Of a stretch of DNA of 57,957 bases, positions 1 to 57,957 are shown piece by piece. Origin of the DNA: Oikopleura dioica. Lineage: Eukaryota > Animalia > Chordata. The stretch covers positions 1 to 57,957 of the forward strand of contig CAJRAX010000006.1 in the NCBI GenBank assembly GCA_907165135.1, written 5' to 3'. The notes below the pieces were generated by a model. That model worked only from the letters and a program-made list of their open reading frames with translations, was not told the DNA's origin and searched no databases. Within the stretch, counting starts at the first letter, position 1, and every line of letters begins with the position of its first letter. Both the position numbers and the translations under genes were made by a program.

Positions 1-157
1 TGTATAGGAAGACTCTTCAAAAAGCTCCTTTGAAAGCGGAGTTTTAAATGGCAGAAAAATCCCTTCAATGATTTCGCCGAAGTTCGAGTAGTTGTCCCAG
101 CGCTTTGGAATTCGACCTTCAAAGTGGTTATTTATATTATTTTCGTCGTTTACCCAT
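1..157 (-). CDS. 5' end of a DUSP11/PIR1-like (or capping-enzyme-type) RNA 5'-triphosphatase, truncated by the window edge
   Basis: ATG G|gt..ag|GT splice gives MGRIPKRWDNYSNFGEIIEGIFLPFKTPLSKELF, resembling the IPxRW..Y...G......F..FKxPL N-terminus of the DUSP11/RNGTT triphosphatase family. The catalytic motif lies outside the window. Confidence 0.55.
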
Positions 158-904
158 TTGCTTCTGTAGCAGGTGATTTTGATCACGCGCTAGTCATGTT
201 CGATCACTTTGATTCGACTTTAATTATTCCTGAAATAGAAACTAATAAGATCAATTGACAAATGCCAATCAAATGAGCTATTTTCTCTAAGGTACAGTAG
301 ATTTGATAAATCTTAGGACATTCGGAAAAGAAGGCGGATAAATACGTTGTTTTGGACAATAAAAAGTTAATTCTTCCTTTTACGAGTATCAATTATCGTC
401 AACTAAGCCCGCAAGTCTTCTGAAGTTGGGTTGATGATGACATTGAAACCAAAAGAACGCGAATTTGATTCCGCCAATCTGAGATTAAATAGGAACAGAA
501 CGGTCATATGATCAAATCATTCTGTTCCTAGCTACCAAAGGCAAACGAAGACTGTTCAAAAGTCAAACTCCGCCAATTTGCGTCAAAGTAATAAATTTGC
601 TCTTGTGGAGATTTAACTTGTACTTTTTGACATATAATGACTTTGGGCAAACATGAGGACTTATGAACGAAGGTAAGTTAGAATTTTTTGATTTATTTCA
701 GTTTTTTCTTTATATGCGGTGAACGAGTAAATAAGGAGCAGACTCATGAACTTGAAAAGGGGCGCTTTGGCTCGTAATTTCATTAAGGTTGATGCACAGG
801 TATTAATTAATTATTGATGGCGGCTCGAACGGATGAAACGTTGTTTACGAAATGGAATTTGAATTTAATTCCAGTGTAATAAATTATAAAGGAGCGAACT
901 CGTG

Positions 905-2451
905 TTACTCTGCGAGAAGCTGTCGGGAAATGATCAAACGCATAACTTCGTTGGCTCCTTCGAGGATAGAATGAACTCGGAGATCTCGAACAATCTGTTC
1001 GCACGGGTAGTCCTTCAAGTATCCGTATCCACCAAACATTTGCAAGCAACTTGAAAAGTTTGTTTTTCAGACAAGATATCGCGAAACATACCCGTTAGCG
1101 ACTTCAGAGCAACTATCAGTAGCGTGAAGCTTCGCCATGGCACAGAGAGAAGCAGCAGCTGGATCCTTATTGTCTAAAAATTTTGTAAGACAAGAAATAT
1201 TAAATTCTTTGTTTACCAATAGCCGAAGCTGCGTGTCGAACCATAAGTCGCGAGGTCACCAATTGCGTAGCAAGTTCGGCCATTTTGTACTGAAGATACT
1301 GTTGTCTGTCAAGAGTCTGTCCGAACGCCTTTCGCACGCCGATATGTTCTTTTGCGGCTAAGATGGCCTTCTGGGCGCCACCGAGAGAGCAGCTAGCGAT
1401 ATTTACTCGACCACCGTTAAGACCAGACATGGCAATATTGAAGCCTTTGCCTTCGACGCCAAGAAGATTTTTGACTGGCACTCGGCAGTTTTCCATGATA
1501 AGAACTCTAGTCGGATGGGACTTCCAGCCCATTTTAGTTTCGTCCTTTCCGAATGAAAGACCAGGAGTATCTTTTGGAATAAGAACGCAAGAAATTCCCT
1601 TTGGCCCCTTAGTGGAAGGGTCAGTTCGGACCATGACGGCATAGAGATCATGGACGCCTGCGCCGGAGATGAAGCACTTTGAGCCGTTGAGAACATAGTC
1701 ATCGCCATCACGAATGCAAGTAGTAGCCAAAGCAGAGGCATCGGAGCCGGAGCCAGGCTCAGTAAGACAGTAAGAGCCGATGATTTCGCCGGACGTCAAT
1801 CTTGGGCAAAATTCTTCCCGCTGTTCGGGAGTTCCGTTAACATCGATCATCCAGGATACCATATTGTGAATCGTCATCATGGCCGTGGTGGGAACACAAT
1901 GCTCACTCAGTGCCTTAATTTATTGTAAATTATTGGGTTTCAGAGGAAAATTCTGCTCAAGATCGGGGCTCGATGATTGTACCTTCTTTGAAGAAATATC
2001 TAAAATCATCTGCGAAAATATCTTTTTATGAGCACTGGCTTTATAAGGGATGGGGTTGATATAAATAAATCGTCAGCGAGTATATCTACCTCAACAACAA
2101 TAGACGTTTCCAATCGGGAAAGGCCCATGCCTCCAACATCTTCGGAAGTATACAGTCCAAGAAAACCTTGTTCAGCTGAGGACTACATAAATTTTTGAGG
2201 ATAAGCAATCGTTGTCAGATCCCAAGACGGAAAACATCCATCTTCATTTATCATTTTACCTTGATAACGTCGATTGGATAGTGGCATTTAGCGTCCCACT
2301 CAGCCGAGTACGGACCGAGCTCTGCGGCACCCCACTTTTGAGCGGCGTCTTGCCAGACAAGCTGATCCTCGTTGAGGCCAGTTCCAGGGAAAACTGGAGA
2401 TCCAGCAGACAGGGCTCGCTGCGAAACTCCCTTTCGTACCAATCGAAGCAT
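905..2451 (-). CDS. ACAD8: Mitochondrial acyl-CoA dehydrogenase, isobutyryl-CoA dehydrogenase-like (5 exons)
   Basis: Motifs [39 protein letters not shown] and [37 protein letters not shown] introns join in frame; TAA at 905-907. Confidence 0.85.
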
Positions 2452-2658
2452 CTGAGAATTGAAACAAATTAAATTTAAATTATTAAGTAGATATTTTCAG
2501 TGAAGAAAAACTATGTGAAGCAGCAGTAAAAATGACAATATTTTTTTCAATAAATGAGCTCTAAAGAAGTGAGAGTGAAATGTGTTTCGGTCAAGAGTTG
2601 GTTAGCTTGAAGGGCCGTTTAACTACAGTCATTTTCGATTAATAATTTGTGATATTAA

Positions 2659-5600
2659 CTATTTTTCGATTAACTTTTTGAGTCCTTTTTCTACAGCAAG
2701 AATAGATGTCTCCGATGGAGCGATGGATTCGAGATCACTGTCGTTTCCATCAGCGTCAGGGTTCTCTTCTCTTCGTTTTCTAGCCTGAAGACGCCTCTTC
2801 AAACGATCAAGAGATGTTTCGGGCTTTTTGTTTCTTCTGGTTTGGGCGATGACTCCTTCAATTTTCCGAAACCACCAGAAGATGATGCAGCAAATAGTTT
2901 CTTTGGTGAAGGACTTGGTGATCGTGAATCTTTGCCTTCTTTACGCTCCCGCATCCGCTTTAGAAGTCTTGCCTTTTGAAAATTTGTATGGTTTTAGGAT
3001 GAAGAATACAGTACCTTTAAATCGTTCGTCGTGACGTCTGATTTTGGTTTGATATCATCAAAAGCGTCAATAGAGTCTCTGCGAGAACGCTCTTTCTTTT
3101 TACCCTATGAGCATTTTAATAACTAGATTACTTCATTAGTACGAACCTCAGACGAGGAGTCTCGTTTTCGTTTTGAGCTTCGCCTTTCAGGTGCAGCTGT
3201 CGATGAAGGTTTTGGGGTTTTAGATCGCGATCTGGATTTCTTTGTTGGTTTCCTTTCTGCTGATCTGCGTTTCGGGGTTTTCGACCTTGAACGTCTACTT
3301 TTTGAAGTTGAAGGCTGGGATTTATCATCTCGATTTCGTTCTGGGCTCACCCACAACGTAGGCATATTTTCGAAATTTTCCATATTGCTTTTTGCGTCTT
3401 TCGCTTCAGCAGCCCGTTGACCTCGCGTCTTTCGCGGGGAGTACGCTCTCGCCTTGACAGGAGAAGGAGATTTTCGACGTTTTGAGGCCTTCGACTTTTT
3501 CTCATGAGAATCTTCTGTTCTATCGCGATGTTTGCTGTAACTCTTGTTCGGCTTTGAGGTCGTTGGACTTCGATCGGAAGGTCGAGACGATTCAGCAGTT
3601 TTTTTGATACTAGCACTGGAACGCGTTGAGCGAGGCTCTGGAGATGATTTCCTCCTTGTTTTTCGTCGATCGGGCATCAAATCTTCTCGCGGTTCGGGGG
3701 ATGATTTTTTTCTCGTACGCCTTCGATCGGGCATCAACTCATCCTTTTTGGTGATTGATGGCGGCGGGACGGGGCGTGGCTCATCACTTTTCTCCGTTGG
3801 CGCTGCCCAAGAAGGCGTTCGACCTTCAATTGATTTAGATTCTTCAGTTGAAGTCCTTGGTTCTTGTCGCGATTTCCTGCTCCTGGGTGGCGAGACGGGC
3901 TTCGGGGGAGCATCTCCAAAGGCGGATGTTTCTGGCGGAGCGGGGTCGAACTCTGTTTCAGAGTCAAGATCTACTGAGTGAGTGATTTGCTTCGCTGGCT
4001 TTGACGGCTTTATGGTCAAAGAAACTGGTTTTTGCTCCGTGGGTGATGTAACTCGTCTGCATAATTGGATATTAAATGCAAATAAAATAGACAATAAATT
4101 TACCTGACAATCTTTTCAGCATTTTTCTGCGCGGCGGCTAATTCTGCCGGATTCAGAACGTCAAATGATGGCCTCAGTGTAGTAGAAATCTCAATTTCCA
4201 GCTCGTCCTCCTCGTAGTCTGATTGTTCCGCTGCCGTTTCATACTCATTATCCGTCTCAATATCAGTCATAATTGGCTCTTGAGCATTCGTAATCGAATC
4301 AAAGAAGGTCTTCGACTTGACGCGTTCGGCAACTGACTGTTCCGGCTCAGGATTATTCTTCTCTCGTTCTAGTTTCTCCTATATTCCATTATTTTTTGAC
4401 CGAGCGACAACTGTAAATTTGAATATGTTACCAATGATTACATGTCAACGGATGTTTTCTACCATATTTCCTCGCAACAACAAAACGCACGTTGACAAAT
4501 AAATAATTTGAAATAATCATTCCAAAGAATATTTTACCAACCTTTAACTCGTCAAACATCTTGTGAATATCAGTTTGATATTCGACCGGAGCTCCTTTCG
4601 TATCAAATCGTACAGAACCAAACGGAAGGAAAGATTCTCGCTCGATCAGCCGTCTACGAATTTTCTCCTTCAAACTAAACTCTCGCTCCATTTTTGAGAA
4701 GTTCTCCTTTCCGTACTCTTCGAATTCTTCCTTTGAAGGAACAACCTCGCCCTCCTCAGTTGGTGATGGGAGATCAAAGAACTCTTGGTCAGTGTGGGGC
4801 TCAGATTCAGAAGAGATTTCATGAGGCTGACTTCTTCTCGCGCCGTGTTCATTGTCACTAATTTCGGAATCAGATGAGATTTCTTGAGGTTTCTCATGTT
4901 TATCTCCCTCGTTTTCACCGCCACAATTTGTCGAGGAAGACTTACGCTCAGCATCTGAATCGTTACCCTTCCGTTTCTTGCTGAGGGATGAAATTTTTTC
5001 GTCAATTTTCTTGAGTACTTTTTCTTTGAGATTCTCCTCGAGCTCTTCGAGTTTCTCTTTCTTTTTGCGCTTCTTCTCTTTCTTCTCTTCTTTCTTGCGT
5101 TTCCTTTCCCAGCGTTCTTCTCGTCTCTTCTTTCTTGCGTCACGGTCGTCCTCTGGAATGTCTCGTATCTTTTCCGATTCCTTTCCATAACGCCGCGAAT
5201 GCAAGATATCCACGATATCATCAACCATATTTTCATCTCGGCCATCAACATCTTCTGGACTACGCCTGTCATCCCTTCTTCTTCGAGATGATCTATCTTC
5301 AGGTGAACCGCTATATCTTCTTCTTCGATGAGATCTATCTTCTGGTGAGCTACTATAATGTCGACGTCTGCTAGAGCGATCATCGTGCTCTGCTGAATAT
5401 TTTCTTTGTCGCTGAGGCGATGAATCTCTTCCATGTCGACGACCGATAGCATCACGAAGGCGATCATTACCAGCTTCAAAGACTCGCTCTTGGCTATCCT
5501 CTTCGTCAGAATAACGAACACGATTTTCGTAACTCTGTCTCCTTCGTCTCCGTTCAGGACTGATAGGTCTCTCGCGCTTTTCCATATCACGCTCGCGCCT

Positions 5601-8600
5601 TGCTTCATAATCAGCTCCTTTGGTCCCCCATCCGTGAGCTTCTTTTTTGCCTTCATACATTTTATCAACATCTTGACGCATGCGTTTTCTGTCGAAGCCC
5701 CACTTTTCAATAGGCATCAAATCAGTGGTATTATTCTGTTCTGTGCTACGCCATCCTTTGTGTTCTTTCGCCTTGATTCCATGCTTGACACAATACCAAT
5801 ACGGAATCTTGTCTCTTTCCATATCAAAATCGGGATGATCAGGGCCCCATCGAGGTGTTCCGTCTGGGTAGAAGCCAGACACATTCTTGTATCGCTTCTT
5901 ATCGTATTCATTGCGAGTGAACTCGGGAGATCCACTCGACCGCCGACGACGGCGGGGAGGGGATCGGCGAGCTTCACGCGGAGGCGATCTTCTATCGCGA
6001 TCGTCTCGTCTATGTCGACCATCTCTACGAACGCGCCAGTCCGGAGAAGGCGATCGATATCTGTCACTTTCTTTATGAAGGTATCGTCTGCGGCCCATTT
6101 CGTCGAAGTACAAGCCATCGCGTTTACGTTGAGATCTTCCACTAAACGTATCAGGAGCTCTGTCTGACATCTGATAAAGCTCTTCGTTCATATCCATGAT
6201 CTCTTTCTCGGACATGCCAGCAATCGTGAAACTTGGAACTTCAATCCTTTCTACGCCATCGACGAAAGTCACCTTTGAAGAGTCACCAAAGGTTTCAGCT
6301 TTTCGGGATGAAGCCTCATCTATAGTTCGTTCCCGATACTGCTCTTTCAACTTTTGGAGATCTGATTTTCCGACCCACTGAGATTGTGGGATGCCTGGTG
6401 GTGGTTTATGAGCGTATTTCTTCTTTCGAGCACGGATATCGCGCTCTTCATCAGAAACAGTGTACTCATCACGGCGATGTGGGATTCTGTATTTACCCCT
6501 TTCAGTTCTTTTGCGTCGCGGGTTGTAGTAGTCTGAATCACCACTGTCGGAGTCTGATCCAGAGGAGCTCGACCCTTCGGAATCTGTTTTTCCAGTCAAA
6601 TCAAAACACTCGTCTGGGACCAGATTGTCAAATTCTTCAGCAAATCGATTCTTGAGTCGAGCTGGAACAAAGTCCTCATCTACAGGTTCTGCCTTTACAT
6701 CATCGTAGGTCGCATTTCTATTACGAATTCGGTCTTCTCGATCGTTCACTTCCTGTCCAAGTTGATATAAGAAGTCTTCATGATGAAGATAAGCCATTTG
6801 AGACCGGAAAGCATCTTCTTTTGCTTTCTTCTTAGCTTCAGCGATTCTTTTTGCATCTTCATCTTCGGACTCCGATGATGAAGCTTGGTCTTCAAGTTGC
6901 TTTGCTTCCTCTCGAAGCTGTTCTAGTTCCTCGAACATCTTTTTGTAAACAAGAAGCTTATCATCAAATGAGAGAAGTTGGTTGTTAGAATCCAAAAGAG
7001 GTGTTGCGGTAAGTTTGTTGATCCAGCCATCTTCATCATTATCTGGATCTTTTGGTGGATTGAACTGCGGAACGGGTTGTCCGCTGTCTTCGGCGTCGAT
7101 TTCGGCCCGCACCTCATCCATAACGCTCTCATTGGTAGCATTTGGATGAGCATGTTCAGTGATTGGCAACCCTTGTGGGACAGAGCCCTGACCACCCATG
7201 GTCTCGTTCGTCATGTATATCATCATGTTGTAAGCAGCGATTTTCTGTGATTCCGTGGCGAGATCATCCTGTCTATTCATGTAGTATTTTTGTCTACCAC
7301 CACATTCGTTTTGTGTACGTTTGAAGCCATGTGGATTCCCATCAGAAGCATCAAGCCAGTCAGGTGCCGCCGTTTGAGCGTATTTTCCCTTGCCGACGAA
7401 GTAGTTTACTCCTTCACTTTCCGTATTCTTTATGTGTTTTTCGATATTCATGACAGCTTCGGCTCGCTCAGAGCGTTTGTATGCATACTTCCAGATCTCA
7501 GAAGGAAGAGGTCTAGGAGTATTGCACTCGTGGCATTTATCACGAGGAAAGAAACTGTAATAATCGCAGGACTCGCACCACCATCCGCACTGGGAAAAGT
7601 TCTTTCGGAAGCGATTTAGGTAACCAGTGACTTTTTCACCAGCAAGCTGTTTTTCAGCACGACGTTGCATTGCTCTGATTATACGTTCTTTGCATCCCTT
7701 GCCGACGCTCGTATCCAGGCTATTAGCACCTAGAGTACTTAGATAGTCTGGCGACTCGGCAAAACCCTGTTGACTCATGATTTTTCTCGTCTGTTCGGCA
7801 GTTTTCACTCGGAGAGCTCTGTATTCCACCAAATCTTGTCGCACGGCTCCGTGTTTGAAGAAATCACCACCGAATAAACCTTGTTCCTTTGCGTGCTCTC
7901 TTTGCATGTAAATGGGAAGACCTTTAACATCTTGCGGTTTCTCGGCTTCAGCTTCCGGGTTGCTTTCGATCCACTTTTTTAACTGTTGAGTATGTCTCCA
8001 GTCATTTTCGTGAAAGACAGACGGATGAATAAGCTGTTTATTCATATTTCCATCGATATTCTTTGGCGCAGCTATATCACAACCAAAACAAAATTTGTAA
8101 CTTCCGGGATTCTTGTGACAGCACACCTTGCACAGCCAGCAACCATCTTTGAGCCACCAACCCGAGGATAGTTTCTTTGGAATCCAGGCTTCTGATTCAA
8201 GCTGTTGTCTGATTTCAGGACGCTCGTACATCAGCGCTTTTCGTCTTTCCGCCTGTACAGCTCTTCGATATCTCTTCCTCGTTTTGCTTCCATCACCCTT
8301 TGGAGATTTTGGTTCTTCTGGAATTTCTTCTTCTGGTTCTTTTTCCTCGTTGCTATCACTTGATTCTTGAATTTCCCCGGATTCGTAACCGTCCTGGCAA
8401 GCAACAGTATCCGCATTTTTATAAGCATTCTCTTTGATTCTCTCTTCGAGAGCATCTTCCATTGGCAACGGTTGGTCCTTATCGAGATCCAAGCCCGGGT
8501 GAGACTCCTCAATTGATTTCATGAAATCTTGCACCTGGAAGAATTGCATTTCGTCATCAGTCATGACAGGAACCTGCGACATCGCGTTTATGTATTTTGG

Positions 8601-11600
8601 CAAAGTGGGACCCCTCGCGAGCTCTTCGCCTTGTCGGATTCGCTCAAGGAATTCTTTTCTGCGATCACGAATGGCATACTTTGTCTTTCTCCGCTCCATG
8701 CGCTCTTTTTGGCGAGCATCATCTTCCTCAGCTTTGATGATATAAAAGAAGTACGGATCAGCTGGAGCTGCTTCGCCGCAGTTCAAACAGTTAAGTCGCG
8801 TTGATTGATTCACGGAATCACACGGATACCTTGAGCATTGCCACTCATCAAGTGACCATTCGGTCAGCTTCTTTGCTGTACGATTCGTCTTTGTTTTTTT
8901 GAAGAAACCATCTCTCAATTTCTCCGCTTGTGAAGTAATCAGGCCTCTGTGATGCATGGTGCGGACATTGACAGCGACTTTCTTGAATGAGGCGGCTTCT
9001 TTATTTGCAATCATGCTTATTTTCTCCTCCAGTGCTTCCTCCAGATCATAATCTCGCAAGGCGTCTGCAAAAGTAATAAGTAAATCGATATTTATGTTTA
9101 TGAGCTTGATAACTTCTTATTCATAAACTATAGATTGTATTTACCTGTCCCGTAATGAGGCCAGTTGGTAAGAGCAATGTATTCCTTCATGTACTGCCTT
9201 CGTAGGTATCCTAAAACAAGATCAAAAAGAGTTCTGCAGTTCCCGACTGCTAACCTAATTTATGGCCATGCGAGGTCAAATGATCTCGAATACAGTCTTG
9301 ATGAACTGTAGGTGGCCAATCATAGCAGCAAAGGGCACAATAGTATCCATTTAGCAATCCATTGCTAAAACAAAGTTATAGAACAGCTATATTATAACGA
9401 CATATAACGATAATATAACGATGATTATTAACTTAAAATTTATAACTGTAAGAATCGACACGTAATTTTGGTGATACAAATTAACTTCAAAGGAGTAATA
9501 ATAATTTCGTTATTTCAAGCGGTTGTCGATATTGAAGTATTCCATATGTTCTTGCATTCAACTCTTTCCTACTAGGGGGTCATTTTTGTTGGTAAGAGAG
9601 ATTATAAAGTACCATTTTAAAGAACAAAAATTGAGATGCACTCTGCTCTTTAAAGTAGTTCGACTGCCTAGTAGAAAATAAGTTTCTTTACTGTGCAATA
9701 AACACTTGAAATACTCAATATTTGAAAGCAAAAAAAGCTTTTCTGGGAATCTTGAAGTATGCTTCCAATCATTTTTAGTTCGATTTAATAGCCCAAAATA
9801 CTGAGAATTGGGCTTTTAAACGACTACGGACGGGAGCATACATCAAAAAGGCACGAGAGTGGCCTTGAGTTGTCATTCACCTGGAGTAGAATTCGTAAAT
9901 AAATTGGGTTCCGGTAACTCCAAACGACTGTTTGATCCAGTCGTCTACACATGACTAAATGTTGTGTAATATTTTGCCATCTCCCCTTCAGTCGACAATT
10001 TTTAGCAATAGTAATATTTTTGTTCTATATAATTGTTTATATACCTGAATTCTAGCAAAGTTTGGCAGATCATACGTTGCACCTTTACCACCTTTTTCAT
10101 CAGCTTTCCAAAGAGCTTCTCGATCTAGCTTTTCAAGTTGATCACGAAGCTCGGGGCGAAGGTTGTTGCCATCTATTCGAGGAGGGGCGAACCAAGGCAC
10201 TCCTTCTTCGCGAGGATCTCGTTGGTGGTGCATAAGGCCTTTTTCGGCAAAAGATTCATCAAAATATGTTGTTTTGTCTGAAAGATGAAGAAAATAATAA
10301 CAAATTTGGATAAGCTACCTTTTTTGAGATCATACTCAGCCCATTCGTCCTCCCAATCTTGATACTTTTCAGTATCAAAAAGCTCATCATTCCAAATCGC
10401 CTCTGCAGAAGTAATCGAGTTTTGCTTCTCCTCATACGTTGGAAAACCGAATTTGATATCATCGACATCGTAATACACCTCGTATCCAGCTTCGATGTGA
10501 CTCTTGCAGCCCCAAACACTGGACCAGCCCTTTGGTTTGACTAATCCTTTAGCGCTGTTATAGGAGACTTTTTTCATTTTAGACGCAGGAATGATGTTGT
10601 TATCCGTTTTCGGCGGTGGCATCAATTCCTTGTTTTCAACGAAGGCATCATCTGAGAACTGAGGATCCACGTAAAATTCTGATGATGGTTCCCAGCTGTC
10701 GTTTTTATCCCAGCCGGACCATGTATTCTTGGCGTTTTTCTTTTCACCATTTAGTTTTGGCGGAGCTGGTGGTGGAGGGAGTGGAGTTGTATGAGTCTTC
10801 TTCTTTGGGGATTTGCGGGAGGGCATGATTTGACTCGATCCTGTCCCATTTCGATCTGGCAAAAGGTTGAACTGATTTGTGCCTTGCATACTTTTAGGCC
10901 CGAGGGGCCTTGGTGGGCGCAAGTTTTGGCTCATTGGTGTCGGTGCTCTGAGACGAGTTGGTTGAGAAAGTGGACGAGGAGCAGTCAATCCGGATGAGCC
11001 AGGAGGTCGAGGGAATGAGCCCAACGGACGAGGTGGGCGTGGCTGACTACCCATCGCTTGCGGTGGGTGATAATTCCCTGCTCGTCCCGTTGTTCCCTGT
11101 GCAAGTGGCACTGGCGGCCGAAGAACTCCAGTACTGGACGTTCCAGCATTTGGAGCAGTTGATGTCGAAGGCTTTTCTTTGTCATCTTCTTCTATAAGCT
11201 CGGGCCATGGAGCTGATTTATTTTCAGCTTTTAACTCGTTTATCTTTCTAATCTGGGCGGGATCCTCCTCGACTGGATCACGAATACCTTCTTCAGGCAC
11301 TGATTCATTAAACGGAGTTGCCATCTTCGCCAAACTATTAGGATCGTACTGGTCAGGTTCGTACGTAAATTGTCTCGAAGCCCATTCTTTTCCAGCCCTT
11401 TTGCGCTCCTTCTGATTCTTCGCTTGTCTCTTTTTCCTCGACAACGCGCTAGAAGGAGGCTCGTTCAAACCGGCAGCCATCCAGGCAGGTGTGTTTGGGT
11501 CGTCATTTTCTTCTTCGCTTTCTTCTTCATCACTATCTCTGCATTCCCCTGGTTCCAAAAATGAAGGCGGCTTTGGGGGCTCGGGAAGATGAGCATGATC

Positions 11601-12081
11601 ACCGATCCCGGCCAAATTGCTCATTTCATCTCCAGTCAGGAGTTTTCCTCGAGTTCCAGGACCAAGTGGCGCAGGATTAGGATGCTGCTCATTGTTCTGT
11701 CGCGTTGGAATCGTTTCCGGATTTCGGGAAAACTCTACCTCGTGAATGATTTTTCTGAGGGCGGCGGCAGCAGCATGTTTTGCTTTTTGCTTGGAGTGGT
11801 CCTTGCCCTTCGCTGCGTACCAGTTTCCCTTTACTTTCGCGGAGCATTCGAAGGTGAAGACGGGCTTGTGCGGTGGACCAGTAAGATCCGTTTGAATAAC
11901 AGTGACGGCGCCGTATTTTTGAGATCTGCAGTAGTGGACCAGTTCGTTCAACGGTTGTTCAACTCCGGATCCTCTGCCACCACCGCGTCCTCGACCACGG
12001 CCGCCTCCTCTGCCACCGCGATTGTAGCTTGTCTTCGAAAAGGGATTTATACTTGATTACCAACGATTTCATTGGTTTCAT
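2659..12081 (-). CDS. Very large (~2,800 aa) predicted RNA-binding protein: RGG + dsRBD + matrin-like C2H2 finger + 3 RanBP2-type zinc fingers + RS/RD-rich C-terminus (about 11 exons; start tentative; one frameshift at 2825-2829)
   Basis: dsRBD (GPPHKPVFTFEC..GKDHSKQKAKHAAAAAL) in ORF 10173-11951; YYCALC..DHLTSHGH finger at ~9260-9360; W-x-C-x2-4-C..C-x2-C fingers in ORF 4428-9059; SR-rich ORF 3123-4094. Intervening GT-AG introns join these with matching phases. Confidence 0.65.
3631..3741 (-). repeat. Two imperfect 57-bp coding tandem copies (LMPDRRRTRKKSSPEPR / LMPDRRKTRRKSSPEPR)
   Basis: Visible in the translation of ORF 3123-4094 and as gatcgggcatcaa recurring at a 57-nt period. Confidence 0.8.
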
Positions 12082-12553
12082 TTCATTGTCGTTCTAAGTG
12101 ATTATCCCTTCCTGAGCAAAATTATTTTCTGGGAAGCTTGATGAAACGTCGAGAACGACTTTCTTCACCGGTCGACTCATTTCATCTGACCTCGCTTTTC
12201 TTCCATCAGTTTCTTTCTTCGCTTTTCAAGAACAGTAACGATTTTTATCTCTTTTTTTTTCGAGAATAGAACTTGGTAGTGGTTCGATCCGAAAGGCAAG
12301 CCAGCGCCAATCCGTAAAACGATTGGCCAGACGAATCTTTCGCCACCCCCGATTGGGCATTTTCTGAGCTTTCGTAGACGCGTAATTCGCAAAGAAATAT
12401 TCGAGAAAGAGCTTTTATCGAAATAAGAGACTACTCTGTAACTATTGTGAATTTCTACCTCAAGAGATAAACAGAGATACCTCGACTTTAAGAATTGTGG
12501 AAACAACTGTTCGAAAGAAAGAGATTCTAAAGTTCTTAAAATTCAGACTTCAA

Positions 12554-13543
12554 ATGCCTTCCAAAGTTCCCGCCGAAGAGCCTGAAATTGACATGGACGA
12601 GTCTGAGTTCGATATGGACGATTCTGCCATGATGGGAGCTCCCGTCCCGGAACGAAAGGAGTATCTTTGGGCCACAAATCTTGAGGGTTTTCTTTTTATC
12701 TTCGATCCCACTTTCCACTTTTTGCCTAGGACCTGCACCATACAAATTCGAGGGCGGAGACAACGAAGATGAACAGGTCATCTTCAAATCCTGCGCTCTT
12801 GGCCCCGGCGCCAAAGGAAAGCATGTCATCGAGCTTTCCGCTGTTGATGCCAATTCCGAGAAGGCCACAGTCATTCTTGGCATTCTCACGGATGCTGTAA
12901 GTCGAGTAATTTTAATTATCTTCCAACCGTTCTTAGAATCCCTACCTTCGATTGCCCGATATTTCCGTCGAGCCACCACTTTTGTTGAAGCTCTCCGAGG
13001 GCAAGGGGCCAGTGAACATCGGCGCCAATCATTTGGTCAATGAAGAAATGGATGATGAAGACGACGAGTCGGACATGGATGAAGAAGAGATGGAAGCGGT
13101 ACGTTACAGTTTTTTTTTGTCTTGCTTTGAAACATATATCACTAGGAACTCCGAACCGCCGAAGACGTAGAAAGTGAAGAAGAGGAAGAAGAGCCCGTCA
13201 AGCCCGAGCCAGTAAAAGCTGCTTCGCCAAAGAAAGCTGCGGCGAAAAAAGTAGAGCCAAAGGCCGCTACGAAGAGAAAAGCTTCTGAAGTCGAAGAAGA
13301 GGCTGACAACAAGAAGGCAAAGAAGGGTAAGTGTTTACTTTCAATGGTCCTCTTTAATCCTTCTTTGCAGCGCCCAAAGAATACAGCACCGTCGAGGAGC
13401 TGAAGAAAGCTATCCAGGCGAATCCGGGAGGAAAGCCAAAGAAGGAAGAAAAGTTCAAGAACTGGCTCCGAAACACCATGAAGTGCCAGAAAGAAGAATG
13501 GTTCTCGGACGTTTTCAAGTGGTGGCAAGCGCAGGCCAAGTAA
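12554..13543 (+). CDS. NPM1: Nucleophosmin/nucleoplasmin-family histone chaperone with NPM1-type C-terminal domain (5 exons)
   Basis: Nucleoplasmin core (EYLWATNL..EQVIFKSCALG..KHVIEL..LPDISVEPP.LLKLSEGKGPVNI), acidic tracts, basic KRK..KKAKK NLS, and C-terminal STVEELKKAIQ..PKKEEKFKNW..DVFKWW. All introns GT-AG and in phase. Confidence 0.75.
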
Positions 13544-14179
13544 ACAACCGGCCTAAACCCGCTAACTGTACATCCGTGATCTGTTCTGCTCCTGTAAACG
13601 CCTCCCTGACGTTCTTAGATTAATATTTTCACGACTAGAACAATTGTTAGAACGACTGCCCATTTTCCCCTCGCAATAAACTTATTGAGGATGCTGGAAT
13701 CAAACGACTTACTTTGCAAGTTCAGGCTTTAGAAAGAAAACTTGACAATTTCGAATAATGCGGAATCCCCATTTTAGAATTGATCGGTTTTGCTTCGCAT
13801 CCAGACAGAATGAGCCCCCAAGCAAGAAAGCCCAGTCGCCTACGAACTGAGCAGGATAAAGATCCGCCGAAGGTTTTCCGCGGACAGGGTGTTCATGACT
13901 CACTCGAATTTCATTTCAAAAGAAAAATTTCCTTTTGTCGCTTCCAGTGTTGACTTCAAGAGATTACTAATGTTTCAGGGACATTGTCTCTAATTTACGA
14001 TAAACCCGAGTGATCGACCTATTTTCTTCAAGCTACTGATAATTTGCGAATTGTGAAAAGAATTTTGAGAAATTAATTCATATCATATTCAGAATAACTC
14101 GAAACCCGAATCCGTACCTATAAATCAAAAATGGTTCAACCTATGACTGAACCTCAAAACAATAACAAGGGTAGTTTCA

Positions 14180-14567
14180 AAGCACTGACAGCGTTTTTAA
14201 ATGGGAACAACCTGGGGAGTGAAATTTCTCAGAGTACAATCATAGGAGAGAGTCCGATAACGGCTAGAAATGTAGCTGAGGGTCTACTCTGTGCACTGGT
14301 AGGGTTTATAAAATGTATACAACACGTGATCTGGAAGATATTACGTCATCAATTCCAAATTCTCCGATTTCGCTCATTTATACCTATTTTGGGAGTCAAA
14401 CAGCTCCGAGTACAGTCATCATACAGGATCTCTAAAGCTATAGAAATAAAGCTCTAGGTCTACTCTGTGCATTAGTAAGGTTTAAAGAGCCAGGTGATTC
14501 ACTCAGCGTTTTTCTAGAGGGGTTCGAAAATCGGTGTTCCCATTTAAAAAAAACGCTGTCACTGCTT
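14180..14567. mobile_element. MITE-like element with ~30-bp imperfect terminal inverted repeats and an internal direct repeat
   Basis: aagcactgacagcgtttttaaatgggaaca (14180-14209) is the inverse of tgttcccatttaaaaaaaacgctgtcactgctt (14535-14567). ggtctactctgtgca occurs at ~14281 and ~14458. No clear TSD. Confidence 0.6.
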
Positions 14568-14725
14568 ACTTTTTTCTCTAATCGAAGGTCGTCTTAGCTC
14601 TGTTGGCTCATAATTTCGTCCTCAAACTCGTCTGAAATTGTCTAAATTGGTTGTTTTATGGCTCATCAGAGTGATGATCTGATAAGTGAAACTTTTCTCT
14701 ACCCAAATAACAGAATGGCAGCACA

Positions 14726-17700
14726 ATGCCCAACCGTGTCTCCACTCCGAATCAGAAACAAGGAGGCAATCCTCAACCTGCAACCCCAAACGACAAAAAC
14801 CAAACACCAAATAACCGAAATAACGATCGAAACAACGATCGAAAACAAAACACTCCCCGAAATAATATGAACCGAGGCAACCAGGGCGGCCATAATAGAG
14901 GGCACCAAGGCAATCAGAACAGGGGCCAGCAAAGTTCTAGCACCAAAAATTTTAACGATGGAAAGCCCATCGAGTTTGAGCCAGATCCAGAGAAGGGTAA
15001 ATAACCAAATAGAAAAGTATAAGGCCTCTTTTCTCGTGGATCTGCATAGAAAGCTTTTTTTGTTTGAACTCCTCTATGTTTTCAGTTGATATCCGGGCTC
15101 TCTGTTTTTTTCAACTATTTTCTATAGACCGGACTTCTTATTGATTCGAAAAGAACTCTTGGTCGATAATCGGCTCATACTAGCATCGGTAGCAGCTAGT
15201 CTCTTTTTACTTTTATTGACTCGTTAAAAAGCTTATATTTTCAGTTCCACGAAAAGAGCGCAAAACTAGAATTCAGAACGTATACAACCAAATCTTTATT
15301 ATCATAACTCTTCATCTTTCTCTTGTAGAGGAAGGATCTACAGAATCTACTGGTCAATCCCGACTTTTTGTCGGCGGTCTACCAGAGAATATCACTCAAG
15401 AACAAGTTCGCTCCATGTTTCAAAAGTTCGGCGAAGTCAAGGAAGTTTTTATCCCTCAGGGTAAATATTTTACCAGCTTATTTAAATGTCAGAATTCAGT
15501 TATTTTTCGCCTCACGATAATTTTTGAAAACTCCAGAATTTAGAACTACAGTCGGAGCCAAAATAAGGGACACCAAGATAAGGGACTTTTGCTCAAAATG
15601 CCGAAAATCAGCGGCAGAAAAATCCAATTTAAGGGACTTTCCGAGATCAGTAAGCTTCTTCAGTTAGTTGAGAGCTGATAAAGGGTATCAATTACCTTAA
15701 TTTCAACCAGCTTTGCCCCAAACTGAAGTGATTTGCCTTTCAGAATATGTTTTCCTCTTTCAAAAATGTCTTCTAAGTCACAAAAACAATAACTTCAGCT
15801 TATTTTGCCGTAAAAATATACTTCGAAAAAACTTCTCAGCGACATATTTTTGCTTTGATGACCCAATTTAAGGGACTTTTTCGAAAATTTTGGAGCAAAA
15901 GTCCCTTATTTTGGACTCCGACTGTATATCTTTATCCCAAGAATGCAACCATATACGTACATTTCATATTCCAAGAATCTCATAGCGGTATCTCATCAAT
16001 TCTATTTGAAAAGAAAATGTTCACAAATAGTATTCAAGCGTAATTCTTGAGAAACTCTCTGACAGAGAGTTGCATCTTCATCGAATCGTTCTCAAAGAGT
16101 CCCTTCTTGAAAATGTTTTTCGTATGAGCAGATGAATCAATCTATCAAAAGTATCGGGTCTTTATGTCATAATCTCATTGAAGAAACCTTATTTAGAAAT
16201 TATCGTCCGAGCAAAAAATATTTCTATCCATAAAATTATAAACGATATTATTTATTTTTTTCTATATTTATAAAAAGATATTGATTTATATTCAATAGGA
16301 AAAACATTCGCCTTTATCAAAATGACCAACCGCATGCAAGCCGACCAGGCTAAATATGGCCTCAGCGGCAAAACCATTGTTGGACAGAATCGCCCCATCC
16401 GAGTAAAATTCGCTGCTCAGGGAACGAGCATTGAAGTCAAGAACCTATCTCCTCTCATTTCCAACGAGCGTCTTTATGATGCATTTTCTCGTTTCGGTAA
16501 AATCGAACGAGCCGTTGTTATGGTCGATGAACGAGGCAAATCCCTCGAAAAGTAGGTCACAGAATTGTTTGAATGTTCACTTATCTCCTTCATTTATCTC
16601 ACATATTCTTCTTTTACTTCTCGGTGACATGCATTTCGAATATTTAGTTTAGTAACAGATAAATTTTTATTGGTGATAGTTTTAGTTAGATTTTGGTTAG
16701 GCTATAACCCGAGAAATTTCAACTTGTTTGTCCCTTTCTTGTCTAAAAATCTTTCATAAGAGATCAAGTTGATTCTGATCGACACAGAATCTCGATCGAC
16801 GAATTTTGAGCCAGCTTCGTTGTCACCAAGAAGTAAAATTCTTTGTCTTGTTGCTTGCTATCTAAGAAGTATCTTTCTTTTCGTCATTTGATTTACATAA
16901 AAACTTAAATGGATCTTTGATCTGAATAAAGAACGTAGAAACGCAGAAGGATATCATATGTTTTCGGAAAAAATCTTCAGAATTGAAAAAGCAAAGCGAC
17001 ATTCGTCGCTTAAATCGTATTCAGAATATATTCAAATTACAGAAAACTCAGATACATTAAAAATAATCTTAATCGAGAGAACCTTATAAAAATTGTCTTT
17101 CAAAGGGGAATCGTCGAATTCGACCGAAAAACTCGGCAACGAAGGCGATCGAGCAAGTCAACCAAGGTTGCTTCTTTTTAACGCTGTCTCCGCGAGCCGT
17201 TGTGTGCTCCGCGGTTGACTCTGTCGATGACGCCGACGGTCTCCAAGAAGAGTGTCTCTACAATACTTACGGCTTTGAAGAAGAATACTCGTACCCTCCT
17301 CGATTCGCTGCGCCAGAGACTTTCGAAATGGACTTTGGAAATCGATGGAAAGCGCTAGAAGAACTGGAGCGTTCTCAAATCGAGCAAGTGAAGTTCGAAT
17401 CTGCAGAAAGAAAGCAACGCCTAGAGCAGGAGATGCGAGTAGGAATCGGCGAGGAGCAGGTAAGCCATTGAAATCATAGAAGAGAACTCTAGCTTTCTAA
17501 ATCAGGAACGACTAATTCGACGAGAGATGGAACAACAACAAGCTCGATTGCGACAAATGGAAGAATCTCGACGTCAGCGCCAGGTAATAATTGCAATTGA
17601 GATTATTTCTCATGCGAGATCTGGGAACCGGACGTCACAGTAACACTCACTTTTTAGGAGCAACTCCGTGCCCGTCATGAGCAAGAAATTGAACAGTCGA

Positions 17701-18922
17701 AGCGTCAACGACTCTCTCTCAATGAAAATCACGAACAACTCAAGAATCTTGTTGAAGGTGCCGGAATGCGCGCGCCTGAGACTTACCGACCTCCTCCAAC
17801 CTACAGAAAGCCAGGTAAATTATTTCGAGTTCTTTGGAAAAATAACATGTCTTAGAGCAAATGGAAATGGACGGGGGTTGGAGAGATAATGACTTCGGCT
17901 CCCAGAACCAAAGCTTCGATAATGACTCCCGAGGCCAAAACAATCAGTGGCCATCTCCTGTACAAAGAGGCGGTCGAGGTGGAGGACCTCGTGGCGGAGG
18001 AGGACCGCGAGGCGGCTTCTCTGGTAGCCAAAACTTTGACCCTATCCAGGTACCCAACGTCATCGCGTAAAACAGTTCACAAATTTTGTTCAATAACCCT
18101 TTCGTAACAAAATCATTTTGTCCTACGAGCATAAACACACTTCGTCATGCTATTACCCTCTTTGTTGCCGTTTTACACGTCGTCAATTTGTCACCGAGGA
18201 CTAATTTTATATTAGCACTTTTTAAAAATGATCGGCTAGGGTTGGCATTCTATTCTATAAATCTGGAAGGAAAAGGCATAAATTTAACGCTTAAGATCGT
18301 TCTTCCACGAAACTGTTTGCTTATAGATGCAAGATATGACAGCTAATTTTCGATTAGGTCCCAGAAAGTTCTCTTGCAATAGATGAAAAGATCCAAGAAC
18401 TCGAAAAAAAGGCAGGATTATATATTTTCATTTCAAATGTTTTATGCACAGAATCAAAACTGGCCTCAGCATTTCGAATCTCTCAGAAAGATTACCTGTT
18501 ATCAAGCGGAGAACTATGAAGGTATATTAAAGGCTCTGGTAGAGCCGCTCTACAGATATGCAAACAGCAAGCAGCTGACATAAGAAGGGGTCAGTTTTGA
18601 GCGGGAATCAAAGACAGCACATAATCACGCTGGCAAGTTTAGATTTCTGCAGAGGATGCCGACCCTATCTCACACTCGCTATCTTCCTTAAAGCATTTTT
18701 GAATAATCCCCTCATCACTTATTGAACGACGAAACATTCGAACAAACTATCAATGAATTACGTCAGGAACAGCGCGGCGGCAATACTCCCCAACGAGGTG
18801 GAGGTGCGTATCGTGGAGGAGGAAACTTCAGAGGTGGCGGCCGTGGCGGCTTTACCGACTCGCGTGGCCGTGGTGGACGTGGCGGCGGAGGACATCGAGG
18901 AGGTCGTCGTGGACCTTATTAA
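14726..18922 (+). CDS. DBHS-family RNA-binding protein (NONO/SFPQ/PSPC1-like): N/Q/G-rich N-terminus, 2 RRMs, NOPS, coiled coil, RGG tail; frameshift at 17127-17131
   Basis: RRM1 RLFVGGLP..KTFAFIKM; RRM2 IEVKNLSP..RFGKIERAVVMVDERGKSLEKGIVEF; NOPS DDADGL..PPRFAAPETFEMDFGNRWKAL; E/R/Q coiled coil. Orthology among the three vertebrate paralogs cannot be assigned. Confidence 0.85.
15549..15924. mobile_element. Tc1/mariner-type MITE (376 bp) in intron 2 of the DBHS gene
   Basis: TA|CAGTCGGAGCCAAAATAAGGGAC...GTCCCTTATTTTGGACTCCGACTG|TA. TA target duplication, CAGT termini, and subterminal (A/T)AAGGGAC repeats. Confidence 0.85.
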
Positions 18923-19018
18923 TTTCTACTGTTATCAGAGTCTGCGTACTGCCCGTAATAAATACTACATTTACCTTTCATCCCAAATACACACTTGCCA
19001 TATTTATATTTTCCTTAA

Positions 19019-19661
19019 GGGGGAGGTCGACGAGAATTGGGATTTCCGTGACCAAAAATGCGGAGAAACCCGATTAGATAGAAAAATTCTGACTTTTCGG
19101 ATTGAAAGAAAAGGGTTTGAAAAATTAACCGGCGAAAAGCAGAAAAAATTTTTTGAAAAATTTTTCAAAAATTAGGGTTGAAGTGGGGTGTCTCGTGACC
19201 AAAAATCTCGAAAACCGAGTTTTTTCTTCATCAAATATAATTAATAAGTAGTTTAGACCCTTAAAAATTAACCGGCGATCAAAAATTAAGGGTTACTTTC
19301 ATAAAAAATTTTTCTTATTGATTAAAAATATTTGATTTTCGTCAAAATCGACATTTTTACCCATTTTTTCATGGAAAATTATTCAAAAATCACAAAGACT
19401 CGGATTTTTAAAAATAATTAGTCAGAAATCATTTTAAAACAATGCCTAGAGTATAATAATCAGTTTCAGATAGTTTTTGGACGAAATCACCAACGAATAA
19501 TTTTCAAGAAATTTCAAGTTCGAGACTTAAAATCGAAAATTTTACATTAAAAAGTTAACAAATTAAGAAAAGCTAGGGACCAAAAATACTCCTTTTTATC
19601 GAGGAATCCAAAAATATAATCAAAATTTTGAAAAGGCGAAAAAATTTCTCGACGACCTCCC
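19019..19661. mobile_element. Non-autonomous DNA transposon (643 bp) with TTAA target duplication
   Basis: TTAA|GGGGGAGGTCGACGAGAA...TTCTCGACGACCTCCC|TTAA. Internal direct repeats gtgaccaaaaat (~19049, ~19195) and aaaattaaccggcga (~19121, ~19264). AT-rich, no transposase ORF. Confidence 0.75.
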
Positions 19662-20042
19662 TTAAATTAAAGAGGAACGGAAAAATGAAGTAATTATTGT
19701 AAGGCAGCGAGTTATAGGAATTTTTCCCATGGGGAATCATCTCACGCTTACTACAACTTCGAGCTCGCTGTAAAATCTTTATGATCTGTTCCGTTGAACC
19801 AATATTTACTCGAGCAGTGTTCAATCGTCACAATGAGCCTTATTAGAGTCCCGTTCGGCGATGATACGTAGGAGCGTCGCTTACACAATCCGTCCTTAAT
19901 TTTCTTGTTTTTTATCGCAGGTGCTCTATCACCAATATTCGTCCATTGTTGACTCATGATTGTTGTTCTGAAGCCAGCACTTTACGAGCGCGCAGATTTC
20001 TTAAAGCTTTTTCTCTTTTAGAAAAAATAGAGGTATTCGTGA

Positions 20043-22798
20043 ATGGACTCGGGGAAAACGAAAAGTCCCAATTTGAAAAGTAACGAGAATGCGAAAACAA
20101 AAATGGAAGACTCGGCTAAAACAAAGGGACATTGCAGGTCAAAGAGCCAAACTTATAGTTTCACAGGTAAACATCTTTTTCTGTTTTCTTTTTCACACAG
20201 AAAATTAGGCTCCGTTTGCGATGAAATCGAAAAACACTTTGAGCAAAGTTTGTCCCTCCTCGACCAAAAGCATCAAAAATCGAAAAGTCTTCCTCGTGCC
20301 ATGAAAGGTAAAGTTGGTTAATCTTGAAAAGTGGTAACTTTCAAGCAATAGGATCTTTTCCAGCCTCATTTTTCGAGCAAAAGCTCAAACAACATTCTTC
20401 AACAGACTCTCTTCAAAATTCATCAGACTCTGGCTCTCTTGGCCCAATGCGGGTCCATCGAACGCACTCTTCCTCTAAAAGAAACCGAAATAGAGAAATC
20501 GAAAACAAAGACTCGCACAAGAAGGGTCGACAATATAAACAACTCCAGGAAAGCGCTCAAAGATCTTTTCCAAGTATTTTAACGATTAACCGTTTTGAAA
20601 AGAATGTGTTCTCCTCTTCGTGACATCATTTTCGAGCGTTTTGATAAGTCTCTTATCAAAAGCGAACCTCCCAGCGCACAGAATCACCTCAAAGGAGTTG
20701 GATCTCCCGGCTCTGCTTACTCGTCATCCCTTGGTTCGCCTCAACACGCAAGTAACTCACTTCAAGGCTCTCACTGCACGGTTGGTGTCCACAACGCCGG
20801 CAAGCCTCCGAACGCCCAAGCAACGTCAATCAACCACTCGCAACACTCAAGATCGCGTTCGCTGCCGATAATACCAAAACGTCAGCCCACCCAAGCAATG
20901 TAAGAAAACAAGAAAGAATTATAAACCACAATGCCAGGAAATCGATCTGATTTTTACCCTGAAATTTTCTTCAGGGGCCGAATACAGCCACTCGCAGTTG
21001 ATATCGAGCGAATCCCATTGCCTGGAAACTGGGAAATGTGTTTTCAAAACGGCATACGCTACTTCGTCGACAGATCGAGAAAACTCTCGCAGATGGAAGA
21101 TCCCAGAGTGCAGATTCTAGAGCAGTTCAAGCGAAAACACATGGAACTGTGCGAATACAACGATGTAAGTCCCAGAGCTCGCGCCAACTATAACACTATA
21201 GCTTCTCATTCTCGCCCTAACCCATTTTTCATTTTTAGGCTTCACAATTGCCGTCGCATTGTGAGCGACAAGTGACACGTGACCAGAAGGTCTTTTTCAT
21301 TAATCATGAGACTAAACAAACGAGCTGGATCCACCCACTCGTCGAGCAACAGTTACTACCAGAAAACTCACTCGTGGGACAACCACACTCCCTTCCTGGG
21401 CCCGATTGCATGCACCTTAACGTAAGGATCATTTTTCCGCACTTTATGTATTGATAGAAGTCTTTATACCGACCGTATCATTAATAGCTCCTCTCTAGGG
21501 ACCTCTCAACGATCAAATCAGCGAAATAACAACCGACAGTTCCATGACCGACGATTCCATCAATATGCACTCAAGTTTTGACTCCTCATTGAGCCCCAAG
21601 GTTAGTCGAATATCTCGCGTTGAAGCCTCGGCGCTGAGATCAGAATCTATTCAAGTCGATAATAAGATTCCGTCCTCTCATTCCGAAAGCTTCTCTCTCG
21701 AGAAAGAGGAGTTTGTTGCCAGAGCGATGATTGTTTCAGTCGGATGTGACGAGTTGAATTCGGCATTCTAGTGCATCGATAAGGCCAGAATGCTTCAAAA
21801 TTCAATTTAACTCGTTATCACCCGACCGAAAAAGTAGGCTTCAGAGATCTCTTTGTTGACCTCTAAAGGCACAAAAATCATCAACGCGAGACTCTATTTA
21901 CCAGCTTATGGTTCTCAACTCTTGGCACATTCACAACTCTTATATTTTCGTTGTCTATCAGACAAGAAAACATCAAAGGGCTCAATTTGTCATTCGATTT
22001 GTTGCTCATTGAGAGTCAATTGAAATTCTTTTCAGCGCCCTTCACACATGACGAATATGCCCGTTCAGTCCCAAAACAATTGCCAATTCGGAAGCAATGG
22101 CCAAAGTACTGGAAACGGCACTATGTACTACGATTCGACCACCTCCATGATGAGCCGCCTTCAAATGCACCAAATGTCCCCCTCTCCCCAGCAGGCGCCT
22201 TCATACGACCACAATCAGAATTCGAATCCTACCTTTTCTAACTCCCCTCATAATCAGCAACACATCGACTCGCAGGTCCAAGACTACATGATGGACATGG
22301 GACTTGATCCAAATCGTTACTCTCATTTTCAGTCTAATTCTTCGCAATCATTGCCCCAAAGCCTCCGGTATTCTAGCATGTCGAGCTTCCGAAAAATAAT
22401 CCATCTTTAGAAGAGGAATTCAGATGAAGCAGTTCCCACAGAGGCCGATGTACCCTCATCAACGATCCCATTCTCACCATCTTCTCCCAGACAGGTAAAC
22501 GAGTACTTTCTTGAACATATTCACAAGGTGCATTAGACTCCACCAGCCGGTTCCCAGATCACATTCAAATATCTCCATGGCCGAACAACGACACTATCAA
22601 AACCCAGGCGATCAACACGATATCCTCCAAAGTCAGCACTTCCAAGGGATGGAGCAAAGTTCGAACAATAACTCTTCTGGCTTCGCTGACAATGATCCAT
22701 TGAGCCAAATCGAACTCGACATTGGCACTTTTGGAACCGACCTGCCAAAGGATATCTTACAAAAGGCTCTTTTTCCCGACCGCGTCGTTCGCAGCTGA
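20043..22798 (+). CDS. Divergent YAP/Yorkie-like transcriptional co-activator (TEAD-binding segment, 2 WW domains, Q/S/N-rich C-terminus)
   Basis: SLPRAMKGSFPASFFEQK resembles YAP PMRLRKLPDSFF, followed by HRTHSS. HxRxxS motifs HCRSKS and HSRSRS. WW1 LPGNWEM..YFVD..EDPR; WW2 VFFINHETKQTSWIHP. The junction near 20550-20650 is unresolved. Confidence 0.6.
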
Positions 22799-23625
22799 TA
22801 ATTCCTCCTTTCTAAAAACTAATTCAATTATTTTATTCTACTTACCCTCGCTGAGCGTACATTCCCACTACATTTCAAGGCTCCCATGAGAACTTTTCTT
22901 ATCACTGTGCCTCAGAAAACTTCAACTCTACTAACTCAATCACAATTCTTTATTCTCGCTATTGTACCAAATTCGATACAGATTCCTTATTATTTCCGAC
23001 ATTGTGAGCCTATGATCTTTCATTGCTTAGAATCTTCGAAGAACTTATCAATTTACACTCAGTTCAACTAATTATTTTATTTACAAATGTACAGATTTTC
23101 ATTTGCGTGCGATAACAGTTGTAATTATATATCTCCCTTTGTTCCTTTTTTCCATCAGACTATCTATTGGCTCCGACAGTTCCTAAAACCCGAAAATTTC
23201 ACAAAATTGTATTTATTTATTAAAAAAAACGACAAATAACAATTTCTTAACTCACGAAATTCAATTCATGCTTTCTATCTTCACCATTGTGCTCAAACAG
23301 AAAACGAACATAAAACCGACTGCATCGCGAATATGCCTTTTTCTTCAGACCTTGTTAATCCAACTATCATTATCCTATCATTACTAAATGCAAAATTCGA
23401 AAATTGAAATAATAAACTCGCAGCGTTGCAACTTACAAGCTAATCTTGTTAATAAAATATCTTCCAGCTGTATGATAAATCTTCAATAAAGAAAGCTTAG
23501 CCAGACAAACAAATCATTGCGAAAAAAACGGTGGGCAATCGACCTCCGCTTATTGTTTTACTATCAGTGTGTTTCTCTTTTATTGTCCGTCTTTGAGGCA
23601 GTGTAACATATAAAAGGCTTTTGAT

Positions 23626-26600
23626 TCATGCAGAGGAACAGAAATGTTCAAACAGGCGGTTTCTGAGTACTGCTGGCATGTTCCTCTCGGTGTAGATCAG
23701 TCGGTAGTTATTCGAGCAGTCAAGATTCGTGCAAAACTCTTCGTCTAAATCTTCGATCGACGCTGTCCCGAAAGCTACAACAGTGTTGTCATCAATTTTT
23801 ATTGGACCGTTACCTTCTTTGTGGCAATTAAAGCATTTCCGCTGATATTTTGATAGATCGTTTTCGACTATTTCTTTCTCGTTCGCGACGACACGCATCA
23901 CTGCGCTATTTTCTTTGCATCCTTCGCAGAAAACATTGTTGGGTGCAGGATCATCCATTTCGCAAGCAATACACTGTTCGGCGGCAGAAAAGGTTTTCCA
24001 TGAACCATTCGTGGCAGTAACCGATGCTTCTTGTCCTGTAATGTCTTCCTCCCACCGTGACGCTCGAAGTAGAGGGTGAACTGCGCCTAGTAACCGCTCT
24101 AAACCAGGAAGAATATGAATTCTGATTATCCAGTCTATATCAGGCTAGAAAATGAGTTTCAAAATAATCTGTAGTAGATCTTATATTTATTCACTAAAGC
24201 GAGTTTTGAAGCTCTTTTCCTGAAGATCACCAAATAAGAATTCCTCAACTTCCCACGTTCTTGAGAAAACAGACTCTCCGGATTCTGGGGTAGGAACCGC
24301 CACGCAATATTTTATCCGTTCTCCTGAAGGAGGGCCATTGAGGGGTCCTCCTCGTTTGTATTTGATTCTTGCTATTTTCCAAGCAGGAATTTTAGCTCCT
24401 GGCGCATAGCCATCATATCCACGCCATGATTTCTCAAATATCAAATCAGGTAGAAAAGCTATTGGGTTAGACTTTATCTTTACGATTTCGTCTATCAGTA
24501 TTCCCTTTAGTTTACTTTGCAAGCACTCTACATTTGAAATCAACAAGGAGTTCGATACCTAAATATGATCTATGATAATGGAGCGCGATCCTGAAACTGA
24601 GTTTGCCATCAACAACCATGTCAAAGAGCGTTTTCGCCGCCTTCGTTACCAGTTTTCCACCTGCAAGAACTCCATCTCTTCGGATATTTTCGATTCCCTT
24701 TGATTCCAGCTCAGGCTTTTTACCAGCCTTTTCCCATGGATATCCACAGTATCTCTTCTTTGTCTCCAGAATACAGGGCCAGTAGACTTTCTCGAACTTT
24801 AAGTCAATGGGCGGCGGGAACATTGCTGTGATTTCTTCAGCCATAGTTTTAACATAATCTATCAGATCGCCAATATTCTCTCTTTTACCGGACTGATTAA
24901 TTTGATGAGTTTGGATTCTAAAAATTAATTGAACCGATCCTATTTACAGTTTCTTCCATATCGACAAAGACAGAATCCGTATCCCCATAAATGACTGTTT
25001 TGCCGAACATATCTCTACAAGCAATCGCTGCTCTTTCGGTCAAACATCTTGCATCACCGACAATTGCTTCTGCAAGATGTCGGTTTGGCATTCTTCCGGA
25101 GAATCCAGCGTCTGTGTATCCGTACATCGTGTTTGCAATCATTTTTAGTGCGTGTTGACGAGAATCGAGCATTTTGTATTCTCGGTGAGAATGAGTGCCG
25201 GATTTCATCATTTTCTTTATTGCTGCTCGGCTAGACAGGAGCTATTTAAGTTTCGAAATAAATTCAACTAAAACCATGAGTTGGTATTCAAAACCTTCCT
25301 TCGTCTGAATTTGCGGCAAAATCCCCATTCGTTTTTCTTTATTAACAAAACAACAGTTTGTTGAAGCATAATGAACGTCCGTCTCATCAGGAAGTTGCTC
25401 ACGAGGCAGCGCCCATGCAAATTTCGTACCAACATTTTGAGGCTCTCCATTCAAATGATCTTGATAATTCCCGAGAATGGTGGTGTAGCACATGTTTTGA
25501 GCGATAATAACAGAGGGATACAGTGATGTAAAATCAAGAACAGCAACTCCACCAGTATACATGCCAGATTCGGGCTCAAGATTGAGAGCAATTTGTTCTC
25601 CTGCTCTTGATTCCCGAACATCAGCTTCAGTTGGTGAATCCATTACCATTTCTTTCACTTAGTTTTAATACAGGTTACTCTTTTTTTATAAATTAACCAT
25701 TGAAAACTCTCCTAGATAGGTACAGCAGTTTCCGAATATACCTTCATGTCTTACTTGACATCCTCTAGTGAGCGAATCTTTCATGGATACATTTGCGATT
25801 CCTGAGACTTCGTATCCGATTTCTAACAACCCGATCTTCTTTATCATCAAAGCAAGTCTTTCTGTTCTGCACGTGAGGAAATTTAACACTTTTTCCCAAT
25901 CAGTAGAGTTCCACATAATCCGCATCTTTATCCGTTTCATCATTGGAGTGCGTTTGCCGAGAACTTCATACGCCGCCGCTTCAAAACTCGTTGATCTCAG
26001 ACTCAACTCATCAGCAGCCAGGCGCCAGAACTCTAAGACAGTTCGGCCAGGGATCGCCACATCCCCAACCGTTGCTTTCTCGAAGTAATTATTTTCATCC
26101 CCTCCAAAGTGTCGACTGAGGCACAACCCGAATTTCTTCCATCCAAGGCCGAAAACTGCTCTTTTGATCAGAAATCCGAGCGATCGTCGTCTCATTTCCC
26201 AGCCAAGAACTACGTCAGGATTAAGACTTTGGAAAAGTCGAGCAAATTTATCGAAAAGTGTCATTTCATTTTTGCAGAAGATCAAACGGGGGTTCAGATC
26301 GTATCTATCGTCTTCGGAATATATCTTGTCACGAGTATATAACAACCATGTTTCGTCTTCTCTGTCTTCATCCGAGTGATAGTACACGATGCAAACTGCT
26401 GTTAGAGGATCTTCCTTGGGATCTTGTGGTAAATTTTGCCGGCCATCAGAGAAGACCTCAATACAAACAGCAGAGTAGCTACAACGGAAGTCGGGGCTTT
26501 CAGCCATAGAATCAACCCTATGCAGTGTTTGGTCGAATACATTATCTTGCGTTTTCTCGTGGAAAATGGAAAAATCATGCATCTTTTCTTTGTTACTGTT

Positions 26601-26759
26601 GCTATCAAAAACTGTCGAATTCATTCCATTATTCGATATCTGACTTGCAATTCTACATTCATCGTCCTTTGGGGGAGGATGATCATAAATATACGTGTCT
26701 TTTGACTTTGATTCAAGCTCTTCTGCGAACTCTTTTATCAGACGTGCCCTTTTAGACAT
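23626..26759 (-). CDS. REV3L: DNA polymerase zeta catalytic subunit (family B), compact form of ~900-1000 aa
   Basis: LEPES..VLDFTSLYPS, LKMIANTMYGYTDAGFSGRMP, YGDTDS, LKFEKVYWPCILETKKRYCG, ESKGIENIRRDG, GERIKY; C-terminal CysA (CIAC..CEGC) and CysB (CFNC..CTNLDC). The FSGRMP and DPxxDP motifs favour zeta over delta. Confidence 0.85.
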
Positions 26760-27078
26760 TCTGAAACTTACAATACCAAGTTTATGGTAAAGACCAAAAA
26801 GTGTGCGATCAATTCTTGATCAGACACTGATGTGATATTTTTGGAATAGATTTATTCAAAGAATAGATACAGAAATTTATGTATAGTATAGGCTCTATGA
26901 CGGAAACAGTTATAAACAAAATATCATAGTTTTGGACTTGCGTTGAAATCTTGATACAGAAAGTAAAATTGGTTACATGGACACTATGGCATGAAAGCGG
27001 AGTCTTTCGGATTTTCGTAAAATACAGGTTCTTGAGGTCTACAGAATGAAAAGTCTAGATGGGTAGGTTAAGATTCTA

Positions 27079-29024
<1,946 letters not shown>

Positions 29025-29864
29025 ATGAATTCCTGAAAAGTAAAACTCGTCAAAATACAATCTTTCTCGCGCACAAAGAAGTCAAACAGATGCACAAAAG
29101 CACTCGAAAAGACTTCTAGTCAAATATCAAAAACTTCAAGCTAAATATCATCACTCTCTCTAACAGCCAAAACAATTAGTGGCGAAATCAGGTCACGCCC
29201 AATAAAAGTTCGTTAAATGGTCACAAAAATACCTTTTGTCGGAGGTCAAAGAAGGAGCCAGAAATGATTAAAAATTATAAACTAAAGCTGACGCAGGAGA
29301 AACGCGATATTTTACGTAGCTTCACACATGTAATATTCTCATCGAACTGTGTCTAATGTTAATGCAACGTCTACATTTCTGGACCCTTCCCTAGTTTCGT
29401 ACGATAACGGGCTTAATTCGAAGCTGAAGCTCATCACGATTGCCTGCTCTCTTTCACTAGCAAGTTGGTAGACTGTATGCAAACTGCGTAAAAAGTATTG
29501 AAAGACTAAGTTGCAGCTTTACAGCTATCCGTTTTTGCCTTGCCCTCGAATATTTTTCTACACAATGATCACAACTGATTCTTACATAAGTAGTCTTGCG
29601 ACTTATCACATTTTATTTGTGTCAAGGTAAATTTCGATATATTTGCACTTGTAGAGTATCTTTTGATTTTGACCTGTTATCCACATCAGACATCATCTTA
29701 CTTCATAAAATTTAACCCAAATGTAATCTAATTGCCTCTTGAAGTAAAGAAGACGCTACAGGGAAAACAGCAGATATATCGAAGAACTGAAAGGAAGGGA
29801 CGAATGGTATTGCACTGGAAAATAATGATACAAATAAAAATAGATAGATAGAATTTTGACTAAT

Positions 29865-32629
29865 TTAGGCGATCGCCGATGCAACAACAGCGACTGAAGT
29901 TGGATCTGTTCCACGCACGGTCAATTGCATTTGAACACCGTCCTGAATAATGATAGTTTCTCGAAGCAATTCTTGATTTCTTACCTTGAGAACAAGCTTC
30001 GATCTGACGAGGATCTCATGGCCACCTCTGTAAACACCGCTGAGAATAAGAACATGGTGAACTTTTCCTTCTGGCACTTTGTCACTCCTCTCACATGGCT
30101 ATAAATAATTGAAAACTGTTTTTAAAAAATATCTTGCAAACCTGCATGCCGAGGAATGTGATGATCTGTTTGACAGCTTCTTCAAGAGTGCCGATTTCAG
30201 AAAGATGATAGGTTTCTTCGAGTTCATGCTCGTCACCGACTTCTTCCCAGGAAGCGGGGAAGTTAGGTTTAAGCACTCTCTGATCGAAAAGTGAGCTCGT
30301 AGTTTATAAGAAATGATTTACCTGAATATGATCTCCGACGGAAATTTCGATATCATCAATAACGTATTCATCTGGATAACCGGTTTCATCGACGTCTCCA
30401 GTGTTGGGGTCGCAGTCGTGGACGATGAATTTCATCTGACAGCTCAAGCTGGAAGCGCAAACTTCATCGGCTTCTGGTAGATCCATAATGCAGTAGGTTT
30501 TTCCAGGAGTGCCGTAGACAAGTTCTTCCGTAGAAATGTAGCTTGTGGGTTCGTATCCATCAGCGCCTTCAACCTCGATCGTAAGATCTTTGAGAACTTG
30601 GTCGTTGAGAGTATTGGCGCAGTTGAACTGGAGAACCATGTGGTTGAGGAAGGTGTGCTTGACAACGGAAACTTGGTACTCTGTCTCGGCTTCGGTGAGC
30701 TTCTGCTCAGCGGAGGACTTGAACAGAGGGCCAAGAGCAGCGAATTGAGGGATGCGCGAAAGTTCTTCGGCGTAGATCTCATCACGGCTTGGCTCCTTCT
30801 TTTTAGTAGCAGTAGCTTGCTTCTCGACTTCTTCCTTGACTGCCATGACAGGAACAGTCTTCATATCAAATGGTTCTTCTGGGCAGACTTCGAGGTAACC
30901 AGCAAGTTGTCGCTCTAGTGCTGGGAGAGAAACAACGAGACCGTTGATGATCATCTGAGAGTTGAGCTTATCATCCTTGAGCTTCAGGATATGGTAGTAG
31001 AAAGTTGCTCGGTCTCGAACTTCATCGTCTTCGTCGACCATGGATCTGTGGAGGAGAGTGAGAACGGAGTCTTTATAGAGTTTTTGAGCTGCCGAAAATA
31101 ACGAAATAAATATTCTAGCGCATAAACATTCCTGTAAGCTCTCGGACAGCTCCAAACTTAGCAAGAGCAGAGATCGCAGCAGCTCGAACAACTTCGTTTT
31201 CCAAGATGACTCGGTTATAAATAAACCTGATGAACTTTGAAGGATTAGCACATAGTGGACCCTGGTCGCCCAACAGTGTGATAACTCGAGTAGCGAGAGA
31301 GGTGTGTTCGCAATCTTCGATGAATTCACAAAGCTGCATGAGGCCGAGTTCTTTGGACTCAGGGGACTCGGAAATGATAGTAATGAGGCAGTTAACGATG
31401 GCTTTCTTGTAGTCGAATCCACCATCGTCTCGAAGCATCTTGGAAAGGTACTCCATCATAACAGAGTGTTTTCGTGGGTATTTTGCACAAAGCGCAGAAA
31501 CAGCTTCGACAACGACGATCTTGAATTCGTCTGAGATCTCCGACATGAAATTGGAGATCTGTTTCATGAGGCGCTCAACAGAGGACTCTGATCCAGTCTT
31601 CAGAAGAGTTGTGATAGCAAGAGTGGCGATGGATCGGTTAGAGTCGGTGATAAGGTTCTCCAAGTCCAAATTGCAAGCAGTAACTGCAGATGGGTGCTTC
31701 ATCGCAACCTTATTAAGCGATCGTACACCAGCATATCGAAGGGCTGGCTTTGGAGAGCCACAAAATTGTTGGAGAACTGAAACAGCTGGAGCGATCTCTT
31801 TGTGAGTGATGTTTTTCATGTTGACGATGGCACTTGCGGCTTCATAAACAACCATTTCGTTTTTGTTTCTCAAGCAGGACTCAATAAAATCGAAAAGAGC
31901 TGTTCGATCGTCATCCTCGGCGAGAAGCTTGGCGGCGATTCTGATCAAAAGAGTGTAGGCCAAGGGAGACTTGAGGCCACTTCGGGAGAGCTTGACGACG
32001 AGCTTCTCGATGGCAAGAGGATCTCGTTTTCTCAAGTGGTGAAGGAGACCCAAAGCGTGGTATTGCACCATTTGGTTGTCGGAGCTGCTAGCTTGCTGTG
32101 CTTCATTTGCCCATCGTTTAACGATATCGTAGGCTCTGTCACAGAGATGGAAAGAAGAAATGAGTGCGGCGGATGCAACAGCTGTGTTCTTATCAACAAT
32201 AGCTTGCTTCATGTATCTTTCGATCGACTGAAGAGTAGTGGGATCTGTAATCGAGCAAAGAGCTCGGACAGCACCTGGTCGGAAAAGATCTTGACTGCCG
32301 TTCATATCTTTGGTCAGCGACTGGGTCATGATAAAAGCGTGTTCGGTCATTTTAGAGAGCTCTTTGATAGTCAAATAGCACATACGACGGAGAGTGATAT
32401 CGTTATTTTGGAAGAGTTTGGTCATGGCAAAGAAAAAGTCGGTTGCTTCTGTTGTAGTGAATTCTTCACCTTGGTTTGCAAGATAGATAACCTTGGTGCA
32501 AGTCTCCGAGCAGAGTCTTGGTCGGAGTGGGGTTTCGTGGAACTTTTTAGCTTCCTGGAGTGCGGTTGAGCGGTCAACATTTTGAAAGGGGTTTCCCGCC
32601 TCCTCGTCTTTTTTACCCATTTTATGCAT
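29865..32629 (-). CDS. COPG: Coatomer subunit gamma
   Basis: [57 protein letters not shown], appendage TEAETEYQV and [22 protein letters not shown]. Confidence 0.96.
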
Positions 32630-32922
32630 TTTTTACTTTTTTCTGAAATACAAAACTGAAGAGGTGTTTATGAAAGGCAAGGATTGAAGTTTTGTGCTAC
32701 AAATCAGAATTTTGGACACTAAACAAAACATGAACACGAATAAATGGAAATAGTAAAAAGAAAGGTAAAATCACGTTGAAGGAAAATATAAAACCGGGAA
32801 ATAGCCATGATTAGAAAACAGGCTCGTGAAAGAAAGGAAACTACAAAGGATTATAATTTCATAAATTGGTGCTTGGAAGAAAATAGGTAAAAACGCGACG
32901 AGCAGCTGATTATTGCGCTCTC

Positions 32923-33273
32923 AGGTGGACTTTCAATTTAATCTGCCAAGGGTGGACCTTAATTTCCACCTGATTGTCCCAATCTAGTACTTTAACACCT
33001 TTTTAGAATCCTCTCGACGAGATATTTTTATTTATCGAGCAAAAAATTAAAAAACTAGAATCGTTTGGAACTTATAGGGACTTGAAAAATGCATTAGAAA
33101 TCACAAAAACCGATAAAAATCCGATAAAAAGTCCGAAATTCAAAAATCGGCTTCCATATGGGAAAAGAGCAGCTAAAGACGATTCTAAAAAGGTATGATA
33201 CTTGGGGGGTCTAATGGAAACTTTTTCCGGAAATCGAAAAGCAAATCTGGCAGATTAAATTGAAAGTCCACCT
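32923..33273. mobile_element. 351-bp element bounded by a perfect 26-bp inverted repeat (MITE-like)
   Basis: aggtggactttcaatttaatctgcca (32923-32948) versus tggcagattaaattgaaagtccacct (33248-33273); a partial further copy caggtggacttt at ~33346. No TSD identified. Confidence 0.65.
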
Positions 33274-33519
33274 CAGGATTCCTTTAGAAATTATCTGTCA
33301 AGATGCTTTATAAAAAGATATAGGTACAAGTACTATTTAAAAACAGGTGGACTTTGCGATATAATAAAGTTTATGGACAAAAATGGAACTGTGCACTGAG
33401 TTGAAGAAGACAGGAAATCGCTATTTACAAAGAAGCAGTTATTTTTTCAGTTCGGGACTCGTTGATTAATCTTCTTTCGGACTAAAGAAAAATATAAAAT
33501 TTTGTTGCCGTAGTAAACT

Positions 33520-34869
33520 TTACTTTTTGTGATGAAGAGCTTGGAAAACGGCCATCTCTAGCTTTTCTACACCCCCGTTTGCTCTGAGAGCGAATATATA
33601 GAAGACAATGGAGCCGAGTCCGTACCACTTGAGCATATGGCTCACAATGAGGCCATAAGAGCAAACAACACTGAAACATTGTGTCACTACTGAAATGACT
33701 CAAAGCTTGATCTTACGTGAAAGAGGGCCAGAAAACAAGAGCGATCCAAATGCTAATCGTCCTTTTATCCCAGTACGGTTGGCGAGTATCGTTGAATTTT
33801 CGATCGACTGTGTAAAATTTTTTTAGTTTCTCTTCTTTCAATCGCCATTTTTCGTTGAGCCAAGTGGACATTTGATCCTGGTCCGATGTTGGCAGAGTGT
33901 CGACCGGATGACGCGTGATAGAGAAATGGACTGAAATCAGTCAAAATCTTAGCCAAGTTTTACTAAATACCTTCTTTAGGCATTTTGCCGTCGATAAGGT
34001 CGTTTTCATCTCTTATCAACCCGGCTGGATATCCAACAGTGATATCATGAATAGAATCGATGGCATTAGCTTCCGTCAGCTGTTTTACCAAGTGCGTGAA
34101 CCCAGTAGTTCTATTATCAATAGTTATTTAACCGAAAAGGCGAGTTTATTACCTTGGATGAAGAACGTAATCGTACTTTGGAAGTCCTTGCTTATCAGCG
34201 AACTTGTCACTCCTTGACTTCGTGTTCTCTGTCAAGTCAGTTCCTTCAGGAAACATAAGCAAAATAAGTGGCTCGTTGATGTCCGGATCATTGAAGTAAT
34301 GAAGTAAATCTTCAACATGTGGTCGATCTCTTTCCCACTTTCGGTCAAGGAAAATAAAACCCGCCGCCTGCATCGCCCTGGGGAAAGACGCGTCATTATT
34401 GTTAATAAGTGATAAAAGACTAACCATCCTGGGCCAGGGATGTACTTCAAGTCGGACTTTAGAACGATCTTCAACTTTCGCAATCGGGCACAGTGAAACA
34501 GACAGGGCCAAAAGAGCATCCAATCCACACGAGTTCGATGATTGAGAATGATGACAGTTCGTTCCATGTAGTTGAACCCATCGCCTTTGACAAAAAACTG
34601 GACACGAAAGACCTTTTCGAGCAAGGCTTAATAACAAGATTATTATAGGATGAAAAGTCGAACTCACCAATGGGAAAAATTAGCCAAAACGCAACGATCC
34701 GATCAACAACTCTTCTGTACAACCAGGGCCAAATATAAATTAACGCAAAACATGGGCCAAGTAGAAATATTGCACCATAAAATGAAGTTATGAAGATCAG
34801 AAAGCAGAAGAGCGCACCACCAACTCGACCTAGAGGTCTGTGTTCTACGTCCACACTCTCATTTTTCAT
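33520..34869 (-). CDS. LCLAT1: Lysocardiolipin acyltransferase-like (PlsC family)
   Basis: LNHRTRVDW, LKSDLKYIPGPGWAMQ..FIFLDRKWERD, FPEGTDLTENTKSRS..YVLHPRTTGF; hydrophobic N- and C-terminal segments; ends HHKK*. Confidence 0.85.
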
Positions 34870-35045
34870 CTGAACGTGAAAAGAAGTCACTTTAGTTGTG
34901 AAAACTATGATAGTTTTTTTTCGATTGTTTTTATAGAAAATGTTGAAGAGACGAGACAGAGTGAGAATAATGACAGAATACAGACTAGCTCTCTCCATAA
35001 AGAATCTAAAAAATCCGCGTTAGTGTCCGATTGTTCATGTCAGTT

Positions 35046-36009
35046 TTAAGTCTGATAAATGTTTACGACCACAATCACGTCGTAAAAGATACATACGTTA
35101 CTTACGACGCCTGCCGATAACGCTAAAAGGGTGATCATCGCGAAAATTGCCAAGTTTGAGAGTCCCTGTTCTTGCTTGACAGCGGCCCTTAAATCCGCTG
35201 TGGCATTTGTTGCTTCCTTGGTTGTTTCTTCTGACTCTTTCTCTGGCTTTGGTATTGGCTTTGTCTGCGCTCTTCTCTTTTCAAGTTTTGAATTTATCTC
35301 TTCGACAAGCTCGGGGAACAACTCGCAGAACTTTTCGTTACGCAAGTTTTCTGCGCCTGAATCTCTTGCTAATCGCTGGCGGACTGCGTTGGGGGTTTCG
35401 ATGGATCCATATGTTGTTGCTTCCTCGACCATAAATGAAAGAAGCCCATTTAAAATTGTTCCGACTGACCAGGCTGGATTCCAGCTATCTGGGTGAAAAT
35501 CTGATATGGAAAGGCTACAAATTTTTGTTGCAATCAAGGAAGAGAATACAAAGTTACCATAGTCTCTGATTTATTTTGAAACGGCCGTTGGGAGTCATCA
35601 TCAGGATTGAAGGAGGTTTGAATGGAAATTCTGGCGGGAATTGAAGTTTCCCGTGAAAATAGCCTCCTTCGTAGGCAGTATGCGGCGGCCCGATTACACA
35701 GTAATGCCATACTAACATATTTGCCGGGTCGGGCTGAAGTACTCATTTGGTCTCTTTCGTTTATTTTACGGTATTATTGCAAACACGCCTCTGACAAGAT
35801 TTCCTTCCTGCGAAGGACATAAAAACAAAAAGCTTAGTTTTATTTCATTATTATCTCTTTCTCATAGAATAGGATGTGGATCCTAGCGCGTATAAAAGCC
35901 AACTCACCTCTGCATGAATCAAAGGAATTGGGTCTTTCTTTAGTCGTGCATAATCGTTCTTCAGGCGATTCAACGCGCTCACATGTCCTTGGCGTCTTTG
36001 GGCCGCCAT
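35046..36009 (-). CDS. UBE2J2: Ubc6/UBE2J2-like ubiquitin-conjugating enzyme with C-terminal membrane anchor
   Basis: RLKNDYARLKKDP, WHY..GP..TAYEGGYFHGKL.FP.EFPFKPPSI.MMTPNGRF..RLCLSISDFHPDSWNPAWSV; hydrophobic tail LAIFAMITLLALSAGV. Confidence 0.88.
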
Positions 36010-36496
36010 TTATCTTCAAAGTATAAAATCATTTTAGCTAAATTTCAAGACAGAACTATTGATCATTGAAAGCGAAGTAGTCCAGTTTGTTTAGATAGAT
36101 AATAATCACAAATTTATTGTCCGATTAGGTGAATAGCGTTTCTGGTGGCAGAGTTTTCAATCACAATGAATTAACAACTTGTTTTCAATTTGTTTTTCAG
36201 TTGTTTTCAATTACACGAGATGAGGTTTCAATCATAGAGGGAAGAAAAGAAGTTTAATATGAAGCACTAAAAGGAGTCTGAACGCGGATGTGATAATACT
36301 GCTTGAGCATTAGGTTTTTCCTGAAGAGTTAAGCGTTTTTTCAATGAATTGTAGTTCGTATTTAGAGTGACTAAATAGAGTGATTAAATTTTAGAGTTAT
36401 TTCGTTACAGTCACACGCACGTCCAGATAAAGTGGAAAGGGATCAGTATAAAAGCGAAATGGGAACATTATTGAGCTGGATGATTGTCAGGATTGT

Positions 36497-37016
36497 TTAC
36501 ATTCGTTCTAGAAGATAGGGGAAGAGCTTGCAGAACTTTTCGTTCCGTTTGTTGAAGGCACCAGATTCCCTGGCCATCTTCTTTCGTTCACTTTTGGATT
36601 CTTGCATGCCCCCGATGGCGTTGGGGCATTCCTCAGTCATGAAAGAGAGGAGTCCAACTAGCACTGTTGAAATGGTTTGCGTCGATTGCCAGGACTCGGG
36701 ATGGAAGTCGGAGAACGAAGTGCTAGAATTGAGTAATAAATCAGTCGCTCTTCAATGTACCAAATTCGAGTGTTTTGCTTGTATCGTCCATTTGGCGTGT
36801 ACATATAGATTGCAGGCGGCTTGAAAGGGTACTCGTTGGGGAACTTCAAAACACCATGATAGAAGCCGCCTTCGTACGGAGTATCTTTCGGTCCCTCGAA
36901 GCAATAGTGCCACTCTTGGATGTTCGCTGGATCTGGTTCAGTCCAGATCAAGTCAAGTGGTTTTTCTTCAACTGCTTCACCTCTTTTGCCAGTCGCTTTC
37001 GAGCAGCGTCTGCCAT
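36497..37016 (-). CDS. Second Ubc6/UBE2J-like E2 lacking the membrane anchor; frameshift at 36961-36965
   Basis: MADAARKRLAKE.., WHYCFEGPKDTPYEGGFYHG..FKPPAI.MYTPNGRY..RIC|TSFSDFHPESW. The intron splits the catalytic Cys codon as in the neighbouring paralog. Stops at LFPYLLERM*. Confidence 0.75.
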
Positions 37017-37379
37017 TCTATGGAAAGAAATATTTTTATATAACGTTGGATATCAAAATATATACAGAGTAAAATATCATCATGTCTTTAGCCTAAAGAC
37101 TTTAGGTTGAATTTAGCTACAAAAAGTTATCTCGATCTTATTAAAGACTTCTACTTCTCTGAATTATGTTATAAAATTTTAATTACAATTTTTGGTAAGG
37201 AAAAAGATGGATTAAATTGGCTTCTCTTGGTGACGATATAAATAACTTATTCACTAAATCAATAAATGAAATATCTGGACCAGTGATTGAACAAGCTCTC
37301 TCGATTTTTCGTTCGCTGGTTGGGACATTTCGCGAAAAAGTGTCACCATTCCTTCGATATCTCGCGCGGCAGTGCTCTT

Positions 37380-39600
37380 TTACCATTTTCCAAACGTCTC
37401 TGGTTCAGCGACCTTTACTTCACCAAGTAAAATAGGCTCAGATTTTCTTTCCGTTCGCCGCAGTTCTGCTTGAATGTCTCGATCGAGTTTTGAATTTTCC
37501 CATTGTTTTTTCTTTGAGATTTCACGGTGCTTATCGACGTCCTGCAGAAGCTGATCATAGGCGCTTGAGTGAGGACCGCTGCGTCGTCCCATGGGGCGGT
37601 CGATTCTTCCTTCGTCAAATCGCGGAACGTTCCGAGTTGAATTTGGGCGACTATCACGCGACGACAGATGATCTCGTTGACCTCCACGGGAGTAATCGCC
37701 TTGTGTCCTGTCGTTTTCTCGTCTTCTTTGACCAGTGTTCGAGCTTGTATAAGAGGAAGGCCCTCGACGAGGATTTGGAGCACTTCCATATCGAGGACGA
37801 TTTTCTTCTTCGTATGATTCCCGCCGCGGTGGATCACGAGAAAATCCGGGGCCGCCGCGGGAAGAAAATCCATTCCCTCTTCCTCGTCCAAAATCGCCTC
37901 TTGATGGCGGCCTTCCTCCTCTGAAAGAATCACCTCTCAAATTTGGGTGGCCTCTTTGAGGGAGTCCTCCTCGATTAGAAAATGGCATTCCACGATGATT
38001 GACGGGCGGAACTCCTCGTAAAGGCGGCCCACCGCGGTTGGGAAAACCTCGCGAATTATTTCCACGGAAAGTGAATCCACCTTGACTTGTTCCTCCACTT
38101 GTATTGGATCCTCCACCGCGTCCACGAATGTCGAATCGAATACCTCCCCTTCCCAGCGGTGCTCCTCGTCCTCGATCAACGAATCCCCTTGATGGTGGAC
38201 CTCCGCCTCGTTGATTGTAATTAAATGGAATCGACGTATGAAACTTTTTTGGCTCATTCTTTTTGCTTGCGTCTTCCTTCTCATCATAAACTCTCTGGAA
38301 TCGAATACCGCTGAGCTTTTTGAAGTGAGCAGTTGATCTTCCAGGCGCTTCGATCGCCTTTAAATTTTCCTGGGCTTTCTTTAGTTCAAGGTTAGCGTTG
38401 TGTTTTGTTGATGCGAGCCATTGCTGCAAATGGCTCAGACTTGAGTTTGAAAGACCAGAACCAGCAGGTTTGAGTTGATCTTCTGGAAGTGCCACCGCCG
38501 TATGCGGTAGATCTGAGTACTCTCCTGACTTTCCACTCGCATTTCGAACTCTTGCAAGGGCAATTGACTTTTCTGGAGATTCTTCAGAGCTCTTCTCCTC
38601 AGGCCGTTTTTTCTTTGGAGCAGATGGGTCTGTCAGACCGTCATTGTCATCCTGATCAATCTGTTCTGAGCTTTGGCCTAGTGATTTGGAGAAATTTATC
38701 TTCATTTGAATCTTGAAATAGTAACATTTGAAACTGAAACGTTAAAATGTGTTTTTACCTTTGGCTTTGCAGGCTGAGTTTTAGAAAAGTCTGGAAGTGT
38801 TTCTGTATCATTCAAGGTAACTCCAGCAGCTGGCGGTGCAGTAGATTCATAGGCTTCAAATGCTTCATGAGTTTGGTAAGTAAACGCTTCTTGGTTTTGG
38901 ATTTTTGTTGTCGTTCTTCTTCCTTTCGCTTGAGTCGTTCTTTCTCTTTTTGAACCCTAACTTCTTCTAATTTTTTCATTTTTTCTTCGAGGTCTGCAAG
39001 ATCAATGACTGATGCAGCTTTTGATGTTTCGGGTCGCTTACGTTTCCGCTGCTAAAGAACAGGTTTATATCTTTTACGTAAGACCAATTTACCTCATGGA
39101 GATCTCGTTTAATTGCCAACAGATTTTCTTTCTTCGCTTTTCGCTCTTTATATTTCTCGCGAATAAATCTCCATAGCCCGTCTTTCGTGTGGTACGCATT
39201 ACAATGACGTACTTTTGCATCGGTCCAATAATCGCATTTTGATGCCCTGAAAGAAATGTAGAATGACAAACCAGCTTTTTCTCTCACTCAATGTCGCAAA
39301 TGTAGCAGAAGCATTTTTCGCAGAACTTTTCATTCTTCGCGATGACTTTTTCTCCTTGAACGTTTTTCTGAATGGATGAATCGGACAACCGCCACGGGGG
39401 TGAATGAGAATGTCGGCTTCCTTCACCACTGTTCCCGTCGTTATAATATCTTCGTCATCATCTGAATCTTGCTCATCTGAGTCTTCGTCCGAGTCTTTCA
39501 AATCTACTGATTTCTGTGGCTCAACAGTCGATTCTTTTTCTAAGCGCGCTTCTTTGATGACTTCCATTTCCAGCTCATTATCCGAATTCGAATTTGCCAT
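37380..39600 (-). CDS. Uncharacterised protein: acidic N-terminus, Cys/His-rich putative metal-binding motif, coiled coil, long RGG region; two frameshifts
   Basis: HPRGGCPIHPF..NEKFCEKCFCYICDIEASKCDYW..HCNAYH once the A5 shift is corrected; ORF 37380-38705 is rich in RGG/RG repeats. GT-AG introns are in phase after correction. Confidence 0.65.
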
Positions 39601-39678
39601 TTTACACAGAAATTCTGAACAATTTTCATGATTTAACTCAATATCTAACTTTTATGGGCCAATAAATTATGGCGCTTT

Positions 39679-40738
39679 TTATACAGATTTTTCAGTTTCT
39701 TCTTCGTCGACCACCCCGCTTTCGTGCTCTTCAACTTTGTCTATTTTTCCCTTTTTTGGTTGTTTTTCTTTCTTTAGCTTTTCTTCCCATTCTCTTCTGC
39801 TTTGGAGCTACGAAAATATTGACGGAATTTGATACAAAACAACTCAATTATCTTCAAATATGGTGAGGCTTCTTCGAGACTTACGTATATTCTCAATGCA
39901 GCTCGCGCATCAACAATAGGAGAATGCTCCCCTGTCTGGATTTTTATCCCAAGCCTTTCAGAAGCTAATGTTTGGAGACTTTGCTTCGATCCTTTCGCAT
40001 TTTTGAAATAATTAGCTGTTCATGATTATTTTCTAATTTCTCAATTAAAACATCAATAGAAATTTTTCCATCTGCTTATAAATCATTTCCTGTATCTCTT
40101 ATATCTGATGCAGGATGATTTATCTTTAAGCACTTCAAGTCGTTTGAAAGACCGTGGCCAACAAGAATCTTTCCAGCGAGAGCTTCTTTTACTTTCTTTC
40201 TCAATGATTCAAATGGCTGCGCGTCCTTGAGGTCCTTGGGCCGTACTCCTGATACAAGTGTTCTGTAGTCTGTCACTTTCTCCGGCGCCCGACAAAACTC
40301 GTCTGAACACGACATGTGATTGATGGGATCTGATACTAGTAGACTAATGATTGCGCCTATTTATCAAAACAATATTATTGTCTAAAGATGGCAGACTCTT
40401 TCGAAATCAGCCTAATTGAAATTACCTATAAGCACTTCCCCGTCGCCCGAAACAACACTCGCTCTTGCCAAGACCGATTTCTTCCCGCCAAAGCCGATCC
40501 CCACCATTTCACAATCAATCGCAACAATTTTGTTCTTCAAACTTGAAGCCTTCCCTTTCGAAGGCATCAAAGCATCATGCTGCTCTAAAATCGACTTGTC
40601 GACGTCGAACCAAATGGTCTTTTTGCCATCTTTTGTTTTCTTCTCATAGTTCACTTGTTCTTTCTTTTTCTTGTTATGTGTGACTGCTCCTGACTGTAAT
40701 AATGCCTTCCAATTTTTATCGATAGCCCGTTTTGTCAT
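39679..40738 (-). CDS. REXO4: RNA exonuclease 4-like DEDDh exonuclease
   Basis: IVAIDCEMVGIG..LARASVV, VTDYRTLVSGVRP, GKILVGHGLSNDLK, IRDT, EHSPIVDARAALRIY; N-terminal NWKAL. Confidence 0.9.
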
Positions 40739-41112
40739 TTATTATTTTTTCTGTTCTGAAATATCCGATTTTAATCCCGAGTTTTCTCTCTTTTTCAATG
40801 AGTCACGCCGCAGGGCAAAGCGAATTCTCCCCGATAAATATGACTCATCGATAGACAAATGTTTTTTTATAAAATTTATTCTTGAAGATGAAAAACTAAC
40901 TAAATGCAGAATTTGAAGTGATTAATTTACAGTGACGAATTGGACATTTGGAGCAAGGAGTAAATGATGGCTGAAAATGAATACGGGTCATTGAGTTCTG
41001 ATAAATACTTTGGTAAGTTGATTTTTTATAAAGAAGCAGGTAACACCAGATTTGAATTTGAAAGTCTAGTTGTTGGTAAGAAAGGGCTTTATTAATTGGG
41101 TAAGTTAGGTAG

Positions 41113-42111
41113 CTAAATTTTACTAGAATACTGATTAAAGCGAGTGATTGGAAGGGGAATAAGATCGTCGGTTGGAGAATGCCCGTGCATTAGAGCCAAT
41201 TTGAACGAGTCGTGCGCGTCTTTTCGCTTCGCGAAGTTCCTCCTTTTTACTTCCTGTTGCAGCTTTTCAATGGCCCGTTCTGAAAGAAATTGTAAGGTTT
41301 ATTTTAGACACGAATATCGCTTTCGGGCGTGGCGGAATTTCAATTTTGATGATCAAAATTTGGTCTCATAAATTTGTGACCCAATTTTACGAATTGCTCG
41401 TTAATTAAAGATCATTAAAAATACGCTGAATTGGTAGAGCTAACATGAGTTCGGCTATTTTAACAAGTCTTACATATTCATGTAAACATTACTTTCAACG
41501 AGGGGAGTGTTTATGCTCAAAATACGTAATTTTTACCTTTTGCCGCTACTTTGCGCAAATAGAGTCGGTCCTTGAGCCGCTGGATGGTGGTTTTGAGGGA
41601 TGATGAGATTTCGAATTGATGGGTCATGTCGGCGAGAGTGGGTTAACGCCGTTTGGTGCAGTTAGACAGGGTCGTTTCCTTCAACCAAAGTCGTCCTTTG
41701 GCTGAGCTACTCGTGGTGCGACAACAGGGTGTTTTTCGGTGCCTAGAATCATAAAGTAACCATCACTAGAAATCTTCCTAGCTTTGAAAATACTGACCTG
41801 CAGTTGGAGCACTTGATCGGGAATCAAGTTGAGCCAAGTTCATCAATAGTTTTGCCAGCTTGTGTGTGTGTTGCTGGGCAGTCGCAGCGAAGTCGTGGAG
41901 AAAAGAAAATTGACTGAAGAAGTCGTTCTTTTTCGTATTTGCCCTGGATACAAAATTTAAAAGGTTTTTCTCTCAAGCTGTCTCTAGGCTCTGTTTCTGG
42001 AGTAAAGTGAGCCGCGAGGAAATAAAGAGCGTCCCTTTGTGAGTCAAGTCGTTGGCGCCCCAGGCTTGAAGCTGCGCTCGAGCTGCCACTTAGGGTCGCC
42101 AAATATTCCAA
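41113..42111 (-). CDS. Hypothetical spliced gene(s); either one disrupted gene or two small co-oriented genes
   Basis: Splice-compatible segments KLAKLLMNLAQLDS|GTEKHPVVAP and MTHQFEISSSLKTTIQRLKDRL..K|ERAIEKLQQEVKRR..SKI*. An internal TGA and a frame change lie between them. No family recognised. Confidence 0.3.
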
Positions 42112-43178
42112 ATAGAATGCTTTAGTTGCCTTTTTCTTAGTAAATATAGCTAAATATGGAAGTACTTCAAGAAATACTTTTCGTTCTATTCTACCACTGT
42201 AGTAAAATCATTGAAAGCCATTCTTTTCTGATGAACAACAACGTATTAACAAGATCAACAGAATACGTTTCCACGAATTTCTGTTGATCCACTGATTTTT
42301 ATGGAGATAATCAGAATTTCGTGAACCCACTGTGATTTATTTACATTTTAGAAACAACAGATAAACATGAGAATCGTCAGCTGAATCCACTTGAATATTA
42401 CAGGAGGAACTCATTAGGTTTAATTTATTAACATCTTTGGGTAGAAGATGGGTTCTAGTACTGATGATGTCAGAGAACATTAATTAATTATTTCTATAGG
42501 CAAGAATCTTGGTGAATTAGAGAATATCCAAAGAAGTCCCTTAATGTCACATGGTGCCTAAAGCGTCCACCCACGATCAGTAAATCAAATGGCTTCTTGT
42601 CACCCTTGACAAGGTCGAAGTTGTTACTTTCGTCATCATAATTAACCATTTCTGACGTAGAATGGACAAAACCTATGATGTTTTACAATTGAATACCGGG
42701 CTTAACTGAACGAATGCTTTTCTTTGGCATAAGAAAACAATGGAGAATCTTAAGAAAATCCGCAGTTATTCATCATTAGAGAAAACAAGCGGCCTTGTCT
42801 CAGCGGGAATGATCCTACTTGTAAGTCGTGTGCTTTGTTGACCTTCGGCAAAGATCATTCAAATTCCACCGGCGGCAGTCTTTTGTCGTTTATGGGTTAC
42901 CTGACGCAAAATATGAATCGATAAGCTATTTTCTTGGAAGCCGGCTGAGAATATCACAATGACTCTCATAGATTGAGAATTCTACTGTGCAAATGGTAAT
43001 ATGATGGTATTGAGAATAGAAATCATGGAAAATGATCGTGCTAGTTGCAGTTACATAATTACTTGTTGCCGGGTGTGAGAAGAAATTCGAAGGGCAATAT
43101 ATGCTAGACGAGTGATAAGGCAAGGAAGCTGTCGCAAATACAACTTCGATAGCGTGGGAACCTCAGTTACCCTACGTA

Positions 43179-43487
43179 CTGTGGCATCCGCTACTGGTTG
43201 GCAGTCAAAGCGCCCCTCCTGCCAACTAGTAGCAGTGAGCGCGCGCCGCCAGGGTCCGGGTCCCGTTTTCCTTTCCCAGCAGGAAATCATGCAAATATCT
43301 CGGACTTTTTGGGTGGTTCGATACCGAAAACCATTCCGGAAGTGGTTCTTTTGTAAAACTTCGAATTTGAATGGTTTGATTAGCGTAAATTCTATTTCAA
43401 GCCCCAAATTAGGCTGGCTTATCAAAAGCGCGCGGGTGCCAACTAGTAGCGGAATTTCGGACTGCCAACTAGTAGCGGACGCCATAG
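43179..43487. mobile_element. TA-flanked MITE (309 bp) with ~28-bp TIRs and subterminal repeats
   Basis: TA|CTGTGGCATCCGCTACTGGTTGGCAGTC...GACTGCCAACTAGTAGCGGACGCCATAG|TA. Extra copies of tgccaactagtagc at ~43220 and ~43437. Confidence 0.8.
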
Positions 43488-44236
43488 TATGGATGATACC
43501 GGTTATTCCGAGACCTGCCCTCGAAGCAGATTTCTGAGAATCCTGAGAAATATTTGAAGCTATCAAAATTGATGTCTTGAAATAACAATGATTTTTCCTT
43601 GCTTTTGTATTCTGAAGGGACAACAATATTCTGCGAAGAGTAAGCACTAGAAGTTAGAGGTCACACCCTAGGACTGCCATCCTTGGCGCGAGGTCCCAAA
43701 ACGTATAAACATTGTGACGTCAATTCAGCATCCCTTTTTGGAAGGAATGGCTGCTGTTGCGATTTTTTACGCCGAATTCAAAATTCAACACTTGTAAAAC
43801 ATCATGAAAAAGCTTCATCTTTGGTCGAAGTAAATCTGTAAGCGCAGCAAAATCTAGCTATATTGAGAAATTATTGACGAACTAACAGGATTGACTCGCG
43901 TATGGCCGCGTCTCTTTGTTGATTTCATAAGCATTTCTAGGAAGGCGGTGGCCCAGATAATCGTCGCAGACAGAGGATAACAAGATGAACCCCTGTTGAG
44001 TTCGATCGTCTGCCAATCAGTCCTATCTTTGATTGCTGACGAGACTTGATTCCCGCAGCTAATTTCTCTTATGCGCTATTTTCTGTGTGACCTGGCTTTA
44101 TTTTGATGCGAGCTTGATAAAATTTAGTCTCAGTAGATCGCGCCATTGCCATTTACGGACAGACAGCTAGATTGATAAATTCCGGGACTCAAAGACTCAA
44201 AAATAAGATTGAGAATATGTTTATGCATTCGGCAAT

Positions 44237-44757
44237 TTATTCTGAAGGTGGTGTGCTCTGAAGCTTTGCGATTTTTTCCTCAAGAAGCTTGAATTCATTT
44301 GCTGTTGCTTCAGAAATTCGCTTCTGAGATTGTTTTATCAGCTGGTGAATTGCATCTAGCTCGATTTTCGTGTCCTCGAGCTTATCATCGACCTTCTTCT
44401 CATCATTTTCGCTTTCTGGCGATTCAGCTTGGTTACTTTCCTCAAGCTTCTTCTTCAGATTGTCATTTTCCTAATTGTTTTGAATGTGATAGGAATGTTT
44501 AGTCGCCTACTTTTTCGTCAATTCATGAGCTTCATTTTCAAGAATCAGGACGCGTTCGAACTCCGTTAATTGCCCCTTGAGCTGGGCAATCTCATTTTGT
44601 TGGTCGCTTACATTCGCCTTCAGAGATTTAGTTAAACATACATAAGGGTTCAAGGTACCTTTAGATCGTTGAATTCTTTCTCATCCTTTTCAATTTTTCC
44701 TTGAAGCTCTCTAATATGATCTACGAGAATCGCATTCTCGTCTTGCAAAGTGCTCAT
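44237..44757 (-). CDS. Small coiled-coil protein (3 exons; start tentative); frameshift at donor 44511-44515
   Basis: MSTLQDENAILVDHIRELQGKIEK..|ANVSDQQNEIAQLKGQL..|ENDNLKKKLEE..KLQSTPPSE*; heptad-like E/K/L composition; GT-AG introns. Confidence 0.55.
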
Positions 44758-45311
44758 TATTCAGACTTATTTTTGATACTGGACTTTCGCGGTCAGTGAA
44801 AATTGAAAAAGGCCGCGCTTGAAAACGTTCCGATTTATTATTTGTAAATTTGATATGCAAATTTGCCGAAGGAAATGATTATTCAGTTCTTTTGTTTATC
44901 GAAAAAGAGCTCTCTCAGCTGGTGAACTTGCAACTGGGCAACTGCGTGCTTTGACGCTAGAATAATGAATAAAAAGTTGTCTATGCGAAGTAGAATTTAT
45001 TTTAATAAATACCATATTCAACCAAAAAGTGAAGGGAAGAGAGCTGAACAAGGGGGGCAAAGAATAATTAAATGGAATGAGTTAAATTTTACAGAAGCAG
45101 AAGATAAGCAAAAGAAAGAACATTGAAAGGTAAAGATCAATAAGTAGTACCCAGGCATTTTTTTACATGCTTAGTACGGAAACTTGGAAAAGAATTGTAA
45201 CAGTCATGACTTGTACGGTATATTCGCAAAAATGTGGTAATATGCTCAAATTAACTAATTTACAAAAGAGAAAAGACTGATGCTCTTGTTTCTTCGAGAA
45301 AACTAAGAAAA

Positions 45312-46353
45312 TTAAAGATTTAGTCGATATTTTCGCCGCGTTTGATCATCGACACTAACGTAATTTTTCGGAAAGAAGCCGCGTTTTTCGGGGTTCGATT
45401 CTAGATGCCCAAACCACCAGTCGCTATCTGAAAGAAAATTTCAATAGAAGAAGGAATATCGGTGTTTTACCTAGATTGCTCTTTTCTTGTCCAGGAACTG
45501 AAACATGAACTTGGATCCTCGTGTGAGGCTCGAAGCCCAATTCGTCGCCGACTTCACTTTTAAAACGATAAGCAGAGACGGCTGAAAAAAGGGATCAGAG
45601 CAAGTGGTGGTTTTAAGTTCTTTACCTTGGAATGTTTCGACTTGTTGCGTTTGATTTAAGTTGACTTCAACGAGTCGAAGATCTGTTTCTCGGCTCACCG
45701 AGTGCTGCATGTGATGATGAACGAGTTGGTTGAGACTGAAGAACGTTTCTGACCAGAGATGATATTGACCCTCTGAATTTAATGATCAGCTAGAGATAGT
45801 CTTTTGACTGTCAAAATTGTTATTCTTACGTTGATTCTTCAAAATTCGATAGTGTTCGACCAAATTTCTATGCGAGGTATTCTTCACCGACAACGAGAAA
45901 GCACCCGGGCCGCCACTCTTTTCAGACGCGCGGATCAAGAACGCCCCTCGAGGCAGACTGAAACAAATTTGTTAGTATTTAATCAGTTGAAGTAGGGGCG
46001 TACTCTTGTCTGGAGAGAATCTGTTCGGCATGTTGTCTAGGCACGCCGCCGTGGAACCATGGATTAGGCTTTAATTACTGTAATTTAGAAAAGAAAATTT
46101 GAGATTTACCAGAAGTTCGACATAATTCGCAGGAACGTAACCAGTTCTTCCTTGAAATTCGGCTCTGTGGTGTTCATTTTGCTAATTTTTAAATGATTAA
46201 TTATAACTAATAAATTATATTATATAATATGGAGATATAAACAAGAAGATTAAGAAGACTTACGATATCAATAACAGTCAGGAAATCTCCCTGACGAAAA
46301 CTGAGCTCATCGGAAGATCGACCGTTGAAATCGTAAAGCGCCCGCGCTTCCAT
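45312..46353 (-). CDS. GRB2: GRB2-like SH3-SH2-SH3 adaptor (copy A, many short exons)
   Basis: MEARALYDF..DELSFRQGD..GYVPANYVEL; SH2 PWFHG..GAFLIRASE..FSLS..EHYRIL..YHLWSETFFSLNQLV; SH3 DELGF..DWWFGHL..RGFFPKNYV. Confidence 0.8.
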
Positions 46354-46623
46354 TTATCTTTCTCGATTTTCACTAGAAATATCCCTTTTTTCTTCTGGTT
46401 CCTTTTGTTTCTTTCTGTTTCTCGCGAACGATCACACAATCATTTAATTGAGTGCTCTAGTCATCGACACACTCGTACAGTCGTTATTCGCAGTCTAACT
46501 GGATCGGGCTCAAGATAAAGCGCATGCATTTTTCAATCCGCAATTTTAATTATACAGAACTATACATACAGCTGGAGCAGTGATTTTGAATAATAAGCAG
46601 GGTATTCTCTCAGAATTGAATCT

Positions 46624-47520
46624 TCACAAAATCTTCACGAACTCGCGAGGGAAAAAGCCCTTCTCTGACGGTTTTCCTTCAAGATTGCCATATAGCCACT
46701 CGGAATCTAAAAAGTATTTTCACAAAATGAATTCGTATTTTTGTAGGATACCATCGTAAGTTTCAAAAGCGGGTTTCTTTCGACCTTCTTGTGGAACTGG
46801 TATTTTCTTATGAACGATTATGTGACTCCCGGCACCAAAGCTGAGCTCGTTTATTTCTTCTTTTTTGAAGGAGAAAAGGGCGATTGCTAGAAATATTTGT
46901 GTATTTAAAATGGCCTGAGACTAGGATGGTCAGAAAGTGAAATTACCTGGTGTAGGCTTTCCAATATCGTTCTCGCCGCCTCTGAAGCCAAGATCAACAT
47001 GGTGAAGCTGTGGTGCACCTTGTGGTGCTTCGGGGTCATTCTGAGGATCACTGTACCAAAGGACTAGTTCATCCAGACTCGAAAATCTTCTATTCTCATA
47101 CATCCAGTAAAGCCCTTCTTCGTCCTTGGCGATTCGGTAGTGCTGAACAATCTCTGGACAATTCTCGTTTTTCACTGACAAGCCAAACAGAAATGTGTCA
47201 TTCGGCTTCGTCTTTTGGCGATTTCTGATGAGAAAGCTTCCGTGAGGCGCATTTCTGAGGATGTTTTCTGCTTCTTCACGTTCTATATGACCAAGAAACC
47301 ACGGAACATCTCGTTTGAGCTTTACGTAATTTCCAGGAACGTATCGTTCTTCTCCTTTTATGTCAGCCAAGAAAAAATCTCCCTAAAAAGAAACTTCGAA
47401 CGCGAGGATTTTTCAAAAACATACAGAATTATCAAGGATGTTAATCTCTAGGCCAACAGTAAGGGTGAATTCGTCGCCTTGTGCTTGCACTTGATAATCG
47501 CAAATCGCCACGGCTTCCAT
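46624..47520 (-). CDS. GRB2/GRAP-like SH3-SH2-SH3 adaptor (copy B, more divergent)
   Basis: MEAVAICDY..DEFTLTVG..YVPGNYV; SH2 PWFLGHIEREEAE..GSFLIRN..VQHYRI; SH3 ALFSF..NELSFGAG..EWLYG..KGFFPREFV. Confidence 0.8.
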
Positions 47521-47709
47521 CGGAAGATTTCGGCTGGGATTCTTCGACTTCTCTAGAGATTTGTAATTTCTCCCGCGCGCGCCTGATTGGTCGGTCAAAT
47601 TAGTGCCCTTTTTGGGGAGTCCGGAAACTGGAAGACCTGCTTTTCACCGACAAACTTACCACCAGCTGATTTAACATACATCGATAGAGTTTTCTCTTGA
47701 TCTAAGAAT

Positions 47710-48735
47710 ATGAATAGAGAAAATTTTCATGATAAAGATCAGGAAGATCATTTGACGAAGATCGAACTGCAATTTTCTGATGACATGGGATGCTACAGCA
47801 AAGACTTTCTGCGTGAGAATTTTCCCTACTTCAAGGCACTATTTGAATCTGGAATGAGCGATGCTTGGTAATTTTTACAATCTCGCGGTATATTTCAATT
47901 CTTCAGTAAGAACGAATATTCTCTCCCGATGAAGAGATCGGTTTTCGATGTGTTTCGTCAAAATGGCGAAGCGTTTCTGCAAGATCTTGCAGGAATAAAT
48001 GATGGTTCCGAAGGGTTTCCTGGTAGCATTAGAGATGCTATTCTATTCTTGCAGATTGATCATAAGCTGGTTAGTTATCCGTCAGGACAATTGTGTCAAC
48101 TGAAAGAGAAGATTGAGTCTTCGTGGTTTCACGCTGGTGGCGACCTGGAAGTCTTTCCAGTATCATTAGCGCGGGATTTCGTCAAACTTCGATATTTTCA
48201 TGATGAGATAATGAAAATAGGGACAGAAGAGAAAGAGAAGAACGAGTGGCGTAAGACGAAGATACCGGATATTATCCCTATTGTACCGAAGAAATACACC
48301 CAGATGCAATATATTCCCAATTGCAAATTTATTGCTTTCTTCCAGAAAGAAATGCTCGACAATTGCGAGGTGGAATCAATTTTGTTCGACGACGATATTG
48401 TCTACTGCTTGTGAGTAGCCCTGAAAAATACCTTTTTATCCCTTGTTTCTAGTGCCTTGGAAAAAGAGACAGATTTCAAAATAGCGGAATATGAAATTCA
48501 AGAGCGTCGAATCTCCGATTTTCTTGGCGATGAGGATAAGAATTCACAACTTATGCTTGAAGGAATCAGCCCGTCTTTCCCGCTTGTTTCCGTTAAATCA
48601 AAAGAGACAAACAGTTTTACCGTCACAGTCAAGTCCCCCTTCTCGCAGAAGAAAATTTTTATTCAAAATGGATTCCGAAGGAAAGGACCTTGGCGAAGAC
48701 TCTTTGACTTTTCTTTTGACATATTCTTTTCTTAG
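47710..48735 (+). CDS. Hypothetical protein with N-terminal BTB/POZ-like segment (3' end uncertain)
   Basis: FLRENFPYFKALFESGMSDA resembles the BTB S.YF.A.F...M.E motif. Two in-phase GT-AG introns link it to ORFs 47929-48414 and 48457-48735. Confidence 0.45.
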
Positions 48736-49201
48736 ATTTTGTAGTATTTTTAATTTCATCCTGACTTACTAAAACTGCCTTTGAAAGAACTACTGCTGTT
48801 AATCAGTCAACTTATCATAACCTGCTTCAGAAATGGCGACATTCCGGGTAAGCAAACAAGACTCTTCTATGATTTCTGATGGATCTTATTGAGGAACAAA
48901 CTATGAGGCTAAATTAGAGACAGCGCGCAACGGAAAAACCAAGATGCACGATTTTCACGCATGCTCCAAAGATGGCATTTCCCCGATAAACTACCTCTTT
49001 TTCAAAAAGTTGCGGGGGTCATGGCGTTTTGGGAAAATTGGTTTGGTCTTGCCACCAAGCGGGTCGACTTCGTTGGCTCGAAAGTGCTTCGGATATAAAC
49101 AGCCCGGCAGCGGAAAACGCCTCACTCCAGTCTTCGCCGAGATTTTAAAATCTCGCCAAAACCAGAGCCCTTGAGTTTTTGATTTTTGAAACCAATTTAT
49201 C

Positions 49202-50775
49202 ATGCGGGAAGTTATCTCCATCCACGTCGGCCAGGTAAAGCGAAAACAGAGAGATAGAATTAATATTATTTTTCAATCGCTGACCTATTTTCAGGCCGGT
49301 TGCCAAATCGGCAACTCGTGCTGGGAGCTCTACTGCTTGGAGCACGGGATCAACCCCGACGGAACCGTTCCAGCAGGAATGAACAACGAGAACTTCTCGA
49401 CGTTCTTTTCCGAGACTGGAACCGGCCAATTCGTTCCTCGCTCCGTCTTCATGGACTTGGAGTCGTCCGTCATCGGCCAGATCCGCACTGGAACCTACAA
49501 GCAGCTCTTCCACCCGGAGCAGCTGATCACTGGCAAGGTAGCAGTTTTTTTATGATTCCGGACTAAAATCATTTTCAGGAAGATGCAGCGAACAACTACG
49601 CCCGTGGCCACTACACCATCGGCAAGGAGATCATCGACCGGGTCCTGGACCGAATCCGAAAGCTCTCGGATAACTGCACCGGTCTCCAGGGCTTCATGGT
49701 CTTCCACTCCTTTGGTGGCGGCACCGGAAGCGGTTTCACCTCGCTTCTGATGGAGCGACTTTCCGTCGACTACGGAAAGAAGGCGAAGTTCCAGTTCGCG
49801 GTCTACCCAGCTCCGCAGGTGTCGACTGCCGTGGTTGAGCCCTACAACTCGATCTTGACCACACATACGACTCTGGAGCACACCGACTGTGCGTTTATGG
49901 TCGACAATGAGGCCATCTACGATCTCTGTACGAAGAGGTAAGATTGTCAACGCCATTTTATTATCCAACCGAAAATCTTTAGACTCGGCGTAGAGCGACC
50001 ATCGTACAGCAACCTTAACCGAATTATCGCTCAGGTTGTCTCCTCGATCACCGCTTCGCTGCGATTCGAAGGATCGCTCAACGTGGATCTTAACGAGTTC
50101 CAAACGAACTTGGTGCCGTATCCACGAATCCACTTCCCGTTGGCGACCTACGCGCCGATCATTTCCGCCGAAAAAGCGTTCCACGAATCGCTTTCTGTAG
50201 CGGAATTGACCAACGCTTGCTTCGAGCCGGGCGGACAGCTGGTCAAATGCGACCCAAGAACTGGTAAATTTTTAAAAGAGAAAACTAATCCTAAAATTTT
50301 GTCTAGGCAAGTACATGTCGTGCTGCCTGCTCTACCGCGGCGACGTTGTACCCAAGGATGCCAACGCTGCGATCGCCGGCATCAAAGCTCGACGATCCGT
50401 CCAATTCGTCGACTGGTGCCCAACCGGCTTCAAGGTTGGCATCAACAACGAGGCACCCGCCGTCGTGCCGAACTCGGACCTCGCCAAGGTTCGACGAGCA
50501 CTCTGCATGCTCTCTAACACGACGGCGATCGCAGACGCCTGGTCGAGATTGAACCACAAGTTCGATCTCATGTACGCGAAGAGAGCCTTCGTCCACTGGT
50601 AAGAATACTCAAATATGCAAGAGCTAAAGTTACCTTCAGGTATGTCGGTGAAGGCATGGAGGAAGGCGAATTCTCCGAAGCCCGAGAGGATCTCGCAGCC
50701 TTGGAAAAGGATTACGAGGAAGTTGGAATGGACACCAACGACGCTGAGGGCGAAGAAGACGAAGAGGAATATTAA
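49202..50775 (+). CDS. TUBA: Divergent alpha-tubulin (6 exons)
   Basis: [74 protein letters not shown]; C-terminal EEEY*. Confidence 0.97.
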
Positions 50776-51049
50776 ATTCATTTTTTGAAATAATAAGTTC
50801 AAGAAATAAACCTCTTTTTCTTATCTTTTAGTTTGTAATTGATTTGATGCAGGTTATCCACAATAACATTGATTATAAAAACACCAGTAAATCACTCTCA
50901 ATAGCAGGCTAATCAAGAGCATATGGAAAACAAAGCAGCCTGCATTCTCTTATAAATACAAGAATAACCCGCTTGAAATTCATGAACCCTTAAAAATTCA
51001 AAACCCCCGCGCGCTTCCGCATCTTTTCCTTCACAAACTAATTGTAAAT

Positions 51050-54000
51050 ATGACAAGGAGAGCTTATTACCCGAAAATTCCGCAGGACGAAAAAGCAAAA
51101 TATGCAAAAATAAGATTAACGACGAAACAACGTTACGTTAAAAGAATTCTAGTGGCGTCTTTTTATTTTTTCTACATCCTTGTCGGCGCATACATTTTCA
51201 GCTTACTTGAGCATCCCCTGGAAAAGAGACTCTGTAATGAAGCGATTGAAGAAATTGAAATTCAGTAAGCATCAGTGTCCCTTTCACTATCAAATGTTCT
51301 TGAAGGATCGAAAATTACGAGAAAACGAAAGAGTATTTGACCAGAGAGCTTATTTTTCCAAATGCGACCCTCCCACCAGAACTGAACATTACAACAGCAA
51401 TATTTGATGTCTCGACTCTAGCCCCAAAAACGATCCTATCTACCCAAAACTTTACTGTCGCTGAAGCAACTGAAACTTATTCAATATCCCCGGCACCAGC
51501 GAGAATTCGACGGCAAGTAAATATTGATAGCATTCTGTTGGAGTACAGCTTCTGTACCCACAACGAAACGGGGGCAATCATCATGGAGCTTCCAGATGAT
51601 GATATGCTGATGATCTTGCGATCCTCCCACGAGGATTTTTTCTCTCACACAGTTTCTATTTCGGGGATCAACGAGGAGAACAAGGAATTCGAGAATGCTG
51701 ATGAATATAAAAGGTAAATTTGCAAGTTCAAATGATTACGATTCAATTTTAAATTTAAGTTTGTTTGGAGGACTAAAGACTTCTTCGATAACAACAGGAC
51801 TTCGATTTGTAAACGATTTCGCTCAATTAACGCTGAAATGGAGTGGCTCAACTGCGATATGTCTTGAAAGATTGATTCTCAAGCTTCCGAATGGGATGCA
51901 AGCCGATTTGATTGCAAAGGAGAAGAGAAACGCAAATTATATTTGGTTCAGTACTAAGTGCGATGATTTTATCGACAGGAAAGAGTTTGAAATATCAACG
52001 AACTGTCGTCAAACTTCAAACTACTTCTTTGATTACGAGTGGACGTCTTGGGCCGACTGGGGAAGCTGTTCAAGCTCATGTGGACTTGGCACCAGGCAAC
52101 GAAGTCGATCTTGTGGCCAAAAGAAGCAGAATTATAATGAATTTGCAGCTATTCCAAGCGAAAGATTCACCGTTTTGCCCGTTGATGAAGTCCGACTTTG
52201 CGCCAATCTTGAGGAGGACTACATCGAAAACCAGCCTTGTTTGAATTCAACCTGTCCGGTTATCACTGAATGGTCGAACTGGTCTGATTGTTCTGAGACT
52301 TGTGGTACTGGAGTTCTTTATCGCAATAGAAAGTGTGAAGTGTCTGGTGATGAATGTCTTGGTGGAGAATTTGAAGTAGAGAGTTGTGAAACAAATGAAA
52401 AGTGTGCGACTGCAGTGTCACCTGAAAATGTAACCATAGACAATATGACAGTGTCAACAGGATCTACTACAGTTTCTCCATCGACAGAGGAAGCTAGTGA
52501 CTGTGTTTGCGAAGAACCTGAAGTTAAAGAAATCATCAAAGAAGTCGATAAAGTTATAGAAGTTGAGTCCGAAGAATGTGAAGCATTGAAAAGACAGGGA
52601 CTTCCACCATGTGTTTATGAAATCATGCAGAACATGACGTATATAAACGGAAAAAGTAATCTTTTGTTCGACCAAAGTGCTACGGTAAGCGTATCTGATA
52701 ATTTACGGTTACTAGAATTTCAATAGTTCAGCTTCACTTTGGACAATGTCAGAATCCCCTATGCTCTTGATGGCAACGTGACTGACATGCTGATGGAAAT
52801 ATCGAGAAATCTAACCGTCGTTACCCAGAACTTGACTTTATTTAGTTACAACTTGACAGACCCAGTATTTGAAAATGTAACAATTGGTGAGACTCAAATT
52901 TGGGAATTCGGTTTGACAAGAGCGAATCTTGAGGCCAGAAGGCTTTCAGAATCAATTCTATCATCTGTCAGTGGGATTATAAGAGACGAAGTGGAGTTGC
53001 TTGTTGAGAGAGCAAATCTAACAGTTAATCAGTCAATAGAACTCATCGATGTGAAGCAAGGAGACCGGCTGTATACTATCGCCAAGCTTCAAAAAACACG
53101 AGATGATGTAGGAAACATAACGTGCGAGGTGGACAGTCTTTTTGAACGATTTGTAGTCGACTTTCTTGTTGACGAACCTAAGCGCATCAAGCATATTATT
53201 AACGATGTCAATTCAGTAATCGACGAGCTAGAAGAGGCAAAGAGTCAATCGATATATTTTATGAGAGCCTTATCGACTGAATTCAGTAGAAATCTCACTT
53301 CAGCTATAGAATCAGAAATGAGAATGGCGGAGGAACTGAAGCAAGTAGAACTCATTCTTATCAACAAAGAAAAGCTGGTTGAAGATCAATCGGAGAAGAT
53401 AGACACCTGTGGGGCCAATCTTGAAAGTACTCTTGAAAAATATTTGGATTGTCGGGTTCCAAAGAGGATGATGAACGGATCGATTTACGGAACAGACTCC
53501 TATCTTCAGCCGGAAAAGAAAATACACGATTCGCTCCAAAACTTCGTTCCTTCTTATGGCACTGAAAATGGAACATTCACTTGTCCGAATTTCTGGAATT
53601 ACAAAAACTCTCTTTTCTACGTTTTCAATACTATCGCCGTTTTGGGGAGCAAAGACATGGAGCCCTTCACAACATCGGGAAAGGTTTTCAAGGTTTTTTA
53701 TTCGCTTGTTGGCATCTGCGCTTTCCTGGCTTTATATTTCTCAATTTCTTCATTTGTTCTTGCGAAGGTTAATAATTACGCTGACAAGCTTGGGAAGAAT
53801 TATTCGTCTGATAAAAAGTATAGAATTCACGTTGGTTTTGTACTTTTTCTTATTTCATTTTGGGTTTGCTTTCTTGTGCTTATACCATCGAATGCTATTT
53901 CACAGGTGAAGTTTTTAGCGAATTCATCAGGTAACATTGAAAATTATTAGATCGAAGGGTGGTCCTTTGGCGATTCTGTGTATTATCTAATGTCATCATC

Positions 54001-54459
54001 CTTCTTCTCTGCAGGCACAGATACAGGAAGGGCGAGAATTCAATCTGTCACTATATTTATTTTCAAAATTCATCGCCTAGTAAGTCCCAAGCTTTCTGCA
54101 TGATAATTACCTTTTATCCATCTATCGAATAGTCATTATTATCTGGAACTTCATGAGCAATGCGAGTGTTTTCATCATCTTTCGATACCTGTTTTCGATT
54201 TCGCAGACTGTCGTTACAGGTTTTTTTGGTCTACTTGATTATTTATAGACAATTATTAGCACGAAAGCGTGAGTTTGAAGAAAGCATCAGACAAAAACAT
54301 ATCGTTGAAAGAAATGTTCATTCGAATGAAGTTGTAAAACACGTCCCTATCCCTAAACCAAGAAGACCGAGGAATGAGCTTCGAGAGGAAGAAATCACCG
54401 CGAGAAGAAATCAATATGGAAATCATCGAGTTCGTTATATGCACAATATTCATCTTTAA
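51050..54459 (+). CDS. Two-pore-domain K+ channel-like protein (~1,050 aa) with ~750-aa extracellular insertion containing 2 TSP1 repeats; degenerate filters
   Basis: M1 YILVGAYIFSLLE..E; P1/M2 WNYKNSLFY..EPFTTSGKVF.VFYSLVGI; M3 hydrophobic; P2 EGWSFGDSVYY; M4 YRIVIIIW; TSP1 WTSWADWGSCSSSCG..RQRSRSC and WSNWSDCSETCG..YRNRKC. ORFs 51050, 51337, 51695 and 52739 are joined by in-phase GT-AG introns. Confidence 0.75.
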
Positions 54460-54538
54460 TAAACTCTTCTTACTAACTCCTAATATTTACTCTGCGCTTT
54501 GCTATTTGTTCTGATTTGTGTTTTTATTGAAAAAAGAG

Positions 54539-55055
54539 ATGGCTAGAGCCTGGATAAAAAAGAAAATTTTACTGTTACCGCTGCCAGTATGAACAATTTT
54601 CAACTGACTATCAGAAGTACGAAATTGATTGTAGATCTTGTGGGGAGAGATTGTTTGAAATTGAAGAAGAACGTGAATATCACGGTGATGGGCGGCTTTT
54701 TGGATATTATAAATGCATATGTGGGAGGTGGTGGGAAAGCGCTTATGCTCAACTTGCTATTTCATCAGTCCCCGCACTTCCTCAGCCTCAAAGGAACAAT
54801 TTTCATACGAGTTCACAACCACATGGAAATCCGACAACCACCAGAAGAACGAATATGCGTCATGACCGATATACTGAGCCTGTCTACACAAACCAGCCGC
54901 TATCTTATTCAACTTTTCCTTATTCATCCACAGTTTCAACAAGAACAGCTCGAAACAATGAAGAAGATTGCTCCTGTTGCCAGTGTCTTTTCTGTATATG
55001 CAAGTGCTTTTGCGGACTAATAGTTATTACTTTCATCACGAATATCATTAATTAG
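54539..55055 (+). CDS. Small Cys-rich protein with partial 3CxxC/ZAR1-like motif and Cys-rich hydrophobic tail (5' end tentative)
   Basis: RLFGYYKCICGRWWESAY; C-terminal CSCCQCLFCICKCFCGLIVITFI. The upstream exon YCYRCQ|SCG joins in phase but needs a 1-nt correction to reach the ATG at 54539. Confidence 0.45.
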
Positions 55056-55659
55056 TTTTAGCTAAAATCACTGACCCGCCTAATTTTTAGATTACTGATC
55101 TGTCCAATAAACATAAATAACAATTACTTGCATGAAACACATTTTAATAGTTTGTTCTTTGCTTGGTATGTTTTCCGTATGTCCGGGTGCCCCCCCCCCC
55201 AATTATATTTTCTAGCAGCGTGGAGAAGCGCCTTTTTAGAAGCGCTTATGTAATCCGGAGCCAATTGCGGGTTCTCGGTGGTGTAAGTTGTACCTGCTGG
55301 CGCTGGCACCGTCGTAAATACTACTGTACCTAGCGAAGGTGTAGTATGGAGCGGTGCAGTACTATTACGATTCTAGTGCTGAGCGAAGTCGCTCCAGTAG
55401 GTGGAGTTGGAGCCAAATCGCATGGAACAAGACGTTCAATCCTTGCCCGGATTATCAATTTTTCCGAGAAAAATTAACAGCAATAAAGCCAAGCTCTAAA
55501 TCCACCTAAATAAGACCTAAAACCCCAAGAGAAAAAATTCGAAGCTCTTAGAGAATCAAGAAGCCTTCTAAACTGGAAATAACTGAGAGGCCATGGTAAA
55601 TTACCGTTTCTAAAAGAGTAGAACTCGTCTGAGAACATCAACTATTCCAATTTGGGAAG

Positions 55660-57957
55660 ATGAAGAAGTTTTCTATATGTGGCTATATTCTAGTCACCTT
55701 GATAAATATTGCATGTTGTGAGAAAACCACAAATCCATACTTGCTCAAGGAATGTTAAAGAAATTAATATTTTAGTGTATCTTCAAAATACGTTAGGTGT
55801 AACAATTAAATTATCCCTGCTTTGTGTAAATATTTCTACCACTTATTGCATTAGGTGAGTATATTCAATCATAATGGAGAGCGGAAGAAAAATAGCCACA
55901 CTTAGCAAAGACGCTAACATTATTTTCACCATAACAAAAATTACTATCCAAAGGATTTCTAAAATGAACATAAGAATCAACGACAATCGTGCGTTTATAT
56001 TTCGTTAACACAACACAAGTTTCTTTATGATACGCAATCGAAATCGTCACCGAAATTCAACTTAGATGAATTTATTCAAGAGGACACACTATCTGGCTGG
56101 AGCAAGTGGACCGAGTGGTCGCAATGCTCGAAGCGTTGCGGCAGCGGGAGACGCATGCGTTATCGGACTTGCCGGACGAACCTCAAAGCTGCTTTCTCAA
56201 AATATTTAACTGGCGCAATTACCTTTCATCAATACCTAAAGGATCAGGTCGCACTCTAGCAATTATCTTAGTAGAAAACGCTCAAAACCAATATTTTCTA
56301 AAAAAGTGCAAACTATTATAAAAAAAAAGAACTAGAAAATGACGTTTTTTTGACCTTTGGTAAAGCGAACACCAACCTGCTTTGGCCAGCCTCTCGAATA
56401 CCTACCTTGCAACGTACACTCGTGTGGGTTGGCATGGAGCCAGTGGGAGTCCTGGTCTACCTGCTCAAAGACTTGTGGGTTTGGAGGTCAGCAGGCTCGT
56501 CTAAGATCATGCAAGCTCGAAAGTCCCAATTTCGGAGTAGCGAGTGGAGAATTTTCCGGAAATCTTGCGATGGAATTGTTTCTCAAGACATATTCAAAAT
56601 GCCAAGGAAATGGATTAGAAAGCCGAAAATGCTCTGTGAAAGTTTGTCCTGCTACGCATATCAAACAGAAAGCAGACTTATTGGAACGACTCAAGCCTAG
56701 AAGCGAGTCGTTTGAGCTCTCCAAGTCTGGATCCTTCGATTGGATGGACTTCTTGATGATCCAGACACTATCGAACGATATCAACTTTGATTTGTCAGCC
56801 GTTGTTGAGATCAACTTATCCGAAAAAGATAATCAATGGAGTGAGCATCTTCTCAACCTCTCTCAGCCCAGTTCACAAAAGCTCAATCTTTGTTACTCGG
56901 CCGTGTTTCTGTTGATGAAGATTATGTTGCACTTCTGATCAATTTCTCGAAAGATGAAGAAGGAAACGGTAAAAAGGCGCGAGTGCTGATAAGAGCGTCG
57001 GAAGAAGACTTGAAATGGAGACAAGCCGAGGTCGAAAATGGATTCAATATCAAGCTCCGCGAAAGCTTAGAAGCAAAAGGCTTCAAAGTTGGAGAAATTT
57101 CTGTAGATTCTGCAACGTCTACGCTCAATTTCTGCACGTTTTTCGGAGATTCGAAAAACGCGGAACCACAGTGCGAAAACGGCGGTTCGTGTTTCACTCG
57201 CAAAAGGGATGATCTGTCGCTGCCCGATCGAGTTTTACGGAGCTAAATGCCAGCATCAGCGATTCGCCCTCCCTTCGAAACCAGAATTTTTGACCGTCGT
57301 GGCAAATTTCAACGAAATCATCATCAAATGGCTGCCGATTTTCGAAGATTCAAGCAGCAATACAGTCATCGAAAGTTTGAAAGTGTCCATCGGAAGCGAT
57401 GTCTACAGTATTTCCGACTTTAATTCCAATCAGCTCAAGAAATCAATCGCTCCTGATACCGAAGTTGAACTAAAAATTCACGTTATCTACAAAAACGGAA
57501 TTATGGCTGAGTCTGAGGTTTACAACATTAGATCTGCTCCGGAACTTCAGAAGCCTGAGATTCTTGAGCGACTCTCAAATATTGTCAAAATGAAATTTGG
57601 TGACGACTCTCTTGTAGAAAGATATACAGTAATGCGCACATACAAAAAGAGGATTGGTAAAGACAGATACAGTGCGCCCATTTTCGAAGGTAGATCCGGA
57701 GAGATGAATGTTGTGCCCCAAATTGCATTTCCGAGTGGACGAGATGTTACTCTTGCGATTCAAGGCCAGACTGAATTCGGCTTGACTAACATCAAGGAAG
57801 TCACAATAAGAATAAAGCATGCAGCTCCTCTCTTTATTGCCGAAAAAATAAAAGTGGGAATCACTAAAGTGGAACTTTACTGGAAACAGGAAATGGACGA
57901 AGAAGATGCTTCCGTGAGTATGCTCAGCTAAGGTTACTTTCAAGCCAGGAAACTTTT
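55660..57957 (+). CDS. Extracellular multidomain protein: signal peptide?, 2 TSP1, SEA-like, EGF, multiple FN3; runs off the window; two compensating frameshifts
   Basis: WSKWTEWSQCSKRCG..RMRYRTC; WSQWESWSTCSKTCG; CENGGSC..CRCPIEFYGAKC; FN3-like PSKPEFLTV..IIIKW. The link from the putative signal peptide MKKFSICGYILVTLINIACC at 55660 to the exon at ~56081 is not resolved. Confidence 0.7.

Follow-up and report, generated by a model that had tools for sequence, protein, structure and literature searches.

A K2P-type gene of Oikopleura dioica predicted to carry a 752-residue ectodomain with TSP1 repeats in the place of the channel cap

The DNA analysed here, referred to as the window, is a stretch of 57,957 nt from Oikopleura dioica (positions 1 to 57,957 of contig CAJRAX010000006.1, forward strand). 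A K2P-type gene occupies 51050-54459 on the + strand, from an ATG at 51050 to a TAA stop at 54457-54459, and consists of seven exons separated by six introns of 41, 46, 42, 45, 58 and 40 nt. Joined together, the exons form a chain of 3138 nt that encodes a 1045-aa protein without an internal stop; the single in-phase exon chain of the original prediction, which had been made from the letters alone, therefore stands after correction of the intron 5 junction. A tubulin gene is located upstream of the K2P-type gene. The features of the gene are listed below, with the type of evidence in parentheses.

51050-51264, + strand: exon 1, encoding the basic cytosolic N-terminus, M1 and the start of a membrane-leaving helix, including Cys62 (hydropathy, comparison)
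51146-51208, + strand: M1 helix, with the K2P-type end VGAYIFSLLE (hydropathy; weak alignment to KCNK10 residues 36-64)
51306-51713, + strand: exon 2, encoding the continuation of that helix, a putatively N-glycosylated S/T-rich spacer and the first part of an orphan N-domain (exon comparison)
51502-51513, + strand: RIRR, aa 138-141, the sole furin-type R-x-[KR]-R site of the protein (motif, alignment)
51514-52021, + strand: orphan N-domain, aa 142-295, across intron 2, weakly modelled as mainly strands (Pfam, AlphaFold2)
51760-52684, + strand: exon 3, encoding the rest of the N-domain, two TSP1 repeats, the S/T-rich linker and a conserved Cys-rich helical segment (Pfam, hydropathy)
52040-52255, + strand: TSP1 repeat 1, aa 302-373, with WTSWADW, CSSSCGLG and a long internal insert (Pfam TSP_1, sequence)
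52268-52405, + strand: TSP1 repeat 2, aa 378-423, with WSNWS, CSETCGTG and RNRKC (Pfam TSP_1)
52406-52498, + strand: S/T-rich linker, aa 424-454, with the lowest conservation in the protein (alignment)
52499-52675, + strand: conserved Cys-rich acidic helical segment, aa 455-513 (alignment)
52727-53905, + strand: exon 4, encoding the final 289 ectodomain residues, P1, M2 and M3 (Pfam, hydropathy)
53135-53422, + strand: predicted single amphipathic helix of ~96 residues, aa 653-748 (AlphaFold2)
53471-53593, + strand: family-specific segment before P1 (MNGSIYG ... C-P-x-F-W), present in every relative (alignment)
53594-53653, + strand: P1 pore helix and degenerate filter VLGSK, aa 821-825, usually T-I-G-Y-G (alignment)
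53678-53770, + strand: M2 (hydropathy, AlphaFold2, KCNK10 alignment)
53825-53899, + strand: M3 (hydropathy, AlphaFold2, KCNK10 alignment)
53951-54026, + strand: exon 5, encoding the P2 pore helix (EGWSFGDSVYY) and degenerate filter FSAGTD, aa 928-933, usually T-I-G-F-G-D (alignment)
54027-54084, + strand: intron 5, inside P2, non-canonical GA-AG, 58 nt (alignment to L002, L008 and L001)
54085-54219, + strand: exon 6, encoding the PSFLHDNYLLSIYR linker and M4, the latter at 54111-54200 (alignment, hydropathy)
54260-54459, + strand: exon 7, encoding the basic cytosolic tail, which ends in RVRYMHNIHL before the stop (alignment)

Five of the six introns are GT-AG, and intron 5 is GA-AG. We chose this junction for exons 5 and 6 because of the alignment to the relatives L002, L008 and L001; L002 (56 nt) and L008 carry a GA-AG intron in the same place. 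Such introns are frequent in Oikopleura dioica (PMC7072748). Two other donors were considered and rejected: use of the stronger one, at 54080 (GTAAGT), makes the reading run into a stop, and the one at 54084 keeps the frame but loses conserved coding sequence.

K2P proteins, the two-pore-domain potassium channel family, work as dimers. Along the window protein M1 is followed by a 752-aa loop, then by P1-M2-M3-P2-M4 and a basic tail, and hydropathy detects exactly four membrane segments (aa 32-53, ~838-860, ~884-905 and ~946-970), as the original prediction had proposed. Pfam and AlphaFold2 were run on exon pieces or on the ORFs of relatives. In exon 4, Ion_trans_2 was found with 28.7 bits (cut-off 22.5, E 1.3e-6), a score that covers P1-M2; the intron-split P2-M4 was assigned by alignment to KCNK10 and L001. 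Frog KCNK10 (TREK-2) aligned to aa 38-66 and to aa 804-957 of the window protein, and since these matches lie on both sides of the loop, the insert appears to take the place of the cap. The best PDB match of the window protein itself was TASK2 (E 1e-5), and the top Foldseek PDB matches of the exon 4 AlphaFold2 model (pLDDT 57) were all K2P channels (E ~0.05). A K2P fold bearing, at the cap, an insert of roughly 750 aa with TSP1 repeats is well supported as the predicted architecture.

The K2P cap usually consists of two helices and measures about 55-60 aa. This short element, which hardly varies across the family and is one of its hallmarks, shapes the ion entry path and holds the dimer together. 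In the window protein the M1-P1 loop spans aa 54-805, and the filter lies 771 residues away from M1. The same spacing, measured in 68 two-pore homologues, had a median of ~60 and, in 67 of them, a maximum of 92, in agreement with the short cap originally taken as the norm; the only exception was one protist transcript. Most of the N-x-S/T sequons (20 of 22) and cysteines (24 of 27) of the protein are located in the loop, which is therefore predicted to be N-glycosylated and disulfide-rich; a C62-C802 link is proposed. Pfam TSP_1 matched in two stretches (E 7.9e-16, 58.4 bits, cut-off 21.6), the best of which is repeat 2, covering positions 2-49 of the 49-position model. The sequons, the two TSP1 repeats and the S/T-rich linker noted from the letters alone were thus all recovered, and the HMM scan suggested at that time placed both TSP_1 and Ion_trans_2 above their cut-offs. 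Note that the linker is the position at which two relatives, L001 and L003, carry a further TSP1 repeat, having three of them versus two in the window protein. Conservation was high further along the loop, with 84% identity between lineages over aa 461-560, and the furin-type site is kept as RxRRQ in L002, L008 and L001.

Other parts of the ectodomain resembled nothing in the collections examined. The orphan N-domain had no match in Pfam or the ESM Atlas, no look-alikes of the helical region were found in the ESM Atlas, and the Pfam scan of the window exons revealed no GAIN/GPS, Ig or Sema domain. The AlphaFold2 model of the N-terminal ectodomain, obtained with the L002 ORF and a 14-row alignment, was unusable (pLDDT 41). 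For the 96-residue helix the AlphaFold2 block had a pLDDT of about 61-79, the periodicity peaked at 3.6 residues (92) versus 3.5 (47), and the best heptad register was hydrophobic at 54% of the a/d positions. From the long helical or coiled-coil stretch of the original prediction, the helix is retained as an AlphaFold2 prediction and the heptad coiled coil as a possibility.

Colinear conservation of the gene extended to four other sequence lineages. Exon 1 is 72% identical in L007/L008 and 34% in L001; the window gene and L007/L008 are followed downstream by matching genes, and no synteny with L001 was found beyond the gene itself. Marine metagenomes provided larvacean-type relatives with intact filters (L001/P0141, P0142, P0002, P0003, P0143, L003-L006 and L010); a metagenome scan with group B alone recovered only L010. 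L001 reproduces the order of the window protein: M1, orphan N-domain, TSP1 repeats, Cys-rich helical segment, long helical region, the MNGSIYG...CPxLW segment, the pore and the ...YMxNIxx tail. L003 has the same order from the TSP1 repeats through the segment before P1, and the remaining relatives of this set are short fragments, each matching one part. Identity to the window protein is 23-35% on L001 and up to 46% on short fragments, and the C-terminal ending is conserved (VQYMNNINV in L001, VKYMHNIEL in P0143). The introns of these relatives are larger, up to about 790 nt, and their filters are canonical, TIGYG in P1 and T[IV]G[IF]G in P2 (TIGIG, TVGIG). The L001 pore ORF contains Ion_trans_2 twice (E 5.2e-28), and the best solved-structure matches of L001 were TREK-1 (E 4e-38) and TREK-2 (E 1e-37), with TASK2 at 1.5e-28. 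Judged by these matches, the pore of the intact-filter relatives is closest to TREK-1/TREK-2. In the tree, from which the L008 row was disregarded, the larvacean clade lies apart from the vertebrate TREK proteins. The intact-filter relatives may be either orthologues or paralogues of the window gene.

The window gene, L002 and L008 share identical filters, VLGSK in P1 (usual TxGYG) and FSAGT in P2 (usual TxGFG); the same columns read TIGYG and TIGFG in relatives and other K2Ps. The remodelled filters bear Lys and Asp in P1, and Thr and Asp in P2. Comparison between lineages gave a pN of 0.17 versus a saturated pS of 0.79, and because synonymous sites are saturated, selection is expressed as pN and pS and not as dN/dS. 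Judged from its codons, the gene is under strong purifying selection. Conservation peaks in the P1-M2 block with its new filter residues (82% aa, pN 0.09); such constraint would be unexpected in a plain membrane anchor and is compatible with a pore that still works. The gene is transcribed at a low level in a sister lineage: three bulk RNA runs from the diverged L002-type lineage each contained 9-12 partly fitting reads, located on exons 3, 4 and 7. A single-cell RNA run had no reads on the window gene, and neither splice joints nor a chain of reads from M1 to the pore were reported among the RNA reads fitted to it.

The best explanation, to which we assign a probability of about 0.6, is that the window protein is a channel-derived, dimeric surface receptor or anchor of TREK-like origin that has lost K+-selective conduction. 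The ancestor of the family would have been a leak channel similar to TREK, in which the cap became a stalk that binds matrix or glycans, and in the window copy K+-selective channel function would be gone. The protein would then most likely serve as a dimeric surface receptor or anchor, showing its TSP1 repeats to the extracellular matrix, possibly to the secreted house. The pore block may still be needed to assemble the protein, to pair it with a subunit that conducts, or for changed permeation. The original prediction had offered a matrix-tethered channel or a receptor. The loss of both K+ filters favours the channel-derived receptor for the window gene, and the TREK-like relatives with canonical filters keep the tethered channel alive for the family.

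It is possible, though on balance doubtful, that the window protein is still an ion channel, with a non-selective or otherwise changed pore, gated by the TSP1 ectodomain as it pulls on the cap during movement of the matrix, which would make it a tethered mechanosensor. The strong conservation of P1-M2 and of its new filter residues would fit a working pore of this kind. Among solved structures, the intact members are nearest to the mechanically gated TREK channels, and the ~96-residue helix is predicted to run from the ectodomain towards P1. However, both loops lack the Gly-aromatic-Gly backbone geometry required of a K+ filter. In K+ channel pores a Lys at the outer mouth is expected to repel cations, and here each of the two P1 loops would contribute one, which should have this effect.

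We also considered that the locus gives two products, an M1-anchored ectodomain protein and a separate pore protein. This is very unlikely, even though NCBI annotation of the lectin/EGF K2P paralogue in this genome is split in that way (its public copy is P0144/L009, and the pore-only model P0144 follows a gene of 669 aa with a K2P M1 at its start) and none of the transcripts covers the window gene from end to end. Each intron position of the window gene is uninterrupted in at least one relative, which argues that M1, ectodomain and pore belong together: intron 1 falls inside a single L001 alignment segment (aa 56-271), introns 2 and 3 inside one L002 ORF (aa 99-655) and one L008 frame (aa 72-659), intron 4 is continuous in L002, L008 and L001, and introns 5 and 6 fall inside a 349-aa L001 ORF at 7232-8281. 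Introns found in relatives only are located within window exons 1 and 4. Moreover, the ectodomain runs into the pore within exon 4 here and within a single ORF in L001, with neither a stop codon nor a splice site nor free space at their boundary, and introns of 40-58 nt leave no space for gene ends. Exon 1, which ends in phase 2, cannot splice to exon 4, which starts in phase 0, and a pore protein lacking M1 would be devoid of a topology signal and of the outer helix that belongs to pore domain 1. That M1, the TSP1 ectodomain and the pore form one gene is well supported by these alignments. No annotated protein for the window gene was found in the protein collections covered by our word-indexed search with its length limits. 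Public annotation appears to miss this gene and to split the paralogue into an 'EGF protein' and a pore-only 'channel', and larvacean K2P gene counts and models need revisiting.

Even less probable is that the gene is a K2P pseudogene in decay, with its filters lost through degeneration alone: both filters are lost and the branch to the window gene is very long (2.5 changes per site), but the 1045 codons are open in three lineages with pS at 0.79 against a pN of 0.17, the replacement filter residues are the same in all three, and the gene is transcribed.

With the channel-derived receptor or anchor as the preferred reading of the window gene, we tentatively propose a broader one, for which the chances are well below even: a larvacean 'adhesion K2P' family, in which a TREK-like, mechanically gated pore is tethered to the matrix or the house by its cap ectodomain, and of which the window gene is a pore-remodelled member. 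The cap ectodomains of this family may be modular, with TSP1 here and lectin/EGF in the paralogue; the window gene would be a receptor, a partner subunit or a channel with new selectivity; and furin, acting at the conserved RxRR, may split the protein into an M1 piece and an ectodomain-pore piece. If true, a tether-gated K2P would represent a gating design not known in this channel class. A conserved family with a 750-800-residue adhesive ectodomain at the cap would imply that the K2P fold tolerates a multi-domain protein there, and the intact-filter members suggest a direct mechanical or ligand link from matrix to pore. The window copy presents a channel fold under strong selection after losing both filters, and the role of the retained pore block is a directly testable question.

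We found no description of a K2P with such a cap architecture in the searchable literature, which fits the earlier statement that none is known, the protist transcript being the one exception among the 68 homologues. The mechanically gated TREK-1/TREK-2 channels (KCNK2/KCNK10) have the M1-P1-M2-M3-P2-M4 topology in common with the window protein. Their cap, however, comprises about 45-55 residues in two helices, compared to 752 residues with TSP1 repeats and orphan domains, and the window protein, unlike them, lacks both K+ filters. The BAI/ADGRB adhesion GPCRs, UNC5 and semaphorin 5 carry extracellular TSP1 repeats N-terminal to their first membrane helix. They resemble the window protein in combining a signalling-type membrane core with matrix- or glycan-binding TSP1 repeats, whereas in the window protein the repeats form part of a loop that connects two membrane elements of the channel fold. 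Polycystin-1/PKD1-type proteins are TRP-like, with 11 TM and a GAIN domain. Like the window protein, they combine a channel-related core with an adhesive ectodomain of very large size and a candidate proteolytic site near the membrane; the folds, however, are unrelated, and the candidate cleavage site of the window protein is a conserved RxRR motif only. Finally, giant M1-P1 loops with other inserted modules, no description of which was found in the searchable papers, also occur in the MMETSP protist transcript P0004, whose loop of ~1370 aa includes a C-type lectin domain, and, if its insert and pore form one protein, in the lectin/EGF K2P.

The three forward frames, spliced together across short introns, yield a seven-exon gene at 51050-54459 (+), with a spliced coding length of 3138 nt (1045 codons) and no internal stops:

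51050-51264 (+), exon 1
51306-51713 (+), exon 2
51760-52684 (+), exon 3
52727-53905 (+), exon 4
53951-54026 (+), exon 5
54085-54219 (+), exon 6
54260-54459 (+), exon 7

The introns measure, from first to sixth, 41, 46, 42, 45, 58 and 40 nt. Five of the six are GT-AG; the exception, intron 5 (54027-54084), is GA-AG, a class unusually common in Oikopleura dioica (PMC7072748). Its GA...AG boundary lies at the same position in the alignment with L002, a contig from a sister lineage, and the flanking coding sequence is conserved, and continuous in L008 (a second such contig) and L001 (a more distant marine relative). The gene has close neighbours: an alpha-tubulin-like gene (C-terminal exons at 50083-50775, +) ends about 270 nt before it, and another gene begins about 100 nt after it. 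Note that the TAA stop overlaps an AATAAA signal (54457-54464), so that the 3' UTR would be very short. A small Cys-rich ORF (~54651-55055) comes straight after the gene, and the downstream genes (54589-56551) are syntenic with L007 6808-7078 and L008 3389-4514.

Hydropathy revealed exactly four membrane segments (aa 32-53, ~838-860, ~884-905 and ~946-970), and both termini are basic. The loop from M1 to the P1 pore helix (aa 54-805) is 752 residues long. Of the protein's 22 N-x-S/T sequons 20 fall within it, and so do 24 of its 27 cysteines, the pattern to be expected of an extracellular loop. Submitted in pieces to Pfam, the protein matched TSP_1 twice (E 7.9e-16), both repeats carrying the WxxW and CSxTCG motifs, and Ion_trans_2 (28.7 bits, cut-off 22.5). 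Pfam returned no family match for the remainder of the loop, nor did the ESM Atlas for its N-domain and helical region:

helix exiting M1
glycosylated spacer
aa 142-295, orphan N-domain
aa 424-454, S/T-rich linker
aa 455-513, conserved Cys-rich acidic segment
mixed helical and strand region
aa 653-748, predicted single helix of ~96 residues (structure model of exon 4)

The exon 4 model has a pLDDT of 57 overall and of ~61-79 in the long-helix blocks. Of the "long helical/coiled-coil stretch" in the original prediction, the helix survives as a predicted one; the coiled coil is unsupported, since the hydrophobic periodicity of aa 653-748 is 3.6 residues rather than 3.5. In frog TREK-2 (P0146), residues 36-64 align to aa 38-66 and residues 108-263 to aa 804-957. 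These blocks flank the insert, and thus 738 residues of the window protein occupy the place of 44 cap residues. The gene model, the Pfam domains, this alignment and the relatives bear out the observation at 51050-54459 and support its structural reading, a K2P scaffold with a TSP1-bearing ectodomain.

Protein searches with exon 4 recovered relatives in fragmentary form, on contigs from marine metagenomes and from Logan. L002 (ENA) is ~71% identical in amino acids to the window protein. L007 and L008 (ENA, Logan) share 98% identity with each other, 84% DNA identity with L002 and ~70% amino acid identity with the window, and the genes that follow in both correspond to window 55210-56551. The three contigs stand for two lineages that are sisters to the window's organism. 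L001 (ENA, a 22.6-kb contig) is distant, at 23-35% identity, and colinear with the window protein from M1 through the final residue.

Since intron positions vary by lineage, each lineage tests the gene models of the others. The position of window intron 1 falls inside a single L001 alignment segment (aa 56-271). Those of introns 2 and 3 are covered by one ORF in L002 (aa 99-655) and by one in L008 (aa 72-659), and L002, L008 and L001 each have an ORF that reads across the position of intron 4. The sites of introns 5 and 6 are bridged by the 349-aa L001 ORF at 7232-8281, which spans the helical region, P1-M2-M3-P2-M4 and the tail. The relatives' own introns (just after M1 in L001; at aa 655/656 in L002, 1671-1913, and L008) map inside window exons 1 and 4, and exon 4 itself codes for the final 289 ectodomain residues together with P1-M2-M3. 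With every window intron bridged by a relative's ORF or segment, M1, ectodomain and pore almost certainly form one gene, as predicted, and not separate M1, TSP1 and pore genes.

Turnover of intron positions separates the sister lineages: window introns 2, 3 and 4 (51714-51759, 52685-52726 and 53906-53950) are missing from both L002 and L008, and their intron at aa 655/656 is missing from the window. The GA-AG intron is common to the window, L002 and L008. L010, another distant relative, has a ~785-nt intron within 1-2 codons of this site, and L001 has none there. RNA runs contributed 9-12 partly fitting reads each, on exons 3, 4 and 7. The runs are of the L002-type lineage (the loose end of a read at 53904 has sequence of that type) and show no more than low-level expression there.

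The group of relatives with intact filters is made up of L001/P0141, P0142, P0002, P0003, P0143, L003-L006 and L010. The L001 ectodomain has its parts in the same order as the window protein; L003 shows this order over the stretch that starts with the TSP1 repeats and ends at the pre-P1 segment. Both have three TSP1 repeats. The remaining intact-filter entries are short fragments, each matching a single part. The L001 pore ORF contains two Ion_trans_2 domains (E 5.2e-28), and its closest solved structures are TREK-1 and TREK-2 (E ~1e-38), then TASK2, TRAAK and TWIK-1. In the tree, read leaving out the L008 row, the window gene and L002 sit on a very long branch within a clade (support 100/99) that includes the intact-filter relatives and P0144, an annotated Oikopleura dioica protein whose model is pore-only, without M1. 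The gene annotated directly upstream of P0144 starts with a K2P-type M1 and carries EGF modules. This is the 669-aa OKI2018_I69 'EGF' gene in L009 6077-11208 (GCA_907165135.1, OU015569.1; M1 at 6362-6454), and the gene after it is g14001 (P0144), a pore-only K2P. Probably the two are one cap-decorated K2P gene, split by annotation.

Clade-wide features are a Cys shortly after M1, a C-P-x-[LF]-W motif ahead of P1 and an MNGS[IF]YG sequon. Cys62 (51233-51235) and Cys802 of the C-P-x-[LF]-W motif (53582-53584) are conserved in most relatives, and both are present in P0144/L009, the lectin/EGF paralogue; a disulfide between Cys62 and Cys802 might tie off the giant loop at its base. TSP1-type members also conserve R-x-R-R-Q, at aa 138-141 in the window protein (51502-51513; ~5140 in L001, ~130 in L002, ~440 in L008), its sole furin-type site, placed between the M1-proximal helix/spacer and the N-domain; cleavage there, if it occurs, would part M1 from the ectodomain-pore portion. 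In the intact-filter group introns are longer (309 nt for L001, ~790 nt for L010) and the G+C content is lower, which makes other larvacean species likelier than a paralogue in the same genome.

In a 25-row alignment of pore regions, the P1 filter reads TIGYG in other K2Ps, L001, P0002 and P0003 (the last two also distant relatives) and VLGSK in the window and L002. The P2 filter is FSAGT in the window, FSAGA in L002, TIGIG in L001 and TVGIG in P0002. The same degenerate filters occur in L008 and in the protein P0138, and apart from the P2 difference in L002 the replacement residues are identical in the window, L002 and L008. Between the window and L002, pS is 0.79 (saturated) and pN 0.17, and the P1-M2 block is the best-conserved part of the protein (82% amino acid identity, pN 0.09). 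On these comparisons the degenerate state is old and maintained, and the conservation of P1-M2, with new filter residues kept across lineages, argues that the pore block keeps a sequence-specific role.

Both filters are remodelled and each P1 loop has a Lys at its outer mouth, which makes K+-selective conduction unlikely and favours a receptor, anchor or partner subunit derived from a channel (probability about 0.6). By analogy with established K2P biology, such a protein would dimerise via its K2P core; the two ectodomains, carried by long helices, would project where the cap normally sits, and the TSP1 repeats, as in TSR biology, would bind matrix or glycan partners. A still-conducting, tether-gated channel of altered selectivity ranks second, as a distinctly less probable alternative. 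That the locus yields split products is very improbable: the phase 2 end of exon 1 does not fit the phase 0 start of exon 4, so an isoform skipping the entire insert is impossible. A pseudogene is the least credible reading, given low pN under saturated pS, lowest in P1-M2, and the retained filter residues.

The TSP1 repeats of the window protein carry motifs on which other TSR proteins usually bear C-mannose and O-fucose. Among house proteins, oikosin 23 also has TSP repeats (PMC3390340). No annotated protein for the window gene was found in the protein collections searched, and full-text searches (K2P with thrombospondin, Oikopleura two-pore channels, invertebrate cap evolution) brought up no account of a channel built this way. 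In the window protein, 771 residues separate the P1 filter from the end of M1; across 68 two-pore homologues from the exon 4 search, P0004 aside, the median is ~60 and the maximum 92. P0004, the sole exception, is a protist transcript (MMETSP Transcript_22124, 2117 aa) with an M1-P1 loop of ~1370 aa including a C-type lectin domain. It encodes a tandem two-pore protein with four Ion_trans_2 domains, and the giant loop, in the first unit, carries Cys-rich repeats too. P0004 is an independent example of a giant insertion in the cap; the TSP1-bearing giant cap is a new variation on K2P architecture, and the window gene looks like part of a larvacean-specific set of cap-decorated K2Ps.

Follow-up and report, generated by a model that had tools for sequence, protein, structure and literature searches.

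Two K+ filters are the defining trait of K2P channels. The window analysed here, a stretch of 57,957 nucleotides of Oikopleura dioica DNA (contig CAJRAX010000006.1), carries a K2P-like gene in which neither filter can be recognized. This raises the questions of whether the loss is real, how it arose and what a K2P fold without its filters may be used for. The gene lies on the + strand (51050-54459) and was read from the sequence as seven exons encoding 1045 amino acids, with all 1045 codons free of interruption of the frame. The predicted protein consists of a K2P-type M1, an ectodomain of about 750 aa with two TSP1 repeats, and the series P1-M2-M3-P2-M4. Four hydrophobic segments were found by hydropathy in K2P order (aa 32-54, 834-865, 881-910 and 947-968). 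Family and homology searches were run exon by exon, and the joined translation served for coordinates, hydropathy, alignment, dN/dS and tree construction. The features are collected in Table 1. The C-terminal tail motif is common to the gene and to P0154 (VQYMNNINV), a relative with canonical filters. The stop codon of exon 7 lies inside an AATAAA signal.

Table 1 Features of the K2P-like gene, with positions in the window
Feature	Position	Strand	Content	Evidence or remark
Exon 1	51050-51264	+	Start codon, N-terminus, M1	Sequence reading
M1	51146-51208 (aa 33-53)	+	K2P-type motif GAYIFSLLEHPLE	Hydropathy peak aa 32-54; kept in L003, L004 and L008
Intron 1	51265-51305	+	GT-AG	Splice sites and open frame
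Exon 2	51306-51713	+	Ectodomain	
Intron 2	51714-51759	+	GT-AG	Exon 2/3 join read across by orthologue P0004
Exon 3	51760-52684	+	Ectodomain	Exons 2 and 3 hold the two TSP1 repeats
TSP1 repeats	52040-52114, 52271-52336	+	Two stretches	Pfam TSP_1, E 1.2e-15
Exon 4	52727-53905	+	Coiled-coil part of the ectodomain, pre-P1 motif CRVPKRMMNGSIYGT, P1, M2, M3	
P1 pore helix	53591-53635	+	FWNYKNSLFYVFNTI	Aligned to TREK-1 pore helix; 13 of 15 identical in other lineages
P1 pseudo-filter	53636-53665	+	AVLGSKDMEP	Ungapped HMMER alignment to TREK-1/2
M2	53678-53770	+	Within exon 4	Hydropathy
M3	53819-53905	+	Within exon 4	Hydropathy
Intron 4	53906-53950	+	45 nt, GT-AG	Only in the window's lineage
Exon 5	53951-54026	+	P2 pore helix IEGWSFGDSVYYLMSSS (53951-54001); start of P2 pseudo-filter, FFSAGTDT, from 54002	
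P2 pseudo-filter	54002-54026, 54085-54089	+	SSSFFSAGTDT/VP	
Intron 5	54027-54084	+	58 nt, GA-AG, phase 1, inside the P2 filter codons	Comparison of genomic copies
Predicted exon 5/exon 6 junction	Across intron 5	+	GATACAG/TCCCAAGC	
Exon 6	54085-54219	+	End of P2 pseudo-filter, VP (54085-54089), linker SFLHDNYL, M4 (54114-54200)	
Intron 6	54220-54259	+	40 nt, GT-AG	Frame restored to conserved tail; 44-51 nt in other copies
Exon 7	54260-54459	+	Cytoplasmic tail (ARKREFEES...RVRYMHNIHL) and stop codon	Conserved in L002-L004

The P1 domain matched Pfam Ion_trans_2 with 28.7-29.7 bits (cut-off 22.5), and P2, scanned as short exon pieces, gave no match to this family. The best matches among solved structures were TREK-1 and TREK-2 (KCNK2 and KCNK10; PDB 8de7 and 4bw5), with an E value of 1e-11. 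The K2P order M1-P1-M2-M3-P2-M4 was recovered, as K2P structures align from P1 to the P2 helix and P0154 together with TREK-1 through M4. TREK/TRAAK-type channels have the same order and share with this protein the pore-helix motifs W..S.F(F/Y) and EGWS..(D/E)S.Y(F/Y), the P..T..GK after P1 and the (Y/F)(K/R) before M4. In contrast to these channels, TxG(Y/F)G is replaced in both loops, GIP..G of M2 and GLA of M4 are missing and M4 contains a 4-aa insertion. The short helical cap, about 55 aa in TREK/TRAAK, was not found either; M1 and P1 are instead separated by about 750 aa that include two Pfam TSP_1 domains. A literature search returned no paper joining K2P channels with thrombospondin domains and none on Oikopleura K2Ps.

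A preliminary description of the locus had stated that both pore loops are devoid of the K+ signature and that the pore-helix motifs beside them are conserved, and the present analysis agrees on all these points. P1 (FNTIAVLGSKDMEP) stands within the long exon 4, and its filter-equivalent decamer is placed opposite TTIGFGNVSP of TREK-1. Since the filters of TREK-1 and TREK-2 align with P1 in HMMER without gaps (E 1e-11; TIGFG = VLGSK), the register given for this loop in that description is right. In P2, the decamer FFSAGTDTVP aligns opposite TTIGIGDFAP of the nearest canonical relative, a reading that depends on a GA-AG intron supported by comparison. The signature T-x-G-(Y/F/L/I)-G is absent from both loops, which read VLGSK and FSAGT in all five genomic copies. 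Of the four signature glycines only one remains, both threonines have disappeared, and a lysine occupies the second-glycine position of P1. The sole surviving signature glycine of P1 is the first one (VLG); P2 has alanine at this place and a glycine one residue later. The flanking motifs FWNYKNSLFY and IEGWSFGDSVYY are conserved. Among 236 pore domains from the 150 nearest cluster representatives (of 1.84 billion proteins), [TSC]xGxG fits 212, and VLGSK is restricted to the protein's own clade. The filter loss is neither chance nor assembly error, since the motifs recur in four further assemblies that are independent of this one. A corrected sequence with GYG or GFG, named beforehand as counter-evidence, did not come to light: the other assemblies read alike, and a scan of all frames over the entire window found no concealed exon that could supply a canonical filter.

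The GA-AG intron underlying the P2 reading is predicted from the comparison of genomic copies. In-frame stops occur inside it in all five copies, and its lengths (58, 56, 56, 59 and 56 nt) are unequal modulo 3, with the spliced frame open in each. The donor AG/GAA(A/G)GGCG is conserved across copies and fits the published GA-AG context of O. dioica (PMC7072748). After splicing, the spacing of P2 equals that of P0154, in which there is no intron at this place. All copies retain the stretch that follows, VPSFL..YLLS(I/V)YRIVIIIWNF, which is aligned with APSF..FLSIYRV in P0154. The neighbouring intron 4 is absent in L001-L004, which read straight through (SNAISQ-IEGWSF), and the exon junction at this intron is thereby fixed exactly. 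A GT-AG form of intron 5, with GTAAGT at 54080 and AG at 54131-54132, was rejected for a stop after seven codons; this AG is missing in L001-L004, where coding sequence passes through. An M4 exon starting at 54133 was likewise discarded, the conserved VPSFL..YLLSIYR placing the acceptor at 54084. The alternative GC donor offered in the preliminary description (54015, giving SA/VP) fared less well than the long form: the GC is not conserved in other lineages and the spacing is wrong relative to P0154, which the long form reproduces exactly. The shorter variant appears less likely and may occur as a minor isoform. From four RNA runs labelled as this species, only 12 partial reads fell on 50900-55100; they match at 90-95% likeness, span no joint and do not amount to a test. 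Five reads at 53861-54001 carry T at 53884 and A at 53890, the letters of L001-L004. Another lineage's orthologue is the probable source of these five, which give no more than a hint of transcription.

The comparison covered five independent genomic copies, which represent three or more lineages. The P1 decamer was invariant at 10 of 10 positions and the P2 decamer at 8 of 10, against 70-72% identity in the rest of the core. Overall, pN was about 0.15 and pS about 0.8, with synonymous sites saturated; omega was 0.07 for L001 vs. L003 and ranged from 0.07 to 0.2 over the comparisons. Changes had hit 6.0 of the 6.2 synonymous sites of the P1 decamer and left every amino acid as it was. The substitution pattern supports purifying selection on the K2P scaffold, that is M1, both pore helices, M2-M4 and the C-terminal tail, and in this respect the earlier proposal of a scaffold kept under selection was borne out. 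Its second half, a filter released from selection, was contradicted. As P1 stays invariant and P2 nearly so while synonymous sites are saturated, the sequence comparison indicates that the replacement loops are at least as constrained as the scaffold and that selection on them is not relaxed.

The nearest relatives, P0154 (locus L008), P0155, P0005 and P0021 from marine metagenomes, have retained the filters TIGYGN and TIGIGD. Colinearity of L008 with the gene analysed here extends from M1 across the TSP1 repeats as far as M4. These canonical proteins have in common with the Oikopleura protein M1, the TSP1 repeats, the coiled coil, the pre-P1 motif C..C/MNGS(I/F)YG, the core and a tail ending in ..YM(H/N)NI.., at about 35% identity. 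They have GIPFFG in M2 and GLAW in M4, whereas GIP..G and GLA are lacking here, and they are free of the P2 intron that this gene possesses. In the tree, the canonical and the degenerate clade join at 100/99 support; the stem of the degenerate clade measures 2.43 changes per column and its internal branches 0-0.23. Since the nearest relatives with the whole giant-ectodomain architecture keep both filters, the filter loss is, as judged from the tree, derived and placed on the long stem branch.

With slightly better than even confidence, we interpret the protein as a K2P-fold membrane scaffold without K+ conduction, whose pore loops serve a new, constrained role. It derives from a K+-selective K2P in which the giant TSP1/coiled-coil ectodomain was already present. 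Along the clade's stem, TIGYGN of P1 became VLGSKD and TIGIGD of P2 FSAGTD, the predicted GA-AG intron now interrupts the P2 filter codons, and GIP..G of M2 and GLA of M4 disappeared. Afterwards, purifying selection froze the new loop sequences. Because of the missing glycines and threonines and the lysine in P1, the stack of backbone-carbonyl K+ sites would be unable to form, so that K+-selective conduction is most likely, and any conduction probably, absent. By analogy, the assumption that this is not a K+-selective channel is reasonable, since a single Gly-to-Glu exchange in one K2P filter abolishes the current and makes a non-conducting, dominant-negative subunit (PMC11364637). The gene is intact and under selection, and its predicted product is a K2P-fold membrane protein with four transmembrane segments and two pore loops, presumably a dimer. 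Such a dimer may anchor the ectodomain in the membrane or give it a platform for signalling, and the pore loops directly beneath the ectodomain would form a conserved structural or interaction surface.

The strict conservation of the loops, the retained glycine of P1 and the acidic mouth (KDME, TD) also fit a pore of altered selectivity, and helix conservation in M2 and M4, a requirement for a pore, persists as well. Such an ion channel might be a non-selective cation or other leak in which Ser/Thr, Asp/Glu and Lys face a widened pore. Within the core, conservation is highest in the loops, as expected if they still line a permeation path; the pore helices are retained along with M2 and M4, and K2P filter variants may shift selectivity without abolishing conduction (UNC-58, PMC11513965). 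We nevertheless regard this as unlikely, as the combined loss of three of four glycines, both threonines and the introduction of the P1 lysine goes far beyond the change in every conducting K2P variant that has been characterised, the hinge motif of M2 (GIP..G) and GLA of M4 are lost, and single mutations of a filter glycine suffice to silence K2Ps (PMC11364637). It is still more doubtful that the protein is a regulatory or dominant-negative subunit, which would form heterodimers with a canonical giant-ectodomain K2P via the coiled-coil/TSP1 ectodomain and the core and thereby tune or silence its K+ current. A canonical-filter clade of the same architecture exists, the two clades have similar internal diversity (~74-89% vs. 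~76% identity), as expected for two paralogues in one set of species, and the silent TASK-5 and its G95E variant are a precedent (PMC11364637). The canonical members, however, all come from marine metagenome contigs, and a canonical copy in the same genome is conjectural. L009 showed no synteny to the window, the GC content of L008-L010 is 35% vs. 42%, and the identity of about 35% between the clades over the ectodomain argues against a common dimer interface. The tree node bearing on orthology vs. paralogy of the canonical clade had a support of 86/13.

A decaying pseudogene or an artefact of gene model or assembly, either of which would make the "filters" meaningless, is highly improbable. 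Word searches and a cluster look-up found no annotated Oikopleura protein for this gene, the RNA on it is limited to the partial reads mentioned above and one intron is non-canonical. Against such decay stand the open frame, the agreement of five independent assemblies, the low omega values, the splice sites conserved despite varying intron lengths and the C-terminal motif, conserved even in the canonical clade.

To our knowledge, the known "silent" or atypical members of the K2P family all retain the GxG core. Trk/Ktr/HKT transporters conduct with a single glycine per loop; the first filter glycine, which they have in every loop, is present here in P1 but not in P2. TASK-5 (KCNK15), G95E and dominant-negative G-to-E mutants share with the predicted protein a K2P fold, a charged residue replacing a filter glycine and, presumably, the lack of a K+ current of its own (PMC11364637). 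Such silent subunits differ by at most a single substitution, confined to one loop, and act via heterodimers with close paralogues, whereas the protein described here has new sequence in both loops, fixed in all its lineages. Evolved filter variation with functional consequence is also seen in UNC-58 and further C. elegans K2Ps whose filters are atypical (PMC11513965). UNC-58 keeps GYG (TCGYG) and is a working K2P that passes Na+ as well as K+ (PMC11513965), whereas GxG itself is gone from both loops in Oikopleura.

The replacement of both filters and the subsequent conservation of the new loops constitute a natural experiment on the K2P fold without K+ selectivity, which might then serve as scaffold, receptor or regulator, or form a pore whose selectivity is new. 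For chimera and ion-substitution work, a ready comparison is offered by the sister clade, whose members share the giant ectodomain and have intact filters. The case is further relevant to how the annotation of Oikopleura misses gene models that contain GA-AG introns. With evenly balanced confidence, we suggest that the locus may document a channel-to-receptor transition in a chordate, in which a K2P channel already equipped with a giant adhesive ectodomain gave up conduction and the filter loops became a new, strictly conserved extracellular structural or binding element of a "pseudochannel" that selection has maintained in deeply diverged lineages, or else a pore selectivity unseen in K2Ps.

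The site of filter loss lies in a compact plus-strand gene of the Oikopleura type with tiny introns, whose model combines open frames and splice signals with four orthologous contigs of genomic sequence (L001-L004). The coding total of 3138 nt corresponds to 1045 codons and a stop codon located within an AATAAA signal. Exons 2-4 specify a ~750-aa ectodomain that contains two TSP_1 repeats recognised by Pfam (E 1.2e-15) as well as a long helical section; P1, M2, M3, P2, M4 and a basic tail come from exons 5-7 together with the end of exon 4. Four membrane segments (aa 32-54, 834-865, 881-910 and 947-968) were indicated by hydropathy. Family scans and searches were run per exon, and the joined translation was used in local scripts only. 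The P1-bearing exon matched Pfam Ion_trans_2 above the cut-off, and the best matches of the core profile among solved structures were K2Ps, with TREK-1 and TREK-2 at E 1e-11. From four RNA runs with the same species label, 12 reads aligned in part, at 90-95% likeness, and none spanned a joint. The exon 4/5 junction was fixed by L001-L004, which lack intron 4 and read SNAISQ-IEGWSF directly. This intron before P2 is present in the window only; an intron in the coiled-coil exon occurs in L001 (1672-1909), L003 (5446-5504) and L004 and is missing from the window. Intron turnover in the gene is high across lineages.

Coordinates of the K2P-like gene and neighbouring features in the window
Feature	Position	Strand	Remark
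Exon 1	51050-51264	+	Typical K2P N-terminus and M1
Exon 2	51306-51713	+	Part of extracellular stretch
Exon 3	51760-52684	+	Part of extracellular stretch
Exon 4	52727-53905	+	Extracellular stretch; 3' end starts P1-to-tail coding
P1 decamer	53636-53665		Former filter
Intron 4	53906-53950		Before P2
Exon 5	53951-54026	+	Within P1-to-tail coding
P2 intron	54027-54084		Putative GA-AG intron
Exon 6	54085-54219	+	Within P1-to-tail coding
Exon 7	54260-54459	+	End of P1-to-tail coding
Downstream interval	54460-55210		Apparent insertion
Conserved element	55215-55475		Candidate non-coding RNA
Next gene downstream	56357-57931		Apparently extracellular-matrix type

An ungapped HMMER alignment placed T-T-I-G-F-G-N-V-S-P of TREK-1 over A-V-L-G-S-K-D-M-E-P in P1, in agreement with the string and register of the preliminary description. 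Substitutions affect both threonines, the aromatic residue and the second glycine, which has become lysine; what remains is the first glycine, the proline and a subsequent P.T..GK motif. No exon with a canonical filter was found elsewhere in the window. In P2, the frame past IEGWSFGDSVYYLMSSSFFSAGTDT meets a stop within 25 codons, and the conserved continuation (VPSFLHDNYLLSIYRIVIIIWNF...) sits in a different frame. Comparison of the copies points to a GA-AG intron (donor AG^GAA(A/G)GGCG, acceptor AAG^T(A/C)CCAAG), the sole splice uniting the P2 halves in frame in every copy. Such introns are frequent in O. dioica, where an AG upstream and an A downstream are conserved (PMC7072748), which is exactly the donor context seen here. 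The interval is interrupted by in-frame stops in all five copies (window and L001-L004) and can hardly be aligned. With lengths of 58, 56, 56, 59 and 56 nt, it sets the flanking exons in different relative frames in different copies, and splicing gives an open frame in all five. Spliced P2 reads F-F-S-A-G-T-D-T-V-P, compared with T-T-I-G-I-G-D-F-A-P in the intron-less canonical relative P0154, and both have the same number of residues from the filter Asp to the LSIYR motif. The alternative GC donor 12 nt upstream, considered earlier, is unlikely because it is not conserved and would delete four residues. An acceptor at 54132 was rejected, as its AG is absent from other lineages and coding conservation crosses it.

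A word search retrieved orthologous pieces (P0001-P0004) from Logan and marine metagenome assemblies. L001-L004, the contigs to which they belong, contain all or most of the gene, with DNA identities of 67-71%. In comparisons of the window with these four, a core of 240-288 codons exhibited a saturated pS of ~0.8 and a pN of 0.15, and L001 and L003 differed by a dS of 0.71 and a dN of 0.05 (omega 0.07). Every position of the P1 decamer (10/10) is identical in the five copies, and the window's copy differs there from each of the other four at 6.0 of 6.2 synonymous sites. In the P2 decamer, 8/10 positions are invariant and the only variable ones are both x of G-x-D-x; identity in the remaining core is 70-72%. 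The reported loss of the K+ signature from both filters is real, as the signature is missing from both loops (VLGSK in P1, FSAGT in P2 of the window) in all five copies. Saturated pS, low pN, the invariant P1 decamer and the largely invariant P2 decamer rule out sequencing error as well as the earlier view that the filter was "released". Comparison of filter and scaffold revealed purifying selection on the scaffold and no relaxation of the filter, and constraint on the new loops equals or exceeds that on the scaffold.

The K2P-like stop is separated from the conserved element by ~750 nt in the window and by only ~75 nt in L003 and L004 (L003:6734-6808). The longer interval contains overlapping ORFs (54589-55020 and the Cys-rich 54651-55055) and appears to be a lineage-specific inserted gene or element. 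The conserved element (~260 nt) shares 86-88% identity with L003:6808-7078 and with L004, and the neighbouring gene's synonymous sites are saturated between these lineages. Conserved in all frames, with a long stem in a two-sequence consensus fold, a T run at its end and no Rfam match, it qualifies as a candidate for an unknown non-coding RNA. The next gene encodes a TSP1 repeat (WSQWESWSTCSKTCGFG), an EGF-like stretch and repeated beta-rich modules, which suggests a second extracellular-matrix-type gene adjoining the K2P relative.

When 1.84 billion cluster representatives were searched exhaustively with a profile, one cluster was returned for the K2P-like protein. The next-best match, P0005 (E 5e-26), shares its pre-P1 motifs and has the filters TIGYGN and TVGIGD; a second word search added P0154, P0155, P0021 and others. 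L008, the contig encoding P0154, is colinear with the window's gene (M1, TSP1 repeats, coiled coil, M4) and has the same ..YM.NI.. motif at the tail end. A giant-ectodomain K2P family thus exists, with one canonical and one degenerate clade. A maximum-likelihood tree joined both clades at 100/99 support, with P0169, an ordinary O. dioica K2P, as their next relative. Branches within the degenerate clade are short (0-0.23), and its stem measures 2.43 changes per column; on the stem, M2 GIP..G and M4 GLA were also lost and four residues were gained in M4. Of the 236 pore domains present in the 150 nearest representatives, 212 conform to [TSC]xGxG, VLGSK is confined to the degenerate clade, and a few unrelated proteins have other degenerate loops. 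One of them, P0107 (313 aa), is a full-length K2P-like protein whose short cap is ordinary and whose loops read LVGNP and IGFYD. Since it is unrelated yet degenerate in both pore domains, filter loss may have occurred more than once in K2P relatives.

The silent or atypical K2Ps TASK-5 and UNC-58 keep the GxG core, whereas the protein described here has lost it; no paper on Oikopleura K2Ps or thrombospondin-domain K2Ps was found in the literature searched. K+ selectivity in the superfamily requires a two-glycine main-chain geometry and the threonine hydroxyl. Three of four glycines and both threonines of the signature are lost, as are the M2 and M4 gating motifs, from which we infer that K+-selective conduction would not occur; any conduction is probably absent. 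A single Gly-to-Glu exchange in one K2P loop results in a non-conducting, dominant-negative subunit (PMC11364637). The main alternative, a pore with new selectivity, could draw on the loops being the best-conserved part and containing Lys, Asp and Glu, and small K2P filter changes can re-tune rather than kill the channel (UNC-58, PMC11513965), but the extent of these losses makes it unlikely.

A regulatory subunit pairing with the canonical clade is a doubtful proposition which presupposes both clades in one genome. No synteny of the canonical-clade contig L009 with the window was found, and word searches and cluster look-up returned no proteins of either clade from named Oikopleura genomes. 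The GC content of contigs L008-L010 differs from that of the window, that of L005-L007 does not, and the tree did not resolve the node bearing on the canonical clade as a paralogue within the species or an orthologue from other appendicularians. A pseudogene or artefact is highly improbable given the substitution pattern and the conserved decamers. We lean, with slightly better than even confidence, towards a non-conducting dimeric membrane platform for the ectodomain. The protein would carry the ectodomain in the membrane as a dimer, and the former filter loops, directly beneath it, would be kept as a structural or interaction surface. It is a K2P relative in fold and sequence, and not a K+ channel by the family's defining signature.
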